This document shows, piece after piece, positions 1 to 64,000 of a stretch of 64,000 nt of DNA. Below the pieces are notes generated by a model. The model was not told the origin of the DNA and did not search any database. It was given only the letters and a program-made list of their open reading frames with translations. The first letter of the stretch is position 1. The number at the start of each line of letters is the position of its first letter. The stretch comes from Candidatus Bathyarchaeota archaeon (GTDB lineage Archaea; Thermoproteota; Bathyarchaeia; Bathyarchaeales; Bathycorpusculaceae): NCBI GenBank assembly GCA_963772455.1, contig CAVYXJ010000010.1:32001-96000 (forward strand), read 5' to 3'. Position numbers and translations under genes: made by a program.

Positions 1-36
1 CTATGAGAATGATGTGGCACGTTTGGAGAAATAAAT

Positions 37-675
37 TTGTCTTCCAAAACAAAACACGTACGCGATAAGTGGCGAGGCAAATCCTGGTATATGGTAGTTG
101 CGCCATCGTTCTTTGGTAACATAGAGTTAGGTTCGATACCTGCCCAAGACGAAAAAATGATGATCGGCAGAGTTGTCGAAGCAACCCTATATGACATTAC
201 AGGTGACTTTTCTCATCATTACTTGAAAATGTTCTTCCAGATAAACGAGGTTGACGGTAAATCCGCCAAGACACTCTTTAAAGGACATGAATACTCAAGA
301 GATTACCTTCGCAGCTTAGTTAGAAGAAGAACCACCAAAGTTGACGGATTATTCAACTTAACCACAAAAGACGGCTACAAACTCCGCATTTCAGTTTCAG
401 CCCTTACACTTTCAAGAATAAAGACTTCACAAGAAAAAATCATTCGCACCATGATGGAAAAGACAATCAAGGAAAAAGCCCTTGCATTGACACTTGACCA
501 ATTCGTTCAAGAAATGGTCCTTGGAAAAATCGCTTCAGACATCTACAACCAAGCCAAACTCGTAGCACCACTAAGACACGTCGGAATCAGAAAATCCAAA
601 TTAATCGCAGCACCAGCAAAACTGCCAGAAGCACCAATAGTAGCAGAACCAGCACCAGTTGCAGCTCCAGCATAA
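37..675 (+). CDS. rps3ae: 30S ribosomal protein S3Ae (eS1)
   Basis: RDKWRGKSWY..APSFFG, GRVVEATLYDITGD and DYLRSLVRRRTTKVD motifs; TTG start; Pro/Ala-rich C-terminal tail. Confidence 0.97.
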   Translation: MSSKTKHVRDKWRGKSWYMVVAPSFFGNIELGSIPAQDEKMMIGRVVEATLYDITGDFSHHYLKMFFQINEVDGKSAKTLFKGHEYSRDYLRSLVRRRTTKVDGLFNLTTKDGYKLRISVSALTLSRIKTSQEKIIRTMMEKTIKEKALALTLDQFVQEMVLGKIASDIYNQAKLVAPLRHVGIRKSKLIAAPAKLPEAPIVAEPAPVAAPA

Positions 676-682
676 CCACAAA

Positions 683-710
683 ATTTCTTTATTTCTTATT
701 TCTTTATTTT
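683..710 (+). terminator. U-rich archaeal intrinsic terminator candidate after rps3ae
   Basis: ATTTCTTTATTTCTTATTTCTTTATTTT directly after the stop codon. Confidence 0.5.
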
Positions 711-768
711 AACCGTAACAGTTTTAGATATCCGAATTTAGTATTTTCTAATTGGGAGAACGTAAGTT

Positions 769-1230
769 TTGACCAATGCTGATGTTCATGAAAAAGGAAC
801 CTTCAATGCCCAAGACGTCATAAACAACATCAAAAAAGACCCCAACTACTCGAAAGCAGGAGCCATAGCATTATTCATTGGCGTTGTGCGAGGAGAAACT
901 TTTGAAAATGAAAAAGTTGAAAAACTCATCATCGAAGGATATGAGGAAAAAGCTAAAGAAGTTTTAACAAAAATAAGCAACGATTTGGTTCAAAAACACG
1001 GAATAGTTAATGTTCAAATTCACCATTTGCTGGGCAAATTCAACGTAGGCGACGACTTAGTTTACGTGGCTGTTGCAGGAGCTCACAGAACCGACGTTTT
1101 TCCTGTGCTCAGGGAAGCCGTTGAAAGGTACAAGAGTGAAGCCCCCGTTTTCAAAAAAGAATGCATAACCGACAAAAAAGGCTCACCTTCGGAGTATTGG
1201 GTTTCTGAGAAAGAAGGACACGATCATTAG
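769..1230 (+). CDS. moaE: Molybdopterin synthase catalytic subunit MoaE
   Basis: GAIALFIGVVR, HHLLG..VGD..VYVAVAGAHR and K.EAPVFKKE motifs. Confidence 0.93.
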   Translation: MTNADVHEKGTFNAQDVINNIKKDPNYSKAGAIALFIGVVRGETFENEKVEKLIIEGYEEKAKEVLTKISNDLVQKHGIVNVQIHHLLGKFNVGDDLVYVAVAGAHRTDVFPVLREAVERYKSEAPVFKKECITDKKGSPSEYWVSEKEGHDH

Positions 1231-1247
1231 TATTTTGGTGAACTATT

Positions 1248-2165
1248 GTGATTGCGGCTTTAGCTGGTGGAGTAGGAGCAGCCAGATTTCTAACAGGCTT
1301 AATAAAAATTGTCAATGAAGAAGATTTATCGGTTATCGTGAACACAGGCGATGACATAGAACTATTTGGGCTACACATTTCACCCGACATCGATATTGTC
1401 ACTTATACGTTGGCTGGAATTGTTGACGAAGCTAAGGGGTGGGGAGTTTTGGGTGATACGTTCCGATGCCTTGAAATGCTCAAAGCCCATGGATTGGACA
1501 CATGGTTTGGCTTGGGCGATAGAGATTTAGCAACCCATCTTTACCGAACAGAAGGTTTAAAAAAAGGGTACACACTGACGCAAATTTCCAAAGAGATTTC
1601 AAGCGTTTTAGGTGTTAAAACCAACATTTTACCCATGACTGATGACTTCTTCGAAACGAGGGTGAGAACAAGAGAAGGCTCAATTCATTTTGAAGAATAT
1701 TTTGTTCGAAAGCAAGCAAAAGATGAGGTTTTAGGCGTTGAGTTTATGGGTGCTACGACTGCAAAACCTGCACCAGGAGTTTTGAATGCAATATTAAATG
1801 CAGAAACTGTTGTTGTTTGTCCAAGCAACCCCATTGTCAGCATTGGAACTATTTTGGCGGTTGAAGGGGTGAGAGATGCTTTGAAGCGAACTAATGCAAA
1901 GGTAATAGGGATTAGCCCTATTGTTGCTGGCACAACCATTAAGGGTCCTGCAGACAAGATGTTGCGTGGATTAGGCATTGAAGTTTCAGCGTATGGTGTT
2001 GCAAAAATCTATTCTGATTTTCTCGATGTTTTTATCATAGATACTAAAGATGCTGGATCGAAAAGCAGAGTTGAAAAACTTGGAATCAAAGTGAAAGTGA
2101 CTAATACTGTGATGACGAGTTTAGAAGATAAGATTGCGTTGGCGAAGGCTGTTTTTGAAAATTAA
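1248..2165 (+). CDS. cofD: 2-phospho-L-lactate transferase (F420 biosynthesis)
   Basis: LAGGVGAARF, NTGDD..GLHISPDID, WFGLGDRDLATH, PSNPIVSIG and GPADKML motifs. Confidence 0.95.
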   Translation: MIAALAGGVGAARFLTGLIKIVNEEDLSVIVNTGDDIELFGLHISPDIDIVTYTLAGIVDEAKGWGVLGDTFRCLEMLKAHGLDTWFGLGDRDLATHLYRTEGLKKGYTLTQISKEISSVLGVKTNILPMTDDFFETRVRTREGSIHFEEYFVRKQAKDEVLGVEFMGATTAKPAPGVLNAILNAETVVVCPSNPIVSIGTILAVEGVRDALKRTNAKVIGISPIVAGTTIKGPADKMLRGLGIEVSAYGVAKIYSDFLDVFIIDTKDAGSKSRVEKLGIKVKVTNTVMTSLEDKIALAKAVFEN

Positions 2166-2488
2166 TTATCTAAATAAACTATAACGATATCTATAGATTA
2201 TGAAGATATTCTAAATATAACATAGTAACCTAAGTGTTTTTGTCTTTCAGCCAAAATGATGAATTGTTTGAGGGAAAATTATTGAAAAGAAAAACAAATA
2301 GTAAAAAGCTAACAAAAGTTGAAAAAGCCGATTTTTTGGATTGGCTCTTAGCGATTGATGTTTGCTTAATCTGAAAAGAAAAGTTTGAAAGAAAAAACAC
2401 ATGTGTAAAAGTGTTAGTGAAAGTCATATTAAGAGAAGGGTTATATTTGCAAATGGGAATAATTAGTTAATACTTGGAGATGCTGTGA

Positions 2489-3157
2489 GTGGAGAAAAAA
2501 AGTTACGATTGGTTTGAGCAACGCCGCAAAACCAGAGGATTAGAATTGGCTCACGATCAAATAACTAAGGCTTTTGATACAGTTACGTGGCTGCATAAAG
2601 CAACCAAAAGTTTTGCTGAGAATAATGTTAAGGAATCCCAGAAGTACATTGAAAACCTCTACAAAGCAGAAGAGGAAGTTGACTTGCTTAGAACAGATGT
2701 TTTCATGGAGTTATCTAAGGGAGCAGCATTAGTCGCTGATTACCGTGAAGACCTCTTGCACTTGGTTAAACGCCTAGATACGTTAGCTGACCACACCAAA
2801 GATGCAGCCCGATGCATTGAAATGTTAGGTGACGCTGAAATTCCTCAGGAGCTTTCTCAAAAGACTGTTTTTATGACGGGAAAGCTTGTTGAAATAGCTC
2901 AAGCCTTAAGAGGTAGCATAGAAAAAATCTCATCTAACCCTAACGAAGCCATAAAAGAAGCCAAAGCAGTTGGAGAAATAGAGCATTCAATTGATGTTGA
3001 ATATCTCAAAGCCAAAAGCCTATTCGTTAAATACGGTGCAAACATCAACTGCGGAGCCATGGTAATTTTTGATGACTTAGTTGAATTCATCGAACAAGCT
3101 GCAGATATGTGCGCTGATACAGCAGACTACATCATTGTTCTCTCAAGTAGAGAATAA
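2489..3157 (+). CDS. DUF47 / PhoU-like phosphate transport regulator
   Basis: Two helical repeats with EEEVD..R, REDLLHLVKRLDTLAD and EQAADMCADTAD. Confidence 0.85.
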   Translation: MEKKSYDWFEQRRKTRGLELAHDQITKAFDTVTWLHKATKSFAENNVKESQKYIENLYKAEEEVDLLRTDVFMELSKGAALVADYREDLLHLVKRLDTLADHTKDAARCIEMLGDAEIPQELSQKTVFMTGKLVEIAQALRGSIEKISSNPNEAIKEAKAVGEIEHSIDVEYLKAKSLFVKYGANINCGAMVIFDDLVEFIEQAADMCADTADYIIVLSSRE

Positions 3158-3380
3158 TTAACAATCTTCCTTTTAATGAAGCAATCATTGGAACATGCTG
3201 ACGGTAGTTTGTTTGCAAAACTTTTTATTTTTTAATGGCAGAGTTGCATTTTTGAAGAATTAAGAAATAGTAATTCAGAATTTAACAAAATAGCCAGCGA
3301 AATCTGAGAAATTAACTCTATAGACACATTCTAAGCGAGCATGAATCACCCAACGGAAAAGAGTATTTTAGAGGTATAGT

Positions 3381-3458
3381 TGGTGCTCCGGCCGGGATTC
3401 GGACCCGGGTCGCCGACTCGAAAGGCCAGTATACTTGACCGGACTATACTACCGGAGC
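3381..3458 (-). tRNA. tRNA-Glu (TTC), CCA encoded
   Basis: Reverse complement GCTCCGG TAGTATAGTCCGGTCAAGTATA CTGGC CT TTC GA GTCGG CGAC CCGGG TCCGAAT CCCGG CCGGAGC A CCA folds as a cloverleaf. Confidence 0.93.
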
Positions 3459-3537
3459 GCTTTTTACAATAAAGCATCAACCAGAATGTTTTTTCCCTCG
3501 AATAAACCTTACCCTTCTATAACCATACTTCAGTTAA

Positions 3538-4047
3538 CTATCTTGTTGGCTTGGGTTTTTTTGGAGTAAACAAATGGGCAGTTATTTGCTCGACAAGTTT
3601 AGTTTGTGTGACCGATATCTTTTCCAGGTCTTGGATTCTTTTTTCGAGATCGTTTGACATAATTTTACCTTCAATGCGGTTTGCGCTACGGAACATAAGT
3701 AACATCTTGAAAACTTCATCGATGGCTCTTTGCTGTTCCTCGGAAGACGCAGGTTTTGTACCGGCGATGACGGATAAAAGCTCAACGTAATGCTCTTTGA
3801 TTTTTAGTTCAGCATTTACTGAAGGGTCAGTTGGGAACGCAATGCTCAATGGAGTCTTTTTTGAAAGTTCAGCAGCCGTTGGGAAACGGATGATTATGTC
3901 TCCTCGAATCCATGAAGAAATAAACTCTGAAACAAAGCGGTGAATATCTTTTTCTGAATAGAGCAAAGATGACTCCGGCTTTGGCTCAGGTTTTCTTTTG
4001 ATTCGTACACTTATTATTTTTTTGTCGTCTGCATTATCCTTGAACAT
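3538..4047 (-). CDS. Hypothetical protein with C-terminal coiled coil
   Basis: 169-aa ORF with ATG and upstream AAGGGA; LEKRIQDLEK heptads; no family recognised. Confidence 0.65.
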   Translation of the reverse strand: MFKDNADDKKIISVRIKRKPEPKPESSLLYSEKDIHRFVSEFISSWIRGDIIIRFPTAAELSKKTPLSIAFPTDPSVNAELKIKEHYVELLSVIAGTKPASSEEQQRAIDEVFKMLLMFRSANRIEGKIMSNDLEKRIQDLEKISVTQTKLVEQITAHLFTPKKPKPTR

Positions 4048-4132
4048 TTAGTTCCCTTCTATACGTTGTCTAATCGTTCTCTGTTTGTTTGCTTAAGCAA
4101 CACCTAGTATTTAAGAAAAAGATTATTTTAGT

Positions 4133-5413
4133 TTAGAAAGAAATTTTTGCTCCTGAAGGAATCTTGCCCAAAATCTTCGCCGTTGCTTTCTCCACCTTTG
4201 TCCTGTCTGCTTCCGAAGTGTAGACGCGCAGGATATTCATGAAACCTTTGAGGGTTTCAAAAATCTTGGAGCTTTCACTTAACCGCTCAAGCTTCTTTTC
4301 GCCACCTGGGCTTCTTGTGAAGACTGGAATTTCCGTTGATTCCATGAGTACTGCATGGTGATAGGGTACAGATGGCACCGTTGGCACATCAATTATAACA
4401 GAATCTAACTCGACTCCTGCCTCTCTGGCGATTTCACTCTGCACCTGCCGCCTGTACGTTTCGCGACCGAATAAATTGGATATCATGGCGTCTTTCTCGT
4501 AGAAAGTCCGTTCGTAAGCGCATTTGAGCATGCGCCGATTTTCCAAGTTGCTAATGATTTCGTTGGATGCTTTGCATTTTCTGAGTGCTGCCCATACAGT
4601 GTAATCGTCCAGCGCCATGTATTCTTCAGGTGTTTTGAAGGCGGTTAATCCCAATTCTTGGTTTGCTTTATCCATAGCGGTTGCTAGCATGATTTGTGCG
4701 GCTCTTCCAACACGATGGAAATAAATACTTTTAAATGATTCAATTCTTGCAATAACGAAAGCTTCTAAAGCGGACAACGCCCCTAATTCGACGGCTAAGT
4801 TTTCGCCCAATACATCAAGTGCATGAATTAGGCGGTAAACATCTATGAAACCATATTCGGCGCCCGTATGATAAGTATCTCGTACTATGAAGTCTTGTTT
4901 GTCAACGTCCACGGCGCTGCTTATTATTTGATCTAGGAACGCCCGATCTTTTTTATGCAACCTCCCCACAGCTAACCCGGCGACTTCCTTTGAGTTAAAG
5001 CCCATCTTGGATAATTTTTCGCTGACTTCACTCTTTTCTATAATCCATGACGTGATATCTTCGTGGGTTTTTTCAAGGTCCTTGATTAACAGTTGCTCAA
5101 AGACATGTGAGAAAGGTCCATGTCCACAATCGTGCAGGAGCGCCGAAATCCGGCACATATCCACTTCTTCATCGTTGACAATGCGTGAAATATTCGGGTT
5201 TTCCAAAACATGACCAGCAAGGTACATTACCCCTAGGCAATGTTCAAAGCGTGTGTGGTTAGCACCCGGATAAACGTATTCTGAGCCTGCCAACTGCCTT
5301 AGCCTACGTAGTCGCTGCATTGGATAAGTATCGATGACGTTTTTTTCTGCTTCAGTAATGTACACGTAGCCGTGTACAGGATCTTTAATTTCTCCCCAGT
5401 AAGCCTTGGGCAC
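4133..5413 (-). CDS. HD-domain phosphohydrolase (dNTP triphosphohydrolase / SAMHD1-like)
   Basis: IKDPVHGY, QRLRRLRQL, YPGANHTRFEHCLG, LLHDCGHGPFSH and DVDKQDFIVRD motifs. Confidence 0.92.
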   Translation of the reverse strand: MPKAYWGEIKDPVHGYVYITEAEKNVIDTYPMQRLRRLRQLAGSEYVYPGANHTRFEHCLGVMYLAGHVLENPNISRIVNDEEVDMCRISALLHDCGHGPFSHVFEQLLIKDLEKTHEDITSWIIEKSEVSEKLSKMGFNSKEVAGLAVGRLHKKDRAFLDQIISSAVDVDKQDFIVRDTYHTGAEYGFIDVYRLIHALDVLGENLAVELGALSALEAFVIARIESFKSIYFHRVGRAAQIMLATAMDKANQELGLTAFKTPEEYMALDDYTVWAALRKCKASNEIISNLENRRMLKCAYERTFYEKDAMISNLFGRETYRRQVQSEIAREAGVELDSVIIDVPTVPSVPYHHAVLMESTEIPVFTRSPGGEKKLERLSESSKIFETLKGFMNILRVYTSEADRTKVEKATAKILGKIPSGAKISF

Positions 5414-5483
5414 ACACTCAGCCTCACAGTCGGTTAGTTATATTTATGTAACTTCCTATAATGTGTAACGCTAACTAGCTGAG

Positions 5484-6104
5484 TTGACAAATATGGGTAA
5501 GAAAGGCATCTTCATAGTAATCGAAGGTTTAGATGGAAGCGGAAAAACTACCCAGGCAAAATTCCTTTCAAAAAAACTCGAGAAAACTCACAAAGTACTA
5601 ATAACTGCAGAGCCCAGCCTCGGAAAAATCGGAACCTTCATCCGTGAAGATTGTCTATATGAAAACAAACGTTTACTAACCGAAGCAGAAGCCCTTCTTT
5701 TCGCCGCAGACCGCATCGAACACATGTACAGTGAAGTAAAACCGGCTTTGGAAGATGGAAAGCTGGTGATATGCGACCGCTATATCTACTCATCTTTGGC
5801 TTACCAGGGCAGTGCAGGTTTAAGTTTGGATTGGATAAAAACAATCAATGCACGCGCTCTGCAACCTGATTTCAGCATTTTTATCGATGTGTCTCCAGAG
5901 AAAGTAATTGAACGTTTGAAGCGAAAAAAGTCCGTTATGGAAACCCTTGAGACACAACAGAAAGTAAGGGAAGTTTACCTCAAATACGTAGAGAAGGGTG
6001 AGCTCATCCGAATTAATGGAGACAATCCTAAGGATGTCGTATCAGAGGAGTTGTATGCAAAGGTTTCGACTTTACTCAAGAGCGCTAAGAGTTTTGTTTC
6101 CTAA
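5484..6104 (+). CDS. tmk: Thymidylate (dTMP) kinase
   Basis: IEGLDGSGKTT P-loop, LLFAADR, DRYIYSSLAYQG; start may be ATG at 5493. Confidence 0.96.
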   Translation: MTNMGKKGIFIVIEGLDGSGKTTQAKFLSKKLEKTHKVLITAEPSLGKIGTFIREDCLYENKRLLTEAEALLFAADRIEHMYSEVKPALEDGKLVICDRYIYSSLAYQGSAGLSLDWIKTINARALQPDFSIFIDVSPEKVIERLKRKKSVMETLETQQKVREVYLKYVEKGELIRINGDNPKDVVSEELYAKVSTLLKSAKSFVS

Positions 6105-6203
6105 TTAAGTTTCAACCACGTTAAACTGGCAATTAGGCATCATATTTTACCTAAAAATAAGCGGACCCTCTAAGAATTAAATTTTAAAACGAAAATGAAA
6201 GGG

Positions 6204-7316
6204 TCAGTCTTCTCTCCATTTGAACAGTTTCACTGCCAATACGAAGATAACCACTGTAATAATCCCCAGAACCGCAATGTCGATTGCTGCCCCATTAACG
6301 TTTCCGTAGACCATGGCGTTGTTTAAGCCTTCTGTAACGTAAAATAGTGGCAGGACATGGGCGAACGTTTGCAGGTATTGTGGCATGCTGCTGATTGGGA
6401 AGAAGGTACCTGCGAGGAACATCATGGGGAACGTTACGATGTTGCCTATGACACCTGCGGTTTCAGGGTTCTTTGTCACTGTACCAACTAGCATACCTAA
6501 TGCTGCAAAAAGCATTGGACCCAAGACCAAAAAGGGAATTAACCATGGCGTTATCGCAACGTGTGCATCGAAAGCAAAGATTCCCACGCCAACCATCAAC
6601 AAAAAGCCAGCGATCGTCAAAACAATATACCATATCATTTTGGAAGCTAGCCACTCCATTTTTGTGAGCGGTGTAAGAGAAAGTTGCTTGAACAACTTTG
6701 TCTTCTTGTATTCTGAAGAAATGTTGACTAAAGAGAACATGGGGCTTGTGAGTATTGAGAACCCAATTAAGCCTGGAATCAAGAAGTCAATATATTTTGT
6801 CTGCTGAGTATTCACGGTTGCAGATGTTAAGCCTATCACCGATGTGCCGTTGAAGCGTTGGAGATTGAAGTAATTGGCGTATCCACCAACCGTTCCGGCT
6901 ACGATACCACTTGTGCTTGAAGTTGGGTTACCATAAACTGTAATGTTTACTTGCTGGCTTATTGCATAGTCTAAGGTGAAGTTCTTAGGAATCAGTATGC
7001 CATCAGAAGCTGAATGATCCGCCAGGTACTTTGTAAAATTCTCAGAAGTATCTACCGTTATCACCGTTATTGTACTGGATTTGTTAAGTGCTTCAAGAAA
7101 ACCTGTTCCAAGATTTTGTCCTGAGGGAAATGGTCCTGTATCAAGATTTTGAGCATAGACATTTACAGTTCCAGCACTACCTCCAGCGAAGATTGCCCCG
7201 AAAATCAAAATCAAGATTACTGGAAAGACCAAGCCGAAGAATAACCCAAACTTGTTTCTAAGGTATCCGCGGCTGAAGACTTTGAAGTCAGAGTATATTC
7301 GTTTTCCACTTACCAT
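6204..7316 (-). CDS. ABC-2 type exporter permease
   Basis: N-terminal TM, extracellular loop, then YIDFLIPGLIG and FLAGTFFPISSMP..LQ....LPL. Confidence 0.9.
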   Translation of the reverse strand: MVSGKRIYSDFKVFSRGYLRNKFGLFFGLVFPVILILIFGAIFAGGSAGTVNVYAQNLDTGPFPSGQNLGTGFLEALNKSSTITVITVDTSENFTKYLADHSASDGILIPKNFTLDYAISQQVNITVYGNPTSSTSGIVAGTVGGYANYFNLQRFNGTSVIGLTSATVNTQQTKYIDFLIPGLIGFSILTSPMFSLVNISSEYKKTKLFKQLSLTPLTKMEWLASKMIWYIVLTIAGFLLMVGVGIFAFDAHVAITPWLIPFLVLGPMLFAALGMLVGTVTKNPETAGVIGNIVTFPMMFLAGTFFPISSMPQYLQTFAHVLPLFYVTEGLNNAMVYGNVNGAAIDIAVLGIITVVIFVLAVKLFKWRED

Positions 7317-7318
7317 CT

Positions 7319-8278
7319 TTAGCGCCTCCGTTTCTTGCCGGTTTTCTTTTCGGATGTTGCTTCTCCTTGTTCACCGACCGGTTCGTTAACGAGTTTAACA
7401 AAAACATCGTCTAAACTGTCTTGTCGAGTTTGGATATCGCCCCATTCCAAACCTGATTGCTCAGCAGCCGCCAACGCCGCGAGTGCATCAATTTTCTTCT
7501 TCAACGGTATGGTTACTTCACCTTTGGCTTTGTCGTAGTCGACTTGCAAATCAGTGTTTGACCTTATGTAGTCGGCTAGTTTCTCGCTTCCATGAATCTC
7601 TAAGCGTTCTCCTGAGCCATGCTGTTGAATGATTTCTTCAGTAGTTCCCATGGCTACTATGTGACCGTGGTCCATGATTGCTACTCGGTCAGCGAGTTGC
7701 TGCGCCTCGTCAAGGTAATGGGTGGTTAAAATGATAGTTTTTCCTTTAGCCTTTAATCCGCGTATTACTTCCCAAATCGCTCTTCTTGCGTTTGGGTCCA
7801 ATCCTGTAGTGGGTTCATCGAGGAAGAGTAATTCAGGCGAATTTACCAATGATAGGGCAAGACCAGTTTTTTGTTTCTGTCCCCCTGATAAGCTGTCGAA
7901 ATTAACTTTGGCGGATTCACTTAGTAAAACTTCCTTCAAAATCTCATCTGGATTAACTTTTACGTTGAATAGATCAGCGTAATAGATGATAGCTTCTCTA
8001 GGAGTGGTTTTCTCAAAGAATGTAAATTCTTGCGGAATAACCCCGATTTTCTTGTGAAGCTCATAACCATTTTTCCATGGGTCAAAACCGAGAACTTTCA
8101 CGTCTCCGCCATCTCTTTCACGCAAACCCTCCATTATTTCTATTGTTGTAGTTTTGCCTGCGCCGTTTGGACCAAGTAGTCCGAAGACTTCACCTTGGTT
8201 AACTTTGAAGGAGATACAATCTACTGCTTTTAAATCGCCGTAGTTCTTTTTTAGGGATGATACTTCAATCGAGGACAA
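7319..8278 (-). CDS. ABC exporter ATP-binding protein
   Basis: GPNGAGKTT, LSGGQKQK, LFLDEPTTGLD and TTHYLDEA. Confidence 0.96.
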   Translation of the reverse strand: MSSIEVSSLKKNYGDLKAVDCISFKVNQGEVFGLLGPNGAGKTTTIEIMEGLRERDGGDVKVLGFDPWKNGYELHKKIGVIPQEFTFFEKTTPREAIIYYADLFNVKVNPDEILKEVLLSESAKVNFDSLSGGQKQKTGLALSLVNSPELLFLDEPTTGLDPNARRAIWEVIRGLKAKGKTIILTTHYLDEAQQLADRVAIMDHGHIVAMGTTEEIIQQHGSGERLEIHGSEKLADYIRSNTDLQVDYDKAKGEVTIPLKKKIDALAALAAAEQSGLEWGDIQTRQDSLDDVFVKLVNEPVGEQGEATSEKKTGKKRRR

Positions 8279-8381
8279 ACCATGATAGCTCCATTTAGCT
8301 TGTAAGATGCAGTCTTTTCTAAATTATAACCTGCAAGAAATATAACTTTCGGCGATGAAATAGGTATTAATTGGTTTTTTC

Positions 8382-8918
8382 TCAGCCATGGCTGACTTTC
8401 TTGAGAGCTTTCTTATTTTTACTACTTGGCGTTTCATTTATTTTATTAAAAATAAACGCAGTCAACTCTTCTGGCGAAATATATCTGGGTCCACGTTCGT
8501 GAAAAACCTGAACCTCAAAAATATCTTTGCTAAAGACAGTTCTCAGCATATAATAATCAAACTTTAAAGGAGACCTGTTTTCACCTGAGCCCTTGTAATA
8601 ACGAATGGAACAGAAAAAATCTATCGAAGGCAAAGTCTCTTTTGCCAAAAACTTGGTTGTTTTTTTGAGTATCTCGTTATCAATATAATTGAAATCCCCT
8701 GATTCCGCTATTCCAAACTCGAAAATTATGGTGCCCTGCGGTACAGTTGGGTTGGCGACTTCTTCAAAAGTAAATTCATTGCGGTTTACCTTATGTAAAA
8801 CCTGGATTAGTTTTTGCTGAAGTTGCTTGTTTGTGAGTGTTGAAGTGAAACTGTCAATTCTGTGGATATTTGAGGGGAAATTCTGGTAAGAACCTAAAGT
8901 CAAATTAGTCGGACTCAA
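8382..8918 (-). CDS. Hypothetical protein
   Basis: 178-aa ORF translationally coupled to the upstream gene by a 4-bp overlap. Confidence 0.7.
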   Translation of the reverse strand: MSPTNLTLGSYQNFPSNIHRIDSFTSTLTNKQLQQKLIQVLHKVNRNEFTFEEVANPTVPQGTIIFEFGIAESGDFNYIDNEILKKTTKFLAKETLPSIDFFCSIRYYKGSGENRSPLKFDYYMLRTVFSKDIFEVQVFHERGPRYISPEELTAFIFNKINETPSSKNKKALKKVSHG

Positions 8919-9283
8919 ATTTTCTTCATTTGCTTAATTTTTTCTACGCTGTTTAGCAGTTCCGACAATGCACAGGTTAGTTTTTGCAATTCGTCCATGT
9001 CTTCGGTTTTTTCAATCTTGCCCTGTATGCTTTGTATCTTATTCGTCAAGGTTGTTTCAAGTTTATCGAATGATGTGGTGGCAACCTCGGCTTGTTTGGG
9101 TGCTTCTTCACCTTCTTTAACAAATATCACTTTCTTGTCGTCTTTTGCGCACCAAAGAGTACCGTCTTTTAGCCTAAAGAGTGGGGATGAGCAAGCTGGG
9201 CATGAGAGATCCGTTAAAGTTGCACCTTGCACCAGCAAGTTTGCCCCTCTTTTAACAGATGAGTTATCTGGTTTTTGTTGCAT
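8915..9283 (-). CDS. UPF0148 / autoantigen-p27-like Zn-ribbon protein
   Basis: LLVQGATLTDLSCPACSSPLF...LWCAKD followed by a coiled coil. Confidence 0.85.
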   Translation of the reverse strand: MQQKPDNSSVKRGANLLVQGATLTDLSCPACSSPLFRLKDGTLWCAKDDKKVIFVKEGEEAPKQAEVATTSFDKLETTLTNKIQSIQGKIEKTEDMDELQKLTCALSELLNSVEKIKQMKKI

Positions 9284-9360
9284 TTAGAACCCCAAAGTAA
9301 ATACATATCAATGCTTATATAACTTGGTCACTGCCAAAGTGCATTAAAGGGGAATATTTT

Positions 9361-9639
9361 ATGGTGCGGAAGAAAAAATCGGATGAGTATGAAGCAAAAA
9401 TTCAGCAAGCATTAGTGGTGCTCGGAGAAGTTTCTGAAGACAGTACAACGCCACGAAACATACGCCGTTCCGCAAAAGACGCAATGAATGCCTTGCAAAG
9501 CGGAGAATATACTCCTGCAGTAAGAGCTTCAAACGCAGTGTCAATGTTGGATGAGATTTTACAAGACCCCAACATGCCACCTTATACAAGAGTTAAACTC
9601 TGGAATGTCATGAGTTTTATTGAAGCCATAAAAGACTAA
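9361..9639 (+). CDS. UPF0147 family protein
   Basis: DSTTPRNIRRSA, RASNAVSMLDEILQDPNMP.YTRVKLW. Confidence 0.92.
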   Translation: MVRKKKSDEYEAKIQQALVVLGEVSEDSTTPRNIRRSAKDAMNALQSGEYTPAVRASNAVSMLDEILQDPNMPPYTRVKLWNVMSFIEAIKD

Positions 9640-9833
9640 TCATTTTCTTTTTAAACTTTTTATTATAATCACAGTTCTTTTTGTTTAATGGGAAGTTTTT
9701 ATTTTATTAAATGTTTTTTTGACATATCTAAAAAATACTTAAAAAAATACAACTGTTGCCTGCAAGTTCAACTGCACTAAGAAATATATGCGACATATTA
9801 CATGTAGTTCTGGGTTCCAAGGGGGCAAATCCT

Positions 9834-11216
9834 TTGAAATATGACGTAATAATTGTGGGCGCAGGCCCAGCAGGCATCTTCTCAGCGCTAGAGCTAACTG
9901 AGAAAACAAACCTTAACGTTCTGGTTCTCGACCGAGGGCTAGATATTGACAAGCGCAAGTGCCCTTCAAGCCGGGGCTTCGAATGCGTCCATTGTGAACC
10001 ATGCTCAGTTCTCTCAGGCTGGGGTGGAGCAGGTGCTTACAGCGACGGCAAACTCACCTTATCAACAGAAGTTGGCGGCTGGCTAAACCAATACATTTCA
10101 ACCAAAGAACTAGCTGACCTGGTAAAGTATTGTGACGGCATCTACATAAAATTCGGGGCTAGTGAACAAGTTTTTGGCGGCGAAAACGAGGAAATAGATG
10201 AAATCGAACGCAAAGCATCGTTAGCTGGTCTAAAACTCATCAAGCAACAAGTACGCCACATGGGCACCGACAAATGTCTCGAAACCCTCCAACGCATGCG
10301 CAAACATCTCAATGGCAAAATAACCTTCCAACCTAAAACTGAGGTTAAAGGGCTCATCGTAGATGACCACGTCATCAAAGGCGTCGAAACAGTTAATGGT
10401 GAAAAATTCCTCGCAAAATATGTCATCATTGCCCCGGGAAGAAGCGGTGCAGAGTGGCTGCAAACAGAAGCTCAAATCCGAGGCTTAAAGACAGTTAACA
10501 ACCCGGTCGACATTGGTGTACGTGTTGAGCTATTAGCTTCAGTTATGGAAACTCTAACCAAAGCCCTCTATGAGCCAAAACTCGTTTATTTTTCAAGATC
10601 ATTTGACGATCAGGTCCGTACATTTTGCGTCTCTCCGCATGGAGAAGTAACGACTGAATCATACGATGGCGTCTTAACCGTAAACGGGGGCAGCCATGCT
10701 GAATCAAAAACATCCAACACAAACTTTGCGATACTCGTCAGTACTTCCTTTACTGAACCCTTCAAAGAACCAATTGCCTACGGCAAATACATTGCAAGAC
10801 TCTCCAACCTTCTCAGCGGTGGTGTTATGGTACAGCGATTAGGTGATCTTGATCATGGAAGACGCTCTACACCCGAGAGACTAGCACACAGCGTCCTAAC
10901 ACCAACTCTTAAAAATGCCACTCCAGGTGACTTAAGCTTCGTACTACCATATCGCTATTTAACGGATATACGGGAAATGCTTCAAGCACTCGACAAAATA
11001 GCCCCGGGAGTCTATTCGCCTGAAACATTGCTCTATGGTGTTGAAGTAAAATTCTATAGTTCCCACCTACAATTAAACAATTCATTAGAGAGCAAAATCC
11101 AGAACATGTTCACCATAGGCGACGGCGCAGGCGTCACTCGCGGACTCATCCAAGCATCAGCTTCAGGTGTTATCGTTGCGAGAGAGATTCTCAAACGTGA
11201 AAAACTGAAGGCCTAA
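9834..11216 (+). CDS. FAD/NAD(P)-dependent oxidoreductase (COG2509-like)
   Basis: IIVGAGPAG Rossmann motif, C..CEPC, GWGGAGAYSDGKL and GDGAGVTRGLIQA; TTG at 9834 behind GGGGG is a better start than 9756. Confidence 0.88.
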   Translation: MKYDVIIVGAGPAGIFSALELTEKTNLNVLVLDRGLDIDKRKCPSSRGFECVHCEPCSVLSGWGGAGAYSDGKLTLSTEVGGWLNQYISTKELADLVKYCDGIYIKFGASEQVFGGENEEIDEIERKASLAGLKLIKQQVRHMGTDKCLETLQRMRKHLNGKITFQPKTEVKGLIVDDHVIKGVETVNGEKFLAKYVIIAPGRSGAEWLQTEAQIRGLKTVNNPVDIGVRVELLASVMETLTKALYEPKLVYFSRSFDDQVRTFCVSPHGEVTTESYDGVLTVNGGSHAESKTSNTNFAILVSTSFTEPFKEPIAYGKYIARLSNLLSGGVMVQRLGDLDHGRRSTPERLAHSVLTPTLKNATPGDLSFVLPYRYLTDIREMLQALDKIAPGVYSPETLLYGVEVKFYSSHLQLNNSLESKIQNMFTIGDGAGVTRGLIQASASGVIVAREILKREKLKA

Positions 11217-11221
11217 ACATC

Positions 11222-11965
11222 ATGGCTATAGCTCAAAATATTCGGTGCTCACATTGCGGTGCTCCAGTCGAATTCAAACCTGGCGAGTTAGTAGCTACCT
11301 GCAAGTATTGTGGCTTCACAACTGTAATCGAGACTGGTCAAGCATTCACTTTTGAGCATTCTTTACTACTTAACAATTACTCTGAAGAGCAAATTGAAAA
11401 TTTAGTGCGTGATTGGATGCGTTCAGGCTTTATGAAACCTGGTGATTTAGCAAGAAAGGCTAAATTGATTGAGAAAAACCTTGTTTACCTGCCTTTCTGG
11501 ATTGTCTCCGCCGATGCCACAACCAAGTACAAGGGAATTTTTGAGCGTATCTCGCCGGCTATTGTTAAGGAAGGGCAAATTCAGAAGGAATATAATTGGC
11601 TGGTTTTAGCTCGTGAAGCATCAGGTTTCCCAACTCGTGAATACAATGTGCCTTTAACAGGTAAAATTCCTTTTGATTTTAGGAAAATTGAGGGATTCGC
11701 TAAATTACTCAACAGTGAAATGACTCGTGAAGAAGCATTAGAAATTGCGAAGCAGCAGATTGAGGCACTTCACCGTTTTCTGCTTCAGCAAGATATTGAT
11801 AAAATCGTTGAAGTCGCTACAACAATTAATTTGGAGCAAATGGTTTATTTGCATGCACCAATCTGGTTCATAAAATACGATTACAAAGGCAATAATTACC
11901 AAATGATAGTTGATGGAGCAACAGGCATTGTTTTAAAGGGCGATATACCCTCTTCCAAGTTTTAA
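11222..11965 (+). CDS. Zn-ribbon protein (YdjG-like architecture)
   Basis: CSHCGA..CKYCG ribbon, YLPFW, P.W...Y.YKG..Y...VDG.TG.V..G..P. Confidence 0.75.
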   Translation: MAIAQNIRCSHCGAPVEFKPGELVATCKYCGFTTVIETGQAFTFEHSLLLNNYSEEQIENLVRDWMRSGFMKPGDLARKAKLIEKNLVYLPFWIVSADATTKYKGIFERISPAIVKEGQIQKEYNWLVLAREASGFPTREYNVPLTGKIPFDFRKIEGFAKLLNSEMTREEALEIAKQQIEALHRFLLQQDIDKIVEVATTINLEQMVYLHAPIWFIKYDYKGNNYQMIVDGATGIVLKGDIPSSKF

Positions 11966-12034
11966 TTTTATTTAAAAAACTTTAAAAGTAACTCTTTTTT
12001 TATAACGGAATACAAATAATGGAGGATTTAGGGA

Positions 12035-12574
12035 ATGAGCGAAAATAAAGATGTATATGGACAGGCAAAGAGCCAAATGAGGCTTTCAGAACGCATTGCG
12101 GCAGCGCTTCCAGGGTTCCGCGGATACAAAGAGAAGGAACTTCGCCGCGAATCAGACAAACTAGTCCGAAATAACCTTTACCTTAAACTCACCAAAGACA
12201 AAGATAACATCAGAAGCATCTCACAGAAAATAGCAGATAAACGTTACATGGATGTTTTAACCGACATAGATAGGTTAAGCGCTAAAATGGACCGAATAAC
12301 CGAAAAGATAAACCATGCATCATATGGTTATGCAGGCTTCTACGATATAGTTAAAATCAAAGAAGAAAACCTTGATCGAATGATAACCTTCGACAGCCAA
12401 CTCCTCGATGAAGTAAACGCTTTAAGCACAAGTATCGAAGACTTAAAGACTCAATTGTTGAACAATAACTTCGCTAATCTAAAAGACAAAATTCAAACAA
12501 TAGCTGATAAGTTTGAATTACTTGAAGACACTTTTGATAAAAGAGAACAAGTAATGATAGGAGTGATACAATAA
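12035..12574 (+). CDS. Conserved all-helical hypothetical protein
   Basis: PGFRGYKEKELRRESDKLVR; long amphipathic helices; strong GGAGG SD. Confidence 0.8.
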   Translation: MSENKDVYGQAKSQMRLSERIAAALPGFRGYKEKELRRESDKLVRNNLYLKLTKDKDNIRSISQKIADKRYMDVLTDIDRLSAKMDRITEKINHASYGYAGFYDIVKIKEENLDRMITFDSQLLDEVNALSTSIEDLKTQLLNNNFANLKDKIQTIADKFELLEDTFDKREQVMIGVIQ

Positions 12575-13551
12575 TGCCGCAAGTAATAGCATGGCAAAAT
12601 GCAGGTTCAGAAGACATAGTTTGGCGCTATCCAATTGAGGACATTACGTGGGGAGCACAGCTAATCGTTAACGAATATGAGATGGCAGTGTTCTTCCGAG
12701 ACGGCAAAGCATACGATGTTTTCGGTCCAGGCAGACACACATTAACAACCTTGAATCTGCCCGTATTAACAAGCTTGCTGACTCGACTGGTGGGTTTTGG
12801 CGGTAACAAACCCTTCAAAGCAACCGTCATTTACATTAGCACCAAAGTGTTTGCTGGTAAATGGGGCACACGTGCACAAACAACTGAATTGGCGCCTTTG
12901 CAAGTGTTTGGGCAATTCTGGTTCAAAGTTGGCGACGCATCTTTATTCGTTAACGAAGTAATTGGCGGACAAAACGCTTACACAACCGACGGAGTAAACA
13001 ATTTCCTCAGAGGCTTCTTAAATGAGAAAATAATCGATGAACTCAGCCACTACGATCTCATAACAGTCTTCACACGTTTAGACGAAACCTCCGTTATCGT
13101 GAAAAACTCATTAATTGACTACTTCAAACGCGTCGGCATCGAATTAACCGATCTACGATTCGAAGGAATAGACACAACACCCGAATATCGCGAACGACTA
13201 TTCTGGCTCAAAACTGGACAAACCGCTCCAGGAGATGTCTTACGAATGGAAACATTGAAGAATGCAGCAGCGTCGCTTGGACAAGGAGGAGGCTCAGGAG
13301 CCCTCGGAGCAGGAATGGTACTTATACCCCAGATCATGACACCAACTGGAGCACCACAAGCAGCACCCGCAGCAGCACTTGTCATTTGCCCAAAATGCGG
13401 AGAAAAAGTTCCTGCAACAAGCAAATTCTGTCCCAACTGCGGAACAACTCTAACACCACCATCACAAGGGGCAATGACATGCCCAAACTGTGGCAAATCC
13501 ATCCCTGCAAACTCTAAGTTCTGCCCAGAATGCGGAACCAAAATTGCCTAA
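12574..13551 (+). CDS. SPFH/band-7 domain protein with double zinc ribbon (YdjI-like)
   Basis: IVWRYP, QLIVNEYEMAVFFRDGK..DVFGPGRHTL.T.NLP; C-terminal CPKCG..KFCPNCG..CPNCG..KFCPECG. Confidence 0.9.
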   Translation: MPQVIAWQNAGSEDIVWRYPIEDITWGAQLIVNEYEMAVFFRDGKAYDVFGPGRHTLTTLNLPVLTSLLTRLVGFGGNKPFKATVIYISTKVFAGKWGTRAQTTELAPLQVFGQFWFKVGDASLFVNEVIGGQNAYTTDGVNNFLRGFLNEKIIDELSHYDLITVFTRLDETSVIVKNSLIDYFKRVGIELTDLRFEGIDTTPEYRERLFWLKTGQTAPGDVLRMETLKNAAASLGQGGGSGALGAGMVLIPQIMTPTGAPQAAPAAALVICPKCGEKVPATSKFCPNCGTTLTPPSQGAMTCPNCGKSIPANSKFCPECGTKIA

Positions 13552-13563
13552 GGAGCACCATGA

Positions 13564-13902
13564 ATGAGCAATAGTGACCGTCAACTTCTGAGTTTTGGAG
13601 TATTCCTCATCATCATAGTTGTAGGAATATTGTTAACTATTGCAGGAATCATCGGATGGGGCTTATTTGTCCCAATAGTTGCGGTGCTGTGCGGCTTATG
13701 GGCAATCGTTTTAGGTGGCATGCGAGCAAGCAAAACTCAGAAGTATGAACGCGGATCCTTCAGTACAATTGCTTCAGGCGCCGGTCTCATTGCTTTGGGT
13801 GTAGCATGGTATCTATTCGGCATTAATTGGCTATTTTCTGTAGTTGTTATCCTACTAGCAATCGCCGCTTTAGCCATTGCAGCATCATTAAGGCGCAAAT
13901 AA
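13564..13902 (+). CDS. Small 4-TM membrane protein
   Basis: Four hydrophobic segments; last gene of the SPFH cluster. Confidence 0.8.
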   Translation: MSNSDRQLLSFGVFLIIIVVGILLTIAGIIGWGLFVPIVAVLCGLWAIVLGGMRASKTQKYERGSFSTIASGAGLIALGVAWYLFGINWLFSVVVILLAIAALAIAASLRRK

Positions 13903-13973
13903 TTCTATTGAGCCTTTTCGGCTCTAAACATTTTTCTATTCCATTGTGTAGTCATGATGCAGAAGGCATGCTA

Positions 13974-15581
13974 ATGAGTGAAGAAACTATAGGTCACGGT
14001 ACTTGGTACGACTTGATGGCTATGAAAGTCATCGAAAGAGAGCAAACGTTAAACCGAGACATGAGCAAAATTCGAACAGAGATGGGACTTGGAGCCTCAG
14101 GTTTTCCACATATCGGCAGCTTAGGCGATGCATCCCGAAGCTTCGCAGTCACCTTGGCACTTAAGAACCTAAACTGCAATTCTGAATTGGTTGCTTTTTG
14201 TGATGACAAAGATGGTCTGCGCAAAGTTCCCGAAGGGCTTCCAAAGGAAATGGAAAAATATTTGGGGTACTCGGTTTCCAGCATCCCTGACCCTTTTGGT
14301 TGCCATGAAAGTTACGGTAAACATATGAGTTCGCTGCTGCTTGATGCATTAGATAAGTGCGGTATTGAATACAAGTATTATTCGGCCAATGAAATATACA
14401 AAAAAGGCCTTCTTTTAAACGAAATCAGAACTATACTAATCAACGCCAAAAAAGTTGGCGAAATAGTAAAAGAAGAAGTAGGTCAAGAAACCTACACTGA
14501 GGTTTTACCGTATTTTGCTGTCTGTGAGAAATGCAGCCACCTCTACACGACAAGAGCCTACAAGTTTGACCCCAAAACTGACCGTGTCTCCTACAAATGC
14601 GAAGGCCTTGAAATCCGAGGAAAACTCATCGCTGGCTGCGGTCATCAAGGCGAAGTGGACATTAAAAGCGGCGATGGTAAACTCACTTGGAAAAGCGAGT
14701 TCGCTGCCCGGTGGAAAGCGCTAGACATTAGGTTTGAAGCTTATGGCAAAGATATCGCTGACTCAGTTCGCATCAACGACCGAATTTGCCGCGAGGTTCT
14801 CTGTTTTGAGCCGCCATCCCACGCAAAATATGAGATGTTCCTGGACAAGGGTGGCAAGAAAATCTCCAAGTCAGCAGGCAACGTGTTTACGCCGCAAGTG
14901 TGGTTTAATTATGGCTCTCCTCAATCGCTTTTGTTGCTTATGCTTAAGCGGTTCGTTGGTACACGCACGTTAGATGTTTCCGACATTCCAGCCTATATGA
15001 ACGAGATTGACTCTTTAGAGGATGTTTACTTTGGAAAAAAACGGGTCGGCGAGAAGGAAGACACCAAACTCAAAGGATTATACCTTTACTGCTATGCCAT
15101 GAAGCCACCAACAAAACTAAGTATCCATGTACCCTACAACCTCATGGCGTTCCTAGTCAAGATGGCTCCTAAAGAGTGCATGAATGACTACGTGACTGAA
15201 AAACTTCAGAGTTATGGATATTTGCAGAAGACTCAAACCTTAGACGCCAACCTATTGAAGCGAATCGAGTACGCTTTGAACTGGATACGCGACTTTGAAG
15301 AAATTAAAGAGACTGTAGTAGAATTAACTGCTGAAGAAATGAAAGCCATAACTGAACTTACCACAAAACTTCAAACTGAATACGATCCAGACAAAATCCA
15401 AAACGCTATCTTCAACGCAGCCAAAGATAACAACATAAAACCAGGCGCCTTCTTCAAAACGCTCTATCAGGTTTTGATGGGTGCACCACAGGGTCCACGG
15501 TTGGGTCCATATGTACTTGCGATGGGAAAACAAAACGTAATCGACGCATTGCACAGAGTCTTAAACAAAGTTAACTGTTAA
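13974..15581 (+). CDS. lysS: Lysyl-tRNA synthetase, class I
   Basis: SGFPHIGS (HIGH-like), GKLTWKSEFAARW, KISKSAGN (KMSKS-like) and QGPRLG; start at ATG 13968 or 13974, not 13827. Confidence 0.95.
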   Translation: MSEETIGHGTWYDLMAMKVIEREQTLNRDMSKIRTEMGLGASGFPHIGSLGDASRSFAVTLALKNLNCNSELVAFCDDKDGLRKVPEGLPKEMEKYLGYSVSSIPDPFGCHESYGKHMSSLLLDALDKCGIEYKYYSANEIYKKGLLLNEIRTILINAKKVGEIVKEEVGQETYTEVLPYFAVCEKCSHLYTTRAYKFDPKTDRVSYKCEGLEIRGKLIAGCGHQGEVDIKSGDGKLTWKSEFAARWKALDIRFEAYGKDIADSVRINDRICREVLCFEPPSHAKYEMFLDKGGKKISKSAGNVFTPQVWFNYGSPQSLLLLMLKRFVGTRTLDVSDIPAYMNEIDSLEDVYFGKKRVGEKEDTKLKGLYLYCYAMKPPTKLSIHVPYNLMAFLVKMAPKECMNDYVTEKLQSYGYLQKTQTLDANLLKRIEYALNWIRDFEEIKETVVELTAEEMKAITELTTKLQTEYDPDKIQNAIFNAAKDNNIKPGAFFKTLYQVLMGAPQGPRLGPYVLAMGKQNVIDALHRVLNKVNC

Positions 15582-15717
15582 TTTTTTTTCAACTTTATTT
15601 CCCGTCTTTTCAACAACAGATAATAATCTTATTTAACAAATGAATTCAAGACCACTATTTTTAAGTTCAAGCAAAGTATTAGCTATTCTGCCCTTTTAGT
15701 TCTGGGGTAAAAACATT

Positions 15718-15796
15718 GGGCTCGTCGTCTAGTACGGATTAGGGCACCGGCCTGCGGAGCCGGACGTCATGGGTTCAAATCCCATCGGGCCCGCCA
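15718..15796 (+). tRNA. tRNA-Arg (GCG), CCA encoded
   Basis: GGGCTCG...CCGGC CT GCG GA GCCGG...ATGGG TTCAAAT CCCAT CGGGCCC G CCA. Confidence 0.95.
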
Positions 15797-15927
15797 CCAC
15801 CTTTTCAATAAACCAATTTGTAAATTTCCCGTAGCAAAGGATGAGGTCCGTTTGAACAATGTATTATGTGTTACCCAAGTATAAATAAAGAGACACCAAC
15901 AATGAACATTCAAGTGGAGAATCACCC

Positions 15928-17460
15928 TTGACAAGCATGATTGATAGTGCTTACAGAGAACTCTTATCAAAAACCAAAGATGTTGTGTTACTCTCGACGG
16001 CTGAGGGCATTATTCATTGGGATATGGAAATCTATATGCCTCCAAAAGCGGTAGACCAGCGAAGCCAACAACTTGCACTATTAAGTCGAATTCACCATAA
16101 GTTGGGAACTGACCCGAGAATAGGAAAACTTTTAACCACGATTCAAAAAGACCCGCATTTTCTGACACTAGGGCAAGTAGAAAAACGCAACCTTTACCTC
16201 ATCCACAAAAACTACCAAGAACAAATTGCCCTGCCTGAAAAACTTGTCGGAGACCTCGCAATGCAAGAAGTTAAAACTGTCAACACTTGGAAGAAAGCAA
16301 AGGCAAAAAAAGATTTTGACCTCTTTAAAGCTGATTTCCAAAAACTGCTGGACCTAAGCAAACAAGCCGCTGAAATACTTATGAAAGTCAAACATACCAA
16401 AACACCTTATGAAGCGTTACTTGACAATTTTGAGCCAAAAATGCCTGCGAAGAAAATAACAGAAACTTTCAATCAATTATTAGCTGGTTTAAAACCCTTA
16501 ATTGCAAAGATTCAAGACTCAAAGATAAAACCTTCTTCAGAGATTCTCAATCAACTTGTCCCATTGGAAAACCAACGAAAAATTACTCAACTCATTACTG
16601 AGGCAATCGGATACGATACTGCTTCCTCAAATGCGGGAGGACGAGTAGACGAAACAGAGCATCCGTTTACAACGGGTTACTATAATGATGTACGAATAAC
16701 TACTCATTATTATCCTAATAATTTTGCCAGCTCAATCTTCTCTGTTCTCCATGAAAGTGGGCATGCCCTCTATGAACAAAATCTAAACCCGGAGTGGCAG
16801 TATCAACCCATAGGATCAACCTGCTCATACGGCATACATGAATCCCAATCAAGATTCTATGAAAACATCATTGGACGCTCTAAAGAGTTTTGGACAGGTT
16901 TTCTGCCAAAAATAAAGCAAGCTGCACCAAGCCTAAATAACCTCCAGTTAGATCCATTTCTTCAAGCTATCAACAAAGTTGAACGATCAAAGATCCGAAT
17001 CGAAGCGGATGAAGTTACATATAGCCTACACATTATCATCCGCTTTGAGCTTGAAAGAGATCTCTTCGACGATAAAATCACAATCGACGAGTTACCAGAG
17101 ATATGGAACCAAAAATATGCAGATTATCTTGGCGTCAAAATTGAAAATGATGCAGAAGGTGTTATGCAGGATACACATTGGGCAAGCGGCTTGTATGGTT
17201 ACTTTCCAAGCTACGTATTAGGAAACATTTATGGTGGTCAGATAGTCTCTGCCATTACAGAAAACCTACCAGACTGGGGTATTAAATTATTAGACGGAAA
17301 ACTCGGTGGAATCAATATGTGGCTTAAGAAAAATATCCACAATCAAGGTGACCTATATGAGCCTGAAGAACTAATAAAGCGGGCAACAGGAACAAACATA
17401 GATTCGCAGCCTTATCTACAGTACTTAATCAAAAAATACAGTAATCTATACGGGTTTTAA
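15928..17460 (+). CDS. Carboxypeptidase M32 (Taq-type)
   Basis: HPF, DVRITT, HESGHALYEQ, HESQS, IRIEADE.TY and GYFPSY motifs. Confidence 0.96.
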   Translation: MTSMIDSAYRELLSKTKDVVLLSTAEGIIHWDMEIYMPPKAVDQRSQQLALLSRIHHKLGTDPRIGKLLTTIQKDPHFLTLGQVEKRNLYLIHKNYQEQIALPEKLVGDLAMQEVKTVNTWKKAKAKKDFDLFKADFQKLLDLSKQAAEILMKVKHTKTPYEALLDNFEPKMPAKKITETFNQLLAGLKPLIAKIQDSKIKPSSEILNQLVPLENQRKITQLITEAIGYDTASSNAGGRVDETEHPFTTGYYNDVRITTHYYPNNFASSIFSVLHESGHALYEQNLNPEWQYQPIGSTCSYGIHESQSRFYENIIGRSKEFWTGFLPKIKQAAPSLNNLQLDPFLQAINKVERSKIRIEADEVTYSLHIIIRFELERDLFDDKITIDELPEIWNQKYADYLGVKIENDAEGVMQDTHWASGLYGYFPSYVLGNIYGGQIVSAITENLPDWGIKLLDGKLGGINMWLKKNIHNQGDLYEPEELIKRATGTNIDSQPYLQYLIKKYSNLYGF

Positions 17461-17684
17461 GCAATAGAAGGTTTTTTCCTGGTTAGCTCTTTGTAAATGT
17501 AAATAATAAGGTACCCTGCGATAGAGCCGATGAAAAGATAAACGCCGCTATAACCTACAACAACGTTGTATGTATTGGCGCCGTAAAGGAACAACAAAAA
17601 GCCGAGTACGAATAAGCCTAATAATGTCCAGTCAGTCCAAGACAATTGAGTTTCCTCATTAAATATTGCTTTCAATATTTGCAT
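17457..17684 (-). CDS. Small 2-TM membrane protein
   Basis: 75 aa with two hydrophobic helices and a basic C-terminal tail. Confidence 0.65.
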   Translation of the reverse strand: MQILKAIFNEETQLSWTDWTLLGLFVLGFLLFLYGANTYNVVVGYSGVYLFIGSIAGYLIIYIYKELTRKKPSIA

Positions 17685-17858
17685 TCAAATATAAAGATTT
17701 AGAGACAAACATGAATGACAGGCGTTATCACCCTTATAAGAATTAATTGAAAATGCCGACTTATCGCTAAAGCCATAGCATGTCACTTCAATCTTTTGCA
17801 CCACATCCGACATTTTTATATATAAGATAACATACAGAAACCAACCGAGGTAAATATT

Positions 17859-19298
17859 ATGTCGGGATCAGACATTAAAAAACCAGAAACACGTGAAATA
17901 TTTGTAAAAATGCTAACAGATGCCGCAAAAAAAGAAATTGGTTCTAAAGGAAAACTGTCAAAACCGACAGTCGTCGGAACAGCAAAAGAAATGGATATTC
18001 ACAGAGACACACTTTATTCATGGTTAAAGGAATTCAATGTCGATTTCAAAGAAATCGTAGACCGTATGCCGACAGCTATTGACGATGTAGAAGATGATTC
18101 AGGACCCACTTACCTAATAGGTGAATCACTACTTGGGGAAGGAAACGAAGTTGCACACATTGACTTGATGATAGGAGACAAAAACGGACCTATTGGACAA
18201 GCATTCGCCAATGGAATGACCCAGCTATCAGCCGGGCACACACCACTCCTAGCAGTAATAAGACCAAACCTCCCACCTAAACCACATACACTAATCGTAC
18301 CAAAAGTCACAGTAAAAAACATGGAGGACACAGGCAAAATTTTTGGTCCAGCACAAGCAGCAGTTGCAAAAGCTATCGCTGACTCAGTCGAAGAAGGAGT
18401 CATTCCACCGAGCAAACTAGATAGCTGGGTTATCATATGCAGCGTTTTCATTCATCCAAAAGCAATTGATTTCCGCAAGATATACCAGTACAATTACGGC
18501 GCAACAAAAATGGCTCTAAAACGTGCACTTAAGAAGTATCCAACACTGGAAAAAATTATCTATGAGAAAGATCGCTCAAAACACCCAATCATGGGCTTCA
18601 AAGTTCCCCGTCTGTGGCGACCACCATACTTACAAATTGCACTTGACGCACCCTCACTTGAAGGTGCAAAGAAAGTCATCCAAGCGCTTCCAGGCAGCGA
18701 CCGAATAATCCTCGAAGTTGGCACACCATTCATCAAACGCTACGGAACAAGAGGCATTAACGAACTACGCCAAATAGCCCAAGACAAATTCATTATTGCA
18801 GACCTAAAAACCCTTGACGTTGGCAAAGTTGAAGTAGACATCGCATATGAAGACACTGCAGATGCGGTTGTTGCAGCAGGACTAGCACCACCAGAGACAT
18901 TGGATGCAACAGTTTCAGAATCCAGACGCTTAGGAATCTATGCAGTCATCGATATGTTAAACGTAGAAGACGTACTTGGTAAATTGAAATCGCTTAAAGA
19001 ATTTCCAGACATAGTCATCCTACACCGAGGCATCGACCAAGAAACAGGCAGAAGCAGCGGACTGGAACGAATAAAAATCATACGCCAAGCATTTCCTAAC
19101 AAAAGATACCTGATCGCAGTCGCAGGCGGTATTGTCCCAGAAACAGCCAAAGAAGCACTAGACAAAGGCGCAGACATACTCATCGTAGGCAGATATGTAA
19201 CTCAATCCAAAGACATCGAACGCTCAGTGCGAGATTTCCTTGAATTGACACCAAGCATGCGCGAAGACGTAGACTTGTACAGAGTCCACACAGAATAA
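17859..19298 (+). CDS. fae-hps: Bifunctional formaldehyde-activating enzyme / 3-hexulose-6-phosphate synthase with N-terminal HTH-like extension
   Basis: Fae: GESLLGEGNEVAHIDLMIG, GPAQAAVAKA, YNYGATK. Hps: YLQIALD, EVGTP, DLKTLDVG, LHRGID, AVAGG. Confidence 0.93.
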   Translation: MSGSDIKKPETREIFVKMLTDAAKKEIGSKGKLSKPTVVGTAKEMDIHRDTLYSWLKEFNVDFKEIVDRMPTAIDDVEDDSGPTYLIGESLLGEGNEVAHIDLMIGDKNGPIGQAFANGMTQLSAGHTPLLAVIRPNLPPKPHTLIVPKVTVKNMEDTGKIFGPAQAAVAKAIADSVEEGVIPPSKLDSWVIICSVFIHPKAIDFRKIYQYNYGATKMALKRALKKYPTLEKIIYEKDRSKHPIMGFKVPRLWRPPYLQIALDAPSLEGAKKVIQALPGSDRIILEVGTPFIKRYGTRGINELRQIAQDKFIIADLKTLDVGKVEVDIAYEDTADAVVAAGLAPPETLDATVSESRRLGIYAVIDMLNVEDVLGKLKSLKEFPDIVILHRGIDQETGRSSGLERIKIIRQAFPNKRYLIAVAGGIVPETAKEALDKGADILIVGRYVTQSKDIERSVRDFLELTPSMREDVDLYRVHTE

Positions 19299-19340
19299 TC
19301 AAGTTCGAGCGAAAGCTCGTTTCTATTCTTTTTATTTTTT

Positions 19341-20555
19341 TTATCTTAAAAATTTAAGCGTAATATAAGCAACTAAGAAAATTATTGCTGCAATAAGAAA
19401 AGTCAGAAAATAAGTCAAACTTGAAGCTAGAAATGGTCCAAGGAAAGCTCCTGTAGCAGCACCTAAACTGACCATTCCGTCAAAAAAGCCAGCTTTTCCT
19501 TGAGGTATTAACTCCATTGAAAGAGACAGCATCATGATATAATACATTGCAAAGGCAAAACCTAGACAGACCAAGATAATGCACGTTATCAGCGTTGGGG
19601 CAATAGCGAGCCAAATCGCGCAGACTATAGCAAAAACAAGAATACTGCGTAAGAAAATAAACCGTGGCATTTGCTTTCTTGTATCTATTGACTTTGCTTT
19701 ACTGCAAATTAAGAAGTAACCTACAGTTGCACCCAAAGAGTTTAGAATAAAGGCTAGATATACGTATTGTTGCTGCCCTCCAAAAGCATCTTTAAGGTAT
19801 ACTGGCAAAGGCGTAAAAAATAAGCTTGAAGCAAGAGAAAACAGTACTATCGCAACTGCAAATCCACGAAAACTATCTTTTTTAAGAGAACCATTCCAAC
19901 GTAATCCATCCATTAGTCTGGAGGACCCTTCGAAGCCTCGATGAGTGAAGTCAAGCGTCCTCTCTATACAGACTAAACGTCTTTCAAAATTCATCAATGG
20001 ATCAGCAATAAGTGCCCAAGCTAGAACAAGGGCTACTACGCTTAAAACACTGCTAAAATAAAAAGAATAGGTTGATGAAATCGAAAAACTGAGGGTAGAG
20101 GCAAATAGGACCATTCCAGCAACCAAGCCGATGATGAATCCAACTTCTGTAATTGCCTCATATAATCCAAAAGATTTTTCCCAATCACATCGGCTATAAT
20201 TCTCCGTAATCAGCACATTTTTCGGTGATTCATGGGCTGCATGAAGCATTTGCATGACAACATACAAAATGACGAAAACACTAAGGTTTTGAGCGAATGA
20301 AAATGACATAATAAAAAGAATAAGCCCTGTAGAAGCAAAAGAAAGAAGAATAAATGCTTTATAATGCCTTGTTTTGTCACATAAGTACCCCCAAAGAAAC
20401 GAGGCTGGAATTGAACAGAAAATAGCTACAGAAGTCATAATACCCAAAGCAAGAAGCGGCCCACCCAAGAAAACTACCACATAAAGCGGTATGAAAACTG
20501 TCAGTAATCCAAACGCCATATCGTGAAAGAAGAACCCTAACCGCCACATAGCCAC
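19341..20555 (-). CDS. MFS transporter
   Basis: About 12 TM segments; WGYLCDKTRHYK loop motif. Confidence 0.88.
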   Translation of the reverse strand: MAMWRLGFFFHDMAFGLLTVFIPLYVVVFLGGPLLALGIMTSVAIFCSIPASFLWGYLCDKTRHYKAFILLSFASTGLILFIMSFSFAQNLSVFVILYVVMQMLHAAHESPKNVLITENYSRCDWEKSFGLYEAITEVGFIIGLVAGMVLFASTLSFSISSTYSFYFSSVLSVVALVLAWALIADPLMNFERRLVCIERTLDFTHRGFEGSSRLMDGLRWNGSLKKDSFRGFAVAIVLFSLASSLFFTPLPVYLKDAFGGQQQYVYLAFILNSLGATVGYFLICSKAKSIDTRKQMPRFIFLRSILVFAIVCAIWLAIAPTLITCIILVCLGFAFAMYYIMMLSLSMELIPQGKAGFFDGMVSLGAATGAFLGPFLASSLTYFLTFLIAAIIFLVAYITLKFLR

Positions 20556-20690
20556 AAACCACTTAGACGTCGAATTAAAACTTTTACCCGAATAATTTAA
20601 ACTTGCTTAAAAGTAGGCTTTGGATGAAAAATTTTCATAAATCCTTAATAGAGAGAGCACCCAATTTCATACTCCGCTGGAGAGATAATC

Positions 20691-21080
20691 ATGGCAAAGT
20701 TTAAGGTAATAGTTTCCGATCCCCAAGCAGGAACTTCAAAGGTAGTAGATATTGAAGAAGCACGTGCAGCTCCATTCATAGGAAGAAGACTTGGAGAAAC
20801 AATAGATGGCTCAGCAGTAGACCTACCAGCACACACAGTTCAAATACTCGGAGGCTCCGACAAAGACGGTGTTCCAATGCTTGGAAACGTTCACGGCGGT
20901 GTAAGAAGAAGAGTTGTACTAAGTGGTGGAACAGGTTTTGCTGCAAAGAAAAAAGGCGAAAGAAAACGCAAAACCGTCCGGGGAAACATCATTACAGATG
21001 AAATAGTTCAAATCAACATGAAGATTGTTGAGAGACCAGCAAAGCAAGCTGAAGCTAAACCTGAGCAAGCTGCGAAATAA
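20691..21080 (+). CDS. rps6e: 30S ribosomal protein S6e
   Basis: FKVIVSDP, GGSDKDGVPM and GERKRKTVRGN. Confidence 0.97.
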   Translation: MAKFKVIVSDPQAGTSKVVDIEEARAAPFIGRRLGETIDGSAVDLPAHTVQILGGSDKDGVPMLGNVHGGVRRRVVLSGGTGFAAKKKGERKRKTVRGNIITDEIVQINMKIVERPAKQAEAKPEQAAK

Positions 21081-21177
21081 TCGCAATTTTGCAATACTGC
21101 ATGCTTAAACCTTATAAACTGCCATAATTTATTCAATCTTTATTCACCAGTATTTATTGAAAAGAAGAAGAATCGTT

Positions 21178-22425
21178 ATGAGTAACACTAGTAAAGCATT
21201 GCCAAGACAGCCTGAAGTTAATATCGGCACTATTGGTCATGTAGATCATGGAAAAACCACTTTAGTACAATCGTTAACTGGTACTTGGGCATCACGACAT
21301 AGTGAAGAACTCAAAAGAGGCATTACAATAAAACTTGGTTATGCCGACATGCCGATTTACAAGTGTCCCAAGTGTGAAGCCCCAAAAAGCTTTACAATAA
21401 AACCTTTTTGTGAAATCTGTAATTCAGAAGCAGAATTTGTCCGGGCTATAAGCTTTGTTGATGCACCAGGACATGAAGCTTTAATGGCTACAATGCTATC
21501 AGGCGCAGCAATAATGGATGGCGCAATTCTCGTAATTGCAGCTGATGAAACTTGTCCTCAGCCGCAAACAAGAGAGCACCTTGCAGCCGCGGAAGTTAGT
21601 GGCATAAAGAACCTAATTATCGTTCAAAACAAAATTGATATAGTAGATGAAAAAAGAGCCATCGAAAGTTATAAAGAAATAAAAGCTTTCATTAAAGGCA
21701 CAGTTGCAGAAAGCGCTCCCATTATCCCAATTTCAGCTCAACGTGGAATAAACATCGATGTATTGCTCAACGCTATCCAAACCATCATTCCAACACCAAA
21801 AAGAGATGATACCAAACCACCAATGATGTTTATTATTCGCTCTTTTGACATTAACAAGCCAGGAACAACCATTGAAGGTTTGGAAGGCGGAATAATTGGG
21901 GGAACCATAGCGCAGGGCAAATTTGCTGTGGGAGAAGAAATAGAAATACGTCCAGGTGTTATGGCAGAACGAGAAGGCAAAACATTTTACGACCCATTAA
22001 TCAGCGAAATTGTTAGCCTTCAAGCGGGTAATGAAGATGTGAAAGAAGCTACTTGCGGCGGCCTCGTCGGAGTAGGTACATGCCTTGACCCATCTTACTC
22101 AAAAGCAGACGGATTAACAGGTAGCATAGCTGGGAAAACAGGTCAACTTCCACCAACCCTGACCGAACTTACATTAGAAACACATGTTTTAGAACGAGCG
22201 GTTGGAACCAAAGAACTTTTGAAAGTTGAAAAAATTAATCCTGACGAAACCCTATTGCTCCATGTTGGTTCTGCCGTTAACGTTGGCAAAGTCTTATCGA
22301 TCAAACAGAATATAATTAAAGTGAAGTTGACAAGACCGATTTGCGCTTTGCCAGGCTCAAGAGTCGCTATCAGCAGAAAAATCACATCACGATGGAGACT
22401 TATTGGCTACGGGCTCGTAAAATAA
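21178..22425 (+). CDS. eif2g: Translation initiation factor aIF2 gamma
   Basis: QPEVNIGTIGHVDHGKTT, RGITIKLGY, DAPGHE, QNKID and RWRLIGYG. Confidence 0.98.
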   Translation: MSNTSKALPRQPEVNIGTIGHVDHGKTTLVQSLTGTWASRHSEELKRGITIKLGYADMPIYKCPKCEAPKSFTIKPFCEICNSEAEFVRAISFVDAPGHEALMATMLSGAAIMDGAILVIAADETCPQPQTREHLAAAEVSGIKNLIIVQNKIDIVDEKRAIESYKEIKAFIKGTVAESAPIIPISAQRGINIDVLLNAIQTIIPTPKRDDTKPPMMFIIRSFDINKPGTTIEGLEGGIIGGTIAQGKFAVGEEIEIRPGVMAEREGKTFYDPLISEIVSLQAGNEDVKEATCGGLVGVGTCLDPSYSKADGLTGSIAGKTGQLPPTLTELTLETHVLERAVGTKELLKVEKINPDETLLLHVGSAVNVGKVLSIKQNIIKVKLTRPICALPGSRVAISRKITSRWRLIGYGLVK

Positions 22426-22429
22426 TGCT

Positions 22430-22870
22430 TTAGTCTTTCACTACTTCTTTTTCCTTTAAGAAATCATGCGCTTTTTGAAGGACATCTTTAGCATTTTTGA
22501 AAGATAATTTTTCCATAGCGTGCTTGTAATCAAGCCAAATGTAACCGATGTGCTCGAAAGAAATCTCAACTTTTTCTGTGTGCGTTTCCATTATGAAGAA
22601 CACTACTTCTTTATGAACTGTTAAACCTTGTCTCCGATAAAAGTAAGCGATTGTTTCTTTGAAGCCTTCGATGAATGTTGCATCTATGATGGCTGTTTCT
22701 TCTTTGAGTTCGCGGAGAACTGTTTCTCGTTCAGTCTCGTTAGCTTCAACGTTGCCTTTTACGAAATCCCAGTGTCCTGCTGCGTAGTTAAGGAGAAGAT
22801 ATTTGGTTTGTTCATCTTTTTTTAGATATACAACGGCGCCGCACGATTTCTCGCGAATCACTACATTCAC
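22430..22870 (-). CDS. NUDIX hydrolase, asymmetric Ap4A hydrolase-like
   Basis: GHWDFVKGNVEANETERETVLRELKEE Nudix box; KEVVFF and S.EH. Confidence 0.88.
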   Translation of the reverse strand: MNVVIREKSCGAVVYLKKDEQTKYLLLNYAAGHWDFVKGNVEANETERETVLRELKEETAIIDATFIEGFKETIAYFYRRQGLTVHKEVVFFIMETHTEKVEISFEHIGYIWLDYKHAMEKLSFKNAKDVLQKAHDFLKEKEVVKD

Positions 22871-22995
22871 CTAATTGTGTTCAATTCGTTTGCTCTGTTA
22901 TTTAAAGTAATAGCAACTTGTCGTTTAAGACCCTCAAACAAAATGTTTAAGCATGTAAAAAATTAAAGGTTATCGAAATCAGGTGTCCATTCTAA

Positions 22996-23424
22996 GTGTT
23001 GCCTTCATCACCAAAAAAAACTGGACCTCTAAAAGTAATTTTAGATTCCAACGCATTATATGTTCCATTGGAGTTCAAGATCGATATTTTTGAGGAACTT
23101 ACGCATTTGTTGAATCGGAAAATAGAAGTTATATTGCTTTCAACAGTTAAGAATGAGCTTGAGATTCTTGCAACTAAAAATTCTCCGAAAATTCGTAGGG
23201 AAGCTATTTTTGCTTTAAAGCTTGCCGAAAAATGCAAGTATGTGATGGTTGAAAATGCTGAAAAGTTAACGACGGATGACGCTATTGTTAAGGTTGCTAA
23301 AAAATGGAATTCTCCAGTGTTCACCAACGATAGACAGTTAAAGAAGAAGCTAAGAGATATAAGTGTGCCAGTGATTTATGTGAGACAAAAATCGCGTCTA
23401 GACATTGACGGGATGATATCTTAA
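22996..23424 (+). CDS. PIN-domain protein (Fcf1/Utp24-like)
   Basis: VILDSNAL, V..EL, TDDAI, VFTNDRQLKKKL; conserved position upstream of rpoE'. Confidence 0.9.
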   Translation: MLPSSPKKTGPLKVILDSNALYVPLEFKIDIFEELTHLLNRKIEVILLSTVKNELEILATKNSPKIRREAIFALKLAEKCKYVMVENAEKLTTDDAIVKVAKKWNSPVFTNDRQLKKKLRDISVPVIYVRQKSRLDIDGMIS

Positions 23425-24019
23425 ATGTTTAAACTGATTACTCTTCAAGATACTATTCGCATTCCACCAGATACCTTCGGCAAGCCACTTGAAAAAGTTG
23501 GTCGAGAACAAGTTAAAGCAAAAATATGAAGGAATTGTGGATGAAGAATTAGGTTATGTCATTGCAGTTACAGGTATCCAAGTTAGCCCAATTGGCAAAA
23601 TTATACCTGGCGATGGCGCAACCTTTCATAAAGTAACCTTTTCTCTATTAGCGTTCTATCCTATAATTCAAGAGATAGTGGAGGGAGACGTAGTTGAAAT
23701 CGCAGATTTTGGCGCTTTCGTCCGAATCGGACCGGTCGATGCATTACTTCACGTCTCACAACTCATGGATGACTATATTTCTTACGATGAAAAACAAGGC
23801 GTCCTATTAGGAAAAGAAACTAAACGCAAACTAACTACAGGCGACCAAGTCCGTGTTAGAATAACCGCAGTCTCTCTTGGAAGAATCGGAAGCTCAGGAA
23901 AAATCGGCGTCACAGCAAGACAACCATTCCTTGGGAAGTTAGATTGGTTAAAGATGGATCAAACCCCCAAAGCTACAGCTGACAAGAAAACTGCGGAAAA
24001 GCCTGAGAAAGCAGCATAA
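23425..24019 (+). CDS. rpo7: RNA polymerase subunit E' (Rpo7), with an apparent +1 frameshift at about 23520-23524
   Basis: ATG 23425 gives MFKLITLQDTIRIPPDTFGKPLE; the frame continues KYEGIVDEELG..GDGA..FGAFVRIGPVDALLHVSQ only after removing one A from GCAAAAATAT. Confidence 0.93.
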
Positions 24020-24035
24020 AGAGGATGGATATTGA

Positions 24036-24221
24036 ATGAGTGAAAAAGCATGCACAAACTGCCATTTCATAACTAAAGACAACGTTTGCGGAAGATGCAA
24101 ATCCACTAATTTTAGTGAAGATTTCAGTGGTTTAGTTGTAATGTTTGACCCTGAAACCTCAGCTATTGCAAAAGCGATGAATATTAAAGAAAAAGGCCGA
24201 TACGCCCTAAAAGTGCGTTAA
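24036..24221 (+). CDS. spt4: Transcription elongation factor Spt4 (RpoE'')
   Basis: KACTNC..CGRC..S.DFSGLV..DPE.S.IAK..GRYALKVR. Confidence 0.95.
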   Translation: MSEKACTNCHFITKDNVCGRCKSTNFSEDFSGLVVMFDPETSAIAKAMNIKEKGRYALKVR

Positions 24222-24289
24222 ATTAAATTGTTAAGACCTCGGTAGCTTCATAACCTACCAGGCATTTTCTATTTTGTAAGGATAAAAAG

Positions 24290-24838
24290 ATGACAATAGC
24301 GTACTTTTTAACGCCTGAGTTAAACATGAAATTAAAAGAACCTTTTGGCGATCTCATCCAAGGTACACCTGAAGAAACTATGGGAAACCTAAAAGAACTA
24401 GTTAAAAAAGAAAAGCCATCAATAATAATTTCCGTTGGAGACATAGTTTCCCAGAATTTGCACAGACACAACATTCACCCACAATTGACGATCATTGACA
24501 ATATTTCTCTGAGAACCCAAAAAATACCTGCAGAAACCGTGGTACAAAAAACTGTATGTGTAGATAATCCACAAGGAACGATAACTCAAGAAGCAATCTT
24601 TGCTGTTAAAGAAGCATTGGAAAGTAACCAGCATACACACATCGTAATTAAGGGTGAGGAAGATCTTCTAACACTCATAGCCGTTTTGTATGCGCCAGAA
24701 AATTCTTTTGTAGTCTATGGACAACCTTATTCAGGGATTGTAGTCATTAAAGTCAGTCCAGAAAGAAAAGCTCGGGTTATGGAGTTCCTAAACGCTATGA
24801 AAGCTTTCGAAAAGCTAAATAAGCAGAATAAGGTATGA
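24290..24838 (+). CDS. GTP-dependent dephospho-CoA kinase (DUF359)
   Basis: LKEPFG, VGDIVS, NPQGTI, GEEDLL and YGQP; canonical synteny. Confidence 0.9.
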   Translation: MTIAYFLTPELNMKLKEPFGDLIQGTPEETMGNLKELVKKEKPSIIISVGDIVSQNLHRHNIHPQLTIIDNISLRTQKIPAETVVQKTVCVDNPQGTITQEAIFAVKEALESNQHTHIVIKGEEDLLTLIAVLYAPENSFVVYGQPYSGIVVIKVSPERKARVMEFLNAMKAFEKLNKQNKV

Positions 24839-24861
24839 ACTTACGCTTTAAGTGAACATTA

Positions 24862-25173
24862 ATGCAAGTCAAAATAGATTCAACCAAGAATAACCCGCTA
24901 CTAAAAAGGAAAGAAGTAGGTTTCACTATTGTTTCGGGTCCAAAAGAGAAAACACCCCCAAGACTCGAGGTTAAAAAAGCCGTAGCTGTTGAAATGCAAT
25001 TAGGCGAGGACGTAGTTTTCATTAAACGAATGAGGACTAAAACTGGAACTAGCATTACAGTCGGAGTTGCTAATGTATACCAATCCGTTAATCAAGCAAA
25101 ACTCGTTGAACCTGAATACATCAGAAAACGTAACAGTCCGCCTGAAAAGGCAAAAGAAGAGGCGAAAGCATAA
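24862..25173 (+). CDS. rps24e: 30S ribosomal protein S24e
   Basis: NPLLKRKEV, TPPRLEV and EPEYIRKRN. Confidence 0.95.
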   Translation: MQVKIDSTKNNPLLKRKEVGFTIVSGPKEKTPPRLEVKKAVAVEMQLGEDVVFIKRMRTKTGTSITVGVANVYQSVNQAKLVEPEYIRKRNSPPEKAKEEAKA

Positions 25174-25460
25174 TGCCAGTTAAACCAGCACCAAAGAAAG
25201 AAGAACCAGCAAAAAAAGCAGAGGAAAAACCAGCAGCCGCAGAAGCTGCTGCAGCACCGAAAGTTCAGAAAGCAGAAAAGAAACGTGAGAAAAAACATAA
25301 AGAAGAAAAAGGCGTCCGCGCAATGTACAAAACTGAAGGCGACAAAGTTTCAAGGACACGTCCAACTTGCGAGCGATGTGGACCCGGATACTTTACAGCA
25401 GATCACCATGATAGATACACATGTGGGCACTGTGGTTTTACTCGCTATAAGCCGAAATAA
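25173..25460 (+). CDS. rps27ae: 30S ribosomal protein S27ae with Lys/Ala/Glu-rich N-terminal extension
   Basis: CERCGPGYFTADHHDRYTCGHCGFT zinc ribbon. Confidence 0.95.
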   Translation: MPVKPAPKKEEPAKKAEEKPAAAEAAAAPKVQKAEKKREKKHKEEKGVRAMYKTEGDKVSRTRPTCERCGPGYFTADHHDRYTCGHCGFTRYKPK

Positions 25461-25503
25461 GCAGTTTTAAATCTCCCCCCACAATTACTTCTTTTGATAT
25501 TTC

Positions 25504-25932
25504 ATGCTTAAAGTAAATGTAGTTATTACCAGTGTTTCTGCAGAACGCTTTTGGGACATTAGAAAACCTATTCCGCCTATTCAAATTAGCACCAATATTA
25601 ACGTTGTCGGTATGGAAAAGAAACAAGATGAATCTTTAGAAGTCCCCTTTGTTTTATCGATTGTTTATAACCCCTCAATTGCTCAAATGAGTTTGAAAGG
25701 CAATGCTTTCGTAAATGGCGACAAAGGGGAAGTTGAAAAAGTACTCAAAGATTATGATCAGAAAAAGCCGCCAGCCCAAATAATAATTCAGTCAATATCT
25801 AACGTTGTTTTTATCGAGTCAGTTTTGATTTCAAGGACGTTGAACATTCCGCCACCAATTCCGCTACCACAAATTCCTGAAGCTGGAAAACCTGTAAGTG
25901 CAAAGCCTGAAGGGCGAGATTACAGTGCGTAA
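25504..25932 (+). CDS. Conserved archaeal hypothetical protein
   Basis: 142 aa, beta-rich N-terminal half, one long helix, LNIPPPIPLP tail. Confidence 0.8.
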   Translation: MLKVNVVITSVSAERFWDIRKPIPPIQISTNINVVGMEKKQDESLEVPFVLSIVYNPSIAQMSLKGNAFVNGDKGEVEKVLKDYDQKKPPAQIIIQSISNVVFIESVLISRTLNIPPPIPLPQIPEAGKPVSAKPEGRDYSA

Positions 25933-26241
25933 CGAAACCTCATAAATTTCTTTACTCAGCATCAGGAATTTATTAATTCTATTGAAAAACCAAAATTATC
26001 ATTCTTGCCTTTGGAATATTACAAATTTATTTTATAACAATATTCTAATTTGAAGACCCCGATCTTTATTCGTGACTTCAGATAGAAGTTGCAATTTATT
26101 ATGCTGAAATATCAGCAATATATTATTTGTTTTTAATTTTACTATGGATGATTAAACAGGAAAAACTATCGCTTGTCGGTAAAAGCAACAGAATCTTGTA
26201 AGCAATTAAAGCAAAAAGAGAAAATAAAGAAAGATGTTGGT

Positions 26242-26646
26242 TTATTTTAGTGGCACGTACATTGAAGAACGTGATGCACCAATACCTGGAGTTCCGTGTC
26301 TAACTGGTTTGTTAGTTATAGCAAATTCTCCTAGGTAGTGTCCAATCATTTCTGGCCTGATATCAATGGCGACGAATTCTTTTCCGTTGTGAACGGCTAT
26401 TTTTGCGCCTACCATTTCTGGCAAGATAATTAGATCTCGAACGTGTGTTTTTAAGCTGACTTCTTTGCCTTGTTTTTGGGATTCTTTAGCTGCACGTAGC
26501 TTTTCGAGCAGTATTCGTTGTTCTGGTGTTAATCCACGTTGTAGGCTTCTTCTTTGTCGTGATGGAAGCATATTGATGAATTCATCCATAGACATGCCTG
26601 TTATACTGTTGAGGTTATGTCCACGGTAGCTAAATTCTTTCGGCAT
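26242..26646 (-). CDS. rps19: 30S ribosomal protein S19 (uS19)
   Basis: [21 protein letters not shown] and MIGHYLGEF. Confidence 0.98.
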
Positions 26647-26690
26647 TTTTCAACATTCCTTAGACTGATTTATTCTCTATTATAGTTTCC

Positions 26691-27431
26691 TTATCGGATT
26701 GCCCGTTTCTTCTTCTGTCCTGGACCCCTTGCCGCGATCAATCCAACTTTCTGTCCTGGTGGAGCACCGTGCGAAGTTGTTGTGCATCTGCGAGAGCTAC
26801 GTTTACTGCTTCCGAATGGGTGACATGCTGGAACCATTTTGCGACCACTAGTTCTTGGATATGTATGTCCTTTAGCACGCATTAGATGGAATTTTGATCC
26901 TGCTTTAAGGAACGGCTTCTCTATGCGTCCTGCGGCAGATATTACACCGACAGTTGATAAACAATAATCGTCAACGTATCTTGTTCTTCCAGAGGGTAAG
27001 CGAATCATAGTGCCTTGAGGAGTATGACCGACAACAGTTGCGTATGCGCCTGATGACTTTGCCATTTTTCCTCCGTCGCCTGGACGTAGTTCAAGATCGC
27101 AAACAATTGTTCCTTCAGGAACTTTTCCTAAAGGTATAATGTTGCCTATTTCAGCAGGAGCTTTTCCGCCAAGGCAGATTTGTTGACCTGTGAAAACACC
27201 TTCTGGAACAACTGTATAAATTGATAACCCATTTTCAAATTTTACTAGTGAAAGTGGTGCGCCTCGTCCTGGATCATGAACGAGTTCTTGGATAGTGCCC
27301 ATTATTTGAGCATCAAAAGTTTGTTTAGGAGCTATTGCAGGATATTTTGCAGGAGCAACACGTTTGTGAGTTGAGGCTCGGAAGTTTCGTCCACCGCGAC
27401 CTCTTCTTTGAACACGAATTCGTTTTCCCAT
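26691..27431 (-). CDS. rpl2: 50S ribosomal protein L2
   Basis: MGKRIRVQRRGRG, HDPGRGAP and PPGQKVGLIAAR. Confidence 0.98.
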   Translation of the reverse strand: MGKRIRVQRRGRGGRNFRASTHKRVAPAKYPAIAPKQTFDAQIMGTIQELVHDPGRGAPLSLVKFENGLSIYTVVPEGVFTGQQICLGGKAPAEIGNIIPLGKVPEGTIVCDLELRPGDGGKMAKSSGAYATVVGHTPQGTMIRLPSGRTRYVDDYCLSTVGVISAAGRIEKPFLKAGSKFHLMRAKGHTYPRTSGRKMVPACHPFGSSKRSSRRCTTTSHGAPPGQKVGLIAARGPGQKKKRAIR

Positions 27432-27448
27432 AAGTCATGCCTTCTATG

Positions 27449-27709
27449 TTAGAGTATTCCAAGTTTTATTGCAACGTCTGAAGCTTTGTATTCTGGTTTT
27501 AACTTCACGAACGCTTTTTTTACACCTTGAGGAGTAATGAGCATATTTATTTTTTGAACTTTAACTTCGTAGAGAGTTTCAACAGCGCGTTTAACATCGG
27601 TCTTCCCTGCTTTGAGGCTGACTATGAAGATTAGTTTGTTATCTCGTTCAACCATTACGCTGGCGGATTCCGTCATCAACGGAAAACTGATTATGTCATT
27701 AATGTCCAT
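27449..27709 (-). CDS. rpl23: 50S ribosomal protein L23
   Basis: NKLIFIV, K.DVKRAVE.LY.VKV and KKAFVKL. Confidence 0.97.
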   Translation of the reverse strand: MDINDIISFPLMTESASVMVERDNKLIFIVSLKAGKTDVKRAVETLYEVKVQKINMLITPQGVKKAFVKLKPEYKASDVAIKLGIL

Positions 27710-28494
27710 TACATTTGTTCTCCATAAAGAGTTGTTAATTTTTCTATGGCGCCATTAGTCCAAACTGTTAATCGCCCAGCATGAGTTCCTGGGGCAAGCA
27801 TTTCAGTGTTCAAGTTAGCTACAGTGGTCACTTGGACACCTGGAAGGTTACTGGCAGCATTAACTAAACTTTTCCCGTCAACAACTACTATGAGTGGTCC
27901 AACGGCTTGCTTCATTTTTCTGCCTCTATGCTTGCCTTTGCCAGCACGAACGCTGCGGCTATCGCGTACACGAGTTAAGTCGTCAGACATACCAAAGCAG
28001 TTAAATGCTTCTTCAACTTCGCTGGCTTTAGTTAAGCTCTCAAATGCATCCTCAACTATCAATGGGAATTGTGGAACGGTACCAATTTTGTGACCTCTTA
28101 AGGTTACAGTTTCTTTTTGTCCTGTTGCTGCAATTGCTGAAATTAAAGCTAATTTAGCTTCCTTTTTTGGAATATCTTTTAGAATTCTTTTTTCTACTTT
28201 TGGCGGATGTGGCTGTCTTCCTTTAACTGTGCTTGGAGCAAAAGCTGCTCTGCCGGCACCGCTTTTCATACGGGGAACTCTTGCAGTTGCGCTACCAGTT
28301 CCTCGTGATTCTGCTGTGGTCTTTTTGCCAGCCATAGGGTCTCTACCTTGTTTCTGTCGTCTGTTTGATTGAATAGCTAAGACAGCGCGTTTTATGACGT
28401 CGGGCCTTAGGGGTGTAGAGAAAACGCTTGGAAGAGCAATTTTGCCAGTTGATTTGCCTTGCAAGTCAAAGATTTCTGCTGTTTTTTGTGCCAT
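27709..28494 (-). CDS. rpl4: 50S ribosomal protein L4
   Basis: RPDVIKRAV, AESRGTG, RAGKGK.RGR and LAPGTHAGRLTVWT. Confidence 0.97.
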   Translation of the reverse strand: MAQKTAEIFDLQGKSTGKIALPSVFSTPLRPDVIKRAVLAIQSNRRQKQGRDPMAGKKTTAESRGTGSATARVPRMKSGAGRAAFAPSTVKGRQPHPPKVEKRILKDIPKKEAKLALISAIAATGQKETVTLRGHKIGTVPQFPLIVEDAFESLTKASEVEEAFNCFGMSDDLTRVRDSRSVRAGKGKHRGRKMKQAVGPLIVVVDGKSLVNAASNLPGVQVTTVANLNTEMLAPGTHAGRLTVWTNGAIEKLTTLYGEQM

Positions 28495-28507
28495 GGCTTA
28501 ATTCACC

Positions 28508-29524
28508 TTATTTTCCTTGTGGAGACTCCAGTGAGATATATGTTACTTGTGGTGCTGCTTCTGGAACTTCGGTGGGTGGACGTGCAGGAACACGAAGACG
28601 TATTTGTCGTTTTTCTGTTCCAGGAATGCTACCTGAGATTAGAATGTAGGGACCTGTTACTTCGCCGTATCGGATGAAGCCTCCTTTAACGGTGACTTCT
28701 TTACCGTTTTTGCCGATTTTTAATATTCGTTTATTGAATTCAATACGTTGATGATAACCCATCTGTCCTGCTCTTGGAATAGAGTACATTAAGTGATGTG
28801 GATTCCATGGACCTAAAGTGGCAATACCACGTTTTGTTTTTCTGCCTTTATGCTGCAGACATGTTACTCCCCAACGCTTAACAGGACCTTGGAAACCTTT
28901 ACCCACAGTTATGCCGCCAACGTCTATGTATTGTCCGTCTTTGAACACTTCTTCAGGGGTAACTGTTTTGCCCAAAAGTTGCTTGGCGTATTCGAATTGT
29001 TGAGCTATTGTTCCGCCGCCGATTTGAATTTCACTTGTTTCAGGTTTCTTCTTTGCAAGACTAGTTTGAGATGGTTGAGTGGCTGCAATGACTCGAACTA
29101 TGTTTGTTTGTTCGAGGTTTTGAGAGAGTTTCTCAAGCATTGCTTCAGTGTTAAAGTTGTCTGGTAGAACTAGAGTGCGATCCAGTATTGCAGGTGGTTC
29201 TTTCATCCAAGCTTCTGATATGTTTTGGAGCCCGTATGGTGTCTTTGTGTAAGTTCTAATGCCGCAAATAAGGATAGGTGGAGTTTCTAGTATGGTTGCT
29301 GCTCGAGCAACTTCTTTACCGAAATGAGGAGATCGTTTACGATCCTCGATAGTGAATACATAAGTCATGCCCGCTTTGTAGGCTGCTGAAAAACCTAAGA
29401 GTTTAGGAGACTCAGATTTAACTTCTGGCCAGTATCTTATTCGTGCTGTTGGTTTCTTCGCACGATGCCTTGGCAAATAGGCTAATGAACCATGTTTTGG
29501 AGCATGAGTTTTACGATGTCCCAT
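28508..29524 (-). CDS. rpl3: 50S ribosomal protein L3
   Basis: MGHRK.HAPKHGSLAYLPR, YKAGMT, GKGFQGPVKRWG and AGQMGYHQR; start set at ATG 29524. Confidence 0.97.
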   Translation of the reverse strand: MGHRKTHAPKHGSLAYLPRHRAKKPTARIRYWPEVKSESPKLLGFSAAYKAGMTYVFTIEDRKRSPHFGKEVARAATILETPPILICGIRTYTKTPYGLQNISEAWMKEPPAILDRTLVLPDNFNTEAMLEKLSQNLEQTNIVRVIAATQPSQTSLAKKKPETSEIQIGGGTIAQQFEYAKQLLGKTVTPEEVFKDGQYIDVGGITVGKGFQGPVKRWGVTCLQHKGRKTKRGIATLGPWNPHHLMYSIPRAGQMGYHQRIEFNKRILKIGKNGKEVTVKGGFIRYGEVTGPYILISGSIPGTEKRQIRLRVPARPPTEVPEAAPQVTYISLESPQGK

Positions 29525-29895
29525 AGTACTTCCGCTTCGCGCCTCTACCAAATAGTAAAAGGGGTTATAAACGTTGCCTTCAAAAACGCAAAAGGATGGT
29601 ACAACTGTTGAAAAAATATTCAGGCACTTTCAGGTTATTTAGCGGTGCTAGATAAGCATTTTACATTTAGCTATCGTTTGCAACTAGGAAGATTTTCCCG
29701 TTCCAATCGTTAAGCTCATTTCTTTTACGATTTAATACTTTTGTAGGAGTAGTTATTTTAAAAAATTGGATTTAAGAAACAGAACGAGTTTGGAGTTATA
29801 TGATTTCTTATGAATCACCATCAAGAAAAGTGATTGAATTTTATTGGTCTTTAATGAAAACTCTTTTAGCCACAACAACAAATGTTTAGGCTGGA

Positions 29896-30021
29896 GCCGG
29901 GGTGGCGGAGTGGTTATCGCGCCAGCCTCGAGATCAAACAAAAGAGGGCTAAAGCCAGAAAATGGCAAGATAGCTGGTGGGCTTCGTGCTCGCAGGGGTT
30001 CGAATCCCTTCCCCGGCGCCA
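29896..30021 (+). tRNA. tRNA-Ser (CGA) with 39-nt intron at 37/38 (29933-29971), CCA encoded
   Basis: GCCGGGG acceptor pairs with CCCCGGC; CCAGC CT CGA G [intron] A GCTGG; long variable arm GGGCTTCGTGCTC; GGGG TTCGAAT CCCT. Confidence 0.93.
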
Positions 30022-30137
30022 TCAACTCAGCCATTTAACGAGTAGAAGAAGTGCAAATTTTTCAATCTTCTTCTATTGAACTTATTCTTTTAGCGCAACT
30101 AAATGCTAATCACAGAACCAAAAGATATTATTAATAC

Positions 30138-30695
30138 CTATTTTTCATTTGTCAATTCCAGAATTCTACTCCATTGTTCAGAAGTAAGTCGGAAGTTTGT
30201 GCCTTGCGGATTCATAAAAACCTGCATATTCAAGAGTGTTTTGTCTTCAACACATTCTCGTTGAAGAAGCGGCTTCTCTAAACATATCTTAAGGTATTCC
30301 ACATAAACACTGCATTTTTCTTGAAATTTGGTTAATTCATCTTTGTTAAGGAAATATTTCTCTTGATTGGGGTTAAGAGGATTCTTGACGGGATTATTCA
30401 ATATCTTACATAATGCAAAGATCCCCGCTTTCCGACCTGACCCCCAGACTGCAACTAAGTCACCTCTTTGAACAAGTTTTGAGTGTTGGCTTACCAGCCA
30501 TTGCTCAGGCTCTCGTGTTTCTTTTATTCTTTCAAACCAGTTGTACGCTGAAGGGTTAAACTGAAAAAGCCAATGTTTCGGTTGGGGTATAACATTAAGT
30601 AACGTTCCACAGCCCAGACAGAAATGACTACTGTTATACTGTTCAGCGGATTCTGTTTTTCTGCATCTTCTGCACTCAAACACTATTTTTGTCAA
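30138..30695 (-). CDS. EVE-domain protein with N-terminal Zn ribbon
   Basis: CRRC..CLGCG followed by HWLFQFNP, W, GDLVAVWGSG..GIFA and QGTNFRLT.EQW. Confidence 0.82.
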   Translation of the reverse strand: MTKIVFECRRCRKTESAEQYNSSHFCLGCGTLLNVIPQPKHWLFQFNPSAYNWFERIKETREPEQWLVSQHSKLVQRGDLVAVWGSGRKAGIFALCKILNNPVKNPLNPNQEKYFLNKDELTKFQEKCSVYVEYLKICLEKPLLQRECVEDKTLLNMQVFMNPQGTNFRLTSEQWSRILELTNEK

Positions 30696-31050
30696 ACAGC
30701 CACCTCTTTATTGTTAAAAAATAAGTTGAATCAAATCAATTTAACGTTTGAGTAATTTCATGCAGATCAACCAGGGGGTTGGTTTTTTTGGCTATAAAAT
30801 TTCACATGAAATCTCACGATGCATGGAAAATACCTTTGAGTTATGTATTAAGAAAGAAAGAGTCTGAAGAAAAAAGGGGGAAGGTGCGGAGAAACTGATT
30901 TGTTGGCGATATTTCCTCAAACTCGAGAGTTCGAATCCCTACCGAGTGCAATCGAAATACAATGGATAAATGTAATCTGCGGCTGTCGTAATTTGGGTTA
31001 ATTTTATATCCGAATCCAACAAAGTATTGTTTAATGAGAGGTTTAGCAAA

Positions 31051-31227
31051 ATGCAGAAGATTGCTGAGGGCATTAGTGACTTTGGTGATTTCAAGGCTGA
31101 CTTGTTTAAAACTTCAGATGGACGTCATTTTGTGCGATTTGAACCTTTGAAAAGTTTAGAAAAGCCACATGTTAGGTGGCTTTCTGGAAGTGACCATTTA
31201 GAATGGCTCAGATGCCTAGAAAGATAA
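31051..31227 (+). CDS. Small hypothetical protein
   Basis: ATG 31051 behind GAGAGG; 58 aa. Confidence 0.5.
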   Translation: MQKIAEGISDFGDFKADLFKTSDGRHFVRFEPLKSLEKPHVRWLSGSDHLEWLRCLER

Positions 31228-31316
31228 AGAATTGAAAACACATAAGCCCAACCTTTTAAATTGAAAAAATAAAAAATAGATAGTAATAAAAAAATTAAGA
31301 TAGTTCAAGAACGCTG

Positions 31317-33167
31317 TCATGTCATGTATGTAATATCGTCCCATGGATGTCTATAGAGACCTTGCTTGAGGCGTTTCTGGTCTAAAAAGTGAGCTGTCAT
31401 GCCGATGGTTCTGCCCAACAAGAACAAACCGTTGAGAGCACCCATCTTGATGTAATCATCTGCTTCTTCTTTTGGCATCTCGTTTCTGAGCATATCGACA
31501 AAGCAAATGCCTATGCAGCCATCCACGTTTAAGATGAGGTTGTCTTTCTTTTCGGTCGTCAGTTTCTCAACTTCAAGAGCATAATTTAGGAGCGGTGTAG
31601 CTTTGAAGTGCTTCTTTGCATATTCCTTCATGATTTTTACGCGCATATCAGGGTTGTTTACATTCTTGATTAAGTGACCAATTCCCTGAATATTTTCGCC
31701 TTTCTTCTTCATTTCTTCTACAAACATCGCTGGGGTTAAGCCTCTGTCGTAAGCATCTGAGAAGCTAAGAGCGGCACCATCTATGGCGCCCCCGAACCTT
31801 GGTCCGATAGTAAGCATGCCACTTGCAACCGATGACATCAAATCTTTGCCTGCCCGGGCTGCAACGATGGCATTGTGTGCACCTGAGACAGCGGGACCGT
31901 GGTCAGCTGTAACCATAATCGCCATCTCTATGAACTTAGTTGCATATGCTGGGAACTGACGTTTAAACCAGAGAATGCTCAATACGCCGCCTATACCTAT
32001 GTCCTGTTTGATCACTTCGGAAATTGGCATTTTTCCATAGAGCAGTTCTTCGCCTCGGTCGTCCGAAATAGTGCAGATAAAGTTTGAAGGCTTGCGAATG
32101 AGTCCTTCTTTTAGCGCCTTTGCGTAGTCCATCGGAATTTTCGGAACTGGGGGTTCCGGCTTTGGCTTGATGATTCCTTTCTTGACCAAGCTCTCATATG
32201 TCTCCCTTATCTTTAGGTCATAGTCATCATATGAATTTGGAACTATAGCGCCAGCAACTCGGAGAGCAGAATTCTTTGCGTCAGCAGTTTCCACTTCACA
32301 ACCAGCTTTTGCACCTGCGTGCCCAAACTGAACTTCGGTTTTGAATGCTTTAGAGCAGGTACCAGTAACCCAAATAACTAACGGCTTGGTTATTTTCTTA
32401 CATTTAAGCGCCTCAGCAATCTCGTATTCAGCGCTTCCGCCTACTTCGCCCAAGCAAACAAGCATCTTTACTTCAGGAATTTTCTCGAACCTTAGAAGGT
32501 GTTCAAGCAGCGAGGAGCCTGGGTAAGTATCTCCTCCTATAGCTATTCCTTCGTACAAACCATCTGTATTCCGAGCAATGATGTTGTATGCCTCGTTGCT
32601 TAAACCGCCGGATTTAGATACAAATCCTACGGAGCCTGGTCTGTGGAGTTTTGAGTCTATAATATTTTCGATTGTGCCGCCAGCGTTACCAATCTTGAAG
32701 CACCCAGCTTTTATTCCTCCAACTGTTGCTGGACCAATGATGACTTTTCCAAGGACTTTGGCCTTGGCTGTGACCATTTTCATTCTCCTCTCAGGCACGC
32801 CCTCGGCGATTATGACAACTATCCGTATCTGTGGAATGTCTAAAGCTTCTTCAGAAGAGGGTCCGGCTGACCTGAAAGACGCAAAGTTTATCATTACATC
32901 AACGCTGGGATGCATCTTCGCAGCTTTCTCTATGGTTTTGTATATGGGTATCAGAATCTCACTTTTTCCAAAGAAAAATTTTGAGAAGCTGTCTGCACCC
33001 GTAGGGTTGATTATTGCTGCAACTGACGGTGTCTTGCGACCTGCCGCATAATCGAAGTCAAGCATCCTTTGCGTTGCGTTAACTTGGTTATTGTAAATGA
33101 ATGATTGAGTGTTGCAACTAAACAGTTCATTTTGGGAAGTCATCTTAGCTGGTTGTTTCTTCGGCAT
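31317..33167 (-). CDS. aclA: ATP-citrate lyase alpha subunit (SCS-alpha-like domain plus citryl-CoA lyase domain)
   Basis: QRMLDFD, NFASFRSA, IIGPATVGG, phospho-His QFGHAGA, DHGPAVSGAHN, IGPRFGGA and LILNVDG. Confidence 0.95.
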   Translation of the reverse strand: MPKKQPAKMTSQNELFSCNTQSFIYNNQVNATQRMLDFDYAAGRKTPSVAAIINPTGADSFSKFFFGKSEILIPIYKTIEKAAKMHPSVDVMINFASFRSAGPSSEEALDIPQIRIVVIIAEGVPERRMKMVTAKAKVLGKVIIGPATVGGIKAGCFKIGNAGGTIENIIDSKLHRPGSVGFVSKSGGLSNEAYNIIARNTDGLYEGIAIGGDTYPGSSLLEHLLRFEKIPEVKMLVCLGEVGGSAEYEIAEALKCKKITKPLVIWVTGTCSKAFKTEVQFGHAGAKAGCEVETADAKNSALRVAGAIVPNSYDDYDLKIRETYESLVKKGIIKPKPEPPVPKIPMDYAKALKEGLIRKPSNFICTISDDRGEELLYGKMPISEVIKQDIGIGGVLSILWFKRQFPAYATKFIEMAIMVTADHGPAVSGAHNAIVAARAGKDLMSSVASGMLTIGPRFGGAIDGAALSFSDAYDRGLTPAMFVEEMKKKGENIQGIGHLIKNVNNPDMRVKIMKEYAKKHFKATPLLNYALEVEKLTTEKKDNLILNVDGCIGICFVDMLRNEMPKEEADDYIKMGALNGLFLLGRTIGMTAHFLDQKRLKQGLYRHPWDDITYMT

Positions 33168-33168
33168 T

Positions 33169-34482
33169 TTATTTTCCTCCTTTCAAAGCCATAGAAACAA
33201 TCGTAGTCATGTGAGTTTCCGGTCCATACACTTCAATCGGCACGCCTAGCTTCTCGCCCAACGCCCGCATCTGACTTAGACCTTCCCGGTAGTTTGGCCC
33301 ACCCCTACGAACAAAGATCTTGACCTTGTTGTCCTGAAGCTTATTTTGGAATTCGTGTAGAGCCTTAATTATCCCCTTAAAGGTGTTAGCTACATCGGTG
33401 AAATTCGCTATGCCGCCCCCGATGAGGAGGAACTTACCCTTCGGGTGTACCTTCCGAGTCATAACGTCAAGTATCGTTTTGGCATAAAGATATGTAAATT
33501 CCTCGCTGGGGTCACCGGAGTATTCGCCGTAATTAGCTAATTCATGCATAAAGCCAAGGTCGGTGATGGTGTCTGCGTAAATTACTGATGCACCCCCTCC
33601 GGCCACCATTGTCCATACTCTTCCTTCAGGATTTAAAATTGTAAGCTTAAGAGAAGCCCCCGTCTGGGAGTCCAATTCCTCAACGTAAGCTTCTTCTTTG
33701 GTAAGTGCTCGACCAAAAGGTGCTGGAAACTCTATTTTGCCCCATTTGCTTCCGCTCTCGAATTCAGCGGTGCTGTCGAGTTTTGCTGCAAGATCAAGTG
33801 GAATGATTAAATCCTTGGTAACCACAAGCGGATTTATTTCTAAGTAAGTGAAGTTTAAGTCTGCATAGAATTTGAATAAACCCTCGACAAAACCTGCAAA
33901 GCGTTTTTTGCGGTCATCGGTTACTTTTCCAAGAAGCTTCTTTTCAATTTCCGAGGACGTTGGGAATGTACCAATAGGTACTTCCAGCCGCGTCGCTTTG
34001 GCATCTACATCTCCAACGTTCACTCCGCCTTCAGGGTAAAACATGATCGTGTCGCCATCTTTGGTTGATATTATTGCAACGTAACATTCATCTGAATCCT
34101 TATGGGGTATCATTGGTTCAATGATGAAGTGAGTTAATTGCCCGACTGTACCTCTGTCGGTGGGTTTTCCTTCTGCATCAAACTGGCCGTGGAGTATTAT
34201 AGGTTCTTTGGATTTCTCCATTATCCATTCTTTAGCCTGGTCGAAGTTCGCACCAACAAGAATAAGTTTGTTCTTTCCCCTTCGTTTTATCAGTTGGTCA
34301 GGTTTGACTACCAATTTTTCGGTGGTTAACCACTTGTGTTGGCTGGGCAGTTTTGTTATGTCTGTTCTTGGTCCAACTGTGACGATTTTATCTGATATTT
34401 CGTATTTTCCATCAGAGTAGTCTTTGAATAAACGAGCCAGCATACATTTGCCATCTGCTTCTCTAATTGCTTTATGCGCCAT
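33169..34482 (-). CDS. aclB: ATP-citrate lyase beta subunit
   Basis: LVVKPDQLIKRRGK, YLEINP, WTMVAGGGASVIYAD, ANYGEYSG, GGGIANFT and RRGGPNY. Confidence 0.95.
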   Translation of the reverse strand: MAHKAIREADGKCMLARLFKDYSDGKYEISDKIVTVGPRTDITKLPSQHKWLTTEKLVVKPDQLIKRRGKNKLILVGANFDQAKEWIMEKSKEPIILHGQFDAEGKPTDRGTVGQLTHFIIEPMIPHKDSDECYVAIISTKDGDTIMFYPEGGVNVGDVDAKATRLEVPIGTFPTSSEIEKKLLGKVTDDRKKRFAGFVEGLFKFYADLNFTYLEINPLVVTKDLIIPLDLAAKLDSTAEFESGSKWGKIEFPAPFGRALTKEEAYVEELDSQTGASLKLTILNPEGRVWTMVAGGGASVIYADTITDLGFMHELANYGEYSGDPSEEFTYLYAKTILDVMTRKVHPKGKFLLIGGGIANFTDVANTFKGIIKALHEFQNKLQDNKVKIFVRRGGPNYREGLSQMRALGEKLGVPIEVYGPETHMTTIVSMALKGGK

Positions 34483-34493
34483 TTTATTATCCT

Positions 34494-35711
34494 CTAATCA
34501 AACTTTTTCTTGAGTTTTTCAGCTACTTCAGCAATAAATTCCTCGGTGGACACGTTCTTGTTCTTTGGGTTCGGTGTGGCAACAACCATCAAATCGCCAG
34601 TCATTATACCGTCCTCGACAGTTTCAAGAGCTGCCTCTTCGAGCTTATTTGCGAATTCTACGACTTCTGGTGTCTGATCCAATTCACCTCGCTTTTTGAG
34701 GCAGCCTGTCCAAGCAAATATTATAGCTATGGAGTTGCTTGAGGTCCTTTCACCTTTCTGATACTTGTAATAATGCTTCTGAACAGTGCCGTGGGATGCT
34801 TCAAACTCGTAGAATCCTTGTGGACTTACAAGGACGGAAGTCATCATTGCTAAGCTACCATAGGCTGAACCCAACATGTCGCTCATAACGTCACCATCAT
34901 AATTCTTGCAAGCCCATAACAAACCACCCTCAGTTTTCATAATTCTGGCTACCGCATCATCGATGAGCGTGAAGAAATATTCGAGTCCAGCTTCCTTGAA
35001 TTTAGATTTCCAGTTAGCTTCGTACTCTTGCTCGAAAATCTTCTTGAATTGAGCATCGTACGTCTTAGATATTGTGTCCTTTGCTCCGAACCACAGGTTG
35101 ATTTTCTGGTCGTAAGCATAAGTAAAGCAAGCCTTAGCAAAGCTCCCGATTGATTTGTCAGTGTTGTGTATCCCTTGGATTATGCCGGAACCCTTGAAAT
35201 CCTGGATTGTCCCACGCCAAAGCTCCTTGCCGGCGCAGTTGGTAAACACCATCTCGGCTTTTCCCGCTTCTGGAACTCTGTATTCACAGTTCTTATACAC
35301 ATCTCCGTAAGCATGTCTCCCAATGTGAATAGGTTTATTCCATGACCTAACTGCAGGCAAAACATTTCGAACCAAAATCGGCGCCCTAAAAACCGTACCA
35401 TCTAATGCAGCTCGGATTGTTCCGTTTGGACTGCTCCATTCCTGCTTGAGGTTGTATTCTTTCACTCGATCCTTGTTGGGCGTGATGGTAGCGCATTTGA
35501 CTCCGACACCATATTTTTTAATGGCCTCAGCTGCTTCAAGCGTTATCTTGTCGTCTGTTTCATCTCTTTTTTTTAGTTGAAGGTCGTAGTAGACGAGGTT
35601 CATGTCGAGGTATGGTAAAAGAAGTTTGTCTTTTACCATTTGCCACATCACTCGGGTCATTTCGTCGCCGTCAATTTCAACTATTGGTGATTTTACGTTT
35701 ATTTTGTTCAT
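34494..35711 (-). CDS. icd: NADP-dependent isocitrate dehydrogenase (IDH1-like family)
   Basis: [37 protein letters not shown] and EASHGTV. Confidence 0.95.
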
Positions 35712-35722
35712 AATTTACGCCT

Positions 35723-37657
35723 CTATTTTTTGACTGTGTAGGGGAGTAAGCCGCCTTCAAAGAGTATGTCCTTCTGTCTTTGCGAAAGGTTGTAACTAAG
35801 CTCTATTTTGAGGTTCTTAGTTTTATCAACCAAAACGACTGGCTCATTATGCTCTAGTTTCTTCTTCAGGGTAGGCAACTCAATTTCGTCACCCTGATCG
35901 ATTTTGTTATAGTCATCCATATTCTTGAAAGACAGTGAGATTATACCGAAGTTGACTAGGTTGGCTGCGTGAATTCTCTCAACGGATTTTGCTATTATTG
36001 CTTTAACTCCCAGATACATTGGGCAAAGGGCAGCGTGCTCTCTTGAACTTCCTTGGCCATAAGAGTCTCCCGCTACTATAACAGTTGCTAATCCTTTAGA
36101 TTTGGCGTCCATTGCTCTTTTTGGGAAGTCTTTGTCAAGCGGTTCGAAAACATATTTGGAATATTCGGGTACGTTAGAGCGGTACTTGAGTCTAGCTCCA
36201 GCGGGCATGATATGGTCGGTTGTGATTTTATCACCTACTTTTATGCCAATAACGCCTTTGATTTCTTCGGGCATTTTGTCGTTAACTGGCGGCGCACCGA
36301 TGTTGGGTCCCCTTACAATCTCGACATTTTTGTCTGCATTCGTGGGAAAAATGAACATGGAATCATCAACAAGGAACTTGTTTGGCATATCCACTTGTGG
36401 ATAAGTTATGCCCGCCTTTCGGGGATCAGTCATCTTGCCAGCAATTGCTGATACAGCCGCAACCTCGGGGCTTACAAGGTAAACTTGAGCGTCTACGGTG
36501 CCGCTTCGTCCCTCAAAATTCCTATTACTTGTCCTAAGAGAAACGCCTGTTGATTTGGGGCTTTGGCTATTGCCGATACAGAAGCCACAGGTTGCTTCAA
36601 GCAATCTAGCACCGCTATCTACAAGATCACCGATGTAACCGTCTTTTGTTGCCATCTGAAGAACTTGTCTTGAGCCTGGCGCAATCCCAAACGATACGTC
36701 TGGATGAACTTTTTTACCCTTCATAATTTTGGCGGCGGTGACTATTTCTTTGTACGATGAATTCGTACATGAACCAAGCATAACTTGGTCTACTTTTAAG
36801 TCTTTCAAATCACTTACTTTAACAATGTTACCTGGACTATGCGGTGCAGCTGCCAAAGGCTCCAATTCGCCAAGATCTAAGTCAATCACTTTATCGTATT
36901 CAGCGTCATCGTCAGCCTTTAGCTCGACCCAATCTGCCTCTCTACCTTGAGCTTTTAGGAACTTCAGCGTTTCTTCATCTGATGGAAATATAGAGGTTGT
37001 AACACCCATCTCTGCGCCCATATTGGTGATTGTGGCCCTTTCTGGGACAGAAAGAGTCTTTACGCCAGACCCCCCATATTCCATGACGACTCCTACATTG
37101 CCTTTCACCGTGAAAATTTCCAACATCTTCAAAACTACATCTTTGGCGCTTACCCAAGGTTGAAGGGTACCCTTCATATTTATCTTGTAAACTTTTGGAC
37201 AAGTTATGTAGAACTCTCCCCCACCCATAGCGACAGCAACGTCTAAGCCGCCAGCTCCAATGGCTATCATGCCTATTCCCCCTCCAGTTGTTGTATGGCT
37301 GTCAGAACCAAGAAGTGTTTTTCCGGGTTTACCGAATCTTTCCAGATGAACTTGATGACATATTCCGTTTCCTGCCTTCGAATAAATGATGCCATATTTG
37401 GCAGCAACTGTTTGAAGGTACTTATGGTCGTCCGCGTTCTCGAAACCCACTTGGATGGTATTGTGGTCTACATAGCTAACCGAAAGCTCGGTTTTCACCT
37501 GTTTTAGGCCCATTGCCTCGAATTGTAAGTAAGCCATCGTTCCTGTGGCGTCCTGGGTTAGGGTTTGATCAATTTTTATGCCTATTTCTTTTCCTGGCAC
37601 ATATTCACCGACTACCAGATGCTTTTCTATTATCTTACGAGTAAGGGACTTTCCCAT
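35723..37657 (-). CDS. acnA: Aconitate hydratase (single-chain, about 640 aa)
   Basis: QDATG, DHN, GICHQ, GSDSHT, GSCTN, CGFCIG, NRNFEGRSG, TTDHI and GSSREHAA. Confidence 0.93.
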   Translation of the reverse strand: MGKSLTRKIIEKHLVVGEYVPGKEIGIKIDQTLTQDATGTMAYLQFEAMGLKQVKTELSVSYVDHNTIQVGFENADDHKYLQTVAAKYGIIYSKAGNGICHQVHLERFGKPGKTLLGSDSHTTTGGGIGMIAIGAGGLDVAVAMGGGEFYITCPKVYKINMKGTLQPWVSAKDVVLKMLEIFTVKGNVGVVMEYGGSGVKTLSVPERATITNMGAEMGVTTSIFPSDEETLKFLKAQGREADWVELKADDDAEYDKVIDLDLGELEPLAAAPHSPGNIVKVSDLKDLKVDQVMLGSCTNSSYKEIVTAAKIMKGKKVHPDVSFGIAPGSRQVLQMATKDGYIGDLVDSGARLLEATCGFCIGNSQSPKSTGVSLRTSNRNFEGRSGTVDAQVYLVSPEVAAVSAIAGKMTDPRKAGITYPQVDMPNKFLVDDSMFIFPTNADKNVEIVRGPNIGAPPVNDKMPEEIKGVIGIKVGDKITTDHIMPAGARLKYRSNVPEYSKYVFEPLDKDFPKRAMDAKSKGLATVIVAGDSYGQGSSREHAALCPMYLGVKAIIAKSVERIHAANLVNFGIISLSFKNMDDYNKIDQGDEIELPTLKKKLEHNEPVVLVDKTKNLKIELSYNLSQRQKDILFEGGLLPYTVKK

Positions 37658-37942
37658 ATTGCCTCATCCTTTGGAAAGATTTGACTTTCTTTTGCTAATA
37701 TAAAGATTGTCATTTATACGACAAATATCATCTGACATTGACTTAAAATTTCTGATTTTTACTTATCATATCAGTTAATTTTATCCATAGCTCATAAAGA
37801 GGGTTTGTTAAACTCTGGAAGAAAGAACAATGCAAATGATCTCTTATTATTAGACAATTTCAAATTTTTAACCAGAGGCTAATTTTAGTTCAATATTGGA
37901 TTAATTAAAACTAAAAAAAAGTTGTTGTTATTATTTGGCTGC

Positions 37943-38092
37943 TTATTTCTTTCTGAACAATAATAGGTCAAACAAAGCTCCTAAAATAATGATTGCAACA
38001 AACAATTCAGCGATTGCTGGATCAAAGTACATATCAGCTGCAGATTAAGGTCGAGTCTCAGTTGGAGCTATCGTTGGATGAGCTGGGTTAAC
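37943..38092 (-). pseudogene. Decayed 3'-end fragment of a paralogue of the 40584-43115 surface-protein gene
   Basis: Translates VNPAHPTIAPTETRP*SAADMYFDPAIAELFVAIIILGALFDLLLFRKK*, versus VDPAHPTAAPTEIPPQSTADMYFVPAIAGLFVLIIIV..RKHP; internal TAA at 38045-38047. Confidence 0.85.
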
Positions 38093-38182
38093 CACTATGT
38101 CTACCTAATTAAAGCGAAAATTTACGCTTTGACCAATCAAATCTAAGTCAGTTCAATAGAATTTGCGATTAATTTAAATACA

Positions 38183-39211
38183 ATGAAAAGACGCATGAAT
38201 TCTGAAGGGGCGTCAATCTTTACATCACCTATTAGTGATATCCAAGCAAAAATTCTCAGAGAACTAATAGCAGATGGACGACAAACTGTTGCCGACATTG
38301 CGAAAAAAATAGGAAAAACAAAAAAAACTGTTAAAAATAATTACGAAAAACTTGAAAAAATGGGAATTATTACAGGTGCAACAACCCACATTAATTACAG
38401 ATTATTCGGATACAAAGCAGTTGCACATATCTTAATCACTGTGGACCCGTTACAAGCAGATAGACTTGAAAAATACTTACAAGAAATGCCTTGGGTTTAC
38501 AGTTTTTATAGTCGAGGAATCAAAGGAAACATCGACGTAATTGCAATTCTCACAACTCTTGACCAACTAAATAGAATTAAGGACCTGCTCAAAAGTAACT
38601 TTAAAGTCCTGGAAGTAAAGACTGGCATTTGGACTGATGTAAAAGAAATGAATCAGAATTTAGCAATAACTGATAATATCCGTAAATCTTCATTACCCTC
38701 CCCTAATATTGTGCCGAAATTAGAAATACGAAGGAAATCTACTAACGTTGTAATTGATGAAATTGACCAAAAAATTGCAGATATCCTGGCTGAGGATGGA
38801 CGTATTTCTATTGAGGATATTGGAAAAAGAATTGGTATTTCAGCTGGTCTTGCTAAGAAAAAATACGAAAAATTAAGGGACAATGGAATATTAAAAATTA
38901 CAATTCAAGTTAACCTAAAAAAGATCGGTTACTCTGCAATGTGCATATTCTTCACAGTAATTTCAGGTGAAAATTCTGTTTCAATTATTCAACAAATCAG
39001 CAAAATACCTGAAGTAATTAGCATAATGAAAACCACTGGAGATTACGACCTACAAATATATGCAATTATCCAAAATATTGATCAATTACTTTTCATTCAA
39101 GAAGAAATTTCAAAGATTGAGGGAATAAGTAAATTCGATTTGGAACTGTTGCGTTTTAGCGAGATGCTAACGAAGTGGCCCTCTCCGAGACAATACATTT
39201 CAACCTTCTAA
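38183..39211 (+). CDS. Lrp/AsnC-family regulator with two tandem HTH-RAM units
   Basis: ILRELIADGR..IAKKIG..YEKLEKMGII and DQKIADILAEDGR..YEKLRDNGIL; TTGDYDL. Confidence 0.9.
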   Translation: MKRRMNSEGASIFTSPISDIQAKILRELIADGRQTVADIAKKIGKTKKTVKNNYEKLEKMGIITGATTHINYRLFGYKAVAHILITVDPLQADRLEKYLQEMPWVYSFYSRGIKGNIDVIAILTTLDQLNRIKDLLKSNFKVLEVKTGIWTDVKEMNQNLAITDNIRKSSLPSPNIVPKLEIRRKSTNVVIDEIDQKIADILAEDGRISIEDIGKRIGISAGLAKKKYEKLRDNGILKITIQVNLKKIGYSAMCIFFTVISGENSVSIIQQISKIPEVISIMKTTGDYDLQIYAIIQNIDQLLFIQEEISKIEGISKFDLELLRFSEMLTKWPSPRQYISTF

Positions 39212-39321
39212 GGACGAAAACTTACAGACTAAAAATACTGGCAGCTTAATACCTAAAACAAGATAGCGTAGGTTCAAACTTGAAATTTGAAGTTGAGAAG
39301 CAGGGAATAGAAGGCGTCTAG

Positions 39322-40296
39322 ATGAGCGAGTTGGATGCAAATATACTTAGAAATCTGTTGAAAGATGGACGTATTAGTTATGTTGAATTAGCAAAGAAAT
39401 GCGGAGTATCAAAAAATAAGGTTTGGAAGCGGTGCAGTGCAATGGAAAAAAAAGGCATTATTACCGGAGCAACAACTCAATTGAATTTTGAGGATTTCGG
39501 TTATGCTGCGCTTGCGACACTTCTTATTAGTGTTGAAGCACAACAAATTGAAGAAGTTATGGAATTCATAGAAAAAATTACTGAGATTCGCGCTCATCGG
39601 CAATACAATAGTGTTTACAACGTTAGAGCATTTGCAACTTTAAAAAACCTGAATGAGCTGGATTATATTAAGCAGATAATTAGGCGAAAACTTCCTACAA
39701 TTGGTTTAAAGACTTACATTTGGATGGGCGTTCGAAATATTCCTGAAAACCTAAATCTCAATGGTCATATGGATGGTATCAATGAAAGAAGTGATATTAA
39801 TTCAAAAGCGCCTATCTATGAGTCAACTAACAAAAAAATAATTGACGAAACAGATAGGCAAATATTACAAGAACTTACGGTTAACGGTCGCATGGCATTC
39901 ACAAAACTTGCAAAAATAAGTGGATTATCCACGAACACCGTTTTAAAAAGATATAAACATCTTGTGGAAAACGGCGCAATAAAGGTTTCAATTCAAATTG
40001 ACCCAAAAAAGATTGGGTACTCTTCAATACTTGATTTTAATATAGCATTCACTACACTTCGCGGTTTATCAGATGACATTGTCGAGTCGTTTTCAAAAAT
40101 ACCTGATATAATAATAATCACAAAAACTAGTGGCGACTATGATTTACAGGTAACTGCTATGATTAGGGATTTAGAACAATCATTCGCTATTCAAGATCAA
40201 ATAGCCAGAGTTCACGGGGTGACACAAATCGAAACTAGCTCAAGAAAAATACCCGACAGATGGCCAACTCCGCAACAATATATTTCTACTATTTGA
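39322..40296 (+). CDS. Lrp/AsnC-family regulator with two tandem HTH-RAM units (paralogue of upstream gene)
   Basis: LDANILRNLLKDGRISYVELAK and DRQILQELTVNGRMAFTKLAK; TSGDYDL; shared C-terminus WP.P.QYIST. Confidence 0.9.
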   Translation: MSELDANILRNLLKDGRISYVELAKKCGVSKNKVWKRCSAMEKKGIITGATTQLNFEDFGYAALATLLISVEAQQIEEVMEFIEKITEIRAHRQYNSVYNVRAFATLKNLNELDYIKQIIRRKLPTIGLKTYIWMGVRNIPENLNLNGHMDGINERSDINSKAPIYESTNKKIIDETDRQILQELTVNGRMAFTKLAKISGLSTNTVLKRYKHLVENGAIKVSIQIDPKKIGYSSILDFNIAFTTLRGLSDDIVESFSKIPDIIIITKTSGDYDLQVTAMIRDLEQSFAIQDQIARVHGVTQIETSSRKIPDRWPTPQQYISTI

Positions 40297-40414
40297 TAGT
40301 AGTGTCGCAACTTGTCACATGTTTTTATTTAAAGCCGAACTCAAGAAAAATATCTTTATGTTCGATACGGGTTAAAAACGCCGAACTTGGTGAAATTTAA
40401 GTGAATAAAGGTTT

Positions 40415-40514
40415 GCTGAGGCTCTGGACCTCTTTAGGAGAAAAGAGCAAATGCAAACGCTCTATCACGAATTACTATGGGCAGTTATCGTGGATCAGCC
40501 AGAGCCTACTCAGC
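40415..40514. other. Structured element with terminal inverted repeat (candidate ncRNA or MITE-like element)
   Basis: GCTGAG-GCTCTGG ... CCAGAGC-CTA-CTCAGC closes internal hairpins AGAGC/GCTCT and CACGA/TCGTG. Confidence 0.4.
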
Positions 40515-40583
40515 CCTCATTTTTTCCAATCATTTTTTTTAAAGACTAAAAAAGGGGAAATGATAGTTTTTTGTTTGTGTTTT

Positions 40584-43115
40584 TTATGGGTGTTTTCTTA
40601 ACATCAATAGTGCCAGTACGATGGCTACTATGATGATTAAGACAAACAAGCCTGCGATTGCTGGTACAAAGTACATGTCAGCTGTAGATTGAGGTGGAAT
40701 TTCAGTTGGAGCTGCTGTTGGATGTGCTGGATCAACTGCAAAAGATGTTACGGCATGCGATGGATAGTATGCTGCTGAACCTCCGAAGGATGCATAAACT
40801 TGGTATTGACCGCTAATGTCTGGTTTCCAGTTGAAAGCTAAAGAATCCGTCTGCGCTGCTTGTTGTTGTGCCAATTTCGCGGTAGTTTCCGTTCGAGTCA
40901 ACAACACTTAAAGTAACTGGGACACCTGTTGCGTCAGATGGTCGAGAGAATTGTTTGTACACATATAGCATCCAAGCACTCATACTAGCATCAGAGACTG
41001 CTGGAACTACCGTTTGGAAAACGAAGGGCCAAGGATATCACTGCTTGTTCCTGGTGAAACGTCTGTAACCATGCCTTCAATCTGTACGGTGCTTCCTAAT
41101 ACTGAAACTTTCGGTGAAGCTGTTACAGTTGTTTCGCTTGGACCTTTACCTACTGCATATATTCGTTGGTCATATGTGTCCATTGTAGCTATTATGCTGT
41201 CGCCCATGATTGCATTTCCGCCCCAGCGAGTCTGACGGTACATACCGTTTACTCTCCAGATTTCATCGCCTGAGGTAGCATTGAGGCAGATGTATGGTCC
41301 ACCGCGTGGTATTGGGTTCTCGGCTGAATGTTCTAAAGTGCCCACATAGATTTTGCCGTCTGCGATCATTGTTATCCAACCCCACCAATTATTGCCAGTT
41401 ACGGGTTCGTTGTACGGGTCGGTCATGTTGTATGTCCAGTCAGTTGCTCCTGTCCCAAGGTTATAGGCATAGACTATACCGCCAACTCCAACAGAATACA
41501 GAGTGGTCATATGCAAAGTACCATGTGTGTTCTGCATTGCCCCATCCGTATGCATCTAGCCAATGTTCAGAGTCTGTTTGCCATAGATATTGTCCGGTTT
41601 CTGTGCTAAATCCGTAGTGTTTTGTAAGTTCTTTGTCCCATAAGGCAATTACGCCGCCTTGATAGTTGTCACTTGCGCCAACATAGTTTAGTGTGTTAGA
41701 GCCTTCTAGCCATTCAGCAGGGGCTTTCCAAGTGTTATCAAATAGTTTTGTTCCTCTGGTTGATAAAGCAGTGCTTAATGCCCAAACACGTACCTGTGTT
41801 TGGTTAAAAGCCATAGATTCGACTCTGTCAGGATACACTTTGAGAATTGGCACAAAGAATGAACTGCTGGCTTCCAAACCTGCGGGGATTGTTACATTCC
41901 ATGAGTAGCTTTTTGGATTCGACGCATCCCATGTTAGTCCGTGAACGTTTCTGCCCCAACTGCCGACGCTTCCTTCAGCCCATGTGCCGGAGGCTTGTTG
42001 TCCACATGCAGTTGAGTTCCAAAGTGCCATCCAACGATTGGCATAGTCAATTACGTAGATTAGGATTTCACCGCTAGGTCCATACACTCGGGTACCTGAA
42101 GGTACGTTTGTCATTGAGTATACCCACTCTGCATTGTAAGGATCATAAGCTTTCCAAGTTGTTCCGCCAGAAGTGTCCCATATGTAGTTGAAGACTCCGT
42201 CAGTGTTGAAACTATTGAAGTAGAAGGTTTGACCAAATGACACGACACTGTTGTTTCTGAACCATAGTTCTTTTCCAGTATGAAGATCTACCGCGTAAAT
42301 ACCTTGCTGAGGATATGGATTACCTGAAATGGGTGCTGGCATTCTGTTGTAATAGAGTACTCCATTCAATATCACTGAGTTCGGGAATTTGCCTTCATAC
42401 GCGTCTCCAGATTCATGTGATGCTGGGACTTGTCCATCGCCCAATAATCCGCCTGTTAAGCCTCCGAAGGTTATGTCTCTTGCCCACAAAACGTGTGCAG
42501 TTTCGGGTGCATCGTCGTTGTAGAGTGCAATTGCATTTTCTGGTCTACTTAACCAGTTACCTGAGATTGAATTCCAAGATCTAAGTTGGGCATCTGCTGG
42601 TCGTGACCAATATTCAGTGGGAAGAGGTTGATCTGGGTAGTTTTGAAGTGGTTCGGCTTGTACAACAAGGTTAACGGTTTTGCTACTAGCCTTCATTATT
42701 GTACCTGCGAAAACCATAGCACTGCTTCTACGTTGAAGAATGTTACTGGGTTGATTTGTTGCGGGAATTGTACATGTTACTTTGTATGTACCGACTGTGT
42801 TAGGTGTATAGATTGTGGCAGTTCCTCCGGTGGAGTCTGTTGTGAATGGCCCGAAGGTTTCATTTGTCCCTGATGGGCTGGTGACGATTACTTTAATCCC
42901 GGTCCAGCCATATGATGCATCTCCTGTGGCTTCGATAATGCCAAATCTTAGCAATACTTCTTGACCAACGCCTACTGGGTTGGGAACAGCATCCATTATT
43001 GGGTAAGTTTTCATTGTGGTGCTGGCTTGTGCTTGAGTGGTGGTGTTGTCATAATCATTGAGGTTGCAAAGGTCAATAGTAGAAATATTGTAATTATTGT
43101 TTTAGTTTTTTGCAT
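40584..43115 (-). pseudogene. Secreted, C-terminally anchored PQQ-like beta-propeller surface protein (about 840 aa reconstructed), broken by multiple 1-nt indels
   Basis: Signal peptide MQKTKTIITIFLLLTFATSM from ATG 43115; PNPVGVGQ, PLPTEYWSRP, repeated YAVDLHTGKELW / YAYNLGTGATDW / CLNATSGDEIW; C-terminal TM plus RK; split over track ORFs 41461-43014, 41007-41555 and 40584-40907. Confidence 0.8.
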
Positions 43116-43485
43116 TTTTTTTCTTTCCTTTTAATTTTATGCAATCTCATATTCTTTATCAATTTGTTTATAAGTTTTGTCATAATCGTTGAAAAAAATA
43201 CATAAAAACTCCTATTTTTCAAATGAAAGGCAACAATAAATCATTCTTTAACTATCATATTAGAACGAAAAGCAAACAAACAAAGAAATATAATTTAAAG
43301 ACAAACAATTCAAAAAATTACTTCTCATTATGTTGATCCGGAATACACGTATTTTATCTTTAGAAAAGATTTCTTCCAAAAGTGACATACCGCCATTCTC
43401 CAAAGATCCTTACGGCTATGATGTCAATAGGTTTAAAACGTGAAGGCTCTGTCAGGTAAAGCCTCAATGTCTCATCGTAATCACG

Positions 43486-44424
43486 TCAACTCTGAGAGAT
43501 TTGTTGAAAAGAACACCAGGCATCTTCAACTGTTTGCTTAAGATTAAACAGGATAGTAGCCAACTTTCTTCCACTATCAGTTAAATCATAAGTTTTGGGT
43601 GTTCTTCTTTGGAAAATCAGTTTTTTACCTTTCATGTGTTTTATGCATCTATAAGTTACTCTTTTTGAAAGATGTGTTTGCCTAGTAAGATTTCCTATTG
43701 AAATTCCTTGATAATCAATCCTATCGTAAATTTTGCTCTCAGTAGCCGTCAAGATTTCATTTCTTGAATCTCGTTTTGTTTTAAAGAAAAAAACGTATTC
43801 GCTGCCTTTTGTTGTTTTAATAAGTCCAGTTGATCGTAAGCGTTTGATTGTTCGTGATACATTTCTCAGCAAAATTACTTCTTCTATTGATTCAAATGTT
43901 TTTGACCCTGATAATAGATGTTGAAGAACGATTTCTTCATAGCATTTTGAATTATTAGGCAGCATTGGAGAAAATTCAGCGAAACATTCTAAACTTTTGG
44001 TTAAGCAACTACCAAACAAGGTCAAGTGATATTCTCCTTCTGATTCGCATACTAAACCTAAAGATGATAGAGGCTGCAAGAATTCATGGCAAATAATGCT
44101 CCTGCTATGACAACTTCCAGCTATTCTTAATTCGAGCTGAATCTGGCTTAAAGGACACCTGCAATTAGCTAATAAATTCAGAATATGAAGACTCGTTTCG
44201 TTTTTTAATACATTGAAAAACTCTTCGAGATAGGTAGGGTTAGTCAAACTTTTTCGGAGAACTCTTAACTCATTTTTTAGTCTATACACTTTACATCTAG
44301 TTATACATTCCAAAGGAGATATTGGAGTGCAATTTCTGCATTGTAAATCAAGCAATTTCAAAATTTCAAAAAAGTAGTTTTTTTCATTTTGATATTTTTG
44401 AATTTCTGATAGTAGGGTGCTCAT
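43486..44424 (-). CDS. Multi-winged-helix DNA-binding protein with N-terminal Cys cluster
   Basis: CRNCTPISPLECITRC; wHTH-like segments ending YHLTLFG, VSRTIKRLRSTGLI, and VTYRCIKHMKGKKLI..YDLTDSG. Confidence 0.72.
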   Translation of the reverse strand: MSTLLSEIQKYQNEKNYFFEILKLLDLQCRNCTPISPLECITRCKVYRLKNELRVLRKSLTNPTYLEEFFNVLKNETSLHILNLLANCRCPLSQIQLELRIAGSCHSRSIICHEFLQPLSSLGLVCESEGEYHLTLFGSCLTKSLECFAEFSPMLPNNSKCYEEIVLQHLLSGSKTFESIEEVILLRNVSRTIKRLRSTGLIKTTKGSEYVFFFKTKRDSRNEILTATESKIYDRIDYQGISIGNLTRQTHLSKRVTYRCIKHMKGKKLIFQRRTPKTYDLTDSGRKLATILFNLKQTVEDAWCSFQQISQS

Positions 44425-44447
44425 TTGTAATTCTCCTTTGCGATTTA

Positions 44448-45533
44448 CCTTAAGGAACGGGCGAACAAAAACCCCTCCAGTTTCTTTAAAAAACTCTTGT
44501 TTCTTTGATGTAAAAGCGTTCTCGTTAAGGATTCTTTACTAACGGTTAGTCAAATTTTCTTTACTAAAAAAATCACAGTGTAACAATAATTTTTTGTTCA
44601 ATATTGAACTTTAAGGTAAATTCATAAGTTGAAAGTTTTAATATTTTACGCCTTAAAAAAATTTTTATCTTCTTGTAGTCACAAATAGGAACGACAACGA
44701 AACAAGAATTTGAACGGGTATTCTTTAAAGGAAAATCAACGTAGAAATATTTTGCTAATTTACTCTCGGTCCCAATAAGTTTGGTCGATGAAGAATAATT
44801 AAGTAGAAACAAAAATAATTAAACGAAAATCCTTGAGGAAGACTATCAAATTCCTTGTGAATGGGGCTGCAATTTTTTTTCAACCAGACACAAATGAAAA
44901 CATTTGCATTTTGTTTGAGATATTGTACGACCAATTGAAGCATAGCTACAACCTTTTCCTTCCGATTGCCCCCGTTAAGGACTTAGAAAAACTTTAGATT
45001 GGAGTACCTTAACAGCGCTATGGACTTTTTTGATGGTTGAAGTTGATGATGCTGTAATTACGATTTTTGAAGATTAATCTGCTTAGCCCATAATTGTTGG
45101 GTTTACATCTTCTTCATTTATGTGATGCATAACGTGGATAGCTAATCCTGTTGCCGCTCCCGCGGAAAGTCCGACCAACAAGTATGTTAGCCATGTAAAG
45201 CCACCAAGCAAACCAACAACTGCTAGAGCGTCAAACCCTAGTGCAACGGCGAGATAACCGACGCACCACATTTTCACACTCATCCCCCGAGGTTTATTGA
45301 TACCTATGCCGCCGAGCATGCCCAACATTATAAGGAAGCCGATCAAAGCGAAAATCAAATTAATTAGGTTTAAATCGAAATCCAAACTGTCCACCTGTAT
45401 ATCTGGCTATGTTCCTTTTTGGGGTTAATTAGTTTATCGAAATCGCAACATGTACAAAAATATAGGATTGCTAAAGCAGTTGAAATACCGCTAGCTTTTT
45501 TTACTATATGCAGCGAATCTTTAAGCCTTAAGG
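44448..45533. repeat. Dispersed palindromic CCTTAAGG-like boxes
   Basis: CCTTAAGG 44448 and 45526; CGTTAAGG 44523 and 44973; CTTTAAGG 44609; CTTTAAAG 44723; CCTTGAGG 44831; CCTTAACA 45007. Confidence 0.5.
45083..45394 (-). CDS. Small 3-TM membrane protein
   Basis: GTG start; three hydrophobic helices; His-rich HVMHH end. Confidence 0.7.
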   Translation of the reverse strand: MDSLDFDLNLINLIFALIGFLIMLGMLGGIGINKPRGMSVKMWCVGYLAVALGFDALAVVGLLGGFTWLTYLLVGLSAGAATGLAIHVMHHINEEDVNPTIMG

Positions 45534-45663
45534 GTGTGGATACATAACAAACTTTGATATTACGCAATGCCATAAATGGGCACGCCTCTTAGTCATCCGC
45601 AAACAAAAACTTTCCGAAGCCCAAGCGGCCATTGAAAGAAAGGATTTTGATTCTGCAAAAAAA

Positions 45664-47613
45664 TTGTTTTACGATATTGTAAATGGGTTAATGGGCAAAC
45701 AAGCTGACCCGGGTATGATGGGGTCTCTTTTATACCATATGGCTATGGTTAGCAAGATGGAATCTGAAACCCAAGTGCTCCTAAAAGAGCTGGGTATAGA
45801 GTTACCTAATGTGTCGATGCAATTAAGCAAGATCTATTGTGATTTTGAGTCCGACGCAAAGGAACTACTTCAAGAAGTTGCTCTCATGCCCTTATCTTAT
45901 CAAGAAATATCGAAAAGTTCAAGTTTACGAACTGAACAAAAAATCAAGCTCTTCAATGACCTAAAACAGAAGAACAAAGAAGTTGAAGAACTGTTAACCA
46001 GTAGAAACCCCAAAGCATCAGAAGCAATGCAGAAAGTTTTTGACGATTGGACAGAACAAGTCATAAAAATGCGACTTATTCAAGAATATGAAACAATCAA
46101 AGGATTATTGGTTACAGCTGAAATAGCTAAAAACATGAGTTTGCCAAAACTTGAAAAAACTATGGCTTCAGTCAAGGAAAAATTCGGTCAAGAAACCGTC
46201 AGTATTGCACTCGACGTTACTTTGAAGGTCGGGATGCGCCGAGAAAAGTTACAGTCAGTCATGCTAAGTGACCACTTCATTAACATGACCATGAGCAACG
46301 AAACTCTCGACGGAAAAATGGAGTTTCTAAATTGCCCAATTTTTGGAAGCCACAAATACGCAGCTGAAAAATTTGGAGTAAATCCAATGGTTTCGACGTT
46401 GTTTTGTAAACATTTTTGTTTTGCACACGCCAAAGCCATGCTTGACACAGTTTTGCCTTTTCCTTTTACTCTTTGGCAACCAAAAATAATAGCCACTGAT
46501 GGTAACTGCGAGTTCTACCTCAAACTGGCCCATTCACCGGAAGCCAAAAATTCCGAAAAATTCGTTCCGCTAGTAATGTCATGGAACGTTACTCGAGAAT
46601 GCAATATGAAATGCAGCCACTGCTACATTAACGCAACTGAAAACAAACTTGCGAATGAACTATCTACTCAGGAAGGCAAGGACCTAATTGATCAAATTTG
46701 TCAAGTTAGCAAACCACTTCTCATTCTGAGCGGGGGGGAACCTCTTTTGCGTGCAGATATCTTCGAATTAATCAAGTACGGTGCTTCAAGAGGTTTGAAG
46801 ATGGGACTTGGATCCAACGGAAGCCTCATAGATGATAGTGTGGCAGTTAAACTCAAGGCAGCAGGAATTGCGACAGTTTCAATTAGTATTGATTCAAATA
46901 TTCCAGAGCAACATGACGAGTTTCGAGGTGTGGCTGGTGCTTGGGAAAAAGCAGTCAACGCCTGTAAAACATTAAGAAAAAACAACATACTTGTCCAAGT
47001 TAACACTACATTGACCCATGAGAACTACAATCAAATTGATGACATAATGTCGCTGGCTGAAGAAATAGGAGTTGAAAACTTTCATCTCTTCTTCCTCGTC
47101 CCAACAGGGCGCGGAACCAAAATCGCAGACATTTCACCCCAAAAATATGAAGACATGATATCCAACACCTTCTCAAAAGTTGCAGGACATAAGTTAAACG
47201 TAAGACCTTCATGCGCACCCCAGTTCATGCGCATTGCTAAAGGAATGGGCTTAGATATGAGACAATGGGTCCGCGGCTGCTTAGCAGGATTGTATTATTG
47301 TCGTATTTACCCCAATGGGGACATCACACCCTGTCCATATCTTCCTGTCAAGCTTGGAAACATTCGGGATAAACCCTTCAAAGAAATATGGCTTTCCTCA
47401 CCTGTTTTCAAGACTCTTCGTATGCCTAAATCTTTGAAAGGCAAATGTGGCGCTTGTGAATATGGTACAGTATGTGGCGGTTGTAGGGCACGAGCTTATG
47501 GTCTTTCAAGCGACTTCATTGATTACTGCGGTGATCTCCATGAGCCATCAGAAATAAAAAGCGATTATTTAGCAGAGGATCCTTGGTGTGTTTATCAACC
47601 AAAAAACCATTAA
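45664..47613 (+). CDS. Radical SAM/SPASM protein, AhbD/NirJ-like, fused to an N-terminal region of about 300 aa
   Basis: SWNVTRECNMKCSHCY (CxxxCxxC), LSGGEPLLR, FFLVPTGRG, CAPQF, RGCLAG..YCRI.P.G...PCPY and KCGACEY..CGGCRARAY; start could be ATG 45691. Confidence 0.87.
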   Translation: MFYDIVNGLMGKQADPGMMGSLLYHMAMVSKMESETQVLLKELGIELPNVSMQLSKIYCDFESDAKELLQEVALMPLSYQEISKSSSLRTEQKIKLFNDLKQKNKEVEELLTSRNPKASEAMQKVFDDWTEQVIKMRLIQEYETIKGLLVTAEIAKNMSLPKLEKTMASVKEKFGQETVSIALDVTLKVGMRREKLQSVMLSDHFINMTMSNETLDGKMEFLNCPIFGSHKYAAEKFGVNPMVSTLFCKHFCFAHAKAMLDTVLPFPFTLWQPKIIATDGNCEFYLKLAHSPEAKNSEKFVPLVMSWNVTRECNMKCSHCYINATENKLANELSTQEGKDLIDQICQVSKPLLILSGGEPLLRADIFELIKYGASRGLKMGLGSNGSLIDDSVAVKLKAAGIATVSISIDSNIPEQHDEFRGVAGAWEKAVNACKTLRKNNILVQVNTTLTHENYNQIDDIMSLAEEIGVENFHLFFLVPTGRGTKIADISPQKYEDMISNTFSKVAGHKLNVRPSCAPQFMRIAKGMGLDMRQWVRGCLAGLYYCRIYPNGDITPCPYLPVKLGNIRDKPFKEIWLSSPVFKTLRMPKSLKGKCGACEYGTVCGGCRARAYGLSSDFIDYCGDLHEPSEIKSDYLAEDPWCVYQPKNH

Positions 47614-47874
47614 GCGATATTTTTCATTCAAAAAATTTAACATGTAGAGGCGGCTTTGGCAGCCTGCAAATTCAACGTTTTAGTCATTTCGGACCGCCAA
47701 TTTACTATTTGCAATTAGAGGGCTAATAGTCTTCAAAAACATTATTGAATTTCATGTTAAAAAAATACTGGAATAATAATATTAGATTTTATTATATTAA
47801 CCTAATATAGGTTGATTTATAATTAAAAACAAAAAAACTGAAAAGGAAAATTGTAAGAAAAGATTGAAGTAAAT

Positions 47875-48243
47875 TTACTTCTTTTTCTTTGCTGCTGGTT
47901 TGTCTTCAGTAGATGGCGCTTCAGTTGATTTCATTGCTTCGGTTTCTTCGACTTTTGGCTCTTCTTTTTTATCTTCGATTTCAGTTGTGATTTCTTCGAT
48001 TGGTTTAGGAGGGGGTGTTGTTGCCATTGTCCAGCCAATCCATGCGCCTATGAAAAGTATAGCTACGAAGGCTACGAATACAGGTACAGCAATGAGCCAG
48101 AACCTAACGTCGACTGATGAGCCAATGTTAAGCCAAGGCTGGATAAGTTGCTGATAACCAAATAGTGCTACTAAGTAAACTACAGCGACGACTACGCAAA
48201 CGAGTAGTATTGCTCCACCTATTGCTTGATCTTTACTAACCAT
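47875..48243 (-). CDS. Conserved archaeal 2-TM protein with acidic/basic tail
   Basis: SKDQAIG and WIGWTMATTPPPKPIEEI. Confidence 0.82.
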   Translation of the reverse strand: MVSKDQAIGGAILLVCVVVAVVYLVALFGYQQLIQPWLNIGSSVDVRFWLIAVPVFVAFVAILFIGAWIGWTMATTPPPKPIEEITTEIEDKKEEPKVEETEAMKSTEAPSTEDKPAAKKKK

Positions 48244-48320
48244 TTAGTGATTCACCACTTTATAGCCATGTATTCGCTTAATCAATTTAAAGTTTGTCAT
48301 GTTTTTAATCGCTGGATTGA

Positions 48321-49577
48321 TTATGTCGTGCCCATTTCCCAAGTTGAAAGGTATTTTTTCTGCTCAGCTGTAAGTTCATCGATTGATATTCCCATCGATT
48401 TGAGCTTTAACTCAGCAACTTTCTCATCAAGGTCTTTTGGTACAGTATAAACTTTGGTTTGCAGTTTGGCGGTTTTTGCGATGTATTCTGAGCATAATGC
48501 TTGGTTTGCAAAAGACATATCCATAACTTCGGATGGATGACCTTCTGCTGCTGCCAGGTTTACTAGTCTTCCTTCTGCAAGAAGGTAGAGTTTTCTTCCA
48601 TCTTTCAAAGCGTACTCTTCCATGTTTGGGCGCATCGTTCTTTTGGCTTTAGTTAGCGATTCTAAGTCTGGAATATTTATTTCTACGTTGAAGTGTCCGC
48701 TATTGCACATAATGGCGCCATCCTTCATTTTTTCCATGTGCTCCTTACGAATGACGCTTATATCGCCTGTAGCTGTAGCGAATATGTCACCGATGGGTGC
48801 TGCTTCAATCATAGGCATAACTCGATATCCATCCATAACTGCTTCCAATGCACGAGTTGGTTGGATTTCGGTGACAATAACATTGGCTCCCAAGCCCTTT
48901 GCACGCATAGCTATACCTCTGCTGCACCAACCATATCCTCCGACCACAAAATTTTTGCCAGCAAGCAAAACTGAAGTTGCTCTCATTATACCGTCTATAG
49001 TACTTTGTCCTGTTCCATAACGATTGTCAAAAAGATATTTTGTGTAGGCATCGTTAACTGCCACGATGGGGTATTTTAGACTCCCATCTTGCTCCATGGC
49101 TTTTAGGCGCACCACTCCGGTGGAAGTTTCTTCTGTCCCGCCTTTGATATCTTTAAGTTGGTTTGGACGTTTACTGTGAAGCATACCTACGACGTCTGCG
49201 CCGTCATCCATTGTTATCGTTGGTTTATAATCGAGAACTTTGTCTATGCATTTGTAGTAGTCCTCGGTGTTTTGTCCTCTCCAAGCAAAAACGTGTACAC
49301 CACTATCTGCTAGGGCTGCGGCTACATCATCTTGGGTAGAGAGAGGATTAGACCCGCAGAGTGCTACGTTGGCGCCTCCTGCGATAAGCACTTTGATGAG
49401 TACTGCGGTCTCTTTAGTAACATGGAGACATGCAGCTATGGTATGTCCTTTTAGCGGCTTTTCTTTTTCAAATCTATTTTTTATGATGTTTAGGACAGGC
49501 ATATGTTTTGCTGCCCATTCAATTTGTAAATGACCTTGAGGTGCTAAACTTTTATCTTTAACTTGGAACCCTTCCAT
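48321..49577 (-). CDS. ahcY: Adenosylhomocysteinase
   Basis: [43 protein letters not shown] and [14 protein letters not shown]. Confidence 0.98.
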
Positions 49578-49680
49578 GAATATTCCTTCTTTTTCAAAAC
49601 ATGTGTCTTCTTCCTATTTAGAATTTGCCTAATCTATCGTTCATATAGGCGTTTTATATTCGAAAAATTTTAATTATCCA

Positions 49681-50316
49681 ATGCTCAGACCTACATTTGA
49701 GCGGATAATAGTGAAAGAGCCCTTCGCCTCATTTATAAAAAAGGAATTAGAACCAAGAATACTTCTAATAACTTGTGGATTACCTGCAAGCTATAAAACC
49801 GAAACAGCAGAGGTAGTCTCCAAAATCAAAGGATACCCAATCCTTCGCAGTGACTTGATAAGGCTAGAAGTACTCAAAAATGAGGATATTTTTGATGTAA
49901 AAGTTGCTGGAAATATGAATAAGCGTTTATCAGTCTATGATGAAGTGTTCCGACGTGCAGACCAAATTGCATCAAAAAGTAGCAATGGCTTAATCTTGGA
50001 TGCTACTTTTGTTACCCAAGAACTCCGAAGGCGCGCAGCTGAGATAGCCGCAAAAAACAACATGACTTTTGTCATATTACAAACTAGTTGCCCACAAGAA
50101 GTGTCTATAAATAGAATTATGAAGCGAACTAAAGAAAAGTATGAATCAAACGCGTTAACGGAAGAAGCTTACATTGCAAACAAGAAAAAGTTTGAACCAG
50201 TTGACATTGATGATTTAAAAAAGAAGTATCCAACTCTTAAAGTGACTCACTTAACGGTTGATACCTGCCATGATGAGACTGAATGTTGGTTCGTTGTTGG
50301 AGTAGATAAAAGGTAA
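49681..50316 (+). CDS. P-loop kinase (AAA_33 / COG0645-like)
   Basis: CGLPASYKTE variant P-loop, LRSDLIR and ILDATF..RR. Confidence 0.8.
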   Translation: MLRPTFERIIVKEPFASFIKKELEPRILLITCGLPASYKTETAEVVSKIKGYPILRSDLIRLEVLKNEDIFDVKVAGNMNKRLSVYDEVFRRADQIASKSSNGLILDATFVTQELRRRAAEIAAKNNMTFVILQTSCPQEVSINRIMKRTKEKYESNALTEEAYIANKKKFEPVDIDDLKKKYPTLKVTHLTVDTCHDETECWFVVGVDKR

Positions 50317-50324
50317 AGTCATAA

Positions 50325-51197
50325 ATGAATATTGATTTACATATCCATTCAAGAAACTCAGACGGAATATTTTCCGTTAAAGAAATTCTTAAAGAAGCCA
50401 AAAAAAGAAACATACAATTCCTCTCAATTACAGACCATGATGGCATCGGTTGCCAAACCCACGCATCAGAATTCTCAAAAAAAGAAGCCGTCAGATACGT
50501 CACTGGAGTAGAGTTGAACGTGACTTTTTCTCACCCGAAGTATCAAGACGGAAAAGCAATTTCATTGGATTTCTTGGGTTATCAATTCGATCCCAAAGAC
50601 ATTGCTTTGGAGAGCAAACTAAATACAATAGCTAAGTACCGAGAAGAAAGAGCAATTAAAATTCTTGACAATCTCAATACTGAATTTAAAAAAGAAAACA
50701 TATCAGAGTTAACCAACGATGATCTAAAGCAGATTGAAGCATCAGTTGATGGCGTACTTGGAAGGCCTCACATAGCGGATTACTTGATTAAGAAAGGAAT
50801 CGTAAAAAATCGCCAAGAAGCCTTCGACAAGTATCTCGTTAAATGTGATGTCTCAAAATTTCCCCTATACCTGGAAGAAGCATCAAGAATCATTCGGAAC
50901 GCCGGTGGAAAACTCGTTCTAGCGCACCCCAACGATCCTCATGGAACCTCGCTGATTTCATTAACAAAAGACCTCATTGAACAAACCAATATTATTAAAG
51001 AAAAAATGTTACCCTACATTGATGGAGTTGAATGCTGGCACTCAAGAAACACCACCGAAGCAACTATGCACTACTCAAAATTTGCAATAGACCAAGGATT
51101 AATAATGACTGGAGGAAGCGATTGTCATCAAAAACCAATCGTAATGGGCACGGTCCAAATTCCTGACTTTGTTGCCAACCAGTTCGCTAAAACTTAG
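50325..51197 (+). CDS. PHP-domain phosphoesterase (TrpH/YciV-like)
   Basis: DLHIHSRNSDG, ITDHD, GRPHIA, LAHP and GGSDCH. Confidence 0.92.
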   Translation: MNIDLHIHSRNSDGIFSVKEILKEAKKRNIQFLSITDHDGIGCQTHASEFSKKEAVRYVTGVELNVTFSHPKYQDGKAISLDFLGYQFDPKDIALESKLNTIAKYREERAIKILDNLNTEFKKENISELTNDDLKQIEASVDGVLGRPHIADYLIKKGIVKNRQEAFDKYLVKCDVSKFPLYLEEASRIIRNAGGKLVLAHPNDPHGTSLISLTKDLIEQTNIIKEKMLPYIDGVECWHSRNTTEATMHYSKFAIDQGLIMTGGSDCHQKPIVMGTVQIPDFVANQFAKT

Positions 51198-51203
51198 TAT
51201 TGG

Positions 51204-52256
51204 TTAAAGGTTTTTTGCATATTCAGAGGCTAATTTAAAGTACTTTTGTGCTTCTTGGATTGCAATTATCTTTTCTTCGGATGTAATATTCGGGTCGTCT
51301 ATTCTGAAACTGATTACTTTTCCCCTTACATACGCCCTATAGCATTTGTAAAATGATAGAAGCTGAGTTAATTGCTGGTCTTCGGAAAATGCGAGATATC
51401 TCTCGATGAAATAGTTAGCGAGGTCAGAGTGATGTTGGAAATCCAAGTCCATGGCCAAAAAAGCAACGTCAGCAGCAACGTCGGAATACCGGAAGCGATC
51501 ATTAAATTCAATTGCATCGAATATGCATATTTTATCGGTTATGAAGATATTTCCTGAATGTAAATCACCGTGACAATCTCTTATTCGATTGTTAGTTATT
51601 CTGCTTTCAAAAAGAGATTTATTTTTTTCAACGAAATTATTGATTTTGGTTTGGATGAATTGGAATTCATCCTGAGAGATTGTTTTGTGCGTGTATTTTG
51701 TGGTTTGAGAAAAGTTTTCTTCCCAATTAGTTTTCACTATTTTTATAGAGCCGTACTGACTTATTTCAAGATTTGTTTGGGCGCTTGAATGAAATTGTGC
51801 AACTATTTGCGCAATGTTGTCAATAATTTTTTTGTCAATTTTATTTTCTCTAAGCAGTGCAGTCATTATTCTTTCTTGTGGAAGCCGTTTCATCTTTAAG
51901 GCGTATTCAATGATTTCGCCTTGTCCATCTATTTTAATGATGTTTGATTTTTTAATTGGAACTACTTCAAGGTAAATTTCCGGGCAAAGACGTCTATTAA
52001 GTTCCAACTCCTTTTCACAGAACAAATGCCTTTTCTCAAGAGTTGAAAAGTCTAGGAACCCGAAGTTCACCGCCTTTTTTACTTTGTAAACGAAGTTTTT
52101 GGTTAAGAAAACAAAGGATATATGAGTTTGTATTAGTTCGATAATGCCAGGGTCTTGAGCATAAGCTTCTGGCTTAAGCATGGCTTCTACTACTTGCTTT
52201 TGGTCCTGCATTTTATGATACTCCTTAAGAGTATATTCTTTTGAAGTGGTAGTCAT
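51204..52256 (-). CDS. Aminoglycoside-phosphotransferase-like kinase (COG2187-like)
   Basis: QTHISFVFL, YKVKKAV.FGFLDFST, ELELNRRL, CHGDLHSGNI, FDAIEFN and YRAYVRGKV. Confidence 0.88.
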   Translation of the reverse strand: MTTTSKEYTLKEYHKMQDQKQVVEAMLKPEAYAQDPGIIELIQTHISFVFLTKNFVYKVKKAVNFGFLDFSTLEKRHLFCEKELELNRRLCPEIYLEVVPIKKSNIIKIDGQGEIIEYALKMKRLPQERIMTALLRENKIDKKIIDNIAQIVAQFHSSAQTNLEISQYGSIKIVKTNWEENFSQTTKYTHKTISQDEFQFIQTKINNFVEKNKSLFESRITNNRIRDCHGDLHSGNIFITDKICIFDAIEFNDRFRYSDVAADVAFLAMDLDFQHHSDLANYFIERYLAFSEDQQLTQLLSFYKCYRAYVRGKVISFRIDDPNITSEEKIIAIQEAQKYFKLASEYAKNL

Positions 52257-52294
52257 TAAATATAGGGTTTCTCTTTTTTTGGAAATATAGTATT

Positions 52295-52918
52295 TTAACT
52301 CATTTGAAAGTTCTTGACGTAATTCAAGACATTGTTGGCCTGATCCTTAGAAATACTTTTTTCACGATAGAGTGAACCCACAATTTCTGTTATGGTCGCC
52401 AAAGCATGAACTTTATAACCGAGTTTCTCCAGTTTTTCTTTCCCCCCGTGTTCGCGGTTTACTACAACCATCAGATGCTTAACGTTGGCGCCAAGTTCTT
52501 GAAGAGGTTTTATTCCTTCAACTTTTGATAATCCTTCACTTATTACGTCGTCGAAGAAAAGAATGTTATCTCCTTCAGCTACAGTTGCCCCTGCGATTCT
52601 ACCGGTTACACCGTATGATTTGTCCTCTTTTCTTACAATAACGCAAGGCAAGTTTAGGATGCACGCAATGCTTGGCACAATCAAAGCACCTTTAAGTTCG
52701 ATAGAAGCTAACTTGTCGATTCTATTAGTAGCCATTATCTGAGTTATTTTTTTGGATGCAGATTCAGCTATAGTGCATAGTTGCTTTGGTGAGGATAGAA
52801 CACGGGCCAGATCAATATAGTATGGGCTTGTTGCTCCTGATTTAATCTTGAAGCTGCCGAACTTTAAGCAACCTGATAAGTAGAGTGCATTTGCTACTTC
52901 ATCAACAGTATTTACCAT
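52295..52918 (-). CDS. pyrE: Orotate phosphoribosyltransferase
   Basis: KFGSFKIKSGATSPYYID, RKEDKSYG and FDDVISEG PRPP loop. Confidence 0.9.
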   Translation of the reverse strand: MVNTVDEVANALYLSGCLKFGSFKIKSGATSPYYIDLARVLSSPKQLCTIAESASKKITQIMATNRIDKLASIELKGALIVPSIACILNLPCVIVRKEDKSYGVTGRIAGATVAEGDNILFFDDVISEGLSKVEGIKPLQELGANVKHLMVVVNREHGGKEKLEKLGYKVHALATITEIVGSLYREKSISKDQANNVLNYVKNFQMS

Positions 52919-53076
52919 GCGAGTTATCCCCGTTGTGAATACGAACCAGTAAATTTAACCCTTTACCAAACTATTTTAAGCTTAAAACTCTCTAAAAAAA
53001 TCTTTTACAGAAAAATGGAATCAAAGATCTTTGTTTGCATTTTCAGCAACTGGTAGACATTAAAAGCTGAAAAAAA

Positions 53077-54051
53077 TTAAACAACTAAATCAGCCATGTC
53101 GACGCTACCCTCATAAATTTGTTTGAGAAAAGACACCACAGCCAAAATCTGGGGCATCAAATCCACAAACGATTCTTTGGAAACATCTTCAACTTTAGAG
53201 CAAGTTACCTCGATTTTCCCCCTCAAACCACGTACATTCTCAGCCAATGAAATATCTTTAACTAAGAAAGCTTTGAGAGCTTGCTCATTGGCGTCGTAAC
53301 AAACGCATTGTAGATCAATTAGCAGCTTTCGCAGTTCATCAGATAATTTTATTCCGTTGAGGGCAATAGTGTTTGAAGCTACTTGCACACATGCATCACC
53401 TAAACCTTCGATAAGACTTGCCGCTAAACGATAATCCAAGCATTCTATTGGGGTAATTCCAATCTTCTCACTTAAACGTGGATTTTGAATAATCGTGCGC
53501 AAAATTCTCACTAATAAAAAATAGAACTTATTGTTCTCCACGTCCCTTTCAATAACATTCTTTGCCAAATCCATGTCACCATTAACAAAAGAGGTAGCTG
53601 CGTCCCGGATCATTCGAACTGCACTAGCATGATTGCGCTGTAAAATTTTTTCAGGAGAAGTAAAAGGCTGTTGCTGCATCAAACACTGAAGTGAAATCAT
53701 TGAAGTGGTTTCCTCAACAATCATCAAACCAGCAAGAGACTCAGCTGTAGATTTAACTAGATTTCTAACATTTGAATCAATTCGATCTTTAGCTTCTATA
53801 CGAATAATATCATATCCAAGAAGGTAGTGCCCGACAATTTCTCTTCCTAAAAAAGGACTAACCTTTAAAAATGCAACTCTGGGTTGCTGTTCAACATCAT
53901 ATTTTGAGTCGATAAGAAGTTTACCGTCTGCAGTCATATCCAAATTAACTAGACTACCTTTTTTTAGGCCATTCTTTTGAGCCCAGTCTCGCGGCACACA
54001 AACAAAGAACGTGCCTGTTGGAGTTTGTTGGACTTTTCGTAAATCACCCAT
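53077..54051 (-). CDS. phoU: Phosphate uptake regulator, AbrB plus PhoU domains
   Basis: RKVQQTPTGTFFVCVPRDWA..GLKKG, YLLGYD.I.I and PhoU repeats. Confidence 0.87.
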   Translation of the reverse strand: MGDLRKVQQTPTGTFFVCVPRDWAQKNGLKKGSLVNLDMTADGKLLIDSKYDVEQQPRVAFLKVSPFLGREIVGHYLLGYDIIRIEAKDRIDSNVRNLVKSTAESLAGLMIVEETTSMISLQCLMQQQPFTSPEKILQRNHASAVRMIRDAATSFVNGDMDLAKNVIERDVENNKFYFLLVRILRTIIQNPRLSEKIGITPIECLDYRLAASLIEGLGDACVQVASNTIALNGIKLSDELRKLLIDLQCVCYDANEQALKAFLVKDISLAENVRGLRGKIEVTCSKVEDVSKESFVDLMPQILAVVSFLKQIYEGSVDMADLVV

Positions 54052-54288
54052 ATTGATACACCTAAGGAAGATATAATGTATCTAAACTAAAGTCCAGTTA
54101 TATAAATTAAGTTAATTAACAATAATTAATTCTTAAAAATCATCAATAAACATGTCACAACACTTTAAAACACTTTTAAAATAAATAAAGAGCAACGAGA
54201 AGCTTCTCCAAAAAAAAGACACAAAACGAAAAACAGTTAATAACTCAAAAGCATAAGTGGCTAACATAAAAAACCCTAGCAGGAAACA

Positions 54289-55896
54289 TTGGTTAAAGGC
54301 AAGAAGTCAATGAGTGCCCAGGAAAAACTCCAACGTGCAATCCAAGCAACTATGGAAGCTGGATATCAATTAAATAGCGAAGCATTCGAGTTCCTAATTC
54401 AAAACGCCCAAACCAACGATCCTGCAAAAATTATGAACTTGGCGCTTGAGAGAATCCAAGGATTACAAGATAAACCGATGTTTATTGAGAAAAGCTTCCT
54501 AGAACCGCTTCTACAAGTCATTGAATCTGGTCCGCTAATTCAAATATCTGAGCCTCAAAGTAGTCCATTGAATATTGTTCCACAACCTCAACTACGATCT
54601 ATTGAGGAATATCAAAGTTCCATTGAACCAGAGTTTTATCCGTACGCAAGAGACATTGCAGCAGAAATCAATATCCTTGAAGACGCTACTGGAAAACTCA
54701 CTTCAAACGGTACATTGGACGAGTATGTACTTTATTTTCAAGATAGGTTTAAACGAATCGAAAAAATCCTGAGGCAAAGGATTGATGTTAAAGCAGCAAC
54801 CCCAATCATCGAAGCTCTCAAATCGCCTCCAAAAACCAAGATTAAAATAATCTGCATGCTAACAGACAAAAGGGATTCAAAAAATAACATTATTCTTTCC
54901 GTCGAGGATTTACATGGAAGCGCTACTATTATTGTTTCTAAAAAAGCCCCTGAAGAAGTAAAGAAGAAAGCACTCACGCTTCTACCAGATCAGGTTTTTT
55001 GCGCTGCCGTCGTCAAAACAAGAAGCGAATTGCTGATGGCTGAAGATATAATTTTTCCTGACGTAGGCAGAAAAGTGCCACAAAGAGCACAAGAACCAGT
55101 TTATGCTGTCCTCACATCGGACATCCACATTGGCAGCACAAAATTTACCAAAGAGCCATTCAAACGCTTCATCCTCTGGCTAATGGGCAAGTATGGAACC
55201 CCTGAAATGCGCCAGATAGCCAGCCGTGTTAAATATCTTCTTGTTGCTGGTGACATTGTGGATGGCATAGGCATTTATCCTGGGCAACAAAACGAGCTAA
55301 CCATAAGGGATTTGCATAAGCAATACAATTTTGCAATTAAATATTTAGAAAAAATCCCAGATTACATTGAAATCATTCTTTCCCCAGGTAACCATGATGC
55401 AGCACGAAAATCCCTGCCACAACCTGCAATTCCAGAAGGATATTTGACTGCTATTCAAGGCAAAAAGAACATACACTCAGTAGGTAGTCCATGCCTACTA
55501 AGCATTCATGGTGTAGAAGTACTCATGTACCACGGCAGAAGCTTAGATGACATAGTATCAGTTATCCCTGGCATGGACCATCAGCACCCAGAAAAATCGA
55601 TGCGTTTACTCATGCAAGGACGACATTTAGCACCCGTCTATGGTGGAAAAACCATGCTTTCCCCGGAAAACCGCGATTACCTCGTAATCGACAAAGTTCC
55701 AGACATTTTTCATGCAGGACACGTACATGTTAATGGTCTTTGCAATTACCGTGGAGTGCTTGTGGTTAATTCTGGCGGGTGGCAAGAACAAACTGATTAC
55801 ATGGAAAAGTTAGGGTTGGTTCCTACACCAGGACTGGTGCCCGTTGTGAACCTTCAGACTCTTCAGACCACCGTTTTATCTTTTAACGATGTCTAA
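54289..55896 (+). CDS. polB: DNA polymerase D small subunit DP1
   Basis: SDIHIGS, AGDIVDGIGIYPGQ, PGNHDA, YHGRSLDD, RHLAP and GHVH; start may be ATG 54310. Confidence 0.95.
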   Translation: MVKGKKSMSAQEKLQRAIQATMEAGYQLNSEAFEFLIQNAQTNDPAKIMNLALERIQGLQDKPMFIEKSFLEPLLQVIESGPLIQISEPQSSPLNIVPQPQLRSIEEYQSSIEPEFYPYARDIAAEINILEDATGKLTSNGTLDEYVLYFQDRFKRIEKILRQRIDVKAATPIIEALKSPPKTKIKIICMLTDKRDSKNNIILSVEDLHGSATIIVSKKAPEEVKKKALTLLPDQVFCAAVVKTRSELLMAEDIIFPDVGRKVPQRAQEPVYAVLTSDIHIGSTKFTKEPFKRFILWLMGKYGTPEMRQIASRVKYLLVAGDIVDGIGIYPGQQNELTIRDLHKQYNFAIKYLEKIPDYIEIILSPGNHDAARKSLPQPAIPEGYLTAIQGKKNIHSVGSPCLLSIHGVEVLMYHGRSLDDIVSVIPGMDHQHPEKSMRLLMQGRHLAPVYGGKTMLSPENRDYLVIDKVPDIFHAGHVHVNGLCNYRGVLVVNSGGWQEQTDYMEKLGLVPTPGLVPVVNLQTLQTTVLSFNDV

Positions 55897-57134
55897 GTGA
55901 GGGGGTTTGGGTTTTTGCGAGAAGCTTGGGGTGAATACTCAATCAATCGATTAAAACGATTATCGCTACTAAAGACGTCTCTAATCAAACTGCGAGATAT
56001 CTCAAGCCTAATCTTTTTAGTTCTGCCGTATCGTCCCATGCTTACAACTTTTGCGTTCACAAGACCCATCGAATCAAGCTCGTTGACCAAAGTACCTAAA
56101 CGACGCTGTGTTAGAAGCCCAGCGCCCATTTCACCGCATAGTTCATTGTAAATATCGTATATTTCGCCTGTAGTAGCGCTCGACCTATTTAGGTGGTAAA
56201 CACTCAGCAACACTAACTTTGAATGCAACGTCAGATTATTGAGAGCTTCAATAACTCGATTGTGTTCAATATGTTTCTCTGCTTGGCGTACATGTTCCTC
56301 AGTAATTGTTTTTGCACCTGAACGCTCAGCAACTTCGCCAGCAACACGCAACAGATCTAAAGCACGCCTAGCATCACCATGTTCCGCAGCAGCCAAAGCT
56401 GAGCAAATACTCAAAGCTGAATCTGAAAGAACTCCATCTTGGAAAGACAATTTTGATCGTTCTAGCAAAATATTTCGAAGCTCCCCAGCATCATATGGCC
56501 TAAAGACAAGTTCTTCTTCACTTAATGAACTGAATACTCTCGGGTCCAAGAATTCTTTTAGGCGAAGATCATTTGAGATTCCAATTAGGGCAACTTTGCT
56601 TTTGGTTAACGTTTCATTTATCCTTGTTAACTCATACATGAAAGCGTCGCCATGTTCCTTAATCAAGGCGTCAACCTCATCCAAAACTATGATGAATATT
56701 ATCCTTGATTGTTCTAACCCTGAGCGGAACCTGTCAAAGACTTCACCTACTGATAAACCAGTGAAGGGAATGGTTAATCCTACACTTTGGCTTAAGGCTG
56801 CGAAAACCCTGTATTCTGAACCTGTCATACGACAGTTAATGTAGCAGAATTTGACTTGTGCACCATATTCTTTTGCTTTGGATTCCAGATGGCTTAAAAC
56901 ATATTTTGTTACGGCTGTTTTTCCTGTTCCAGTTTTTCCATAAATGAAAATATTTGAGCAACGTGAATCTCTCAAGACTGGAGCAACAGTTGCACCTAAC
57001 AATCGAATCTGGTCTTCACGGTGTGGAAGTTTTTCCGGAAGATAATCATGTCTTAAGACCTCGCGGTCTTTGAACAATTTAACTCCGTTTACGAAGTTTT
57101 CGAATACATCATCTAATACGCTTGAGTTGCCCAT
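55893..57134 (-). CDS. cdc6: Orc1/Cdc6 replication initiator
   Basis: LPHREDQI, YGKTGTGKT, LDEVD, GDARRALDLLR and C-terminal wH with GRYGRT. Confidence 0.97.
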   Translation of the reverse strand: MGNSSVLDDVFENFVNGVKLFKDREVLRHDYLPEKLPHREDQIRLLGATVAPVLRDSRCSNIFIYGKTGTGKTAVTKYVLSHLESKAKEYGAQVKFCYINCRMTGSEYRVFAALSQSVGLTIPFTGLSVGEVFDRFRSGLEQSRIIFIIVLDEVDALIKEHGDAFMYELTRINETLTKSKVALIGISNDLRLKEFLDPRVFSSLSEEELVFRPYDAGELRNILLERSKLSFQDGVLSDSALSICSALAAAEHGDARRALDLLRVAGEVAERSGAKTITEEHVRQAEKHIEHNRVIEALNNLTLHSKLVLLSVYHLNRSSATTGEIYDIYNELCGEMGAGLLTQRRLGTLVNELDSMGLVNAKVVSMGRYGRTKKIRLEISRSLIRDVFSSDNRFNRLIEYSPQASRKNPNPLT

Positions 57135-57281
57135 TCACTATCCCACACTGCTTCAGAGGTAACACCGTTACTTCGTGTGGAACAGATAAAGTCTATAGTA
57201 CAAAAAAATAGTTTTAGAACACAACATTCCTAAAAAACAATGAAAACAAACGATAATAACCAAACAAAGCGAGAGCACACA

Positions 57282-57303
57282 CACCCCAATGTTTCTACTC
57301 GAG
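57282..57303 (-). promoter_or_regulatory. ORB element 1
   Basis: Reverse complement CTCGAGTAGAAACATTGGGGTG resembles the ORB consensus TTCCAGTGGAAAC-N-GGGG. Confidence 0.8.
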
Positions 57304-57466
57304 AAAAAAGCTTAGTAAAAGAAAATCACTAAATAATATATATACAATTATATACTCTGATAGGTAAGATGTTTTTTTATATATTAATAATTGCTATCAA
57401 AGAATTTAGACAAACATTCTGCAAATATTTTTTCAGCCTCACCTGTGTTCTTTTTGTCCTAAATAC

Positions 57467-57488
57467 TTCGAGAGGAAACATAGGGGTG
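57467..57488 (+). promoter_or_regulatory. ORB element 2
   Basis: TTCGAGAGGAAACATAGGGGTG. Confidence 0.85.
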
Positions 57489-57619
57489 CGTCTCCAACCA
57501 TTTTTCCATAGTAAATTGTCCATGCGATAGCTTCTATGTGACAAATTGTAATATGGCTTAACTGAATTCAAGTTAAAGTTTCTTTAACAATTTTTTTAGT
57601 TGTCTTTTCCAGGATTTTC

Positions 57620-57920
57620 ATTCACAAAACTGTGAATAGATGTGAATTGATAGAGAAGATGTTGATTTATCAAGCTTTGATTCTGGTAAATTACCATTTT
57701 TAGGTCTTTTACATGTGAACAAGGCACCCCTACGCTTCTACTGGAAAAGTATAACCAAGGCTGAACTGAATTATTTCAGACGTTTCTTTTTACTGTGAAG
57801 CTGGTAATAACAAACAAACTTCAAATTACACCCGATATAGATTTATGAGCATCTAAATCGCTTATTTATTTACCATGATTCACCATAACAGCTATAAGGT
57901 GTGAAGCATAAAGTTGTGAA
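57620..57920. repeat. TGTGAA box cluster
   Basis: TTCACA 57621; TGTGAA at 57631, 57641, 57714, 57794, 57900 and 57915; palindrome ATTCACA-AAAC-TGTGAAT. Confidence 0.7.
57725..57746 (-). promoter_or_regulatory. ORB element 3
   Basis: Reverse complement TTCCAGTAGAAGCGTAGGGGTG. Confidence 0.85.
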
Positions 57921-57941
57921 CAACCTTAAGGTGTATACCAG

Positions 57942-58376
57942 ATGCCGGCTCGGAAAATGCGCGTTGAGCTGTTCGATAGCGATGGTAATCGATATACTAT
58001 TGCTTTTGAGGGTCAAGTGACCAGAGAAAAAGCTTTGCGCCTTCTGGATCTGGTAGAGTTGCTGGGAAGTGCGCCGGGAGAAAACCTTAGTACGAATACA
58101 GGTACGGCTTTACCTAACAAGACCTTGTCACGTTTTGAAAAGGTTCAACTCGTTATCCAGAAAAACTTTCCTTTGATTTGGTTCTCTTCAAAGGATATAC
58201 AGTCAATTTACGAGCAGGAACTCAAAGAACCCGTCGGCCTCAGCACAGTTTCAACATATCTTTCAAGGATGTCAACCAAAGGTATGCTGCTTAGAACGGG
58301 TGGACCAAACTCCTTGAAATACAAGTCCGTGCCAAACCTTTCCCAAGCGACAACCATAAAACAACATATAAAATAA
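57942..58376 (+). CDS. Uncharacterised protein: small N-terminal domain plus C-terminal winged helix
   Basis: FSSKDIQSIYEQ..VGLSTVSTYLSRMSTKGML.RTG wHTH pattern. Confidence 0.8.
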   Translation: MPARKMRVELFDSDGNRYTIAFEGQVTREKALRLLDLVELLGSAPGENLSTNTGTALPNKTLSRFEKVQLVIQKNFPLIWFSSKDIQSIYEQELKEPVGLSTVSTYLSRMSTKGMLLRTGGPNSLKYKSVPNLSQATTIKQHIK

Positions 58377-58471
58377 CCGAGACCAAGCTCTAAACAATTT
58401 AATTCAATCCAGGTTTGGATGTTTGAATCCAAATTTTTTTTAGTTAAACTATTTCGAAGCTTCTTTTAAAT

Positions 58472-59212
58472 TTACGATTGGCTGCTTTCAGCTTTTTGCA
58501 TCAGATTCTCCATTTCTTTTTTGATGCTGTATCTGAATGGAATTTTGCCAGCTTCTCGCTCCAGATATCCTTCTTCGTAGAGTTTCTTCATCAATCTTGC
58601 CGTGTGTTCCCTGCTAAGGTGAACTCTTTCTTTGATTTCAGGTGCCGTTTTCGCCCCTTCTTTGGATAAAATTTCTAGAACTGATATTTCAGTGTCAGTT
58701 AATGAGGCCATGGCTTTGTCACGTTTTAGCATTATAACGGGTTCACTCCTAATTTCAGGTGGGGCAATGTTGATTTTTCGGATTTGTTCTTCAAAACCCG
58801 TAATCTTTACTCGCAGTGTTTCTTGAGTTGCTTCTATGTCTTTTATTTTTAGCTCTAAACCTGATAACCCTGAAAGTATGTTTGTGTTATTTTGTGAGAG
58901 GTTTTGTGATATTGTTTGTGTTATGACGCCAATTTGTTCTTCGAATGGCTTTATCCTTTTTTCCACGTTATCTATCTTCTTTAGGCTGGTATCTGTTTTT
59001 GCAGAGTTACCTTCAACTTTGAATGTGATTATATCTAATTTGTCGGCTTCACGTTTTAGCTCCCGATTGAAACTTAGCACAATATCTTCGACAAAGTCTC
59101 TGGCTTTTTCGTATTCTTTTTGTGCTTTACGTATTTGTCTGTAATACTCAAATGACGCTGCTGATGTTGCAGCTAACAGGATGCCAATGAGTATTGGTGT
59201 AAAGTCGACCGT
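58472..59212 (-). CDS. Putative membrane-anchored coiled-coil winged-helix protein, probable ACG start at 59212
   Basis: Frame is open 44 codons upstream of track start 59080 and encodes VDFTPILIGILLAATSAASFEYY; long heptad region; LTDTEISVLEIL..TAPEIKERVHLSREHTARLMKKLYEEGYLER wHTH. Confidence 0.78.
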   Translation of the reverse strand, partial: TVDFTPILIGILLAATSAASFEYYRQIRKAQKEYEKARDFVEDIVLSFNRELKREADKLDIITFKVEGNSAKTDTSLKKIDNVEKRIKPFEEQIGVITQTISQNLSQNNTNILSGLSGLELKIKDIEATQETLRVKITGFEEQIRKINIAPPEIRSEPVIMLKRDKAMASLTDTEISVLEILSKEGAKTAPEIKERVHLSREHTARLMKKLYEEGYLEREAGKIPFRYSIKKEMENLMQKAESSQS

Positions 59213-59498
59213 GATGTATTACCCCTGTGATTTACGCGTGATTTTAGCAGTAACATCACACATCACAGTAATTCCATGGACTTTTTAAGGTTTGTGGTCA
59301 CATTATCACATGTTAACTATGACATCACACATCACAGCCAAATGACTTGTAACAAAAAGTCATTGCAACAGAATCGTTAAGGTTTAAAATGAGGTTATTT
59401 TATTAATTAAAGCATTTATTATAGTTATAATTTCATGTTTGAAATATCATTTTTGGTACGGGAAAAAGTTGTTATTGCCTGTGATTTGTGACGTCACA
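59211..59498. repeat. ATCAC/GTGAT box array including a 16-bp direct repeat
   Basis: ACATCACACATCACAG at 59253 and 59322; 14/16 inverted copy at 59479; palindrome TGTGACGTCACA at 59487; further GTGAT/ATCAC at 59211, 59227, 59238 and 59305. Confidence 0.8.
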
Positions 59499-59991
59499 GA
59501 ATCTCTTTTGATGGACTAGAAAGCTGTTTTAGGCTCGTTTCGAGCTCCTCACGGATGATTTCTATGACTTTTAGATGATCTTTTAGTTCCTCTTCCTTCC
59601 CTGGGATGTCTTGGTGCGCCTCGACATATTCGTGAAGTTTATTGGCTATTTCGAGATACGGGTCAAGAGTTGGGCTCTCAAAAACACCCAAATACCCTAA
59701 AAGTAGTACTGTGTAGATCGATTTTATTACGTTTTCTTTGGACTGTTTTAAAGTCCTATTAAACGAGCCGCGGCTTATTTTAGCCTTAGTTAATCTTAAG
59801 GCAGCTTTTTCATCGTACTTTAGCTGTTTATCTGATATATTCTCGGCTAAAACGTCTATTAGCAGAGTTTCGAGTTGAGTTCTTGTTAATTGACTGTTCT
59901 TAGCCAGGATTTTGACTATAGGGTCGTTTAATGCCCCATTTAACCATGCTTGTACACCATCTTTTAGCTTCAAAGTGACACTATCTCCCAT
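59494..59991 (-). CDS. Uncharacterised HTH-like protein
   Basis: SQLTRTQLETLLID..KYDEKAALR..KISRGSFNRTLKQS..IYTVLLLGYLG. Confidence 0.78.
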   Translation of the reverse strand: MGDSVTLKLKDGVQAWLNGALNDPIVKILAKNSQLTRTQLETLLIDVLAENISDKQLKYDEKAALRLTKAKISRGSFNRTLKQSKENVIKSIYTVLLLGYLGVFESPTLDPYLEIANKLHEYVEAHQDIPGKEEELKDHLKVIEIIREELETSLKQLSSPSKEIL

Positions 59992-60363
59992 GCTCTGAAT
60001 GGATACAGTTTTGTATTCCCAGCCTGCTTTTTAAGTTTTAGCTAGGTCAAACATCATACTAATTGTCCAATAAAGCCTGTAAATATTCGTTTAAACAGCT
60101 AAATAACCTAAAAATAATGCTTATTTGGTGTTTATGGCATATTTTGCCATAGTTAACATAAATAAGGTTAAATTATAGGCAATCCAAATCGAGTTATAGT
60201 AGGAACTTTAAACAAAAAATACACTTTTGTAATCTCTTCCAAAGATGTTTCTCGTTTTTTTAGACAACTTTATCCAAACAAAACCCATACGTTTTCATTT
60301 TTACACAAATTAAAACACAGTTTTTGACATAAATGCCTAACTTATCAACAATAGGAACGTTCC

Positions 60364-60477
60364 GTGACGTCACCAATCACGAGCAAAAATCACTGTGATT
60401 TCACCATAAAACTGTTGATATCACGGGCTGTGATTCAATTGTGATATGTGGCTACGGAGAAAGATTTTTTGTGTGAC
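60364..60477. repeat. Second ATCAC/GTGAT box array
   Basis: GTGACGTCAC 60364; ATCAC 60376, 60389 and 60420; TGTGAT 60394, 60429 and 60440; TGTGAC 60472. Confidence 0.78.
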
Positions 60478-60479
60478 GC

Positions 60480-61313
60480 TTAAAGAAGCTCGGAATAATC
60501 CTTTAGTTTATCAAAAAGTTCAGGCCGTAAGTCCTTAAGCGTTGGAATAAACGTTTCTGCTGTCCTTAAATCGTCAAAATCCACTTCACAGACGATAAAA
60601 TCTTCTTCATCGTACTTTGCCTTAGCCAAAACATCGCCAGTAGGGCCGACAAGGCGGCTTCCTCCCCAAAATTGCAGGCCATCCTCAACTCCAGCAAGGT
60701 TAACATATGCAAGAAAAGCCGTATTCTCCAATGCACGGGCAGAAGTTAAGATCTCAAAATAGTTTCTCCGTACGGCTGGAGACGCAGAAATACAGATTAT
60801 CAATTGTGCCCCTTTCAGTCGAGTCAACCTATACACTTCTGGAAAGAAAACATCATAGCAAATCGTTAACCCAATGTTTCCCAATTCAGTTTGGTACTCG
60901 GATGTATCGTAGCCTGGACGGAAATATCTTTTCTCTTCAAAAACACTGTGCGTTGGCAGATACATTTTGCGGTATTTGCCGATTAAACCCTTGGGTCCAA
61001 CAAAAACGGCGGTGTTAAAGATTATCGCTTTGGTTTTTTTGCTAAGCTCAGGCATTCCAAAAATGATATACATCCCTGTTTTCTTTGCTAAATCCTCAAT
61101 TCTCTGAGTAGACGTTCCAGGTATCGTTTCAGCTAATTCATAGACCTGATCTAAAATGACATAGCCCGTAAGCGAAAGCTCAGGGAAGATAATTAGATCT
61201 GCTCCTTGCTGCTTGGCTTTCAAAGTTAACTTTTCGATTTTAAGCAGATTATCTCTTTTACTTTCTCGTTTGCTGCTTATTTGAGCGAGTGCAAGTTTAA
61301 TCTTACTTTTCAT
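60480..61313 (-). CDS. Carbon-nitrogen hydrolase (nitrilase superfamily), candidate glutaminase partner of NadE
   Basis: FPELSLTGY (E), YRKMYLP (K) and ICYDVFFPE (C) catalytic triad. Confidence 0.92.
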   Translation of the reverse strand: MKSKIKLALAQISSKRESKRDNLLKIEKLTLKAKQQGADLIIFPELSLTGYVILDQVYELAETIPGTSTQRIEDLAKKTGMYIIFGMPELSKKTKAIIFNTAVFVGPKGLIGKYRKMYLPTHSVFEEKRYFRPGYDTSEYQTELGNIGLTICYDVFFPEVYRLTRLKGAQLIICISASPAVRRNYFEILTSARALENTAFLAYVNLAGVEDGLQFWGGSRLVGPTGDVLAKAKYDEEDFIVCEVDFDDLRTAETFIPTLKDLRPELFDKLKDYSELL

Positions 61314-61325
61314 TCGAGAACACTT

Positions 61326-62168
61326 TCAATAGGTATGTCTTGGAAGCCTAAAATCGTTTCCCACACTTCTAAACCCAATTTTTGGAGCAAGCGGCATTTT
61401 TCTTTTATGTTCATTTGCAAGCCACCTACTCTTTATCTTATCAACAAGCTTCTTCTCGATACCTGTTTGCTCGGCAACATCTTCAGTTGACATAAATCGT
61501 TCAATCCCGAAAAGAATTAGGTCCAAATCTTCATACTTGATTCCAAGTTCAGACTCTGCCAACTGGTTAGGCCAAAGGGCAGGTGTTGATGGTTTTTGGG
61601 TAAGTTCCTTTGGGAGTCCTAAATTGGTTGCAAGTTTGCGAACTTGTGTCTTATATAAGTCCATGATTGGAGCTATGTCCGCTGCGGCATCTCCCCACTT
61701 AGTAAAATAGCCCATCATCGTCTCTGACTTATCGGAGCTACCGCAGACTATTCTACTTTGTTTGTTAGCATAGTAGTAGAGATATATCATTCTTGTTCGT
61801 GCCTTGATATTTCCCTTACAGATCTTATCCGATAAATCAAATATGGGAATTGCGCCGTAAATGCCGTTAAGGGCATTTGACATGTCGCATATCTGAGTCT
61901 TAAAATGAAATTGATCAGCAACAATTTTTGCGTCGTCAACATCTTTCTGATTAAAGTTCTCGTTCTCAGGTAGCATAAGCCCTAAAACGTTTTCGCCTCC
62001 TATTGCAAGGCTTGATAAAGCCGCGATGGTTGCGCTGTCGATTCCTCCAGATAGTCCAAGTACAATTCCTTTTGCTCCAGCGTTTTCAACATATTCTTTG
62101 ATGAAACGGCAGATCCTTTTTTGAGTCTCAAAAAAATCTATCTCTAAGAGGGAAGGTGTTAACTTCAC
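61326..62168 (-). CDS. nadE: NAD+ synthetase (single domain)
   Basis: LGLSGGIDSA, GNIKARTRM, GYFTKWGD, DLYKTQV and EHKR. Confidence 0.96.
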   Translation of the reverse strand: MKLTPSLLEIDFFETQKRICRFIKEYVENAGAKGIVLGLSGGIDSATIAALSSLAIGGENVLGLMLPENENFNQKDVDDAKIVADQFHFKTQICDMSNALNGIYGAIPIFDLSDKICKGNIKARTRMIYLYYYANKQSRIVCGSSDKSETMMGYFTKWGDAAADIAPIMDLYKTQVRKLATNLGLPKELTQKPSTPALWPNQLAESELGIKYEDLDLILFGIERFMSTEDVAEQTGIEKKLVDKIKSRWLANEHKRKMPLAPKIGFRSVGNDFRLPRHTY

Positions 62169-62266
62169 TTATTATTGCAGCCTCATAATTCATGGTTAGT
62201 AGGCAAGTATTTAAGGACAAGTATAAATATTAATGACATTACCAGTCGATTCAGAAGGTTGTATTA

Positions 62267-62533
62267 TTGGGGCGAAGAAGGAAAAAAGTTGTTCATATTC
62301 CAAAAAAACGTTTACCTAAATTCTTCTCTTGCCCAAGATGCGGAAAAGAAACCGTTAAAGTAGAACTTTTCAGAGAAGATGGTCATTCCACTGCTCAATG
62401 CAGTAGTTGTGGTCTTAAGGAAGAATTTCCTGTTAAACCCGCACAAGGAGAAGTCGACGTTTACTGCATGTTAACTGATCGAGTTTATGGTCCCCAGAAA
62501 AGAACTCCGGTGACAAACATAAAAAAAGAGTAA
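62267..62533 (+). CDS. elf1: Transcription elongation factor Elf1
   Basis: GRRRKK..LPKFFSCPRCG..CSSCG..VDVY. Confidence 0.88.
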   Translation: MGRRRKKVVHIPKKRLPKFFSCPRCGKETVKVELFREDGHSTAQCSSCGLKEEFPVKPAQGEVDVYCMLTDRVYGPQKRTPVTNIKKE

Positions 62534-62549
62534 TTGAAGGATTACTGTT

Positions 62550-63302
62550 ATGCTAGGGCCTATTGAAAGGTACTTGCTCGAAAAAATAAAAACTGATGGC
62601 TCAATCCACATAACCCTAATAGATCCTGAAAAAGTGTCTGCTGCTGATGCCTCACGGATTGCTGAAAGTTCCAAAAACAGCGGAACAGCTGCCATAATGA
62701 TTGGAGGCTCAACATTTGTTTCTGAAAATCATCTCGACAAAGTAATAAAAGCCATTAAATCCAAAATAGATCTTCCTACAATTCTTTTTCCAAATAACGT
62801 AACAGGAATAAGTTGTCATGCTGATGCAATTTGGTTTATGTCTCTGCTTAATTCAGTTGACCCTTATTTTCTCATAGGCGCACAAATTTTGGGTGCACCT
62901 CTTGTAAAAAAGTACGGTTTAGAACCAATTTCAATGGGTTACATAATCGTTGGCGACGGCGGAACAGCTGGTATAGTTGGAAAAGCAATCTCAGTTCCGT
63001 ATAACAAGCCTGAACTTGCAGCTGCTCACGCTCTTGCAGGACAATACCTTGGAATGCGTTTTATCTATCTTGAAGGTGGTTCTGGAGCAGCTAACCCTGT
63101 TCCTCCCGAAATGATTAGGGCAGTTAAACACCTAATTGACATTCCGCTAATAGTCGGCGGTGGAATAAAGAATAAAGAACAAGCCTTCATAGCCGCCTCG
63201 GCAGGTGCAGATATAATTGTTACAGGAAATGTCACTGAATCAAGTGATGCAAAACAACGGGTTTCCGAAATTATCTGTGCCATAAAGGGCATTAAGGCCT
63301 AA
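62550..63302 (+). CDS. pcrB: Geranylgeranylglyceryl phosphate synthase
   Basis: HITLIDPEK, IMIGGS, SLLNS, YLEGGSGA and VGGGI. Confidence 0.94.
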   Translation: MLGPIERYLLEKIKTDGSIHITLIDPEKVSAADASRIAESSKNSGTAAIMIGGSTFVSENHLDKVIKAIKSKIDLPTILFPNNVTGISCHADAIWFMSLLNSVDPYFLIGAQILGAPLVKKYGLEPISMGYIIVGDGGTAGIVGKAISVPYNKPELAAAHALAGQYLGMRFIYLEGGSGAANPVPPEMIRAVKHLIDIPLIVGGGIKNKEQAFIAASAGADIIVTGNVTESSDAKQRVSEIICAIKGIKA

Positions 63303-63384
63303 TTACCTTTGGTTGGTTTTTCTCTTTCTTTTAGAAAGCCAAAATAACCCATAATATCATATCTTGCGCTGTGAGCAATTTACT

Positions 63385-64000
63385 TTGAATATTAGCAAAG
63401 GCTATCAAAAATACGTTAACGCAATGGAAGCTGAGCTTAAACGATTATATACAATAAGCGATAACGCCAGATCTAAAGGGCTTGATCCAGCTTTAAAAAC
63501 AGAATGTATCGTTGCTCAAGACATCGCTGATTTAGTTGAAGGATTAGTAGGACCAAAAGGAGTTGCCCTTAGCATCCGTGAATTGAGCACTAAGATGCCA
63601 AGAGAAGAAGTGGCTTTTAAGGTAGCGCAGCAAATTGCTCAAGGAAAGTTCTCAGAGACAGAACAAAAACAAGAGCAACTAGCTGAGCAAGCAATTCGAA
63701 CTGCACTAGCAATATTTACTGAAGGCTTAACTGCTGCACCAATTCAAGGTATAGCTCAAGTTAAAATCAAAACTAATTCTGACAAAACACGTTATCTTGC
63801 CGTCTATTTTGCTGGACCTATTCGTTCAGCAGGAGGTACAGACCAAGCTTTAACTTTGGTTGTAGGCGATTACGTGCGAAGAGAATTGGATCTTGACAAG
63901 TATAAGCCAACCGAAGAAGAAGTTTCACGTTTCATAGAAGAATTAAGACTCTACGAACGTTCCGTGGGGCGTTTTCAATTCCACATCCCAGATGAAGAAC
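63385..64000 (+). CDS. polC: DNA polymerase D large subunit DP2 (5' part, runs off window)
   Basis: Not in the ORF track; TTG 63385 opens a frame with ARSKGLDP, DLVEGLVGP.GVA, AIRTALAIFTEG..AAPIQG and YFAGPIRSAGGT. Confidence 0.93.
   Translation, partial: MNISKGYQKYVNAMEAELKRLYTISDNARSKGLDPALKTECIVAQDIADLVEGLVGPKGVALSIRELSTKMPREEVAFKVAQQIAQGKFSETEQKQEQLAEQAIRTALAIFTEGLTAAPIQGIAQVKIKTNSDKTRYLAVYFAGPIRSAGGTDQALTLVVGDYVRRELDLDKYKPTEEEVSRFIEELRLYERSVGRFQFHIPDEE

Follow-up and report, generated by a model that had tools for sequence, protein, structure and literature searches.

At oriC1 of Sulfolobus, an origin of the Orc1-1 type, the non-initiator protein UBP binds sequence-specifically to a short motif, ucm, located between the ORBs (Dhanaraju et al. 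2025, PMC12141716). By that account UBP has 111 aa, binds DNA through a beta-hairpin at more than 300 sites in the genome, is not encoded at the origin and is found in Sulfolobales and Desulfurococcales only; its authors raise the question of analogous proteins in other archaeal lineages (PMC12141716). At Sulfolobus oriC3, the WhiP protein is described as the Cdt1-related initiator of an origin that lacks ORBs (PMC4010727). In bacteria, RicO of S. aureus is reported in a preprint to anchor origins to the membrane, and combines an N-terminal DNA-binding domain with a C-terminal amphipathic helix and nine sites distributed over about 700 kb.

Here we describe three small genes for probable DNA-binding proteins, P1, P2 and P3, that adjoin a predicted chromosome replication origin in an uncultured Bathyarchaeia archaeon. 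P2 alone is membrane-anchored by prediction, and each gene has its own conserved array of short boxes. With belief and doubt evenly poised, we favour the reading that three site-specific DNA-binding proteins make up an ancient, conserved block next to the origin, and that this block forms two units rather than one: the first would comprise Cdc6, the ORB-type origin and P1, the second P2 and P3. On its sequence features the block is a strong candidate for an undescribed form of origin control or origin-to-membrane attachment in archaea. SegB of Sulfolobus is likewise an origin-adjacent, site-specific protein with repeated sites, but works together with the SegA ATPase, whereas profile searches found no PF13614 ATPase within the 64-kb window (the whole stretch of DNA analysed). 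The preliminary description of this DNA had stated that the window holds no ParA; this is correct as far as PF13614 is concerned, and six PF13614 matches (ParA/MinD-type ATPases) lie elsewhere in the genome.

P1 and the TGTGAA boxes at the predicted origin

The genome has two Orc1/Cdc6 paralogues. The initiator gene at this locus (413 aa, 55893..57134, minus strand) matches the Pfam profiles Cdc6_lid (E 2.1e-25) and Cdc6_C (E 2.8e-24) as well as AAA domains, and neighbours the gene for the PolD small subunit (54289-55896, plus strand). It is accompanied by three matches to the ORB pattern, namely box 1 (57283..57303, minus strand), box 2 (57467..57487, plus strand) and box 3 (57726..57746, minus strand), the latter two forming the inverted pair I3. 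Between the inverted boxes 1 and 2, an AT-rich stretch read from the sequence (57304..57466) contains AT-rich inverted repeats (I9) and is a candidate unwinding element, a role that we infer. Among 65 ORB-pattern matches genome-wide, the cluster at 57283-57746 is the sole site with at least two matches within 600 bp. The position of the origin is a prediction; GC skew was uninformative, and neither skew nor any other replication signal emerged.

An array of seven TGTGAA/TTCACA boxes (57621..57920, starting at 57621, 57631, 57641, 57714, 57794, 57900 and 57915) leads up to the P1 gene (57942..58376, plus strand), compared to a genome rate of 0.60 per kb. This is the densest 300-bp cluster of the hexamer in the 2.45-Mb genome, where clusters of at least four occur at two other places. 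The preliminary description had located the three genes and two box arrays and proposed a motif density above that of other spacers; genes and arrays are where it placed them, and both arrays are the genome-wide maxima of their hexamers. In dinucleotide shuffles the observed box count was reached by 0 of 2000 in five tests covering both box types, and the count of three exact TGTGAT in the distal GTGAY array (array B, below) by 5 of 2000.

Two of the TGTGAA boxes, at 57900 and 57915, sit between the TATA-like element and the start codon of P1, a placement by which P1 would repress itself. The other boxes are set among ORB2 and ORB3 and spaced by about one helical turn, neighbours mostly lying 9-11 bp apart. 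The boxes are most likely bound by P1, and P1 at the ORB-interleaved sites might influence how Orc1/Cdc6 occupies the origin, or act on initiation at a later step. In our reading of the sequence, P1 is probably an origin-accessory, self-regulated factor that is encoded at the origin itself. Compared by described features, P1 is akin to UBP in that its putative boxes are short motifs between ORBs. Unlike UBP as reported, P1 has 144 aa and a winged-helix-like C-terminus and is encoded at the origin; its associated composite sites are essentially restricted to this locus as opposed to more than 300 sites, and the TGTGAA boxes are placed between ORB2 and ORB3 and on the side facing P1, outside the AT-rich element. 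P1 and its boxes are a candidate answer to the question that the UBP authors raise about analogues in other lineages. The likeness to WhiP, on its published description, is that of a winged-helix protein encoded beside an origin that would act on repeated sites, but P1 accompanies an ORB/Cdc6 origin.

P1 consists of a conserved N-terminal domain followed by the C-terminal winged helix, the sole sequence matches of which are BlaI/MecI/CopY (Penicillinase_R) repressors, all below curated cut-offs. The similarity is weak: Pfam Penicillinase_R scores 17.3 bits (E 0.0064, cut-off 22.6), the PDB entry 2k4b gives E 0.017, and a Nitrosopumilus-type P1 orthologue matches CopY_TcrY with E 0.0015, below the curated cut-off. 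BlaI/MecI/CopY operators contain TACA/TGTA, of which TGTGAA and an ATACA-N4-TGTAT palindrome upstream of P3 are reminiscent. However, the N-terminal domain of P1 is conserved and unrelated to these repressors, a C-terminal dimerisation domain of the BlaI/MecI/CopY type is absent, and no sensor partner is found near P1.

The array is kept in 16 of 16 order-level loci with three to seven boxes each. TGTGAA clusters lie upstream of P1 in eight of the 13 class loci that have P1 and in none of the seven that do not, a co-occurrence among related, non-independent genomes from which, as for the GTGAY boxes below, the assignment of boxes to proteins is drawn; the other five P1 loci have no cluster of at least four, and two loci with Cdc6 and ORBs but without P1 contain zero and one box. 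Origins of the Nitrosopumilus type show GTTAAC boxes more prominently than GTGAA. An ORB-pattern match occurs within 600 bp upstream of P1 in 19/19 order-, 13/13 class- and 16/20 phylum-level loci (background rate 0.08-0.09 per kb).

These data bear on the unlikely reading that P1, P2 and P3 are three ordinary, independently autoregulated transcription factors, placed near the origin by inherited gene order and without any role in replication or segregation. Each array does overlap the promoter or 5' region of P1, P2 or P3, but the TGTGAA boxes continue for 200-320 bp beyond the P1 promoter, between and beside the ORBs. P1 stays next to ORBs where Cdc6 has moved, an ORB being present in 10 of the 14 P1 loci without nearby Cdc6, and the P1 profile had no match in five genomes whose P3 has no adjacent Cdc6; the best Cdc6 match in those five, 26-33% identical, is of the second paralogue type that is present in this genome too. 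These five genomes lack the orthologous Cdc6 and the ORBs. Nor did the profile detect P1 in three genomes of family f17, and because this family keeps Cdc6 and ORBs along with P2 and P3, some lineages can do without P1 at this type of origin, which is what an ordinary regulator would lead one to expect. In relatives, moreover, a NurA-like/HerA pair follows P1 (an uncharacterised 333-aa gene plus a HerA gene downstream of P1 in 7 of 20 order-level loci), so that P1 could regulate that operon.

P2, P3 and the GTGAY arrays

P2 (58472..59212, minus strand) is built from a predicted N-terminal membrane helix, a heptad-periodic middle region (3.5-residue periodicity, z 3.95) and a C-terminal winged helix of the MarR/TrmB type. 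Residues 173-232 match MarR (PF01047, E 2.2e-08, 34.3 bits, cut-off 24.6) and TrmB (PF01978, E 1.2e-06, above the Pfam cut-off); P2 scores below the NCBIfam cut-offs for Lrs14 (26.2 versus 90 bits) and Sta1 (24.1 versus 80 bits). The recognition helix does not vary among 29 sequences. The frame opens after a stop at 59221-59219 and has no ATG, GTG or TTG upstream of the membrane helix, the start probably being a non-canonical ACG at 59212-59210. A hydrophobic helix (Kyte-Doolittle 19-residue mean of at least 1.6) is present at the N-terminus of 40 out of 48 P2 orthologues. Autoregulation via boxes at the own promoter is typical of the MarR/TrmB-type family, yet P2 differs from archaeal winged-helix regulators of the MarR/TrmB/Lrs14 type by the additional N-terminal membrane helix, a spacer of ~140 residues, and 21 boxes in arrays. 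A plain repressor has no evident need of a membrane anchor, which again argues against ordinary regulators.

The proximal part of array A comprises nine GTGAY boxes (59211..59335) around and downstream of the P2 TATA-like element (about 59281-59290), the first of them overlapping the first P2 codons. A GTGAT box with the palindrome GTGACGTCAC (59481..59497) overlaps the P3 stop and forms one arm of I1, an inverted repeat of 35 nt, the other arm of which lies in array B (60364..60477), a group of nine boxes including the GTGACGTCAC palindrome that adjoins the 3' end of a nitrilase-family gene. At 59211-59497 there are seven TGTGAT/ATCACA (12 GTGAY) versus a genome rate of 0.41 per kb, forming the densest genomic 300-bp cluster; the only other cluster of at least four lies within a coding region, and composite sites hardly occur in the genome outside this locus. 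Across ten genus genomes the GTGAY boxes are invariant and the spacers variable. They bracket P2's own TATA box in several classes and occur upstream of P2 in Nitrosopumilus-type genomes and two further lineages, and TGTGAT clusters were found in 11/14 class loci with P2 versus 0/6 without.

The invariant winged helix would bind the GTGAY boxes, with the N-terminal helix holding P2 in the membrane and dimerisation probably occurring via the heptad-periodic middle region. Since the boxes bracket the P2 TATA-like element and both flanks of P3, the P2/P3 pair appears to be self-regulated, and we read it as a putative self-regulated complex confined to this locus. The GTGAY sites are 1.5-3.3 kb from the ORBs and exist essentially only here, so bound P2 would physically keep DNA near the origin at the membrane, regardless of whether this is a selected function.

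P3 (165 aa, 59494..59991, minus strand) probably has a helix-turn-helix, after which comes a C-terminal helical region; profile searches assigned it to no Pfam or NCBIfam family, DUF134 and Sigma70_r4 being weak leads. Directly upstream, the palindrome ATACA-N4-TGTAT (60003..60016) is a candidate operator that would be P3's own. It is invariant in 10/10 genus spacers. Of 40 Bathyarchaeia loci, 36 have it ~26 nt upstream of P3, as does one of ten loci outside the class; the longer form GGATACA-N4-TGTAT has a single genomic occurrence.

A highly improbable reading takes the GTGAY arrays on both sides of the AT-rich P2-P3 spacer for a second, iteron-type replicator, with P2 or P3 as a WhiP-like initiator. 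The arrays do lie on either side of an AT-rich stretch of ~140 bp (59340-59480) and genomes in which the Cdc6-ORB unit has been lost still keep the P2-P3 unit, but this stretch corresponds to the P3 3' end and terminator region, profile searches detected no helicase-loader-like domain in P2 or P3, the genomes without Cdc6 and ORBs keep another Orc1/Cdc6 paralogue, and the missing skew or other replication signal counts here as well.

Conservation of the block and proposed attachment of the origin

Searches detected P3 in 120 of the 151 class genomes; among the 95 of high quality, the number was 87. Order-level loci have P2 and P3 in 20/20, P1 in 19/20 and Cdc6 in 17/20 cases, the remaining three reaching the contig end, and at class level 15/20 loci have Cdc6 and P3 no more than 10 kb apart. 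Genes, order and boxes are kept across Bathyarchaeia and into ammonia-oxidising Nitrosopumilus-type genomes. The preliminary description had anticipated both this linkage to cdc6/oriC in relatives and the conservation of the P2 helix, and the counts bear it out. The flanking PhoU-like, PolD small subunit, nitrilase-family, NadE, Elf1 and GGGPS housekeeping genes are syntenic too, and inherited gene order could therefore account for part of the linkage, as three ordinary regulators would require. Against this stands the survival of the order Cdc6-ORB-P1-P2-P3 from Bathyarchaeia to Nitrososphaeria; at class-level distance little synteny beyond operons generally survives.

The same description had envisaged a single three-protein module acting as a centromere or membrane tether. 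In its fuller form, possible but doubtful in our view, membrane-anchored P2 would hold on to the GTGAY arrays and thereby tether the origin region to the membrane for segregation once it has been replicated, in a lineage-specific, centromere-like trio, P1 and P3 serving as auxiliary site binders and an NTPase motor being unnecessary. The P2 architecture, the linkage and the conserved helix uphold part of this idea. P2 connects a DNA-binding domain to a membrane anchor through a long heptad-periodic spacer, which is the RicO build, as the preprint presents it, in reverse order, with a transmembrane-type helix at the N-terminus and the winged helix at the C-terminus. The likeness extends to coiled coil, membrane or pole anchor and origin-near sites; RicO, however, is bacterial and P2 archaeal, no sequence relationship exists, and the function that has been shown for RicO is putative for P2.

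The sites themselves can be read both ways. Being genome-unique and close to the ORBs, the GTGAY boxes in their two clusters exceed the need of a simple operator, and their overlap with a promoter matches the design of plasmid parC/ParR centromeres, where iteron arrays double as the promoter of the adaptor gene. They nevertheless coincide exactly with P2's promoter, a placement that ordinary autoregulation explains. RacA and RicO sites are dispersed around the origin, unlike the sites here, which are confined to one 1.3-kb locus. The eight P2 orthologues without a hydrophobic helix and the ParA/MinD-type ATPases elsewhere in the genome likewise weigh against a centromere-like trio.

Outside the class, 47 of 69 P1-bearing genomes have P2 no more than 1 kb from the ORB-flanking P1, as counted by eye from coordinate tables, which would suit a trio and speaks for the favoured reading too. 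Yet some lineages have lost the Cdc6-ORB-P1 unit and still keep P2, P3 and their arrays; in 4/20 class loci without Cdc6, ORBs and P1, the P2 and P3 genes remain beside the PolD gene. The origin is tracked by P1 and not by the membrane protein P2.

Gene order around a predicted origin

The locus most likely consists, as its sequence and those of its relatives suggest, of two units: a replicator made up of the Orc1/Cdc6 gene, its recognition boxes (ORBs) and P1, a small winged-helix protein, and a second unit formed by P2, which combines a membrane helix, a heptad region and a MarR/TrmB-type domain, and P3, a probable helix-turn-helix protein of no known family. The assembly that carries it comprises 2.45 Mb in 24 contigs with 39.7% G+C and is 92% complete (window C10:32001-96000); close relatives of its proteins bear the label Candidatus Bathyarchaeia. 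Gene order begins with a PhoU-like gene, followed by the genes for the PolD small subunit (54289-55896, + strand) and Orc1/Cdc6 (55893-57134, -), and continues across an 807 bp spacer to P1 (57942-58376, +), P2 (58472-59212, -) and P3 (59494-59991, -). Past a further spacer of 488 bp lie a nitrilase-family gene, NadE, Elf1 and GGGPS, in that order.

Three ORB-type boxes were matched by pattern in the spacer between Cdc6 and P1, at 57283 (-), 57467 (+) and 57726 (-), and the stretch between the first two, beside the Cdc6 gene, is strongly AT-rich. Inverted ORBs around an AT-rich element next to the initiator gene, the hallmark of an archaeal ORB-type oriC, are accordingly found here. The loose ORB pattern has 65 matches in the genome (0.027 per kb), and at this locus alone do at least two fall within 600 bp. 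As the cumulative GC skew of the 467-kb contig does not change course here, the origin is a predicted and not a mapped one. Rfam returned one chance miRNA match (E 0.9) on 57000-60600 and nothing else.

Three proteins and their box arrays

P1 has a very conserved N-terminal domain of ~45 residues, and the sole matches of its C-terminal region are to the BlaI/CopY winged helix, all of them below threshold: P1 scores 17.3 bits against Penicillinase_R (BlaI/MecI/CopY; cut-off 22.6), and its Nitrosopumilus-type orthologue 18.8 bits against CopY_TcrY (cut-off 121.95). The likeness to BlaI/MecI/CopY is a resemblance, restricted to the predicted winged helix. The corresponding domain of P2 (residues 173-232) exceeds the gathering scores of PF01047 (MarR, 34.3 bits against 24.6) and PF01978 (TrmB, 28.7 against 25.6), which assigns it by profile to the MarR/TrmB superfamily; it falls short of the NCBIfam models Lrs14 (26.2 against 90) and Sta1 (24.1 against 80). 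The P2 recognition helix shows no variation across 29 sequences, which come from several classes. The middle region of P2, ~140 residues, has a 3.5-residue hydrophobic periodicity (z 3.95 against shuffles; z >2 in 17 of 29 orthologues), and at the N-terminus a hydrophobic helix precedes basic residues, from which we infer insertion into the membrane.

P3 has no Pfam or NCBIfam family, and Pfam scans of members of its own family, which counts 394 representatives at E <=0.001 among 1.84 billion proteins, gave no consistent assignment. DUF134 matched two of 33 distant members (best E 0.00058) and one of 34 close ones (E 0.064), in every case below the cut-off. One Atlas cluster scoring 0.79 to a P3 homologue carries Sigma70_r4 on 14% of its members, a weak lead; the same query otherwise retrieved only unnamed Bathyarchaeota clusters, and sequence and profile searches of the PDB with P3 gave coiled-coil noise and no helix-turn-helix protein. 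The alignment may be read as a helix-turn-helix with a helical region C-terminal to it. P1 and P3 are members of no curated family.

The trio and its box arrays lie where the preliminary description had placed them. Seven TGTGAA/TTCACA boxes occupy 57621-57920; array A (59211-59497) holds seven TGTGAT/ATCACA boxes, or 12 when counted as GTGAY, and array B (60364-60477) nine GTGAY boxes. The predicted peak in density was borne out: the hexamers occur genome-wide at 0.60 (TGTGAA) and 0.41 (TGTGAT) per kb, and in sliding 300-bp windows the genome maxima of both, seven each, fall at this locus. Further clusters of at least four boxes number one for TGTGAT and two for TGTGAA; the former, on contig 13, lies within a coding region and was judged to be chance. 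When the spacers were shuffled with dinucleotide composition preserved, none of 2000 shuffles reached the observed counts in five tests, and the three exact TGTGAT boxes of array B were equalled in 5 of 2000. Several composite sites are nearly exclusive to the locus, namely the GTGAY-RTCAC palindrome, GTGAT-N2-GTGAY, TGTGAA pairs and GGATACA-N4-TGTAT.

The TGTGAA boxes at 57900 and 57915 stand downstream of a conserved TATA-like element and ahead of the P1 start, where an archaeal repressor site would lie, and the remaining TGTGAA boxes are found between the second and third ORBs, adjoining the third and past it. Adjacent TGTGAA boxes are mostly 9-11 bp, or one helical turn, apart (17 of 30 direct pairs, and all ten inverted pairs at 10 bp). 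In array A, boxes flank a conserved TATA-like element at ~59281-59290 on both sides, three more lie in the presumed P2 leader and the first overlaps the first P2 codons; the main GTGAY spacing classes are 7 bp (44), 10-11 bp (27) and abutting palindromes (24). A 35-nt inverted repeat with 80% complementarity has one arm where array A ends and the other where array B begins, so that P3 lies with its promoter between the arrays. The array B boxes are invariant in ten genus genomes and the spacers between them variable. P3 has a candidate site of its own in an ATACA-N4-TGTAT palindrome at 60003-60016, ~26 nt upstream of the gene, which is present in 36 of 40 Bathyarchaeia loci and one of ten outside the class; its ACA-N4-TGT core recurs in a genus-specific palindrome at 57621-57636.

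Two smaller features were noted in these spacers. The sequence TTCACCATAA occurs both at 57867-57877, in the P1 promoter region, and at 60398-60408, inside array B. The former copy is conserved throughout the order; the latter is present in the window and in one of the three genus members shown, with a shorter form in a second. The sharing hints at possible cross-talk between P1-type and P2-type sites. Between the P3 promoter and array B, two conserved non-coding islands (~60153-60171 and 60202-60233) are kept in ten genus genomes amid variable surroundings; one contains TTAACAT, and the other consists of a TATA-like element and, after it, a 20-mer that is itself conserved. They contain no ORF of at least 40 aa and have no Rfam match, so that additional binding sites, or a small transcript missed by the annotation, are possible.

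Conservation and co-inheritance

Within the order, 35 of 41 related genomes have P2, and the 20 loci compared carry P2 (20), P3 (20), P1 (19) and Cdc6 (17), the three without Cdc6 ending at a contig edge. The proposed linkage of the trio to cdc6/oriC holds across these loci and extends to Nitrosopumilus-type genomes. Sixteen order-level loci have every landmark, and there TGTGAA boxes number 3-7 between Cdc6 and P1 and 0-2 between P2 and P3, and TGTGAT boxes 0-1 and 2-8 respectively, so the two types have been kept apart while the proteins diverged to as little as 35-60% identity. P3 is single-copy in 120 of 151 class genomes (87 of 95 high-quality ones); around it, within 10 kb, 20 class-level loci include Cdc6 in 15, P1 in 13 and P2 in 14 cases. 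The P1 profile matched 80 of 121 genomes at the phylum level, and several families were uniformly positive (15/15, 12/12, 7/7, 6/6) or negative (0/10, 0/5, 0/4). The 15/15 family is Nitrosopumilus, judging from the names on its P1 orthologues, every one annotated as 'hypothetical protein', and the gene order there is unchanged: PolD, Cdc6, two ORBs, P1, P2, P3, GGGPS. Outside the class P2 lies within 1 kb of P1 in 47 of 69 P1-bearing genomes, as read by eye from coordinate tables. All such co-occurrence counts overstate their statistical weight, because related genomes are not independent samples.

P1 follows the ORBs. An ORB-pattern match lies no more than 600 bp upstream of P1 in 19/19 order, 13/13 class and 16/20 phylum loci, set against a background of 0.08-0.09 per kb, and 10 of the 14 P1 loci without Cdc6 within 2.5 kb retain one. 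One class locus has ORBs adjoining P1 and Cdc6 3 kb off; another is ordered ORB, P1, P2, P3, ORB, Cdc6. Of the 13 class loci that have P1, eight show a TGTGAA cluster upstream of it, as against none of the seven without the gene, and two loci with Cdc6 and ORBs and without P1 have 0 and 1 TGTGAA boxes. Likewise TGTGAT clusters accompany P2 in 11 of 14 class loci and are missing from all six P2-less ones, of which one has a looser GTGAY cluster. Nitrosopumilus-type loci likewise have GTGAY boxes ahead of P2, at 8-11 per 400 bp and in part within the end of the P3 coding sequence; two more lineages also have such boxes in that position.

By these counts it is P1 that tracks the predicted origin, and P2 and P3 are also found without it. 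In five genomes P3 has no adjacent Cdc6, and four of them are ordered P3, P2, PolD, as if Cdc6, the origin and P1 had been excised in one piece. The P1 profile matched none of the five (completeness 86-95%), and their best Cdc6 match (26-33% identity) is the second paralogue type. The genome studied here has such a paralogue outside the window, at C7:36809-37915, with 30% identity and no ORB-pattern match within several kb. Being the type left in relatives without the Cdc6-ORB-P1 unit, and having no ORB nearby, it would be served by an origin, if any, of another kind. The survival of P2 and P3 without that unit argues against a strict origin role for the trio, as does the failure to find P1 in one family (f17) that keeps Cdc6, ORBs, P2 and P3. 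The P2 N-terminal helix, the conservation of which had been put forward as a check on the membrane link, is hydrophobic in 40 of 48 orthologues; the eight P2 orthologues without it likewise count against such a role.

Two variations in gene and box content deserve mention. In 7 of 20 order-level loci (including L022, 5391-8025, and L030, 5499-8031) an insert of ~2.6 kb between P1 and P2, absent at the corresponding position of the window, carries in P1's orientation a 333-aa gene of no assigned function and a HerA (DUF87) gene; since these genes follow P1 in relatives, P1 could regulate them, which is another point against a strict origin role. A HerA query of the genome studied here (92% complete) gave no match. 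At four Nitrosopumilus-type loci (L075, L081, L086, L067) single GTGAA boxes abut the ORBs, and boxes of the GTTAAC type are repeated both around the two ORBs and before P1, so that a further or altered box type may operate in that class.

Proposed working and parallels

The functional steps that we infer for the three proteins are as follows. P1 would bind the TGTGAA boxes, repress itself and act on the origin as an accessory factor. P2, membrane-held and probably dimeric, would occupy through its winged helix the arrays that cover its own promoter and flank P3, and P3 would answer to a separate operator. As GTGAY sites of this kind exist only at the locus, bound P2 would bring DNA 1.5-3.3 kb from the ORBs to the membrane. 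This placement may be the selected function, as in the tether originally proposed, or may come about incidentally because an autoregulator happens to be bound to the membrane. It is possible, if on balance unlikely, that Thermoproteota from Bathyarchaeia to Nitrosopumilus share an undescribed two-part origin organiser, in which P1 in the replicator unit binds the ORB-interleaved boxes and gates Orc1/Cdc6 action or helicase release, and P2, as a transmembrane coiled-coil winged-helix protein, clamps the unique array 1.5-3.3 kb off and attaches the origin region to the membrane. A P2 tether of this sort would give archaea their own form of the membrane-attached replicon that Jacob, Brenner and Cuzin described.

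By kind, the locus is assigned from its predicted domains and sites to origin-accessory factors and to membrane-anchored site binders. Further parallels are RacA of B. subtilis for P2 and, possibly, the haloarchaeal 'oap' origin-associated genes, a comparison set aside here. The idea of a centromere-like tether gains from the presence of a winged helix, a heptad region and a hydrophobic helix in one P2 protein, and loses from the fact that its sites are not dispersed around the origin; the original observation is confirmed and its interpretation partly supported. The nearest system to P2 in principle is RicO of S. aureus, which according to a preprint joins a DNA-binding domain and a coiled coil to a membrane-binding helix and has nine sites around oriC. 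P2 has the RicO/RacA-type build, a likeness of kind and not of homology, but lacks the dispersed origin-proximal sites, its boxes being limited to 59211-59497 and 60364-60477. ParABS and SegAB systems differ in placing an ATPase gene beside the site-binding gene; the preliminary description had reported no ParA/SegA ATPase in the window, and indeed the six PF13614 matches of the genome all lie outside it.

For P1 the nearest working principle is that of UBP, which acts at a motif (ucm) between the ORBs of Sulfolobus oriC1 as a non-initiator protein required for origin activity (PMC12141716). UBP, the one characterised accessory factor, is limited to Sulfolobales and Desulfurococcales, and its discoverers explicitly ask about analogues elsewhere (PMC12141716). 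UBP is another kind of protein, with hundreds of sites and a gene away from the origin; TGTGAA, by comparison, forms just seven pairs at 3-10 bp spacing in the whole genome, two of them at the locus, and three clusters of at least four boxes. Neither UBP nor RicO is taken to be a sequence relative of P1 or P2, and within the papers covered by our literature search the block is undescribed.

P1 therefore offers a concrete candidate answer to the UBP-analogue question and touches on the poorly understood control of archaeal origin firing beyond Orc1/Cdc6. It is testable, with orthologues in cultured Nitrosopumilus species, for which the table of a review lists a single mapped origin. P2 touches on chromosome positioning in archaea without a recognisable partition system and is a direct test case for origin-to-membrane attachment, which has only recently been shown in a coccoid bacterium. 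Even if all three were plain autoregulators, the locus would still provide three protein-motif pairs with clean comparative footprints and an archaeal gene that probably starts at a non-AUG codon (ACG).

The gene in question is P2. Between the upstream stop (59221-59219) and the membrane helix there is no ATG, GTG or TTG, and the first canonical start is a GTG at 59080. The region before this GTG is nevertheless translated, judging from the third-position bias of its substitutions (296/328/1191 by codon position) and the lack of indels among 16 genus sequences drawn from 20 loci. An ACG at 59212-59210, overlapping the first GTGAT box, is kept in 15 of these 16 sequences and is replaced by ATG in the sixteenth, which makes it the probable, non-canonical start of P2.
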